A stretch of DNA of 63,852 nt, counting the filler, from Octopus bimaculoides (lineage: Eukaryota): the NCBI RefSeq assembly GCF_001194135.2. It is 5 parts of 5 records of this genome, joined end to end, with 100 filler letters (N's around TTAATTAATTAA, not from the genome) between each part and the next. Parts side by side here need not be neighbours in the genome. Positions count along the whole stretch, not along the records: positions 27,025 to 39,406 come from NC_069002.1; 4 more parts are not named here. The stretch is one strand, 5' to 3'. Of this stretch, positions 1 to 63,852 are shown one piece after another. Each line of letters opens with the position of its first letter. The stretch's first letter is position 1. The notes below the pieces were generated by a model, which was not told where the DNA came from, did not search any database, and saw only the letters and a program-made list of their open reading frames with translations. Position numbers and translations under genes: made by a program.

Positions 1-14307: not shown

Positions 14308-14389
14308 CATACATACATGCATAACATACATACATACATAATACTTATACATACATACATATATACATACATACATATATACATACATA

Positions 14390-14622
14390 CAGTAATCCCT
14401 CGCCATATCGCGGTTAACCTTTCGCGGTTCTACTATCCCAATGCGGTTTATTATTTAAGCTTACGTCGATTCCTCTGTGGTGTTGTTTTGCATTTATAAT
14501 AAAGTAAATATATACAAATTATAAAAACAAATATGCAGTACGGTACTGTTTCTACTTCGCGGATTTTTACCTATTGCGCGGGATTTTGGAACGTAACACC
14601 CGCAATAGTCGAGGGATTGCTG
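14390..14622. mobile_element. Tigger/pogo-type MITE (233 bp) inserted in (TACA)n
   Basis: TIRs cagtaatccctcg / cgagggattgctg; TA on both sides. Confidence 0.8.
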
Positions 14623-15679
14623 TACATACATACATACATACATACATACATACATACATACATACATACATACATACTGAAACCGTAAAAATATGTAAAA
14701 CTTTCCAGAAGTTTATCGTTTAATTATATATGCGCATGTCAAGACATGCAACTATATGCATGAGAATACATACCATACATAAAATAAAACATACAAATCT
14801 GCATATACATATATACAAAAATACCCTGTTGATGTTGTTGAAATTCCAATGAAGGAGCCTTGGATCTAGGTTAGAAACCGGCTCTTTCTCTGTTGGCAAG
14901 AAATCTTGAAATAAAACTGAATGACATACATATATACATGCATACATACATACATACATACATACGTACGTACGTACGTACATACCTACCTACGCACATA
15001 CATACATACATACATACACACACATACATACATAAAAAGCAATTACATATTCGTGTACTAAAGAGTATTATACATTCATTACTTGGGTGCAAAACAGATT
15101 CACCCATACTCATTTATCTAAACACACACACGCACACACATATGCAAACATACACCCACTCACATATATGCATACATCAATCAACTCGCACTCACATATT
15201 CACAACAAATAACTGGAACTGCCTTGACTCAAACAAAGATGCCTTGTTACTTTGTTAGTGACCGCCTTGAATTCTGCGAAGAAGAATTTAAATAATGTCA
15301 ATGAAAATCATTCATATATACATTCATGCATACGTATTATACACACAGCTACACCTACTTGCATACGTAAACACATACAAACATACATATACACTTAAGT
15401 ACATACATTACATTGCATAAATATATATATGTATATGTATGTATGTGTATGTGTATGTATGCATATATATATATATATATATACATGCATAAACGCACAC
15501 GTACAAACATACACACATGCATACATACTTACATACACCTACCCACCACTCACCTACCTACCTACCTACCTACCTACCTACCTACCTACCTACCCACCTA
15601 CCTACCTACATACATACATACATACATACAAAAATTCATGCATACATACAGACATACATTCATACATACATACATGCAT

Positions 15680-15710
<31 letters not shown>

Positions 15711-15734
15711 TACATAAATACATACATACATACA

Positions 15735-15765
<31 letters not shown>

Positions 15766-16404
15766 TTCCTTTTCATTGTTACTTAGTTGTTTATTTTCTA
15801 AGTAGAATTTTGTTGAACTCTGCTGCCCTACATATCTTTGGTTTCCGTTCATCGTAGTTTTTATACAATTGAACCAACAACCACAAGCAAGAAAGAGAGA
15901 GAGAGAGTGGGGGGAGGGGAGAAAGAGAGAGTAAGAATTCTTTCACATGACAGCGTGGCATGCTAGAGATAGCAGCTAAATCCTCTTCCTTACAGTTTTG
16001 AAAAGAATGAATAGATAAAAATAAAAACATACAAATCTGCACATGCACTGACTCCAAATACTGCACATATTTGCACATACAGGAGATATTAGATAACGTA
16101 GTCTCACAAACACCGCGTTGAAATGAAAAGATCGGATGACCAGAGCTGGACTCCTTTTGCCTATAGATCTATCTAATCAAGCCCGATCAAAGCTGAAAAA
16201 AAAAAAGAAAAAAGAAAAGAAAGATGTATCACCATGAGACAACGAGTTTCCTGTTGTGGTATTTGTGGAAAGGGCATTTGATACGGTCGTTGTTGTTGTT
16301 ATCGTCCCTGATCCAGTCGACCCATGGCAGATGTTCCAACCTTGATAATACTATCTTTTATTTATTTGGTTTTCTTCAGAAAATTTAATTGAACTTCTGT
16401 TTTT

Positions 16405-16442
<38 letters not shown>

Positions 16443-17089
16443 TGTGAGGGCGATTTGACTACTATTTCTTGCTTCAGTATTGATATTTTACAAAAGTATT
16501 ATAGTCAAGACAGGAACGCCGTTTCTCTCTCTCTCTCTCCCTCTCTCTGTATATATATATATATATAAACAAACCCACACATGAGATAGTAAGAAGTGGT
16601 CTGAGTGAGAATTGCCTGCTATTTCTATGTAAGTTGTTTGACCTTGTAGACACTCACTCATTGGTATTAATATTTGTTGCCTAATCGGAAGAAGTCAATA
16701 GGAAACGTGTGTAGATTTCCATGTATGCCGGGATTGTTTCATAACATGCTTCGTTCATGAAATAGATCTTGCTACTTCTGTTTTCGAATGGCCCCTTTTC
16801 AATGAGAAATAATCCTTATTAACGACGTCAGTTTTAAATCCCCAAGAAGCATTAAGTTTGAAGTTAATCGGATTAACTTCAGTGAATTAATCCCGTATTG
16901 GTTGATAAAACAAGTACCGTCACAAAGTAACAGATTAGTTGGTGGAGTCGTTGTAGTTTATCCCTAGGGTATCCCTGATTCGGTATACTTATGATGTAGG
17001 CTTTCAGGTCACTAGACATAGATGTAGTAGCGATCAGTGTAACGAAGATTTCCGAAACGCGCGCACTTATACTCATCTTCCTTAACTGT

Positions 17090-17740
17090 AAGGTGCATAG
17101 TCAAACGGGATCGGGAGGAGTAGCAGAGTTCTTTCGGAAAGGTCAGAATCTCAAGGCACGGATGATCTTCCTGGATGCGGTTAGTAAGTCAGTGATCGTG
17201 GACGTGATCAGTAGCGAAGACGATGCTCTCAGTTTTGTGGCCATCTCTACTCTAAAAAGAACACGGCGGTCGGAATTCTTCATGCGTCTAGAAGTGTCTT
17301 TGGGAGGTTATTAGTTTTCAGCATTAGTGACAGGCTAGAACGGTATCTTAAGGGATTGTGTGGGTTCAGCCGATAGCAGAGAGCTGTAAAAGCCTCGAAA
17401 AACTATTCAATATCCCCAACTGTCTGACCGGCAACAACTGGATATCCCAAATGTCTAATTTTGAAAAAAAAACAGCATCGGCTCGTATTTCAATAGGATA
17501 TTTTCTGGAGCAACAAACAAAGTCTGGGGTTTTACAATTTCAACCGGTCAGCTTCCATATAGTACAAGGTCGATCTAAATAAGACTTGTAGGCAGAGGGA
17601 CCCAGCTGTTGAAATCTGAGCACGTCATTCCCAGCACGCAAAGCCTACAGACACGATTAACGTTTTAGTTATGCAGCAGTTGATAGAAGAAATCTTTAGC
17701 AAACGGTGGTGGCACACCTTGAAGATAACGATGAGCCCTT
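17090..17740 (+). mobile_element. L1/Tx1-type LINE apurinic endonuclease fragment, degenerate
   Basis: HSQTGSGGVAEFFRKGQNLKARMIFLDAVSKSVIVDVISSEDDALSFVAISTLKRTRRSEFFMRLEVSLG resembles APE motifs (GGVA.LF; LVAVYAP; FF..LE); broken downstream. Confidence 0.62.
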
Positions 17741-18389
17741 GCGATTAGTAGAGAAATTATTATTATTATTTGATGAAAACTCTCAGCTTAATTTGCTGGG
17801 TATGATAGAAAGTGTCAGCTACCCATAGCTAGCAGACTAAGGTGATATTTGTATGCATGCATGTATGTATGTATGTATGTATGTATGTCATATAATGAGG
17901 CTCCAGCTCAAGAGTTCTGGAATTCTGGAGTTGCGAGATCGCGTGAAATCACTTCTTAATTACCATTACTCCCAGGTCCATTCTGACTTGGAACGGTAGT
18001 ACGTGTGAAAGTCTTATCTATAGATATTTTTCACACAGTCAAAAGAGTCCAAGTCATCTTGCAATGCTTGTCACTGGAACCTATGGTGACCAAGAGTTGC
18101 ATTTTGTTACTTAAATCTTTTGTCACTTAAATCCAGTGACGTACAGCTGTTTCACTATCATTTTATTTCCTGATTCGTTTAGTATTTTACAAAACAATCA
18201 GGGTGAATGTGAGACAGCTACCATCTGACAAGATGAGACAATCATCATGTTATATCAGGTCACTCTTATGCGAGTGATAACATGCAACCTGGGACAGCAT
18301 GTTGCATGGTCGGGCCGTCGGTGACTAAACCGGCAACCCCCACCAAGCCTGCTTGGTAAGGAAAGTAGTTTTCGTCGGACACTCTACAG

Positions 18390-18691
18390 CAGTGCTACTC
18401 AAAGTGGTGGTCTGCAGACCGGTGCCGGTCCACGAGTCATCAACTGCCGTTACGCGGTGAGTTTCCAGGAAAGAAAGAAACATTATAAAATGCTTATAAA
18501 TTGCTTATGCAATATTGTATTATTTGTTTACAAAGTAAATACAAGATAAAAAAATTGTCAACTTTTATTATATTCATTATATATATATTGTTTCCGGTAT
18601 GAATTAATATTACTAAGAAATATCACCGGTCCCTGACACATTGGAAAAAAAAACTGCCGGTACGCCACATCAGATAGTTTGAAAAGCACTG
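18390..18691. mobile_element. hAT-type MITE (302 bp)
   Basis: TIRs cagtgctactcaaa / tttgaaaagcactg (12/14) and 8-bp TSD ctctacag (18382-18389) / ccctacag (18692-18699). Confidence 0.85.
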
Positions 18692-19217
18692 CCCTACAGG
18701 ACGAAAAACGAAACCTGCCAAACAGTATAGTTGACGGCCATCCAGCAATGGGGAGTGAGAAACTCCTCGTATCTGTTTAGTCATCTCTCTAGGAAAAGGA
18801 AATAACAAAATAACACTCACATTATTGCAAAGCCAGAGATCTTGCTCTTACTTGTTTCTAGACTTAGCTTTGTAGGCGAAAGTCTTAGCAGTGTTGTATA
18901 AGATGTTATTGACTTTAAATTTCAGCACAGACATTGCTCACAATGATTGTCTGTAACATCTAGGACAAGATAACTTGTCATTGATGGTCATAATTGTCTA
19001 CGAGTTCAGTCACGATGTCTATATGTACGTATGCATGTATTATATATGTTTGAATGAATGTAAGTATACATGTATTGTTTTCTAACGTATTATTTTAGTT
19101 ATATCGTACACAAAAAGATTTTAAATCGCCAGACTATTAAACTCATTTTTTTTTACATCTATTATAACCTATTACGATCGATTTCAATATCTCTGGTTGC
19201 CATCAGGTGCATTATTC

Positions 19218-19266
<49 letters not shown>

Positions 19267-19559
19267 TGCCTGTCTGTCAGTCTGAGTGTGTGCCGTAGTA
19301 GAAGAGATCCGAACTAAACAAGCTTCTTGTTTCTAAACTCAGAGAAACATGTAGTAAACTAGGAATAAAAACATTGATGACGATCGGAGATGAAACAAAG
19401 CGAGGCGAAGTGTATCAGATGTAATTATTGAATATTCTTTCATCTCTTAAAGATAAAACTGATATGGCAAAAGAAAAAAAAGTTACCCTCTTAATAATTA
19501 CTAATTCTTCTCATAAGCTTTAGTGACGTAATTTTCTTGACAGGCATCAACTGTGCCAT

Positions 19560-20762
19560 CAACTGTGTCGTCGTCGTCGTCGCCGCCATCATCATCATCA
19601 TCATCCTTACCACCTCCTTTATTACTACGATCACATAATAATNNNNNNNNNNNNNNNNNNNNNNNNNNNNNNNNNNNNNNNNNNNNNNNNNNNNNNNNNN
19701 NNNNNNNNNNNNNNNNNNNNNNNNNNNNNNNNNNNNNNNNNNNNNNNNNNNNNNNNNNNNNNNNNNNNNNNNNNNNNNNNNNNNNNNNNNNNNNNNNNNN
19801 NNNNNNNNNNNNNNNNNNNNNNNNNNNNNNNNNNNNNNNNNNNNNNNNNNNNNNNNNNNNNNNNNNNNNNNNNNNNNNNNNNNNNNNNNNNNNNNNNNNN
19901 NNNNNNNNNNNNNNNNNNNNNNNNNNNNNNNNNNNNNNNNNNNNNNNNNNNNNNNNNNNNNNNNNNNNNNNNNNNNNNNNNNNNNNNNNNNNNNNNNNNN
20001 NNNNNNNNNNNNNNNNNNNNNNNNNNNNNNNNNNNNNNNNNNNNNNNNNNNNNNNNNNNNNNNNNNNNNNNNNNNNNNNNNNNNNNNNNNNNNNNNNNNN
20101 NNNNNNNNNNNNNNNNNNNNNNNNNNNNNNNNNNNNNNNNNNNNNNNNNNNNNNNNNNNNNNNNNNNNNNNNNNNNNNNNNNNNNNNNNNNNNNNNNNNN
20201 NNNNNNNNNNNNNNNNNNNNNNNNNNNNNNNNNNNNNNNNNNNNNNNNNNNNNNNNNNNNNNNNNNNNNNNNNNNNNNNNNNNNNNNNNNNNNNNNNNNN
20301 NNNNNNNNNNNNNNNNNNNNNNNNNNNNNNNNNNNNNNNNNNNNNNNNNNNNNNNNNNNNNNNNNNNNNNNNNNNNNNNNNNNNNNNACCACCACCACCA
20401 CCACCACCACCACGGCCATCATCATCAGTACCAGAATCCTAATCTGTATCCTTCTCTTACTTTTCCTCCCCCTCGTCATCATCATCATCATCATCATCGT
20501 CGTCATTATCGTTGACATTGTCTCACCATACGCCATGCAGTGTTGCATTAGGTGCATCATTAACTGAGACGCTGCCAGTGATTGTCGTGTAATATTGCTA
20601 CAGCATGGATGCTGGTGCTATTGTTGTTGTTGTTGTTGTTACTGTCGCAGCTGTTCTTATTCTCATCATCATCATTATCATCATGAACACCACCACCACG
20701 CCATTGTCATTCTCATCATCATTACCATCAACAACACCACCACGACTACCACCACGACTACC

Positions 20763-20794
<32 letters not shown>

Positions 20795-20844
20795 CAACAA
20801 CAACAGCAACAACACTACCACCACCACCACCACCAACAACAACA
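19560..20844. repeat. (CAT/CAC/CAA)n low-complexity tract interrupted by gaps
   Basis: Mixed triplet repeats on both sides of N runs. Confidence 0.85.
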
Positions 20845-21532
20845 NNNNNNNNNNNNNNNNNNNNNNNNNNNNNNNNNNNNNNNNNNNNNNNNNNNNNNNN
20901 NNNNNNNNNNNNNNNNNNNNNNNNNNNNNNNNNNNNNNNNNNNNNNNNNNNNNNNNNNNNNNNNNNNNNNNNNNNNNNNNNNNNNNNNNNNNNNNNNNNN
21001 NNNNNNNNNNNNNNNNNNNNNNNNNNNNNNNNNNNNNNNNNNNNNNNNNNNNNNNNNNNNNNNNNNNNNNNNNNNNNNNNNNNNNNNNNNNNNNNNNNNN
21101 NNNNNNNNNNNNNNNNNNNNNNNNNNNNNNNNNNNNNNNNNNNNNNNNNNNNNNNNNNNNNNNNNNNNNNNNNNNNNNNNNNNNNNNNNNNNNNNNNNNN
21201 NNNNNNNNNNNNNNNNNNNNNNNNNNNNNNNNNNNNNNNNNNNNNNNNNNNNNNNNNNNNNNNNNNNNNNNNNNNNNNNNNNNNNNNNNNNNNNNNNNNN
21301 NNNNNNNNNNNNNNNNNNNNNNNNNNNNNNNNNNNNNNNNNNNNNNNNNNNNNNNNNNNNNNNNNNNNNNNNNNNNNNNNNNNNNNNNNNNNNNNNNNNN
21401 NNNNNNNNNNNNNNNNNNNNNNNNNNNNNNNNNNNNNNTATATATATATATATATGCACACCCAGATCCGATATATCGAATCACAAAGCCCCAAATCCTC
21501 ACAAGCAAACTACAACGCTCTTCATAAATAAG

Positions 21533-21563
<31 letters not shown>

Positions 21564-24433
21564 AAGGGTTCAAAGATTATTAGAATGTTCAAAAGGAAAT
21601 AAGCACAGATGTACTCAGCCAACAAGGACACTCAAAATTGACGAGTGTTAACAGTTATTAAGTATAATTTGAACTCGCGGTTAAAGGAATCCAGGGAGGA
21701 GTTCTTCGTTTAGAAGCGATGAAGTCCTGGATAGGATATATTTATACGATGGGCTTCGTAACAGTCTCCGTCTCACAAATTTGCTCACAAGGCATTGGTC
21801 TGCTTGGGTCTCTAGTAGAAGACACCTACACTAGGTACCGCATTGTGGAACTGAACCCGAAACCTTGTGATTGCAAAGGGTGCTTGTTAACCACACAGCC
21901 ATGCCTGAACCAAATGGAACTTTCCTATGTTTTTCCTTCGATAACCTGTCAATATCCTAAAGGAATGGTTGTATATATCACTTCAGCTGTGTCAATTACA
22001 AATGGGATAATTGATACAATCCATAATTGCCATAGTGTTTTTAATCCAACTACTAGGGCGGTGTAATTTCTTAGCTTTTCAGCTCACTAATGCACAACAT
22101 TATAATAATTTGGTATTGTTATGTTGATAATTAACACTATTGTCATTTTTGTCATGGATAATAATTCTTTCTACTATAAACATAAGGCCTGAAATTTTGT
22201 GGTAGAGGGATAGCCGATTACATGAACTCTAGTACTCAACTGGTATTTTTTTTATTTTTACCCACCTCGAAAGGATGAAACTCGGTTGGTCTTGGCGAGA
22301 TTTGAGCTAAGAACATAATGAGTCGGAAAGAAATGCCACTAAGCCTTTTTGTCCGACGCATTAATGATTCTGCCAGCGCGCCGCCTTTGTTATGCATAAT
22401 AATCCTTTCTACAATAAGCACAAGGCCTGAAATTTTGGGGGAAGGACTACTCGATTATGTTTACCTCAGTGCTCAACTGGTACTTAATTCATCGACCTCA
22501 AAAAGAGGAAAGACAAAGTCGACCTCGGTGGTATTTGAATTCAGAACGTGAAGTCGGACGAAATGCTGCTAAGTATTTTGTCCGGCGTGCTAACGATCGG
22601 CCACCACACCGCCTTATGTTATGGATAGTAATGTCTAGGATGAGCTGAGATTTATATGTATATCAAGGAGCTTTTACATACTGTAGTTGAAATTTGATGG
22701 CTAGGCCAGCATTGCTTCGTAATTGAAACGCCAAATAAATTTGGTTAGAACTGATGTGGGGTAGCCTCATATACTGCACGGCAGAAGTGCGATAGTTCAG
22801 TTAAAATAGATGTTCAGTTAAAATAGATGTAGACGAGCAGTTTCGGAGGATCCAGTTATAAAAAGTGAATGGAACGGAAAGTGATCAGAGATGTGGGCTG
22901 CTGTGATTTTACCCATGCAGCAACTTTGCATTTAGTGAGTTGGGGAACCATTTTTTTGTATATAGAATTTTGAACCTGTTTAAATATATTGGGAAAAGTT
23001 TTTGCTCTTTTTGTATTACACATTTTGTTTTATATATTTAGAACCTTAAATTTTATTATTAGCTCTGAAAGGCAACAAGCTGGAAGAAGTGTAAGAGCGT
23101 TGGAAAAAGTACCGTATGATATATGTTACGGCTCTTTACGTTCTAAGTTCAAATCCAGCTGATATCAACTACACCTTTCATCCCTCTGGGTCGATCGAAT
23201 TATATATCAGATTAGTACTGTGGTCGGTGTAATTGGTGTAATCTTCCCCTCAGAAATGTACCTATATCAGAAATCCTTATCATTAGTTTTGGAGACGGGT
23301 AAGTTTCCGGAATCGGGAGAATTGGACAAATGTTTTATGGTATTTAACTACGTTACTTACGCTCTGAGTTCAAATCCTACCGAGATTGACTTTACCTGTC
23401 AATCTTCTGGGATCTTTCTAAAAGACAATATCCCATCTCAACAGTTTGTGACGTTGTGCCTATATCAGAAATTCCTATCAGAATCGACAGAGCAGTATTT
23501 AGTTCTGTCTGTTTACGTTCTGAGTTCAAATCCATCGAGGTCAACTTTATCTTTCCTACTTCCTAGACTGATGAGGAACTGTATCTGGCAAGCAATTATG
23601 ATCGATATATACAACTATGCCCCCTTCCAGAAATTCGAGGCATTGTAATTATGTTGCAAATCAATAGTGTTATCATAAATCTCCGCTAATCATCTACACT
23701 ATTATGTGATTCGAGCACACGTTTCATTTTAAAAATTCATAAGACATTGATATGGAGTGTGTACGTGCGTGCGTGGCTCTGTGCGCGTGTGTGTGCGTGC
23801 GTGGATGTGTGTATGCATGTGCATGCGCTGTAATATGTGTGTGAGCGTGCGTGTGTACTGAAGTGTGTATGTATGTTTATAAATGTAAGCATAAATGTAT
23901 GTGCTTCTGCGTACGTTAATTGTTAGCCAGACAAAATGACACAAGAAATGTGTTAGCGGAAAGACCTCGTAGCGTACACACGTGCGAGAGTCCCAGGATG
24001 AAACCATTGATACATATTTGATGAGGAATCGTTTTTGTTTCCCTTCAACCTCTCCCAAACTTCACCTCACCACCAGCGACCACTTCTAAAAATGTTTACG
24101 CGATACAACAAATGTCTGGTCTTGTTGCTATTTTCAGGTTTTGCATAGAATTACTCCGCCATTTACGTTAATGAAAATTGGCGGAAGGCAAATAGGGTTT
24201 TGGTAATTAAACAAGTTTCATGTGATTTTTTTTTGTGCTGTAAGCCATTTACCATTTCTGTAGTACCCACGCCGCTTCCCTTGGTGCCCTAAGCACGTGC
24301 TTATTTTGCTCAATGATTAATCCAGCGATACTTGTGCCTATAGTAGAAAGGATTATTTGGAAGAATGCAAAGAGCCAGAATAAATACACAAGCCATCCTA
24401 TCTGCTGATCTACCGATTCTGCATGTTCACCGT

Positions 24434-25608
24434 ACTTAAATATTGTTTGTAATTTAGGCACAACGTCAGTAATTCTGAAGAGAGGGATTTAATCAATCAC
24501 ACATACTTGAAGGCGCATGGATCAGTGGTTAGATAGTCGGGATTACAATCATATGGTAGTGAGTTCAATTCCCGGACGAAGCTGTGTGTTGTGTTCTTGA
24601 GCAAGGCACTTTATTTCAAGTTGTTCCAGTTCACTCAGCTGTAGAAATGAGTTGCGACGTCACTGGTGTCAAGCTGTATCGGGGTTTGCCTCTTCTTTAG
24701 ATAACATCGGTGGTGTGAAGAGGGGAAGCTGGTATGTATGGGTGACTGCTGGTCTTTCATAAACAACCTTGCCCGGACTTGTGCCTTGGAAGGGGACATT
24801 CTAGGTGCAATCCCATGGTCATTCATGATTGAAGGGGTCTTTACCTTTTTACTACTTGATTAGTCAGAGTCCCCAGCTATGGGCTGATTAGCATTCTGAG
24901 CACAAAGCTTCACTGCCTTGTGAATGCCTTAGGAAAGAAGAGGCTAGGGGAATCAGTCTCGACAGAAAATCTGGTGCCCTCTTTGACATCCTTCCGGCAA
25001 CTCCAGGGTAGGTGGAGCTGTCCAGCTCTGTAAAACAATTCATCAAGGAGAAGGTCACTCCGATGCAAAACCTATAGCTTGCTGGTCACTGCAGCCATCT
25101 CTGCCCACTGAGCCAATAAGGTCAGACTTCCAAGCTTAAAGAGTGAATCGGATTGCGCGGTCTAGGTCTCACTTTTAAAATACTAGGTGCAGACAGAAAG
25201 AAACCTGCTGCAGCGTCAAAGATCAGTTTATATAGCAACTGGAGGGAGTGTCGCTCTTCCTCGTGATCCTTGAACGAAGAAACTTCCATCATCATCAAAC
25301 ATGTTGATAAAGACCTTAAAAAGGGAGGAAACATTTGGCTTTTATTTGATTTAGGTATGTTTCAGAATTACATGAGACCATTTGAGATCACATTCGAATA
25401 AAAACAGTCTTTACGTTTTGATTTAAAAAAAAAAAAAAAAATCTGGACTGAATTTGCCTTTCGTCCCTCAGAAGATATTTCGAATCAGTTTGATTGTAAT
25501 CCCGACTATCTAACCACTGATCCATGCGCCTTCAAGTATGTGTGATTGATTAAATCCCTCTCTTCAGAATTACTGACGTTGTGCCTAAATTACAAACAAT
25601 ATTTAAGT
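24434..25608. repeat. Perfect 118-bp inverted repeat (24434-24551 / 25491-25608), 939-bp spacer
   Basis: Base-by-base reverse-complement comparison shows no mismatch. Confidence 0.92.
24510..24855 (+). mobile_element. tRNA-headed SINE with CORE-like motif (tgtgttcttgagcaaggcacttta)
   Basis: A/B-box-like head followed by a CORE-like segment; related copy at about 42065-42200. Confidence 0.65.
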
Positions 25609-26021
25609 CTTTGTGTGCTAATGTAATAAGTCAATGTATGTATGNNNNNNNNNNNNNNNNNNNNNNNNNNNNNNNNNNNNNNNNNNNNNNNNNNNNNNNN
25701 NNNNNNNNNNNNNNNNNNNNNNNNNNNNNNNNNNNNNNNNNNNNNNNNNNNNNNNNNNNNNNNNNNNNNNNNNNNNNNNNNNNNNNNNNNNNNNNNNNNN
25801 NNNNNNNNNNNNNNNNNNNNNNNNNNNNNNNNNNNNNNNNNNNNNNNNNNNNNNNNNNNNNNNNNNNNNNNNNNNNNNNNNNNNNNNNNNNNNNNNNNNN
25901 NNNNNNNNNNNNNNNNNNNNNNNNNNNNNNNNNNNNNNNNNNNNNNNNNNNNNNNNNNNTAATAAACTGCGATATGTGAACCGTGAATGGCAAGGGATTA
26001 CTGTATTACTAAGTGTATATT

Positions 26022-26333
26022 GGAGGTGCAATGGTCCAGTGGTTAGGGCAGCGGACTCGCGGTCGGAGGATCACGGTTTCGATTCCCAGACCGGGCGTTG
26101 TGTGTGTTTATTGAGCAAAAACACCTAAAGATCCACGAGGCTCTGGCAGGGGGTGGTGGCAACCCCTGTTGTACTCTTTCGCCCCAACTTTCTCTCACTC
26201 TTTCTTCCTGTTTCTTGAGTAACGCTGCGATGGATAGGCGTCCCGTCCAGCTGGGGGAACACATACGCCATAGAAACCGGGAAACCGGGCCGATGAGCCT
26301 GGCTAGGCTTGAAAATGGCGCATAAATAAATAA
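26022..26333 (+). mobile_element. tRNA-Arg-like SINE family 3 with 11-bp TSD
   Basis: Head ggaggtgcaatggtccagtggttagggcagcggactcgcggtc...gtttcgattccc; TSD aagtgtatatt at 26011-26021 and 26334-26344. Confidence 0.82.
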
Positions 26334-26924
26334 AAGTGTATATTACTAAGTGTACCGGTAATTACTGGTATGATTGTGATTTTATAATCAGAGTAGAAGA
26401 GTATGTGCGTATGCATGCATGCACGTATGTATGTATGTATGTATGTATGTATGTATGTATGTATGTAGGTAGGTAGGTAGGTAGTATGAGTACATGTAGA
26501 TACGTATGTATATATTATATACTCCATGTGGGAGACAGAAACAATTCATCAAGATTTTCCATTAAAATAACTGATGAACTTTCAGAATAGTTATCCAATG
26601 GTGGAACTATTGTTGCCATTAACAATATTTAAAGAAAATATATTTAATTGTGTCTTGTTTTATTTGTTCGTTTGTTTTTCTGAGATTTGAAATAATAATA
26701 ACCGAAGGAAAAGAAAAAAAACCCCTCATGAATAAATAATGGCAAACAGAAAAAAAACCCCAAAAAACATAAAGAATTGTCAGCCATTTAGCAACTTGTA
26801 TGTCATTGGCGTTGCTATGCAACTTTACTTCGGGGTCAATTTAAGAGAGAGAGGTGGGGGTGGGGGAAAGAAAAAGATAAGGAGATAGTGAGTGAGAGAG
26901 AGAAGGAAAGAAAGTACGAGAAGG

Positions 26925-27024
26925 NNNNNNNNNNNNNNNNNNNNNNNNNNNNNNNNNNNNNNNNNNNNTTAATTAATTAANNNNNNNNNNNNNNNNNNNN
27001 NNNNNNNNNNNNNNNNNNNNNNNN
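26925..27024. other. Synthetic scaffold-join spacer 44N-TTAATTAATTAA-44N
   Basis: Exactly 100 bp; the 12-mer is palindromic with TAA stops in all six frames. Confidence 0.95.
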
Positions 27025-27064
<40 letters not shown>

Positions 27065-27387
27065 TATGTAAGCATATATATGTGTGTGTGTGTGTGTTCG
27101 TGTGCATGTATTTCTATGCATGCATGTGTATATGAATATATGTATATAGTATATATTAAAGTGTGTGTACATGTGAGTGCTTAGCCATATATGTATGTAG
27201 GTATAAATAAATAAAATTCACAGAAGCCTATGCTAAAATAAATTCACACTTGCCTCTGCATATATATAGATATATACATGAAAACGCATACACAAAAATA
27301 CACACCCACAGGATTTCATACTCTTTTACTCGTTTCAGTTATTTGACTGCGGCCATGCTGGGGCACCGCCTTTAAAATATTATCATG

Positions 27388-27460
27388 TGGAGAATCCGGG
27401 CATCGATCCCGGTACCTCTCGCATGCTAAGCGAGCACTCTACCATCTGAGCTAATTCCCC
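27388..27460 (-). tRNA. trnA-AGC: tRNA-Ala (anticodon AGC), apparently intact
   Basis: GGGGAATTAGCTCAGATGGTAGAGTGCTCGCTTAGCATGCGAGAGGTACCGGGATCGATGCCCGGATTCTCCA, 73 nt. All four stems pair (acceptor GGGGAAT/ATTCTCC with the G3:U70 Ala identity pair, anticodon stem CTCGC/GCGAG, T stem CCGGG/CCCGG). TTTT terminator about 10 nt downstream. Confidence 0.95.
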
Positions 27461-28907
27461 TCACTATATATTTATAAATATATTTATATTTATATAAAGA
27501 CACAGACCTGTAATTTCTTTAAATGAGGGTTTAAGAAATGGTAATTGCTAAACAAAGAAAAAAAATACATTAGCACTGATTTTATTATGCCAATATCGTT
27601 TCTCATTTTAATATGTGACGTATTTAGTTATGTAAACATTCGCCGAAATTCTACCCCCCTCCCCTTCTCTCTCTCACTGTTTATGTATGTTCTCTTTCTT
27701 TTTTTAATTTGCTATAAATTTTGACCGCCCACCTCCTCGGTGGCAAGGATGCGAAGGAAAGCATCTTGTTTTAAACACCATCCTTTAAATCTTAAGGGGG
27801 TCCTGCGGATTTTTATAGTCCCTGATATCGTGATCGTATTTATGCCTACATAACATGCATGTATGTCATTGTTCAGTTTTAATCTCAAGATTTCTTGCCA
27901 ATAGAGAAAGAGCCGGTTTCTAGCCTAGATCCAAGGCTCCTTTAGTGCACATATGCACACACCAACCAATTTTGTTAGCCACAAAACCCTACAGTTGTCA
28001 GCACACAAAAGAAAAGGCTTGCCAATTGTTTAGTTTTCGGTTTGAATTCTGTAAAGATAATTAAATCATTTAGAAGTAAAACACGGATACATACATACAT
28101 ACATGCAAGTATGCATATATACATGGATACATACATACACGCGTGAGAGCAAACACATAAACTACATATATATATATATATATANNNNNNNNNNNNNNNN
28201 NNNNNNNNNNNNNNNNNNNNNNNNNNNNNNNNNNNNNNNNNNNNNNNNNNNNNNNNNNNNNNNNNNNNNNNNNNNNNNNNNNNNNNNNNNNNNNNNNNNN
28301 NNNNNNNNNNNNNNNNNNNNNNNNNNNNNNNNNNNNNNNNNNNNNNNNNNNNNNNNNNNNNNNNNNNNNTATATATATCTACAGGGACACGTGCATACAC
28401 TTCTGCGTATCAACTAAATTTTTACTAATATTTAATAAAATATTTTAAAGGATTCAAATTGTTATGCAATGATCATGGCTGCCCCCCCCCCTGCCTGCCG
28501 TCCCAACAATCAATATATGTACCGATCAACAGGTTTTTTTTAATCGATACCTCTATTAACTTCAATGTATTGATTCCAGTTGAACTTTCTTTGAACCGAT
28601 AATGTTTACCTGTTTTATGACGATTATAATTATTCCGATATATTCGCATACTGCTTCCTTTTCTCTTTATAATTTATTTAGAGAGAGAGAGAGAGATAGA
28701 AAAAAAACTAGATGTTATCTATTACAACGATGCCCGGCCAAAAAAGAACGGTGCCTGTTTAAAACTGGGTCATAGACTAAGGCTACCAACCAGGAACATA
28801 ATCCACTCACAGGATACGTTTCCATACAGATAACGTGAGCCAAGTTTCACATGCAGGAATTGTTGATATTGTTTATCCCTACTTTAGATTTAAACTGGGA
28901 TACTTAA

Positions 28908-29105
28908 CCCTTTTGGCTGCCCAAAGCATTATCATCATTTTTTTCTTAAGTTTATCCGAAGCCTCTGTATTTGATTTCAAACTTTTAGTTAGCTATTTTT
29001 TTTTTTCAAATGCTCTGAGAAATACAAAGTTTCCTTTTCATAAGTTCCTATTTAGTCTAATAATCGAAAAACATTTGGGAAAGTGCATTGTACATGATCC
29101 AAGGG
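28908..29105. mobile_element. Possible piggyBac-type MITE (198 bp)
   Basis: TTAA|CCCTT ... AAGGG|TTAA ends (TTAA at 28904-28907 and 29106-29109). The TIR match is short. Confidence 0.5.
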
Positions 29106-32100
29106 TTAAGACCAAAGTCTTTCACAAATCTCGTCGTATATACGACAGGATTCTGCTCCGCTTCGTTCCAGCACATTCTACACAAAAACAGAAAGCTTAC
29201 TGTACAAGAAAGACACTTTCCGATGATGGCATGCAGTGCGATCGAACGTGGAAACATGTACTTGCAAAGTGAACTAATTTACCATGAAGCTATAATTGCT
29301 TTTATATTAAGTCTAGTGAATCAAACCAAAATTCAATTATATATGTATATATATATATANNNNNNNNNNNNNNNNNNNNNNNNNNNNNNNNNNNNNNNNN
29401 NNNNNNNNNNNNNNNNNNNNNNNNNNNNNNNNNNNNNNNNNNNNNNNNNNNNNNNNNNNNNNNNNNNNNNNNNNNNNNNNNNNNNNNNNNNNNNNNNNNN
29501 NNNNNNNNNNNNNNNNNNNNNNNNNNNNNNNNNNNNNNNNNNNNNNNNNNNNNNNNNNNNNNNNNNNNNNNNNNNNNNNNNNNNNNNNNNNNNNNNNNNN
29601 NNNNNNNNNNNNNNNNNNNNNNNNNNNNNNNNNNNNNNNNNNNNNNNNNNNNNNNNNNNNNNNNNNNNNNNNNNNNNNNNNNNNNNNNNNNNNNNNNNNN
29701 NNNNNNNNNNNNNNNNNNNNNNNNNNNNNNNNNNNNNNNNNNNNNNNNNNNNNNNNNNNNNNNNNNNNNNNNNNNNNNNNNNNNNNNNNNNNNNNNNNNN
29801 NNNNNNNNNNNNNNNNNNNAAAGTAAAAGCCTCTGCGTTTCCGAGACGTGCCTAGAATGTTCCATCACCAATAAATTTCTTTCTGAGATTCAATGAACTG
29901 TATTGACATACTTCCACCATATATAACGGAATAAATTCAATTTTTCATTTTTTTTTTTTTAAATCTCCTTTTAATCTTTCTTTTTGCTTTGTTATATTCA
30001 TAGGACAACAACCATACTTGAATAGCAGTTTGAAAGGATTTTAGTCAAACAAATCGAGCCCTTCCTGTACTTACTTTTCCTTTCAAATCTGTTATTTATT
30101 TTACCGGGACGCAAACAAATCAACATCGGTTGCCATGTCAAGAGGTGAGAGAAATACAGACAGAAATACGCGCGCACACACACGCAAACGCGTATATATA
30201 TAAACATATATTATTGTGTCTGGGGAGACTCATTCTGTTTTAATGCCTTATTAATTAATTAACACACTTATTTACTTATGTATTTTTTCTAAAATTTTCG
30301 TTGCTTCTTGTAACCTTTTAAGTAGTCGTTGACTCCGTCCGTTGTCGGAGCTGTGCTCTTTATCGTTTGTGCGCATGTGTGCGCGTCAATGTGCATGTGT
30401 ACACACATATGTATGTATGTATATATGTGTGTATATATGTGTGTATGTATGGATGTATTTGTGTGTATGTATGCGTGTGTGTGTATGCGTACAAAATCAT
30501 TGGTTGACCTGAGGGTATAATAGAAGACACTTGCCCAAGGTGCCATGGAGTGAGCCTGAGCTCGAAACCACGTCGACTGCAATGCGAGGTCCCTAACCAC
30601 ATAGCCATGACATATCAAGATAAACGTTGCAGGGATGTAAAGAAACCGACAACAAATGTCAAATGGGACAGGTGTGGAGTGTACAAAAACAAACGCAAAG
30701 ACACTCGCACACATGTATACGATGGGCTTCCACACAGTTTCCTTCTAACAATTTCTCTCTCAAGGCAATGGTCGGCCAAGGTACCGCACAGTGCGACTGA
30801 AATCGAAATATATTCAACATTCATAAATAAACATAATATATGAATGCATAAACACAGTGCGTCTATGTGCGTGCATAGAAAGAGAGTAATAGACACACAA
30901 ACGATTCTATAAATATAACGATAGATGCATTGATTTAGATGTCAGACGAAACATACTGCACGGCAGATGCACAGCGGCACAAATATGAAGGTTGTGTATA
31001 GGAATATTTTAACTCGTTTGGCAAGTGTAGAAGACAGTAAATTTCGTTTTATTACTTCATGTGTACGCTCTATACGTACATATAGCAAGCAGGTGATGAC
31101 GTATGTAGTGATGACATGCATATATAACATACGTACATATGCACCGAGATGCAGACATACATGTGCACATATAGATACCTACATACATACATACATACAT
31201 ACACACCTTCGGAGATTCTTTAAATGAATATATGCAAACATTTTGTTGTGTGCATTTACACAACTAATGATGCACAACATCGCACACAGAGACACACACA
31301 CACACACACACTCACACATTGACATACACATACAAAAACGCCTAAGTACTACAAAAAACATATTCCCACAGAACAGGAGCGCTGGTGCACTCATCCACAT
31401 ACACGCATACACCAATTCAACCACATAATTAAAAGCCGCAGGTTACGGTCTTAATTCAAAAAGTCTTGTCATACAAAAGTCTTGCATACATACATACATA
31501 AAATAAAACATGCAAATCTGCACGTATAGATGCATACAAAAATGCCGTGTTGCTGATGGTGTATCTTGCCGTTTGTTATGCTATCGTCTATGTTATGGTC
31601 TATTTTCCCGCATGTTGTGTTTGGTTCGATTCCGCTTGTTATGTTCTTTCTCCTACCTTTGATTTATATATATATATATATNNNNNNNNNNNNNNNNNNN
31701 NNNNNNNNNNNNNNNNNNNNNNNNNNNNNNNNNNNNNNNNNNNNNNNNNNNNNNNNNNNNNNNNNNNNNNNNNNNNNNNNNNNNNNNNATATACGAACAC
31801 AAGACAAGTGATCATTATATGGGATAAGGAGGGAATATACATAATAGTGGGGATAATAAATTTGCAGATTCTTATATATAAATCGTTGCAAACAGTAAAT
31901 ATTAAGTTTTAACAAGTTTTATATCGTTTCTTCTCGTTACTTTCTGGCCTATATAAAACTGGATTAAAAGTGCCGGCTTCATGTAGATTTTAACGAAGGA
32001 AACATGAAATCATGTTCGATGTACTTACTACTGGGTAATTTCAGGACTGTGAGATGGATGGAAGTCAGCGTTGCAAGCTAATGAAACACTCGTTCAAGAT

Positions 32101-32989
32101 ACAGTGCTCTCGTTGCTTACAGCAATAAACTGCACCCACACACTGGGCCCTAATTACAGCTAGGGTAACGACATACGTTAGACAGCGATTGACAAAATAG
32201 AAGAAGGTGTTAGAGATATCTGAAGATATAGTACAAGACTGATTGCTTAGCATTCTTTGAATGGAGAATCTTCTCGGTCAAAGCTGATTTCGCTCTATAC
32301 AGTAACGTCTTCAAACAAACACTATACATACATATTAGTTTATGTATATATTAATATTATCGCAGTTTTAAAAAAACCTTGACAATGTAAATATGTTAAT
32401 AGTTACCATGGGTAGCAAAAATCACATAAAAAAACAAGATATCACACTCGTTTTATAGGTAGAGATACCAAGTTAAAGTCATGCATTTTGAGTAGATATA
32501 GATAATAACAATAAATGGAGCAAAACGCATATAAATAAGGAACTTTTACTTATATGCGTTTTGCTCCATTTATCGTTATTATTCATATATATATATATCT
32601 ATCTTTTTTATCTATATATATATGTAAATGTTGAACAAGGAGAATGACCAATTAATACCGCATTGGTGGATAAAGTTTCTTTATTTGTGTATTAAGGTTA
32701 CCATTGGGTTCATGTTAAGAAAAATATCTTAATATCTTAATAATTTCTCAAGCTGATCACATGGAGGAATGAGGTTTGTCTCCATATATACACACACGCA
32801 TACATAANNNNNNNNNNNNNNNNNNNNNNNNNNNNNNNNNNNNNNNNNNNNNATATATATATATATCTATCTTTTTTATCTATATATATATGTATATATA
32901 TATGAGGTGTGGAGCATCACAGCCATGAGCTGAGAAGGATTCTTTGAAGTTTGAATAAGTGTAACAAAAGCAATAATAGACAAGGAAAA

Positions 32990-33362
32990 GTGAAGTTTCG
33001 TACTAATTGATACATAATGTCTGGTTTGATTCCAGGATCGTAAAGAAAGAAGACGAAAAGCAAAAAAATAATAATCCCTGAAAATTCGAAATTGCAAGTA
33101 TTTGGAATATGAAAACTGTAAAGGTTGGGCCTATAAGAATTGATGCATTTGGAACTTTAAGCAAAGATATAAAGAAATGGTTGAAAGAAATTGGAACTTT
33201 TGCAGAAAGTTTGCCTCTTACGGACAGGAAAGATTATCAGGCGGGTTTTAAGCACATGAAAGACTACTGAAAGCTGGTGGATACCTAAGGTTACAGGTAG
33301 TAATTTGCTGCCCACATAAATTCCACAAGGAATAAAACCGAACCTGAGTCAAATCAATAATC
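32990..33362 (+). mobile_element. R4/Dong-like (RLE) non-LTR element 3' end, copy A
   Basis: RIVKKEDEK...LKIEIA.IWNMKTVKV.PI.I.AFGTLSKDIKKWLKEIG...QKVCLLRTGKIIRRVLST* (reconstructed across frameshifts) resembles the RLE C-terminus; followed by a 3'UTR and (TAA)n. Confidence 0.75.
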
Positions 33363-33369
33363 AATAATC

Positions 33370-33425
<56 letters not shown>

Positions 33426-33630
33426 TTTTAATTTTTGGCTCAAGGCCAACAGGGGGAGGGGTTAAGTCGATTACATCGACCCCAGTATTCAGCTGGTACT
33501 TATTTTATCGACCTCGAGCGGATGAAAGGCAAAGTAAACCTCTGCGGAATTTGAACTGAGAAGGTGAAGACGGACGAAATGTCGCTAAGCATTTTGCCCG
33601 GTGTGCTAACGATTTTACCAGCTCGCCGCC

Positions 33631-33632
<2 letters not shown>
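33426..33632 (-). mobile_element. SINE family 1 copy inside (TAA)n in cephalotocin intron 1
   Basis: Same family as 8181-8371; (TAA)n on both flanks. Confidence 0.85.
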
Positions 33633-33700
<68 letters not shown>

Positions 33701-34087
33701 TAGGGCTACTAAAAGACGAACTTGCAAGAATGTGGGCAATGTAGAGGGTAGTTTTTATCCCGATATTTGTATAGGAACACGGAGCACTAACAGCCAGGTT
33801 CGAAAAATGTATCGGAGAAATAGGAATTGCGACGAGGCTGGAGCAGCCCCACCACTTCCCAAAAAACCGCTCTGTTGGGAATAGCTAGGATTTTGAGATT
33901 GGTTCTTAGGTGTTAACTGATTTCCATGATAAGTTAACATTCAAAGTACCAAATCTTATAATTTGCAGAAAGAGACCCTGTGATACCTCTGACTACAGGT
34001 TGCTATCCGCGCTCACAAAATCAACCAGAGCACGTAAGGCCGGCCCGGTACTAAGGCAGCTGAAATAAAGTTATAATGAAAGCAAAC
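33701..34087 (+). mobile_element. R4/Dong-like element 3' end, copy B
   Basis: LLKDELARMWAM...PIF.GT.GALTARFEKCIGEIGIATRLEQ...QKTALLGIARILRLVLRC* (across frameshifts); flanked by (TAA)n on both sides. Confidence 0.75.
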
Positions 34088-34110
34088 CATAAATAATAAT
34101 AATAATAATG

Positions 34111-34190
<80 letters not shown>

Positions 34191-34192
<2 letters not shown>

Positions 34193-34327
34193 TAAACACT
34201 ATGTGCAAATCTAAATATATGGAACCCTAGGCATAACACCTACATGAACTTCTAACTTGTTGTCTCTTGAGGTCTCTGAGTGAGACTTGGATCCAACTTG
34301 TACAAATGCAAAACAAAAGTCAAACAA

Positions 34328-34328
<1 letters not shown>
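34191..34328 (+). mobile_element. Probable 3'UTR fragment of a third (TAA)n-anchored retroelement
   Basis: 138-bp unique segment embedded between two (TAA)n tracts like copies A and B. Family assignment is inference only. Confidence 0.45.
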
Positions 34329-34376
<48 letters not shown>

Positions 34377-34383
34377 CACTTAC

Positions 34384-34539
34384 CTTTTGATTTGATCCCT
34401 GTTCTGACATGGGTGTCGCTCGTTTACCGCCAATGGGACAGTTTCGGAAATAGCAACCATCTGTAGTGGCAATGAAGAAACTGCATACTGTGAACAACAC
34501 GAACAAAAGTTGGACGATGGCGAAACAATTTTGAGACAT
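34384..34539 (-). CDS. CT: Cephalotocin (oxytocin/vasopressin-family) precursor, coding exon 1: signal peptide + nonapeptide CYFRNCPIG + GKR + linker (52 aa)
   Basis: Translation MSQNCFAIVQLLFVLFTVCSFFIATTDG-CYFRNCPIG-GKR-ATPMSEQGSNQK. Cys1-Cys6 ring, Pro7, Gly9 and the GKR amidation/cleavage site are the OT/VP family hallmark; CYFRNCPIG is the known cephalotocin sequence (mature peptide 34455-34429). ATG at 34539 in AAAATG context; exon ends AAG|GTAAGT (phase 0). Confidence 0.97.
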
Positions 34540-34942
34540 TTTCACAGTTGTTGTGTATAAATTTTTGAGATATAGATATAGAAATAAATGTATATTTATA
34601 ATTACAAATATGTATTATTGCTGCGTATGATCAAGACAACTTTATATATATGTATATAAATATATATAAAGATATATGCTGTATACTATGCAAATATATA
34701 AATAAATCTCTTGTTTAATTCTTGTGTAGCTGTTATTTCTTGTTGTATTATCTAGATATATTTTTTCTTTGCTTGTTCTCTTAACCACTTCTTCCGACTG
34801 ACTTCGGCAGAATATAAAGGCTAACTAGTCTTGTAAGACAATGTCACTGCAGTTTCATTACAAGCGCCTGTTTGTCTTTTTCTAAACACTTGCTTGTTTG
34901 TATATTTTTTAACAGCTGATATTATTTATTTGTATGTGTATG

Positions 34943-35957
34943 TGTGTGTGTGTGTGTGTAATGTGTATATGTATGTGTGCGCGCGTGCGTATGATTTATT
35001 ACTATTATTTTTTTTTTATGCAAAGGGGCCGTAACTTACTAAATAAATTCTTCGTTAATTAAATATTTCAGTCTGTGGGCTGGGCAGTTAGTTATACGTA
35101 GGTTATAAGTCTGACAAGATAATGTAGTTAACCTGGTGGCAGTGGTAGTGGTGGTAGTGGTGATAGTGGCGGTGGTGTTGGTGCTNNNNNNNNNNNNNNN
35201 NNNNNNNNNNNNNNNNNNNNNNNNNNNNNNNNNNNNNNNNNNNNNNNNNNNNNNNNNNNNNNNNNNNNNNNNNNNNNNNNNNNNNNNNNNNNNNNNNNNN
35301 NNNNNNNNNNNNNNNNNNNNNNNNNNNNNNNNNNNNNNNNNNNNNNNNNNNNNNNNNNNNNNNNNNNNNNNNNNNNNNNNNNNNNNNNNNNNNNNNNNNN
35401 NNNNNNNNNNNNNNNNNNNNNNNNNNNNNNNNNNNNNNNNNNNNNNNNNNNNNNNNNNNNNNNNNNNNNNNNNNNNNNNNNNNNNNNNNNNNNNNNNNNN
35501 NNNNNNNNNNNNNNNNNNNNNNNNNNNNNNNNNNNNNNNNNNNNNNNNNNNNNNNNNNNNNNNNNNNNNNNNNNNNNNNNNNNNNNNNNNNNNNNNNNNN
35601 NNNNNNNNNNNNNNNNNNNNNNNNNNNNNNNNNNNNNNNNNNNNNNNNNNNNNNNNNNNNNNNNNNNNNNNNNNNNNNNNNNNNNNNNNNNNNNNNNNNN
35701 NNNNNNNNNNNNNNNNNNNNNNNNNNNNNNNNNNNNNNNNNNNNTGTGTGTGTGTGTGTGTAATGTGTATATGTATGTGTGCGCGCGTGCGTATGATTTA
35801 TTACTATTATTTTTTTTTTATGCAAAGGGGCCGTAACTTACTAAATAAATTCTTCGTTAATTAAATATTTCAGTCTGTGGGCTGGGCAGTTAGTTATACG
35901 TAGGTTATAAGTCTGACAAGATAATGTAGTTAACCTGGTGGCAGTGGTAGTGGTGGT
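34943..35957 (+). repeat. Identical 213-bp direct repeat (34943-35155 / 35745-35957) flanking an N gap
   Basis: Exact identity including the 10-T run; offset 802. Confidence 0.92.
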
Positions 35958-36274
35958 GGTGTAGTGGGGGGCGATGATGATGGTGGTGGTGTTAATGAAA
36001 TTCATAGCTATTCTAGTGATGGTGCTGGTGGTTGGGGTAGTGATGGGGATGATTGTGGTAGTGGCGGTGGTGGCGGTGGTGGTGGTGGTGGTGTTTCTTC
36101 CGATTGTACTGGTGTCGGTGGTGACACTTGCTAACTCGATGATAATGGTTTGATGGTAGGGGTCGCTGTAGCTTTAACATAAAATACATAGATAAACAAA
36201 AAACGGGGGAACCAAAATAAGATGAAGTTGGCAATGAATTATGATATGGAGTGAGACGATAATATGAGGAATTA

Positions 36275-36351
36275 GCTATGATGTGACAGGGATGTGGTTG
36301 TGACATGGCTATGACGTGACTGTGACGTAGCTATGACGTGGCAGTGACACG
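36275..36351. repeat. Degenerate 11-bp tandem array x7 containing phased TGACGT motifs
   Basis: gctatgatgtg/acagggatgtg/gttgtgacatg/gctatgacgtg/actgtgacgta/gctatgacgtg/gcagtgacacg. Confidence 0.75.
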
Positions 36352-38168
36352 CCTGAGACGAGGGTGATGGCGGTCTGAGAGGGCAGAGGCAAAATGAAAG
36401 TGAATGAGGTCGATATATTCTGTATGTGGCCGAGTGCACATGAGAGGATGTATGCATTTCAATTTTAGCGCGCGTGCGTGTGTGAATAACTTTGTGCGTG
36501 TGCGTTTTGTATGCGAATGTGTGTGTGTGTCTGTGCGTGTGATTTAGTGCATGTTATTTTTATTGGTATGTGCTAGCATGAATGGGTACACTCAAGCACA
36601 TGTAAGATAATAAATATAAATATCAACATACATCTACATATATATGTATCGTATATATGTATGTTCGTATATATGTATGTATACCTGCGTGTGTCTGTTT
36701 GTATGTACGTACGTACGTGTGTATGTATGTATGTATGTATGTATGTATGTATGTATGTTCTTATTCAGTTTTATTTCAAGATTTCTTGCCAATAGAGAAA
36801 GAACCTGTTTCTAACCAAGATCCAAGGGTCATTCATTGGAATTTCAATATCAACAACAATAAATTACCTGCCTCTGGATGTCCTCTAACCAAGACGGTAC
36901 CCGCACAGGTAATTCCCAGGAGTGCCTCCTGATTTAAACATCCCCTGGTTGCTTGGATGCTTCAGACTACCCCTGAAGGATTGAGGCAAGCCTATCATTT
37001 ACCTATATATATATAATACAAAAAATATATATGCATGTATACACACATATATGTATATACTTTCATCTACATGTGTATATAGATGCATATCAGGGTACAG
37101 GACGTTAGAACAATGAACTACAGACAATGGAACGAACACATAGGAAAACAGAAAGCCACTTGGAATTATTCATCAGCTGTCTCTATTCTAACTCGACGTT
37201 TCGAAGATATATATACAGAGAGATAGAGAGAGAGAGAGAGGGAGAGAGAGAGAGAGAGAGGGAGAGAGAGAGAGAGAAATAAAGACAGAGAGGGAGAGGG
37301 GGGAGAAAGAGAGACAAAAAAAGAGAGAAGGAAAGACTGATATTGATTAGCTTGCTATGTATCGTAATAAGAAACATTTGCACATCGGTTAACGAGGGTA
37401 ACACCTCGAAGGGAAATAGTAGTGGCAGTAGCCCTGATAGTCTACTCTGAAAGCTGATATATTATAGTTATCGCCAGTCGACTTCCTTCTATATTTGTCT
37501 TTCTGTCTCTAGAAAGAAAACCATCGAGTGCGCTTTCACTCTTATATGAGGTAGCAACTGGGCTTTCTGCTCTCCGCCATCATTTTGGATGATTTTATCT
37601 CTATTTCTGCAACAGGCTTTAATTATGGAATAACCTTATGGTCTCCAGAGCTATGTGGATTTCTATGCGACACCATGGGCCACACACGCTATTAAATATA
37701 TATAATTAGCAGAAATATATATGTACGTAAATACATCAATAGACTCATACGCATGCTACACGCACCCTGAGACACGATATATATATATATATATATATGT
37801 GGAGAATGGAGCAACAAATACAAGAAGAAGCAATTCTGTTGGGCTAGTTAGCCGTTGTTTTATTATGTGGAAGTTATGTAATGAGTCATTGTGGATGTTA
37901 TGCAATAGTCATTTACGCACGTTTCAATCTGGCCAATGGTTTGGCAGATCTCTTCAGAATGTTGAGGAGTATGTTAAGAGTTCATGGTGTGAGAGATGTA
38001 GGAGAAGTGATTAGTGGATATATTAATGTATATGGTGGTATAATAATACCGATAGGTAAAGAAAGCCTTACGTTTTAGTTGAAGTTGTGTTGGTCTTCCT
38101 GTAAGGGGATGTAAGATGGGTGCTATTTAAGCTCATTATTCCGATTTTAATCAAATGCATCTCCCCGT

Positions 38169-38199
<31 letters not shown>

Positions 38200-38679
38200 G
38201 CACAAACATACTCAGTCACGCGTGCATGTACTGGAGTGTCAGATAAATTCGTTCGTTTCCTTCCATTTATTCTAATCCTTCCCAACGTTCTTTGAAATAA
38301 AAACAAAAATATTTTCATTGTAGTATTTTTATCGACCCCGAAAAGATGAAAAGTAAAGTCGACCTGGGCAGAATTTGAACTCAGAACATGAAGCCGGACG
38401 AAATACTGGTAGGCATTTCTCCCGGTGTGGTAACTATTCGTCCAGCTCACCGCCTTATACACATATTTTAATACTGGCTCCAGAAGAGGTGTTTGTTTTT
38501 CGAAAACATTTCATATGGTTCCGGTGAATGTTTACCAGGTAATTTTTCTGTTTTATCAGGAACGCCCACAGGAAACAGTGGGTTGGTTATGAAGTTGAGT
38601 GATGTCTCCTTGTTTATTAGTTTGGTGATTTAGCGGATCAGGAATTTATTCCGTACTCGATAAACACAGTAAGGTTGGT

Positions 38680-38770
<91 letters not shown>

Positions 38771-39258
38771 TACAAACACACACAGAAAACTTTACAAAGC
38801 TCAATGACAAATGTATGAAATCTAATCCGAAAGCCAGAGTCAGATCAATTTGTCACTCTGTTGTGTCACAACAACAACAACAACAACAACAACGATAAAT
38901 ATAAAGGTAGATATCAAATTATGATAACGATGATGACGATGATGATGACAACGACGACGTCGATGAAGATTAATAATAACAACCATGATGGTGATGATGA
39001 TAATAATAATAACAACAAATAATAATAATAATAATTATTATTATTATTATCATTATTACTATTATAGGAACATGGCCTGAAATTTTGGCGGGTGGGGGCA
39101 CATCGACCCCAATACTTGATTGATATTTAATTTCATGACCCCGAAAGGATGAAAGGCAAAGTCAACCACGGTGGAATTTGAACTGAGAACGTAAAGACGG
39201 ACGAAATGGTGGTAAGCTTTTCGTTCGACGTGCTAATGATTCTGCCAGCACAATAATA

Positions 39259-39325
<67 letters not shown>

Positions 39326-39406
39326 GGGAATTGAAGACCTGATCCAATATGAAATCTTTTACAAAAACTCCACAATTAAACTGGCAAAATATCTTGACAC
39401 ATCTAA

Positions 39407-39506
39407 NNNNNNNNNNNNNNNNNNNNNNNNNNNNNNNNNNNNNNNNNNNNTTAATTAATTAANNNNNNNNNNNNNNNNNNNNNNNNNNNNNNNNNNNNNN
39501 NNNNNN
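39407..39506. other. Synthetic scaffold-join spacer
   Basis: Same 44N-12-44N structure. Confidence 0.95.
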
Positions 39507-39766
39507 CTCTCTCTCTCTCTCTCTCTCACTCTCTCTCCCTCTCTCTTTGTCTCTCTTTCACCCTTCCTCTCTTTCTCTCTGTGCGCGCGCGTGCAGGCCT
39601 GTGTGTAAATGCGCATGCCTACGTATTCCATATGCGATAGCTATAAATTACATGTGTGCTGTTAGCTGAGAGCAATCGTTTGATTTCGTATACGAGTATC
39701 ACTGTCAACAGCTGTCTCATAGTATGCATGCGTCTGCGCGCGTGCAAGTGTGTGTGTGTTTGTGTT

Positions 39767-39806
<40 letters not shown>

Positions 39807-40119
39807 GTTGTGTCCGGAAGCAGCCACTTCACTCTATTTTTCTTTTGATTCTCTCTATATTTAATGTCAATGTATGTTTTCTGTTTTGTTTTTTTTCCCC
39901 CTCTGTGTCTCTATTTCTTCTTCTCGGTTAACTATCACTACACGCATGCTCACTCATTTTCACACATTTGCTCACAAACACGCACACATATATGCGCGCT
40001 AGCACATGTACGTTTAATCATATACACACGCGCTCAGATGCATTAAAGTACATACATTGATGCATACATATATACGCATATATGTATGTATGCATGTACG
40101 TATATATATTCACACTCAC

Positions 40120-40173
<54 letters not shown>

Positions 40174-40603
40174 AATGAGCAACAATGAGAATATGAAGAA
40201 AACTTCAAGGGGAATAAGTTCTCACAGCGCTTTGAACAGAAAAAGGAAAATAGTTTTTGACGTTTCGGACATTAGAGTCCTTCATCAGAAAAGAGAAACG
40301 AAAAACGGTGGTGGACCGAAAGACAAAGAGAGTTTTGGTTGAGCATATAACTCGATGGGGAGTGGTTAATAAGAGTGTTAGATGCGTGATATTGTGTGCT
40401 AATGTAAGATAATATTGGTGTATGAGTACCACTGCCAATAGGTGTCTCAGGATGGACACTGGTGTGTGAAGGCGGTGTAGGGTGCAAGTCGTGGATAAAA
40501 CAGTATGCAGAAAGGGAAAGGAAAGAGAGGGAGAAAGAGAGTAAACAAAATGTTTAAAAATATATGTAGCGCGTGGGAAGACTACTGCAAAAAGGAGAGG
40601 TGC

Positions 40604-40649
<46 letters not shown>

Positions 40650-41184
40650 AGCATGCACAAGTTAAATTGCACAATACTTGTAGGATTCATTTGATAAACT
40701 CTGCTGAGCCTTGCTACTCTGAGTAGTTTTCGACACGCGATCGTTCAAATGACAAATTAGCAATGAAAGCATTTTGGTTGGTGCTGAATGCGAACACGTG
40801 TCCCAACGTTCTGTGAAAAACGATAATGGTGAAGTGGACCGTTACAGTATGCTCTGGTAAGGAGCCTTTGCTAATGAATGCGATTATTTGGGTATAATTC
40901 TTCAAGCAGAGAAAAAAAAAAATTAATAAGATCGCTGGAGGAAAATAGATTGGTATGTTAGATCTTATTTAATAGTTTCAAGCGAATTTACACTATGTGG
41001 ACCTTGTATGATAGTAATAATAATTTTTTCGTCTGCTTCCAAGGATATATAATTTCAGATTTCTCATTTATCGGTCTGGGTCGATTTCGTTAGATTACAA
41101 AATTCCTCAGATAGGCAAAATTTCATCCACTTCCATCCTGTATCTACAATACTTAAGGTTATTCTTTTATTCTTTTTCTTTTAT

Positions 41185-41573
41185 TCTTTTACTTGTTTCA
41201 GCTATTTGACTGCGGCCATGCTGGAGCACCGCCTTTAGTCGAGAAAATCGAACCCAGGACTTATTCTATCGGTCTCTTTTGCCGAACCACTAAGTTACCT
41301 GGACGTAAACACACCAGCATCGGTTGTCAAGCGATGTGAGAGGGACAAGCACAGACACACAAATATATATACACACACATACACACACACACACATATAT
41401 ATATATACATATATACGACGGGCTTCTTTCAGTTTCCGTCTACTAAATCCACTCACAAGGTTTTGGTCGGCCCTTAGCTATAGTAGAAGACACTTGCCCA
41501 AGGTGCCACGCAATTAGACTGTACCCGGAAACATGTGGTTGGTAAGCAAGCGACTTACCACACAGCCACTCCT
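41185..41573 (-). mobile_element. SINE family 2, full-length copy
   Basis: Reverse complement of the same head, body, microsatellite and tail architecture as 51072-51471. Confidence 0.85.
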
Positions 41574-41980
41574 GGTATTTTTAAAATTATAATATACCTT
41601 AACTTCTAGTCATATCCTGACAGAGTCGTAGAACTCATTTTATCTCTTCAGCTAAAACAGTATGCGTTCTTGTTACATATTATCTTTGAAGGTTTTCTCC
41701 GTAAGTTCCATGCAATTCTTATTGGTAATACATGCAATATATCCGCCATCTTAGTTAAGTTTGAATCTTAATACTCTAGTAGAATTCCTCATCATCTAAG
41801 GCAGCGTAGTCTTAGACTGAGAAATTAAGAATTAAGGAGTTTTATCCAAATGTCAGACTGTGGTGATAAGACTGTTGCTGTTGTTTGCTGAAGATTATCC
41901 GTGATCTTGGGAACCCTACATTAAAGCTGCTTAAATTATAACAGGCGTGTGTGTTTGTGCGTGTGTTGTATATGTAGCAT

Positions 41981-42053
41981 GGAGTATTAGCTCAGATCGT
42001 AGACTTGCCGCTTAGTATGAAAGAGGTACTGAAATAGATGCCCAAATTCTGCG
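41981..42053 (+). pseudogene. Degenerate tRNA-Ala copy
   Basis: GGAGTATTAGCTCAGATCGTAGACTTGCCGCTTAGTATGAAAGAGGTACTGAAATAGATGCCCAAATTCTGCG aligns gaplessly to the tRNA-Ala at 27388-27460, but the anticodon and T stems are broken and AGC has become AGT. Confidence 0.8.
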
Positions 42054-44129
42054 ACAAGTGGTTTTGGCGTGTAGCCTAGTGGCCAGGACATTTGGCCCAC
42101 GATCGTAGGATCTTGAGTTCGATTCTTGACGGAGGGTTGTGTTCTTGAGCAAGGTAATTTATTTCACGTTGCTCCACACCACTCAGCTGGCAAAAATGAG
42201 CACTACTTGTATTTTAAAAGGCCAGCCTTGTCAAGTTCTCTAACACACGGAACCACCCAGAAAACTATATTAAGAGTGCGCATGTAGAAGGCTCAGCCAT
42301 AAGCACGTTAATTTCACGAGCACGCTGTTCTGTTGGTCGCATCTACTGGAATACTATTTGTCTTAACTGACAGAGTGCCATTTTGTTAAGCTAGTGTGCA
42401 TGTGTGTTTACTTAAAGCAAATATAATTACAATACTGCTTTAAAAACAACTGACCTTCCCGTGAACCGATGGGGTACAACTGCAGTCACTTCGTTTTCAA
42501 ATAATCCATTATCTTCAAATGGGGTTAAAAGTTGTGAATAAGCTAAATACTGAATATTATATGAGGGCTGAAGACTGAATGTGTAACTGAAATAGTAATA
42601 TTAGCACAATATATACCCCGCTTTAGAAAACGACAATAAATATACCCGCCATCAGTGTGTAAATATACCCACCACACAGCAGAGTAGAATACACGGGCTA
42701 GTCACAGGCTAACAATGAGGTGTGGAATATTTGACGAGGCTGGATCTGCGAATCCTACTAAACTTTTCGAAATAAAAGAAAAAATAGTTATGTACACGAA
42801 AAGCCTAGTGGATCAAACATGACAACGGCGATAAAACCACAACTACCACTACCCCCACCCCCCACCATCATTACAAGTACCAACAGCACAAGCATCACTA
42901 CCATTATCATCACCACCAAAAATGACTACCAAAAACATTTCCATGTTCGTACGTATGTTTGTATGCATGTATGTATGTATGTATGTATGTATGTATGTAT
43001 GTATGTATAAAGCGACCATCCAACAGGTGTGAGTGAGAGAACTCCAGTCTCTGCTTAGACATCTATTTTAGGAGAGGGAAAACTCTGATATGTGATTTTC
43101 AACTTCGTTTTCATCCAGTGAAACAGCCGGGTTTTCGTTTTGGACAAATATTTGTCGCCTAGAGAGCGAGAATTATCCCGTCCCAAGGCCTTTCCTCATT
43201 TAAAAAACTTCTTGCACAGGCACTGCTTGACTTTAACATCTCTGTTATGTATTACATACAATGGATGGCTGTAACTGATAAAAGACATAAAACTCAATGA
43301 AAAAATCCACGATGGAATGAAGATATGTATCAGAGTGGATAGTAAAGCACCCTGGATATCTTTAGCAAGAGGTATCTATCGTTGCTGTGTCTGTACAAAA
43401 ATGTGTATATTCCTAACAGGACTGAAAGGCTACACCGAGAAATCAGGTTATGGCATTGATGAAATTCGAGTTGCATCTATCATATATGTCATCATTCAGT
43501 TTTGATTCACGATTTCTTGCAATAGAGAAAGAGTCGGTTTCTAACCTAGATCCAAGACTCATTAGAATTTCAACACCAACAGGGTATTTTTGTATGTATG
43601 TATGTATGTATGTATGTATGTATGTATGTATGCATGCATGCATGTATGTATGTATGTATGTATGTATGCATGTATGCATGCATGTATGCATGCATACAGC
43701 ATTGCATGCATGTATGTATGTATGTATGTATGTATATATGTATGTATATGAGCAGTATTTGGAGTCAGTGCACATGCAGGTATGTATGTTTTGCTTTTTG
43801 TATGTAGTCTCAAATGTCTGTATATATCTATGTATATGTGTATGTTCTTTTCTGTTTTTAATTATCTAAATTCTTCCTTCGAAGAAAAAAAAACTTGTTT
43901 CTAACAAAGATACAAAGCCCCATCGATGGAATGTAGATAACAAAAACAATGTCATATTTTAAACCTGACAAATATCTTGCAGAGTTTTACTGTTCCACTT
44001 ACAGGTTGTATTAGTAAGGTGCGAGTCAGTGGGTTTATTCCTTTTTCCGAAAATCCAAGCTTATCCAGACTGATAGTGAGGCATTTACTTACAAAACCAA
44101 GTGCATCAATTATTAGTCATATAGATGTA

Positions 44130-44160
<31 letters not shown>

Positions 44161-44860
44161 TGTATGTATGTATGTATGTATGTATGTATGTATGTGCTAT
44201 CTTTCTCTTTTTAATTTAGAATAGAGTTGACTGATCATCTGCTTGGTAGCAAGCTTGTGAAGGAAATCATCTTGTTTTGTTCATTATCCTTTAAGTCTTA
44301 TTTAAGGTCTTATTTTTCTGGATCATATATCGTGATTCGTTGTAGTGTATGAATTAAGGATTTGGCTTATCTCTCAAGAACTCAAGTCCAGCCATACTTT
44401 GATTCGGGTAGGTTAGTATGTACCATATTACTCCAATAATAATAGGTATGAAGCTGAAAGTGTATCTTGGATACTAGAGTTGCAAACTCCTTATTAAGGG
44501 TCCATATATGTTTTCTTCCCTTTGTATTTTTCTGACCACATTGGTGTTCAGAAGGCATGCATGTATGTATGATTTATATATGCATGCATGTATGTATGCA
44601 TACAGAAATCGTCCCCCGAAATTGCAGTCCTTGTGCCAAAATTTAAAATCAATATCTGTTTTTCCAAATAAGGCGCTTGGAAGAATCGTTAGGACGCCGA
44701 GCAAAATACTTAGCAGCATTTCATGTCTTAACGTTCTTAGCTGAAGTTCTGTCGAGCTGAAGTTTGCTCTTCATCCTTTAGGGATCGACAAAATAAGTAC
44801 CAGGGTTGAAGTAATCGACTCACCCACTTCACCGAAATTGCTGACCTTGTGGCAAACTTT

Positions 44861-44998
44861 GAAACAACTCTATATTTTTCATTGAAACAACTCTATATTT
44901 TTCATTGAAACAACTCTATATTTTTCATTGAAACAACTCTATATTTTTCATTGAAACAACTCTATATTCTTCATTGAAACAACTCTATATTTTTCATT
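44861..44998 (+). repeat. 23-bp minisatellite x6 (gaaacaactctatatttttcatt)
   Basis: Six head-to-tail copies with one substitution in copy 5; begins at the tail of a family-1 SINE. Confidence 0.95.
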
Positions 44999-46270
44999 AT
45001 TTGGTTACGACTTAGAGCATTGAATTAGTACCATCATCATTAAAGGTTTTGAGTAAACGTTCTCTGGATATTTGTTCCATTTCTTCGCGTTCTGAGTTCG
45101 AAACTTGGTGTGGACCTTGCCTTTCATCCTTGTGTCATGAAAATAAATTACTAACACAAGCTTTTGAATAGTTTTGTTTATGATGATAATTTGATTTGGT
45201 TAGGACTAACCTGAGGCGAAAGAAACCAACAATCTAACTTTTACTTGCTTCGGTCATTGGATTGCGGCCATGCTGGGGTAACGTTATGAAGAGTTTAGTT
45301 GAACAAATCAGCCCCTTTTAAGCCTTATACTTTTATATCGGTTATGTGTACGTAAGATAGTCGAAACGCTATTTTACCAATATGTTAACCAACTAACGCC
45401 AATAGTTCTTGTGCATGCCCCTCAAATACACTCACAAGGCATTGACCGGCCCGGATTTTTAGCAGAAGACATTTGCCCAAAGTGTCACGGATAAGGACAG
45501 AACCCAAACCCGAAACCATATCGTGAGTTTCTGAACCATGCAGTCATGCCGGGTTGGCTCATTTTCTTATTTTCCATTTCAGATTCATTGAGGGTTAATC
45601 TCTTCTTTAAATCTTGGCGAATGTATTCTGCATTGGTGTAACTAACTCCATATTCTATAATCGTAGATATGCTAGAAGTGTCGGAACATGTAGGTGTATT
45701 GTTTCCACATCCTGCTTTCTACTTCCTGTTTCAGAGACTTTCCAGTTCCGTCTTCATCTTCGGGCGTCTTATCTTTGTAACTGGTGTCGAATTAAAAAAA
45801 TTACGTCATTCATTTGAACAATTGTCATTGACCGCCTTTTGACTCCTAAGTGGGAAATTCGGTACTTCATACCTGATATATCAATGGGTATTAAGCAATC
45901 CATTACTTCTCTCTCAGCCATCTCTCTCTCCCTGTCTGCCACCTTGTCTCACTGTCCATTTCTTTCTCTTTCTCTCTCTCATTCTCTTTCTCTCTCTCTC
46001 TATCTGTCTATCTGTCTTTCTCATACATATTCTCTCATACGCACACAAAAGTACAGTGACACAGAAACGCCTACCTACGCACACACACACATATGCATAC
46101 ACACACATGCACAAACGCACACACACATGTATATGCGTACGTATGTGTGAGTATAAATACGCACATGCATTCATATATACATAATTAGACATATGTTACA
46201 CACACATACACACATATGTACGTATATACTTTTAAGAACATACATGATACACTTATACATATCTTTCACA

Positions 46271-46305
<35 letters not shown>

Positions 46306-48314
46306 NNNNNNNNNNNNNNNNNNNNNNNNNNNNNNNNNNNNNNNNNNNNNNNNNNNNNNNNNNNNNNNNNNNNNNNNNNNNNNNNNNNNNNNNNNNNNNN
46401 NNNNNNNNNNNNNNNNNNNNNNNNNNNNNNNNNNNNNNNNNNNNNNNNNNNNNNNNNNNNNNNNNNNNNNNNNNNNNNNNNNNNNNNNNNNNNNNNNNNN
46501 NNNNNNNNNNNNNNNNNNNNNNNNNNNNNNNNNNNNNNNNNNNNNNNNNNNNNAATACAAACACAAATAAAATAAAATAAAATAAAATAATAAAAAAAAG
46601 GTACTCACGAACACAGATATAAATTTAAAAAAAAAAAAGAAACAATAAAACAAACCAACACAAGGTGTAACACTATTCATCATATATTACAAATGGCTGC
46701 TGATTTTTGGAGAGTTCTTTGAGGGTTTCACAAAAGCATTTTGTTGACTCTTGATTGGCTAAAAAGGAAAAGAAGGAAAACTAAATAAATTGCAATTCAC
46801 AATTTCGTCTTATTTTTGTCATCTTTTTGTTTGTTTGTTGGTGTGTATATTTGTTTTCTCTCCTTCTCTGGCCTTGTCTTGCACTTCTCTCTCTTTCTCT
46901 CTCTTTCTTTATTTCTCTGCCTATTTTATCGTTCGTTCTTTCTTCCTTTCTTTCCTTCCTTCTTACTTTCTTTCTCCCCTGTGTTTGAGTGTGACAATTA
47001 GTGTCGCTATAAAACTTGACCTGGCTGTTTGTTGTGTTTATTTTCAATAATAACACCGTAGCGCCAGTCAAAGATTAACAACAACAACTACAGCAACAAT
47101 AACAGCAACAACAACAACAATAACTACTACTACTACAACTGCTGCTGCTGCTTTTACTACGACAACAACAGTAGCATCAACAATAACAACAATATCATCA
47201 TTATCAGAAGTAGTAGTAGCAGTAACAACATCAACGGAAGAATATTATCTGTAATAATACTGAAAGAAATGTTTGGCGAATTTCAACATAAAAATTGTAT
47301 GATAATTGACAGCTGAGAAATAATGATGATAAATTAGTTAGAATTACTAGAGTAAGCAAACAAGTCAACAGCAGAACATTAGGCAAGAGTATTCCTGCCA
47401 TTTTATAACATCTAAAATACAAAACGAAGATTTACGAGGAATGTTGCCGAGATAAAATACAATACAGACAGTTCAATAAATGTTTTCTGAAGAAAGAAAA
47501 TTCTCTAATATCACCATTGAAACACTCTTTAATTATAAGAATTACTTGCTTTATTTTATTTATTTATTTATTTTTCTTTTAGCACGCGATTGATGCTTCA
47601 ATTTTTAAGCACAGTTCTTAGAAATTACAAGGTAGACTATTGCTAATAGTTGACAAGAACGCTCTTGGTTATTAAGGGACAGAAAAGTGTCACTTACTGA
47701 AATAGGGAGGACACAATTAGCGTTTGTTCTTTCAACGGTAGTGGGTGAATGTGGAACTTTTAAAAATGCAAGGGGTGTAGAATTTACTTAAAACGTAAGA
47801 CACAGAAGAGAAAAAAATGAAGGAATAACGTTACTTTTCGAATCGTTTCGTTTCTCTAAATGCGTGACGCAGGTGGAATCGGGGTGAAAAAGAAATTACC
47901 TCAGGTTAATCACCAGATTATTTCAATTATATATAACCTCATAGACATCGGTACAGTTAGCGACGACTTAATCATGAAATTAGTTGCGATTTTGGGAATC
48001 TCTGCTGTCAATACTATGACAGTATACCGGCCAAAAGGTCAATAGTTCGAATGCACCTTGGGAAGTTTTTTTTTTATATCTTATTAGACTCGCGGGAGGG
48101 GAGAGAGACACCGTTATCTTCAAACTAGAAACCAGGTCCGAATGCGTGCTACATACTGGGCTTTGCTAAAGGCATCCAATATTCCAGAAGATCGTATNNN
48201 NNNNNNNNNNNNNNNNNNNNNNNNNNNNNNNNNNNNNNNNNNNNNNNNNNNNNNNNNNNNNNNNNNNNNNNNNNNNNNNNNNNNNNNNNNNNNNNNNNNN
48301 NNNNNNNNNNNNNN

Positions 48315-48614
48315 CAAGTGGCTGAGCACTCCACAGACACGTGTACCCTTAACGTAGTTCTCGGGGATATTCAGCGTGACACAGTGTGACAAGGCTGGCC
48401 CTTTGAATTACAGGCACAACAGAAACAGGAAGTAAGAGTGAGAGAAAGCTGTGGTGAAAGAGTACAGCAGGGTTCGCCACCATCCCCTGCTGGAGACTCG
48501 TGGAGCTTTAGGTGTTTTCGCTCAATAAACACTCACAACGCCCGGTCTGGGAATGGAAACCGCGATCCTATGACCGCAAGTCCGCTGCCCTAACCACTGG
48601 GCCATTGCGCCTCC
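48315..48614 (-). mobile_element. SINE family 3, second copy (different 3' part)
   Basis: Reverse complement of the 26022 head and body over about 200 bp. Confidence 0.8.
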
Positions 48615-49903
48615 ACAACAGATTAAGTAACCCACTCATGTTGGCAGCGGCTAGATTTGACTCAGAACGCAGAGACGGAATATTGACTCGGAGCCATCTC
48701 AGCAGCTTTTTTAGGTCTCCGAGCAAATCAGTGCACTGGGTATTATAGTATGTTTTATTGACAACAAGCTACAATATACATAGATCAGAATCATGAGGCC
48801 CCTGGACAATGCCTACTGTGCTCATACCTTAAGACGTCCTTGCTTATATCACAAGTCATTCAACTCAGCATTCTTTCTATTCTGCCAACTCACCATCCTG
48901 GATTGGTTGTTCGTTTATCGACCCCGAAGGACGAAAGACAAAGCTGACCTCGACATGATTTGAGCCCCGATGGAAGAGAGTCAGAACATTTAATACGTGG
49001 TTCTAATGACACTTGCAATTTTCCACCATTTAATACCCTAGACACTAAAATTCCGTTGATTTCTTTCTTAAGCGTCCCATAAGCATTATTGGTTTTTCAT
49101 ATCATCGTCCTAAGTTTAACTTTCATGTTGTATCTTATAGACTGAAAGAATGAAAAGCAACGTTGACCTCCGGCGGACTTTAACCAGAACGTAAAAAAGT
49201 TTTTAAAATAAATATATAAAAGGCAGAAAAATACCGCGAGTCGATGCACTGACGACTCTTTTAGTCGACTCACTTCTTCCGAATGTCACATGATCGAAGA
49301 AATGACACCCGTATGTGATCACTAGACGTGCTGAAAATAACAGCCAAATCTCATCCAAACCAGCCCTCTACAGTCATATTCAATAATATGGCCCTAGATA
49401 ACCCTAAAACATGAATATAAAAAAGAGATAGAGCACAAAGTCCTATTGTCATCATTGAAATGTTATAAATGATACGTACCTTCAGTCAAACACCTACCAA
49501 ATATCCAGTTTTATCATCGTCATCGTTATTTGATGAACATTTCGATCAGCTGAATTCACAGCAATTATTTCCCTTGTAATTTTCTGCTTTGTCTTAAACA
49601 TACATAGGGGTAGATTTTGGGGTTTTTTTTAGTTTTACTGTAGAATACATGTATTTAGCATGTGTGTGTGTGTAATATATATGTAATATATATCTTAGGA
49701 AGTTGAGTGACCATTTGGTTTCGCACCTTTATAGCGCTTAGCAGTTATGGGCGGTTATAACTTTTAACTTCCTAAAAAAATATATTATTGCTAAATGGTT
49801 TTAGAGAGTGCTTCTTAATTCGGATATATGAACTGCTGACTATGTGTGTGTGAGTGTGTGTGTGTATGTATGTGTGAGTGTGTGTGTGGGTGCGTGTGCA
49901 CGC

Positions 49904-49969
<66 letters not shown>

Positions 49970-50094
49970 GTATGTATGTATGTATATGTGTACGTATGTA
50001 TGTATCTATATATGTATGCTTGTATGTATATATAACATATACGCACACACATAGATATAGATATGTAGCATAGATATACAAATCTATAAATGTG

Positions 50095-50138
<44 letters not shown>

Positions 50139-51071
50139 CACACACACAAGTACACATACACAAACATATATATATGCAGACACATATACATACAAGCGTT
50201 CAAACATACATATGTATACACTCATACACACGCTCTCAAAATGTTCACTTCAACCTCATGCTAACAGCACCGAATATACTTTACTGATAAAATCTAACGA
50301 CATATCGAAACGCGTGGGCTCCTTACTTCAGTTTTACTCAGAGGAAAAACTTAATCATTATCACATCGTCTTTATTTTTCAAAACTGTGGTTTAGTTTAT
50401 ATTGTTATAGTTATCCCCCTTGCTGTTGTTTTATAGATTTTTAAGCATCGCTGGATGGTGATTTCGTCCACTAATTGCATGGACACACTCCGTTCGTTGT
50501 AGTTCTTTATCTCATTCTATTGCACATGTAAAGACCTACTGTATATGCATCTCACAAATAAAACGTTACTCTGAGGTATTTTCAGTCAGCCATATTGTTA
50601 AACAAGAAAGAAGATATTTAATGACCATGTTCTAGATGCCCCTCAACAGTCAGGCTTGTCATGGATCAATTGCTTTTGATTATATGTTGGCTCAATTAAG
50701 GTTGACTTGTGGCCAAACAACGAAGCCAAAGACATAGAATGGACTGCAATCTATTCAACAGTAAAACCGTTGATAATATAAAATATAGCGAAGCAAGTTG
50801 TTGTTTTGATCAACTGGTGATCAAAGACTGTTGAGGTTTTTGAGGTTCATAAAAACAGTATCAGTCAATAAGTGAAATCGATTTGATTAGCTGTTAGATG
50901 TTAGCTCCTGCGTTAGCGATCTGGTGGCTATGTTAGAGGTATTTGTTATTGAATAAGAATATTTGGTTCTTAATGTTAGTTACCTACAGACATGATGAAG
51001 TATTTGATATATTATCATAAAGAAGCATCCCAAAATTAACATGTTGAAGCCTATGTAAATTGAATATATAT

Positions 51072-51237
51072 AGGACTGGCTGTCCGGTAAGTAGCTTGCT
51101 TACCAGCCACATGGTTCCGGGTTCAGTCCCACTGCGTGGCACTTTGGGCAACTGTCTTCTACTATAGCCTCGGGCCGACCAAAGCCTTGTGAGTGGATTT
51201 GGTAGACGGAAACTGGAAGAAGCCCGTCGTATATATG

Positions 51238-51272
<35 letters not shown>

Positions 51273-51471
51273 TTGTGTGTATGTGTTTGTCCCCCAACAT
51301 CATTTGACAACCGATGCTGGTGTGTTTGCGTCCCCGTTACTTAGAGGTTCGGCAAAAGAGACCGATAGAATAAGTACTAGGCTTACAAAGAATAAGTCCT
51401 GCGTTCGATTTGCTCGGCAAAAAGGTGGTGCTCTAGCATGGCCGTAGTCAAATGACTGAAACAAGTAAAAG
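51072..51471 (+). mobile_element. tRNA-derived SINE family 2 with internal (TA)n(GT)n microsatellite, full length
   Basis: Head ggctgt..ggtaagtagcttgcttaccagccacatggttccgggttcagtccc, body ending gaagcccgtcg, microsatellite, tail ending gactgaaacaagtaaaag. Partial copies at 69-223(-), 4845-4981(+), 21750-21905(-), 30490-30800(-), 45430-45545(-), 55380-55560(-), 60225-60265(+). Confidence 0.85.
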
Positions 51472-52918
51472 GGTAACAGAGTATATATGAACGACTCGAT
51501 GGAGGAGTTTTAATGTGTTCGAAGCACTGCGCAAGAAATAACAGTTAGATCCAACTCAGTTCACGATCCATCATCATTGAAAAGAGGAGAACGATCCATT
51601 GGTTAATATGATTCAACTTGGAAACTAAGAAAGAAAAAATTGAAGGGTTATGAGGTGAACGTTTTTTTTCATTTTACTTACTAGTCAAGAGCTAAATAAA
51701 ACACACATAAATGTGTATATACATGTATCTATATGTATGTGTGTCTGCGTAATTGTTTATTCTGTAGTATTACATATTTAAAAATAATCACAACACCAGT
51801 CCTAAACGAAACGTTTGTTAGACTCTGCTTTAAGACTTAACAAAATTTCTATCATCGCTACCCTAAGAATCCCAGTCCCCTCCATTTACTTTGGTAGATC
51901 TTCAAGTTCTCATTGTGATTCTCTACCAATAACATCAATGTATTTGAGGGGGTCTTCGCCCAATATTAAGTTGCGAAAGTTTCCAGTATATTACATCTGA
52001 TATACTCTATTGTTCAGCACGATAGTTTGTGGCCCGCAACAAAGTCTACCCGGAGTTGAACAAGAAAACTAGAGAACGTGTCTTATGCTCGAAATATGAG
52101 ATGTTTTGAACCCAAATGAGAATCCCAGTCTACATAATTTGATGGTGATTTTGAAACTCTTTCGTCAGCGTAGGTTTTGCCATCGTACAGAAGAATACTC
52201 TCAACATATTCCCTAAAAAGGGAAAGTTTTGTTAACTTTGATAAAACGTCTGGCAATCAAGGATGAAATTGCATTTGTACATATCTATACACCAAGCTGG
52301 AACTAAAAGGGAACTAAATTGTTGTTACAGTTGTTGTTTAAGTCCAAGAAGATTCCTTTTTGATCGCATTGTTTACGTAGACGTATTCTTATACGAAACG
52401 TCGAAACTTTCAGTACTGACTCTGGTTTCTGTACTAACTTTATTCAAATAATTTCGGATAGCAAATTCACTGGAAAGGCTTCGATTATTTTAACGTCCAC
52501 TCTGGTTATCAGAATAACTGATTATAAGAATAGACCCTTGCTGGAGACATTTTATACTTAAGTATTGAACATCGAATTGTGCTTCCCTTTATTTAATAGA
52601 CTCCATCTTTAACTTTTAATATCCTTCCAGCGATTAAACTGTTGAGATTTGTAATCTTATACTAAATTACTAATGATTCGAAATTTCTGTGCGTTTTATA
52701 AATTTTATTTTGTTGCTGGTATAATGGGTGTCGTTATTGTAGTTGTTGTGCTGGAATTTGTCGTGGCTGTCGCAGACATCATCATCCTCGCCATTATCCT
52801 CCTCATCATAATTATTGGTATATTCCGCTGATTTTGTTCCTTTTTTATTTTTTGTAACTTGTCATCTGTGATAACATGATGTGTGTGTGTGTGTGTGCAT
52901 GTACGTATGTTTGTGTGA

Positions 52919-52962
<44 letters not shown>

Positions 52963-53459
52963 NNNNNNNNNNNNNNNNNNNNNNNNNNNNNNNNNNNNNN
53001 NNNNNNNNNNNNNNNNNNNNNNNNNNNNNNNNNNNNNNNNNNNNNNNNNNNNNNNNNNNNNNNNNNNNNNNNNNNNNNNNNNNNNNNNNNNNNNNNNNNN
53101 NNNNNNNNNNNNNNNNNNNNNNNNNNNNNNNNNNNNNNNNNNNNNNNNNNNNNNNNNNNNNNNNNNNNNNNNNNNNNNNNNNNNNNNNNNNNNNNNNNNN
53201 NNNNNNNNNNNNNNNNNNNNNNNNNNNNNNNNNNNNNNNNNNNNNNNNNNNNNNNNNNNNNNNNNNNNNNNNNNNNNNNNNNNNNNNNNNNNNNNNNNNN
53301 NNNNNNNNNNNNNNNNNNNNNNNNNNNNNNNNNNNNNNNNNNNNNNNNNNNNATCTACGTGACTGTTTAACTCTAGAAGTACCGAGCGGTCATTGCTTTT
53401 TGTTTTTTCCTTTTTCATTTCTACTACTGTATTGAATGTTCAATCATGAGCACCATTTC

Positions 53460-53505
<46 letters not shown>

Positions 53506-53554
53506 TTGTACGTAAACTTTTTTCAATAAGATTTTCAATGCCGGTCAAAAATGA

Positions 53555-54067
53555 CACTATGGCCCTGGTAGGAAGTAAGAAATGTTAGTACATCTAGAGT
53601 TAATGTTAATCAAACCACGTTTAAGAGAAGTCTTGAAACTCCGAATTTCAAAGAGACCGTATTGTGGGTCAATCTGAAAGTGGACTTAGCGTAAAATCGC
53701 AGAAAACCTTGGGATCCCGCTTTCAACAGTTAATAGATCGACTGTGCAATTCACCAGAGAAGAGAAGGAGCCGACATCATCTCGCCTGGGTGAACCAGAG
53801 CCCTTTGACAGGACGTGTGAAGGATAGTCCTTGTTGCAAGGCCTCGGACATAGCAGACCAAGTTGAAACTTGGCAAGAAATTCCGCAAGAAAATATTCGC
53901 TATCTGATCAGTAGGCCTAATATGGTCCTTGCATTGAAAATGAAAAAGGTATGTCTACTAAATATTAGATATTCACATTATAATAATTAATGAATAATTT
54001 TAATGTATAATTTCAGATTAAGATAAATTTCAACGATTATCAGGAGGTCTATTTATTTTTAATATTA

Positions 54068-54070
<3 letters not shown>
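53555..54070 (+). mobile_element. Internally deleted Tc1-like element
   Basis: Frameshifted N-terminal HTH (VGQSESGLSV..IAENLGIPLSTVNR) fused to a Tc1 C-terminal motif (WQEIPQENIRYLIS..PN.VLAL.....GMSTKY*). Boundaries approximate. Confidence 0.7.
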
Positions 54071-54107
<37 letters not shown>

Positions 54108-55274
54108 ATATTCACTTTTAAGTGTATGCTTGTATCTATCTATTTCGCCTAGGTCGACTTTGCCTTTTATCATTCCGGGGTCGATTAAATAAGTACCAGT
54201 TATGCACTGAAATCGATGTAATCGACTTAATCCCTTTGTCTGCCCTTGTTTGTCTCCTATATGTTTCGTCCCCTGTGGGCAATAAAAAAGACATATTTAT
54301 CTATCTAGACACACGCGCGTGCGCACATACACCTATATATGATATGCACGTAGGTTTCTATGTTTGTATATATATGTATGTATATATGCCGCGACATTTT
54401 CACAATTCTAAAGCCTTCAGTTTTTGTCAAAATAAGCGGCTTTGACTATTACAAAATAATAAGAATTGTCCTTTTCAATCACGAAATAAAATAAACATTT
54501 TCCACTAAAGAATCGATGTATGAATTTTATTATGTTCTTTCTATTCGGGACTTGAGAACTGTCTAACGTGTCCTTTATCTCACAATATGCTGAAGAATAT
54601 AAGGTGTGGTGTCTTTTAAAGTTGATCTAGGTTATTTGGTTGAAGGACTTAAGTGACATTGCTTGGATTAAGGAAAACGGGACGTGCGCATTTCCTTGCT
54701 GTGTTCCATGTATAATGTATATATGTGTGTGTGTCTGTGTGTGTGTGTGTTTGTTTGTTTCTATGCTTATATATGCATACATATATTTATACGTGCGTGT
54801 ATCCATGGTTTTGGTGTTTTTTGAAATCGTCATTGTGTTCATACTCAAATACACATAGAGAATGATTTCTTCGCCCCTTTTTTGTATGTATGTATATATA
54901 TATATATATATATATATNNNNNNNNNNNNNNNNNNNNNNNNNNNNNNNNNNNNNNNNNNNNNNNNNNNNNNNNNNNNNNNNNNNNNNNNNNNNNNNNNNN
55001 NNNNNNNNNNNNNNNNNNNNNNNNNNNNNNNNNNNNNNNNNNNNNNNNNNNNNNNNNNNNNNNNNNNNNNNNNNNNNNNNNNNNNNNNNNNNNNNNNNNN
55101 NNNNNNNNNNNNNNNNNNNNNNNNNNNNNNNNNNNNNNNNNNNNNNNNNNNNNNNNNNNNNNNNNNNNNNNNNNNNNNNNNNNNNNNNNNNNNNNNNNNN
55201 NNNNNNNNNNNNNNNNNNNNNNNNNNNNNNNNNNNNNNNNNNNNNNNNNNNNNNNNNNNNNNNNNNNNNNNNNN

Positions 55275-55305
<31 letters not shown>

Positions 55306-56164
55306 GTATACACATATGTATGTATGTATGTTTGTACTCACACACATATCTTTTTACTTTTTATTTTCTTTTTGAATGTTTTAGTCACCGCCTTAAAGAA
55401 CTTTTAGTCGACTGAAGATCATCAACTCCAGCATTTTTCTTTTTAAGCCTAGTACATTCTATGAATTAGGCTTAGTACATTCTCTTTTGCCGAACTGCTA
55501 AGTTACAGGGACGTAAACACACCAATATCGGTTGCTAAGCGGTGGTGGAGGACAAATACAGACACAAAGTAATACACAAGCACATGTACACATGCACACC
55601 TACGCACACACGCACGCACACATATTTATATATGCGTATACATACATACATACATACATACATANNNNNNNNNNNNNNNNNNNNNNNNNNNNNNNNNNNN
55701 NNNNNNNNNNNNNNNNNNNNNNNNNNNNNNNNNNNNNNNNNNNNNNNNNNNNNNNNNNNNNNNNNNNNNNNNNNNNNNNNNNNNNNNNNNNNNNNNNNNN
55801 NNNNNNNNNNNNNNNNNNNNNNNNNNNNNNNNNNNNNNNNNNNNNNNNNNNNNNNNNNNNNNNNNNNNNNNNNNNNNNNNNNNNNNNNNNNNNNNNNNNN
55901 NNNNNNNNNNNNNNNNNNNNNNNNNNNNNNNNNNNNNNNNNNNNNNNNNNNNNNNNNNNNNNNNNNNNNNNNNNNNNNNNNNNNNNNNNNNNNNNNNNNN
56001 NNNNNNNNNNNNNNNNNNNNNNNNNNNNNNNNNNNNNNNNNNNNNNNNNNNNNNNNNNNNNNNNNNNNNNNNNNNAAGGGTGGAGAAAAAGTTCTTTCTA
56101 AGACAGAAGAGTGCAAAAGAGGAAGGTATGTATGTGTGCGTTCGCGCGGGTCTGTGTGTGTGAG

Positions 56165-56199
<35 letters not shown>

Positions 56200-56674
56200 C
56201 TAAAGCCTTTATTGTATTCTAGAAAATATATGACAAATTCAAAGGTCGTTAAGATTATAAAATATTAAAATTTAAAACAATTTAAATTTCTGTGATGTCC
56301 TTATTCTTAACATCGGGGCGTATTATTTTTATTAAAGATGTAAATTCGATCGATAAAAAATTTATTTTAACTTCAATATAGGAAGCATGTTAGCTCCTAT
56401 ATAACTTTGTGTCTTTTGTCTTACATTTACGAAACATCCTTAGTAAATTCATCCTACAGTTACTTGAATTAACTTTCACTAGAATATATTTTTCAATATG
56501 AATATCTCGTTCTTTCGTTCTTTCGGGTTCGAAACAATGAGTACCAGATGTTCACTGGAGTCGATGTGATCGACTTAACTCTTCCCACGAAATTGCTGGC
56601 CTTGTGCCAAATATTTGAAATCACTATACATGTGTGTATATATATATATACATGCATATATGCGTTATATATAT

Positions 56675-56719
<45 letters not shown>

Positions 56720-57866
56720 NNNNNNNNNNNNNNNNNNNNNNNNNNNNNNNNNNNNNNNNNNNNNNNNNNNNNNNNNNNNNNNNNNNNNNNNNNNNNNNNN
56801 NNNNNNNNNNNNNNNNNNNNNNNNNNNNNNNNNNNNNNNNNNNNNNNNNNNNNNNNNNNNNNNNNNNNNNNNNNNNNNNNNNNNNNNNNNNNNNNNNNNN
56901 NNNNNNNNNNNNNNNNNNNNNNNNNNNNNNNNNNNNNNNNNNNNNNNNNNNNNNNNNNNNNNNNNNNNNNNNNNNNNNNNNNNNNNNNNNNNNNNNNNNN
57001 NNNNNNNNNNNNNNNNNNNNNNNNNNNNNNNNNNNNNNNNNNNNNNNNNNNNNNNNNNNNNNNNNNNNNNNNNNNNNNNNNNNNNNNNNNNNNNNNNNNN
57101 NNNNNNNNNNNNNNNNNNNNNNNNNNNNNNNNNNNNNNNNNNNNNNNNNNNNNNNNNNNNNNNNNNNNNNNNNNNNNNNNNNNNNNNNNNNNNNNNNNNN
57201 NNNNNNNNNNNNNNNNNNNNNNNNNNNNNNNNNNNNNNNNNNNNNNNNNNNNNNNNNNNNNNNNNNNNNNNNNNNNNNNNNNNNNNNNNNNNNNNNNNNN
57301 NNNNNNNNNNNNNNNNNNNNNNNNNNNNNNNNNNNNNNNNNNNNNNNNNNNNNNNNNNNNNNNNNNNNNNNNNNNNNNNNNNNNNNNNNNNNNNNNNNNN
57401 NNNNNNNNNNNNNNNNNNNNNNNNNNNNNNNNNNNNNNNNNNNNNNNNNNNNNNNNNNNNNNNNNNNNNNNNNNNNNNNNNNNNNNNNNNNNNNNNNNNN
57501 NNNNNNNNNNNNNNNNNNNNNNNNNNNNNNNNNNNNNNNNNNNNNNNNNNCAAAAAACCCTTAAAAATACAAGGCACACAAAGAGCCTTTCTTTTTCTTT
57601 CTTTTTTTGTCACTTTTGCTATGAATTAAATTAATGAATTCAACGGGACACACCGTCTGCAAGTAGTTGGGTTCAGCATATTATCCTCCATTTTCTGTAT
57701 GCATATGTCTATATCTATACCTATATTTATTTATGTATGTATGTATGTATGTATGTATGTATGTANNNNNNNNNNNNNNNNNNNNNNNNNNNNNNNNNNN
57801 NNNNNNNNNNNNNNNNNNNNNNNNNNNNNNNNNNNNNNNNNNNNNNNNNNNNNNNNNNNNNNNNNN

Positions 57867-57904
<38 letters not shown>

Positions 57905-58507
57905 CACATAGATACATATATATGTTTGTGTGGGTGTGTGTGTATCACAGAACATGTATGTTTGTGCGAGTGTGCGCGTGCATGTATATATGTATGTATG
58001 CATGTATGTATGTATGTATGTATTGACAGCGTTCATTAATATTAAAAGTTAGCTATTTAAGAGAAATGAAAATTAGCTTAAATTTGTCTCTTACGGAGAC
58101 GCCATTTTCGTTATGCAGGAAGCCACCGTTTCTTTTAACTTAATTACTTTTCACATGTAATCTTTGTATCTTTGGTTTACTGATTAAACAAGATAGTCAT
58201 CTATATGTTTCTTGCCTTTGTCAATGTACGTTACGTATGTATATACTATTATATTACTTGCTAGCTTATCTCAATCAATACGTAATATATATGTATTGAT
58301 TGTATATGCCTGTATATACATACACAAACACACATGCATACTCATACATACATACATGCATACAAACATGCCTACATATATACATACATATGTATGTATA
58401 TATATGTGTGTGAGTGTTTGTGTATATATATAGATGTATATATATATATATATGTATGTATTTATACACAATATATCTCTAGGTATGTGTGTGTGTATAT
58501 ATATATT

Positions 58508-58568
<61 letters not shown>

Positions 58569-58665
58569 CTGTGTGGGATGTATATATATATATATATATA
58601 CACACACATATATATGTAGATATGTACACATATATGTGTATTCATATATATATATATATATATAT

Positions 58666-58765
58666 NNNNNNNNNNNNNNNNNNNNNNNNNNNNNNNNNNN
58701 NNNNNNNNNTTAATTAATTAANNNNNNNNNNNNNNNNNNNNNNNNNNNNNNNNNNNNNNNNNNNN
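58666..58765. other. Synthetic scaffold-join spacer
   Basis: Same 44N-12-44N structure. Confidence 0.95.
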
Positions 58766-58792
58766 ATATATAAATATATACACACATATATA

Positions 58793-58847
<55 letters not shown>

Positions 58848-60275
58848 GCATAAATGTGTGTGTGATGACTGTGTTGCGTTGTTTTGGGGGCATTGTGGCT
58901 TTGATTGACTTCGGTGGCACGGTTGGAGAGGTGTCACAATTAAATCGGTAGGAGGTGGTGGAGGTGAGGGAGAGGATCTTGCTGATGTTGTTGTTTAACC
59001 CCAGGTCAGTCCTGATCCAGACAGACCTACGGTCAGAGATGTCCACCTGTGACCATCCCATCTTTTCTTCAGCCACAGTGTATCTAGAACTACACTAACT
59101 AATGTAAGGTATATAATAGCTAGTATTAGTGGCGATAGATGTTGTTGTTGTTTAGCCACAGGCCAGAGCTGATCCAGACAGACCTATGATCAAAGATGTT
59201 CCACCCATCTTTTATTTAGGCATAGTGTATCTAAGACTACATTATCTAATGTATAGTATAATAGTATTAGTGGTTATAGTTGTTTATCACCCCACCTCAC
59301 CCCAAAGTCACTTATCCAACAGAGCTATTCTCAAAGACGTTCCAGCTATGGCTATCGCTTCTTGCAAGTAACCAAAGACCACCTTATCCAATGATCATCT
59401 CCAGCTCTGTTCTGATTTGATAAGGGTTCGGCTGTTATTTCCAGCAGATCAAGTCACCACAAAACCTTCTAACACCCACACTAACCCTAAATCAAAGAAA
59501 TAAACACCCACAACAACAAAGTGAGTGGGTTGGGTGAGTGCTTCCGCTTTTCTGAGGTTTGATAAAGGGCGAGTCTGTTCGAAATATTAGGATGTGAATG
59601 ACGTGGGGTTGGATCAAAAAAAAAAAAAGGAGGGAGCACCAGTAAGGGGACGTCTATGGCTGTTCTGAGAAGGTCTGGGCGTTTTAGGAACGGTGATTAA
59701 AGGGTCAAGTGTTAAAGAAATGTAAGGGGCGAGTGGAGGCGGTTGTGGTGGATCGGTGGGGTGGTTTACAGAGATTTAAGGTTAGGAGTATAGAGGTGTG
59801 ATGTGTGACCCTTTAAAAAGTCTTGCTAGTCGGATGTGAGTTTCCATGAATTTTTTTCTTTCGGTGCAGGCGATTGTGAAACAGTTATTGATGATGGCGA
59901 TAATGTAAAAGATATAGTTTGTTNNNNNNNNNNNNNNNNNNNNNNNNNNNNNNNNNNNNNNNNNNNNNNNNNNNNNNNNNNNNNNNNNNNNNNNNNNNNN
60001 NNNNNNNNNNNNNNNNNNNNNNNNNNNNNNNNNNNNNNNNNNNNNNNNNNNNNNNNNNNNNNNNNNNNNNNNNNNNNNNNNNNNNNNNNNNNNNNNNNNN
60101 NNNNNNNNNNNNNNNNNNNNNNNNNNNNNNNNNNNNNNNNNNNNNNNNNNNNNNNNNNNNNNNNNNNNNNNNNNNNNNNNNNNNNNNNNNNNNNNNNNNN
60201 NNNNTGTTAAACTAAAGACCCTGCCACGCGGTGCTCCAGCATGGCCGGAGTCAAATGACTGAAAATATAAAGGAA

Positions 60276-60328
<53 letters not shown>

Positions 60329-60692
60329 CATACTCGAGAGAAGCGCGTACGCAATCACGTTTATGCATAAATGTCATTTCACTCCATCCCGTCCCACCAC
60401 GACCACTACTGCTGATATATCAGAAAAGAAACTGCCGCATATTCTTTGCAATGGTGCGGACACACAGACACATTAAAGTGTTGCAGCTGTACATAAAATG
60501 CATACAGAGGGAAAGAGAAAGAAAGAGAGAGAGAGTGTGAGTGTGTGAGAGTGTGTATGGGGCTGTATGTAGCTATGTTTGTCACACACGCATATAGGGG
60601 AGGAGAGAGAGATACAATCAATGAGGTATAGATAGATAGATAGATACATACATACATACATAATACATACATACATAGAGAGAGAGAGAGAG

Positions 60693-60749
<57 letters not shown>

Positions 60750-61036
60750 GGAGACAGACAGACAGATAGACAGACAGACAAACAGACGGACAGACAGGCA
60801 AATAGATATACAGACAAATAGGTTGATAGAGCAATAGACAGACTGATAGACAAATAGCTAAACAGATAGCTATGCGTGCGTATACCTTTGTATGTATGAC
60901 GAAGATATGTGCGTTTCTTGTAACTGTGTATGTGTATGTTTGCGTGTACTTGCTTTATACGTATGCGTGTGTCGCACACACGTGTTTCGAGAGGATACAT
61001 GGCTGTGTTTGCGGTTGTTAGTGTGTTTTTCTGCGT

Positions 61037-61111
<75 letters not shown>

Positions 61112-61236
61112 TGTGTGTGTGTGTGTGTGAGTGCGTGTGTATGAGTCAGATTTGAGGTTTCGTTGATGTGCAACACAAGGAGGACGTGCGCATGTCTGGA
61201 TGCATGTATGCGTGCGTGCGTGCGGGCGGGCATGTT

Positions 61237-61267
<31 letters not shown>

Positions 61268-61447
61268 ATGTTTTATGCGAGCATATGCCCGTGCATGCAT
61301 GTGCACATTTGTACTTATTTTATCGACCCCCGAAAGTATGTAAGGTAAAGCCGACCTCGGCGGAATTTGAACTCAGAACGTAGCAACGAGCGAAATACCG
61401 CTAAGCATTTCGTCCAACGCGCTACCGAATCTGCCACCTCACCGCTT

Positions 61448-61496
<49 letters not shown>

Positions 61497-62662
61497 TAAT
61501 AATAATAATAATAATAATGATAATAATAATAATAATGATAATAATAATAATAATCTTTTCTACTCTNNNNNNNNNNNNNNNNNNNNNNNNNNNNNNNNNN
61601 NNNNNNNNNNNNNNNNNNNNNNNNNNNNNNNNNNNNNNNNNNNNNNNNNNNNNNNNNNNNNNNNNNNNNNNNNNNNNNNNNNNNNNNNNNNNNNNNNNNN
61701 NNNNNNNNNNNNNNNNNNNNNNNNNNNNNNNNNNNNNNNNNNNNNNNNNNNNNNNNNNNNNNNNNNNNNNNNNNNNNNNNNNNNNNNNNNNNNNNNNNNN
61801 NNNNNNNNNNNNNNNNNNNNNNNNNNNNNNNNNNNNNNNNNNNNNNNNNNNNNNNNNNNNNNNNNNNNNNNNNNNNNNNNNNNNNNNNNNNNNNNNNNNN
61901 NNNNNNNNNNNNNNNNNNNNNNNNNNNNNNNNNNNNNNNNNNNNNNNNNNNNNNNNNNNNNNNNNNNNNNNNNNNNNNNCATAGAGGGGGGGACAAACAA
62001 GGACAAAGGGATTAAGTTGATTACATCGACCCCAGTGCGTAACTGGTACTCATTTTAATCGACACCGAAAGGATGAAGGGCAAAAGCGGCCTCAGCGAAA
62101 TTTGAACTCAGAATGTAACGGCAGACGAAACGCTGCTAAGCATTTCGTCCGGCGTGCTAACGATTCTGCCAGCTCGCCGCCCACAGGCAATGTCAATATC
62201 GGCGGAAGAGATGGAGCAGCGGCATTAATAAATATAATTACCTTAAGATCCAACCAGTTTGATATTGTCAAATTTTAACTCTCAATATCTCAATCCCTAC
62301 TTATCAACGCCTTAAAATTTCTCAAGACATAGTATTATATATTACGGAGATGTACTTGCAAAGCAAGTGACCTGATCTGAGATCGTGTGCTGGAACGAAG
62401 ACAATTGCAGCGTGGAAGGTGTTTATAAGCCATTTAGGAATCACACAAAAACCTTTAGATTCACTTCAACATTTAAATTTAATTTGCCAAAATATTTTCG
62501 TGGCTTTGAGACCGCGACCTGATCTCTGACAAAATTTCGTGCTGCATCAACTAAATATTTATCGTTTACATTCATGCTAAAAAGACTCTTATATTTTGAC
62601 AGATTCAACTTAGGTTTAAAAAAAAAATTGAAAAGCAGGCAAGGTTGTTTTGATGTAAGTAT

Positions 62663-62762
62663 NNNNNNNNNNNNNNNNNNNNNNNNNNNNNNNNNNNNNN
62701 NNNNNNTTAATTAATTAANNNNNNNNNNNNNNNNNNNNNNNNNNNNNNNNNNNNNNNNNNNN
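62663..62762. other. Synthetic scaffold-join spacer
   Basis: Same 44N-12-44N structure. Confidence 0.95.
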
Positions 62763-63669
62763 GTGGTGGCGGTGGTTGTGGTGGCGGTGGTTGTAGTGGT
62801 GGTGGTTGTGGTGGCGGGGGTTGTGGTGGTGGTGATTGATGTGGCGGTGATTTTAGTGGAAGTGGTTGTAGTGGAGGTGGTTGTGGTAGAGGTGGTTGTG
62901 GTGATAGTTGTAGTGGTGGTTGTCTTGGTGGTTATGGTGGATGATTATAATGCCTGAGGTGGCGGTAGTACTGAAACTATGGTGGAAGTGGTATTGGTGA
63001 TAGTACAGGTAGTGGTGTTGGTGGTAGTTGTGGTTTTAGTCGCGGTAGTGGTAGTGGTGGTATTGGTAGTTGTGGTGGGCGTATTGTGGATTGTGGTGAC
63101 TGGTGGTGGTACAGGTGATTGTTGTGGTGGTACTGGTTGTAGTGGTGATTGTAAGCGTAGTGGTAGCGGTGGTTGTTGCTGGTGGTGGTTGCAGTGGTAG
63201 TATTGGTGGTTATGGTAGTACATGTGATAGTTGTGGTGGTGACATTCATGTTTGTGGCTGCGATGTTGTTGGTCGTAGTGGTGTTTTCGTGACGGTAGCG
63301 GTTGTAGTGTAAGTGAAATAGTGGCAGTGGTAATATAGATGTTGTTGTTGTTGATGGTGATGATGATGGTTCTTGAGGATGGCGGTGATGCTGCTGGTGG
63401 TGCTGGTGGCGATGGGGGTATTCTTGGTGAAATGCGATGATGCTGTTGGTGTTGGTGATGATGATGGTGATGGGGTTGCTGTTGCTGCTGTTGTTGGGGT
63501 GGTGGTGGTGATGGTGGTGGTGGTGGTGGTGGAGACGTTGATGCTCTTTGTGATGGCGACGATGGTGGTGATGGTGATGGTAGTTTAGAGGATGGTGTTC
63601 TTGATGATGGCGATGATGGTTATTCTTGGCGACGATGGAGGAGACTGTCGGGCACTTAGTGATGATGGC

Positions 63670-63713
<44 letters not shown>

Positions 63714-63743
63714 CGATGATGATGATGATGATGATGGTAATGG

Positions 63744-63778
<35 letters not shown>

Positions 63779-63852
63779 GCGTTGATGATGGCGATGATGA
63801 TGATGATGACGACGACGACGACGATGATGATGTGGTATTGATGAAGGTGTTT
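62763..63852. repeat. Degenerate (GTG/GTT/GAT)n trinucleotide low-complexity tract
   Basis: Continuous mixed triplet repeats; the poly-V, poly-M and poly-T ORFs here are artefacts. Confidence 0.9.

What the first reader, a model, noticed from the sequence alone, without database searches (positions are those of the whole stretch)
34375..34539. Cephalotocin gene has a canonical intron 1, at odds with the intronless octopus gene structure I recall being reported
Seen: the precursor frame runs ...GSNQK then AAG|GTAAGTGC, a consensus phase-0 donor, and is followed by (TTA)n and retroelement debris instead of neurophysin. Established: vertebrate AVP/OXT and snail conopressin genes have intron 1 at this position, between the linker and the first neurophysin Cys. 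Recollection to verify: Octopus vulgaris cephalotocin and octopressin genes were described as single-exon in the coding region. Inference: either the ancestral intron is retained in this species and was lost or retro-replaced in O. vulgaris, or the earlier description needs revision.
Basis: partly seen in the sequence, partly recalled or inferred. Interest (0 to 1): 0.75.

Follow-up and report, generated by a model that had tools for sequence, protein, structure and literature searches.

The report
Octopus cephalotocin gene: exon 1 and intron
This is the first exon of the octopus cephalotocin (oxytocin/vasopressin-type) hormone gene, and it ends at a textbook splice site exactly where all related genes have their first intron, so the published claim that the octopus gene is intronless probably needs correcting.

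Summary
On the minus strand, ATG 34539 opens a 52-codon frame: signal peptide, CYFRNCPIG, GKR, then ATPMSEQGSNQK. It ends at AAG|GTAAGT (34384|34383), phase 0. That octamer occurs only once in the window. Reading on gives poly-Leu from (TTA)16 and a stop. No neurophysin coding sequence lies in the 7.36 kb downstream or anywhere else in the piece.

The donor sits where Lymnaea and other molluscs have intron 1, just before the first neurophysin Cys. Lymnaea's intron 1 is 41.7 kb, so an intron longer than 7 kb is ordinary.

The only database relative is O. vulgaris "cephalotocin-del" (51/52 identical). It diverges exactly at this junction. Its odd tail, read in the frame expected if exon 2 is skipped, fits the invariant S/A-C-x5-C that starts molluscan exon 3 (p about 0.01).

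The "single exon" paper (Kanda et al. 2003) exists, and a 2020 review still repeats its claim. No searchable paper corrects it.

Best reading: canonical exon 1 and intron 1 of a three-exon gene, and the 2003 description probably needs revision. Exons 2 and 3, the acceptor, transcripts and the species could not be examined. This is a correction of the record, not a new kind of biology.

The parts
34384..34539 (-). Coding part of exon 1 of the cephalotocin prepropeptide gene (52 codons, ATG at 34539)
   Evidence: Read from the sequence and ORF list. 51/52 identical to O. vulgaris cephalotocin-del BAC82437/Q76DM9, E 1e-27. Matches the molluscan precursor profile at E 3e-7.
34456..34539 (-). Signal peptide, residues 1-28 (MSQNCFAIVQLLFVLFTVCSFFIATTDG)
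   Evidence: A hydrophobic N-terminus directly before the nonapeptide, as in all aligned molluscan precursors. The cleavage site is inferred and was not run through a predictor.
34429..34455 (-). Cephalotocin nonapeptide CYFRNCPIG
   Evidence: Pattern hit at 34455. Identical to the published O. vulgaris cephalotocin peptide (PMC7181382).
34420..34428 (-). GKR amidation and dibasic cleavage signal
   Evidence: Read from the sequence. G36, K37 and R38 are nearly invariant and G35 is invariant in alignment A1.
34384..34419 (-). Linker ATPMSEQGSNQK, the N-terminal residues of the neurophysin part encoded by exon 1
   Evidence: 12 residues, against 11 in Lymnaea (SLDTGMVTSRE). In both, these are the last exon-1 residues before the first neurophysin Cys.
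34378..34383 (-). Splice donor GTAAGT of intron 1 (AAG|GTAAGT, phase 0)
   Evidence: The only AGGTAAGT in the window. Same position and phase as the donors in Lymnaea L001, L002 and L003. The published cephalotocin-del diverges at this point.
27025..34383 (-). Visible part of intron 1: at least 7,359 bp to the edge of the piece, of which 797 bp are N
   Evidence: No neurophysin coding sequence in any frame by regex, tblastn, Cys-density scan or profile HMM. The published Ov-CT qPCR primers are absent.
34328..34375 (-). (TTA)16 microsatellite starting 9 nt into the intron
   Evidence: Tandem Repeats Finder: period 3, 16 copies, 100% match.
34593..34600 (-). TATAAATA, a candidate TATA box 54-61 nt upstream of the ATG (weak, in an AT-rich context)
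   Evidence: Read from the sequence only. Not tested.

Best explanation
Positions 34539-34384 on the minus strand are the coding part of exon 1 of the cephalotocin gene, an oxytocin/vasopressin-type neuropeptide gene. Exon 1 encodes the signal peptide, the nonapeptide CYFRNCPIG, the GKR amidation and cleavage signal, and a 12-residue linker.

The exon ends at a consensus phase-0 donor, AAG|GTAAGT. This opens the ancestral intron 1 found in bilaterian genes of this family. In this piece the intron runs for at least 7.36 kb to the edge and is filled with microsatellites, SINE-like elements and a tRNA-Ala sequence.

The two neurophysin exons must lie beyond the edge. By homology, exon 2 should begin at the first Cys (CMSCGP...).

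So the gene has the canonical three-exon structure. The published single-exon structure most probably came from a spliced template, either cDNA carry-over or a processed copy, and not from the native locus.

Shown: exon 1, the donor, the absence of neurophysin over 7.36 kb, and the homologous position in other molluscs. Inferred: actual splicing, exons 2 and 3, and the reason for the 2003 result.
For: 1. The open frame, peptide and donor are as described. AGGTAAGT is unique in the window.

2. Reading through gives poly-Leu and a stop. A profile HMM of 21 precursors finds only exon 1 in the six-frame translation of the piece, at E 3e-7. The next best hit has E 0.18. Regex and tblastn searches are also negative.

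3. O. vulgaris CT mRNA contains TGTATGTCTTGCGGACCAAA, which encodes CMSCGP (qPCR primer in PMC5736919). This sequence is absent from the piece.

4. The Lymnaea gene has its exon-1 end and donor at the same place, a phase-0 intron 1 of 41,709 bp, an exon 2 starting at CMKCGP, and a phase-1 intron 2.

5. Two other molluscan genomic contigs show the same donor position. One has no exon 2 within 6.6 kb downstream.

6. Intron 1 is 40 kb in Aplysia (PMC10067623). Phase-0 and phase-1 introns are conserved in deuterostomes (PMC10532012).

7. O. vulgaris cephalotocin-del is 51/52 identical up to GSNQK and diverges exactly there.

8. I back-translated the cephalotocin-del tail and shifted it into the frame expected when exon 1 (phase-0 end) is joined to an exon that follows a phase-1 intron. 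It then allows x-[APST]-C-x5-C with R forced at position 8. This is in register with the invariant S/A-C-x5-C of molluscan exon 3. About 1% of shuffled tails do this.
Against: - Kanda et al. 2003 reported no intron in the coding region of the O. vulgaris gene (cited in PMC7181382). I could not read that paper.
- Exon 2, exon 3 and the acceptor are not in the piece.
- 797 bp of the downstream sequence are N. A 460-bp gap at 29360-29819 could in principle hide an exon of about 208 bp.
- No transcript or read data were reachable.
- The full-length cephalotocin precursor (Q76DN0) could not be retrieved, so the K|C junction rests on homology and on a primer sequence.
- The species of the window is unknown.
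- The window differs from the published signal peptide at one residue (F21 versus L21).
Confidence: 0.85

Rival explanations
1. Two copies exist. This locus is the ancestral intron-containing gene, active or decaying. The gene cloned in 2003 is a separate intronless retrogene elsewhere in the genome and may be the main expressed copy. Both descriptions would then be right.
For: The published single-exon structure covers both cephalotocin and octopressin (PMC7181382). Only exon 1 can be seen here. There is one residue of difference from the published signal peptide.
Against: Cephalotocin-del from the same species breaks exactly at the intron-1 position, and its tail fits exon 3 read out of frame. 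That message came from an intron-containing gene. Exon 1 here is intact, with a start codon, a processing site and a perfect donor. Two paralogous genes both being replaced by retrogenes is unparsimonious (inference).
Confidence: 0.08
2. There is a true species difference. The window's species keeps the ancestral intron, and the Japanese 'O. vulgaris' studied in 2003 lost it.
For: The species of the window is unknown. F21 versus L21 shows it is not the same allele or population as the published sequence.
Against: At 51/52 identity the two are very close relatives. Precise loss of both introns in such a short time, and in octopressin too, is unlikely (inference). Cephalotocin-del from the 2003 animals carries the signature of both intron positions.
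Confidence: 0.04
3. This is an orphan exon-1 fragment or an assembly chimera. The neurophysin part was lost from this locus or was misjoined by the assembler, so no functional intron is present.
For: The piece is gap-rich, with five N runs, and repeat-rich. Nothing downstream could be checked.
Against: A misjoin or a random breakpoint would not create AAG|GTAAGT at the exact phase-0 codon boundary used by Lymnaea and other molluscs. Exon 1 has no disabling change. Other molluscan contigs also show exon 1 alone with many kb of downstream sequence lacking exon 2.
Confidence: 0.03

Closest known systems
Lymnaea stagnalis conopressin/neurophysin gene (and the Aplysia lys-conopressin/vasotocin gene)
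   Same: The exon-1 content is the same: signal peptide, nonapeptide, GKR and a linker of 11-12 residues. The phase-0 GT donor lies immediately before the first neurophysin Cys. Intron 1 is very long: 41.7 kb in Lymnaea and 40 kb in Aplysia (PMC10067623).
   Different: The peptide is CYFRNCPIG, not CFIRNCPKG. Only exon 1 and at least 7.36 kb of the intron are visible here, and the neurophysin exons were not seen.
Vertebrate AVP/OXT genes and deuterostome oxytocin/vasopressin-type genes
   Same: They have three coding exons, a phase-0 intron 1 after the first few neurophysin residues, and a phase-1 intron 2 (PMC10532012).
   Different: Vertebrate introns are short. Here the intron is many kb long and full of repeats.
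Published O. vulgaris cephalotocin gene, 'single exon' (Kanda et al. 2003, BBRC 309:743)
   Same: The nonapeptide is the same, and 51/52 residues match over the signal peptide, peptide and linker.
   Different: The published coding region is contiguous. Here the coding sequence stops at a splice donor, and no neurophysin follows for 7.36 kb.
O. vulgaris cephalotocin-del (BAC82437 / Q76DM9)
   Same: Identical up to GSNQK apart from one residue. Its breakpoint coincides with the donor found here.
   Different: It continues with a 34-residue tail that is not neurophysin and is not encoded in this piece. The tail is best explained as exon 3 read out of frame after exon 2 is skipped (inference).

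Membership tests
Oxytocin/vasopressin-type (neurohypophysial) prepropeptide gene | A signal peptide followed directly by a C-x4-C-P-x-G nonapeptide | tested here: met
   CYFRNCPIG follows a 28-residue hydrophobic leader. Aligns to the molluscan precursor profile at E 3e-7.
Oxytocin/vasopressin-type (neurohypophysial) prepropeptide gene | A GKR amidation and dibasic processing signal after the nonapeptide | tested here: met
   GGKR is read from the sequence. These positions are invariant or nearly invariant in A1.
Oxytocin/vasopressin-type (neurohypophysial) prepropeptide gene | A C-terminal neurophysin domain (Pfam Hormone_5 PF00184, 14 Cys) | not testable with these tools
   The domain is absent from the whole piece and is expected on exons beyond the edge at 27025. 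The Pfam scan of the 52 residues gives no family, whereas Lymnaea residues 48-127 hit PF00184. The full-length octopus precursor could not be retrieved.
Oxytocin/vasopressin-type (neurohypophysial) prepropeptide gene | A phase-0 intron 1 between the linker and the first neurophysin Cys | tested here: met
   The donor AAG|GTAAGT is at the homologous codon boundary. Compare Lymnaea, L002 and L003. Only the donor side was seen. The acceptor and the act of splicing were not.
Oxytocin/vasopressin-type (neurohypophysial) prepropeptide gene | A phase-1 intron 2 within the C-terminal part of neurophysin | tested here: inconclusive
   It is not in the piece. Indirect support: the cephalotocin-del tail fits exon 3 shifted by the frame that a phase-0 to phase-1 join predicts, p about 0.01.
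Intronless (single-exon) octopus cephalotocin gene as published in 2003 | The coding region from the ATG through neurophysin is contiguous in genomic DNA | tested here: not met
   The frame leaves coding sequence at 34383. Reading on gives poly-Leu and a stop, and there is no neurophysin in 7.36 kb.
Processed retrocopy or pseudogene | Introns absent, with a poly(A) remnant and target-site duplications around a cDNA-like insert | tested here: not met
   The locus has a splice donor and no downstream cDNA-like continuation. It is not a retrocopy.

The most novel reading that the evidence does not exclude
The common octopus lineage carries both the ancestral split cephalotocin gene seen here and an expressed intronless retrogene, the one cloned in 2003. 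This would be a recent retroduplication of a neurohormone gene. The same may hold for octopressin.
Probability: 0.08. Interest if true: 0.6.

Novelty: new member of a known kind. Interest (0 to 1): 0.4.

Why it matters
The 'single-exon' octopus oxytocin/vasopressin genes are still cited as the one exception to an otherwise universal three-exon structure (2020 review, PMC7181382). If cephalotocin has the canonical intron 1, and by inference intron 2, that exception disappears. The intron positions can then serve as orthology markers across Bilateria without a caveat.

Cephalotocin-del would become an ordinary exon-skipping isoform. It would also be a reminder that early PCR-based gene structures of small neuropeptide genes with very long introns can be wrong. 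This is a useful correction for people who annotate cephalopod neuropeptide genes, but it is not new biology.

Tried and rejected
**Retrieving the full-length cephalotocin precursor**
- A word-indexed search and an exhaustive phmmer search with the 52 residues returned only cephalotocin-del.
- A search with Lymnaea conopressin and a profile of 21 precursors returned many molluscs but no cephalopod.
- So I had no octopus neurophysin sequence to use as a probe.

**Finding genomic or transcript contigs that carry this exon**
- Exact look-ups of the read-through ORF (ATG and GTG starts), of cephalotocin-del and of two other window ORFs found nothing.
- A degenerate DNA scan for CYFRNCPIGGKR in metagenome contigs gave 0 hits.

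**Literature**
- No paper in the library revisits the octopus gene structure.
- The supplements of two molluscan neuropeptide surveys do not hold the sequence.
- Kanda 2005 was not held, and the 2003 paper is not in the library.

**A possible hidden neurophysin exon**
- The best candidate is 32068-32277(-), 'RAQCVGAVYCCKQREHCIL', at E 0.15-0.18.
- It lacks the C-x2-C-G-P start, so I rejected it as chance.

**Other**
I replaced it with a local HMM.
- An 'exitron' origin of cephalotocin-del from an intronless gene was considered. It would need cryptic sites at both conserved intron positions, so I judged it unlikely.

Full report
**What is in the sequence**

The feature lies on the minus strand. 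An ATG at 34539-34537 opens a frame of 52 codons:
- MSQNCFAIVQLLFVLFTVCSFFIATTDG, a signal peptide
- CYFRNCPIG, the cephalotocin nonapeptide
- GKR, the amidation and cleavage signal
- ATPMSEQGSNQK, a linker

The last codon, AAG, is at 34386-34384. It is followed by GTAAGTGC and then (TTA)16 at 34375-34328. The boundary falls between codons, so the donor is phase 0.

Reading through gives VSA, a run of Leu from the microsatellite, and a stop at 34254-34252. The octamer AGGTAAGT occurs once on both strands of the whole window, at this spot. About 0.22 occurrences are expected anywhere.

**Is the rest of the precursor nearby?**

No. The minus-strand sequence downstream of the donor runs 7,359 bp to the edge of the piece at 27025. 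Four N runs make up 797 bp of it. I searched all six frames of the whole piece in several ways:
- patterns for the neurophysin Cys framework
- a Cys-density scan
- a profile HMM built from 21 molluscan, brachiopod and insect precursors

Only exon 1 is found, at E 3e-7. The next best segment is 32068-32277(-), at E 0.18. It lacks the C-x2-C-G-P start and is not significant.

The same HMM recovers all three exons of the Lymnaea gene as a positive control. Published qPCR primers for O. vulgaris cephalotocin include TGTATGTCTTGCGGACCAAA, which encodes C-M-S-C-G-P (PMC5736919). They are absent from the piece even when four mismatches are allowed.

One caveat remains. The 460-bp N run at 29360-29819 could in principle hide an exon of about 208 bp. 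It is flanked by microsatellite sequence, which makes that unlikely.

**Is this the conserved intron position?**

I tested this directly. The Lymnaea conopressin gene (L001) spans 43 kb for a 155-residue product:
- Exon 1 ends ...TSRE|GTAAAT.
- Intron 1 is 41,709 bp and phase 0.
- Exon 2 begins cag|TGC ATG AAG TGT GGG CCA, which is CMKCGP.
- Intron 2 is phase 1 (...TCA G|gt ... ag|AA TCA TGT).

Genomic contigs of two other molluscs turned up as read-through ORFs. Their donors are at the same residue boundary...PKRE|GTAAGA in L003 and ...ATHE|GTAAGC in L002. L003 has no exon 2 within 6.6 kb downstream.

The literature agrees. Aplysia has a 40-kb intron 1 (PMC10067623). Deuterostome genes have conserved phase-0 and phase-1 introns (PMC10532012).

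The window therefore shows what exon 1 of a molluscan oxytocin/vasopressin-type gene looks like on a 12-kb piece. An intron longer than 7 kb is ordinary. For comparison, another O. vulgaris neuropeptide gene has a 24-kb intron (bioRxiv 10.64898/2026.02.18.706622).

**The literature claim**

[quoted passage not shown] I found no paper in the searchable library that revisits this. The 2003 paper itself is not held, so I could not check its methods.

**An independent clue from the 2003 animals**

The only relative of the 52 residues in two very large protein collections is 'cephalotocin-del' of O. vulgaris (BAC82437 / Q76DM9, 86 residues). It is 51/52 identical, with L21 in place of F21. It departs from the expected precursor exactly after GSNQK, at the donor found here. 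It then continues with 34 residues that do not look like neurophysin and are not encoded in this piece.

If exon 2 were skipped, a phase-0 exon-1 end would be joined to an exon that follows a phase-1 intron. Exon 3 would then be read out of frame. I back-translated the tail degenerately and shifted it into the predicted true frame. The allowed residues are [APST]-[APST]-[CGRS]-x-[APST]-[AT]-[DHNY]-[R or stop]-[CR]... This is compatible, without any gap, with the invariant S/A-C-x5-C that opens exon 3 in all 21 aligned precursors (for example ESCAVNDRC in Lymnaea). About 1% of shuffled or random tails allow Cys at both positions.

This test works on protein letters only, so it is supportive and not decisive. 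Even so, both ends of the 'deletion' coincide with the two conserved intron positions. That is what an exon-2-skipped mRNA from a three-exon gene would look like, and it is hard to get from a truly intronless gene.

I could not check whether that database entry came from cDNA or from genomic PCR. Its accession is adjacent to that of cephalotocin, Q76DN0, which suggests the same submission.

**Best explanation and rivals**

The best explanation, at about 0.85 confidence, is that 34539-34384(-) is exon 1 of a canonical three-exon cephalotocin gene. The donor at 34383 opens the ancestral phase-0 intron 1, and the neurophysin exons lie beyond 27025.

The cephalotocin-del evidence favours revising the earlier description, for example because of cDNA carry-over in genomic PCR, over lineage-specific intron loss.

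The rivals are a second intronless retrogene elsewhere (0.08), a true species difference (0.04), and an orphan fragment or misassembly (0.03). The last is unlikely because a breakpoint would not create a consensus donor at the homologous codon boundary.

**What could not be done**

- No octopus genome or transcriptome was reachable.
- Exact-sequence look-ups and a degenerate DNA scan found nothing.
- The full-length cephalotocin precursor was not retrievable.
- The acceptor, exons 2 and 3, actual splicing, the species of the window and the existence of other copies therefore remain untested.

**Novelty and interest**

The intron is the ancestral, expected feature. What is new is that the octopus gene has it, against a statement still repeated in reviews. 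Current genome annotations may already model it, but I could not check that.

This is a worthwhile correction for neuropeptide evolution and cephalopod annotation, not a new kind of system. I score interest at 0.4.

Noticed in passing
window 27387-27460 (-): A tRNA-Ala (anticodon AGC) lies inside the putative intron 1, on the same strand as the cephalotocin gene. It scores 55 bits against Rfam tRNA, and ARAGORN agrees. It could be a nested tRNA gene or the head of a tRNA-derived repeat.
   Followed up: partly
window 33425-33702 (+) and 39060-39325 (+): Two copies of a SINE-like element of about 200 bp, about 80% identical. Each ends in a long (AAT)n tail. One lies in the intron and one upstream of the gene. 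Further (AAT)n arrays lie at 33356-33423, 34092-34195 and 34328-34375, and the last of these abuts the splice donor.
   Followed up: partly
window 32068-32277 (-): The open segment contains RAQCVGAVYCCKQREHCIL. It weakly resembles the QCVGPxICCGxxxGC core of neurophysin exon 2 (E 0.15-0.18 in a local HMM search, also the top tblastn hit with bovine neurophysin). It is not significant and lacks the C-x2-C-G-P start. It is probably chance, though a decayed exon relic is not excluded.
   Followed up: partly
window 28185-28369, 29360-29819, 31682-31788, 32808-32852, 35186-35744: Five N runs of irregular length, mostly flanked by TA/TG-type microsatellites. This suggests a short-read scaffolded assembly with estimated gap sizes. 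It limits what can be excluded about hidden exons.
   Followed up: no
L001 44134-44400 (+) (Lymnaea stagnalis contig CAXITT010000257.1): Just downstream of exon 2 of the Lymnaea conopressin gene there is a second, degenerate copy of the end of exon 2: RGEAWWSRDAGNCVADGICWDS, with Cys replaced by Trp. It looks like a small tandem duplication relic inside intron 2.
   Followed up: no
window 34593-34600 (-): TATAAATA lies 54-61 nt upstream of the ATG in a very AT-rich stretch. It is a possible core promoter. A cag|CAATAA motif at 34621|34620 could instead be an acceptor for a 5'-UTR intron. Neither was tested.
   Followed up: no
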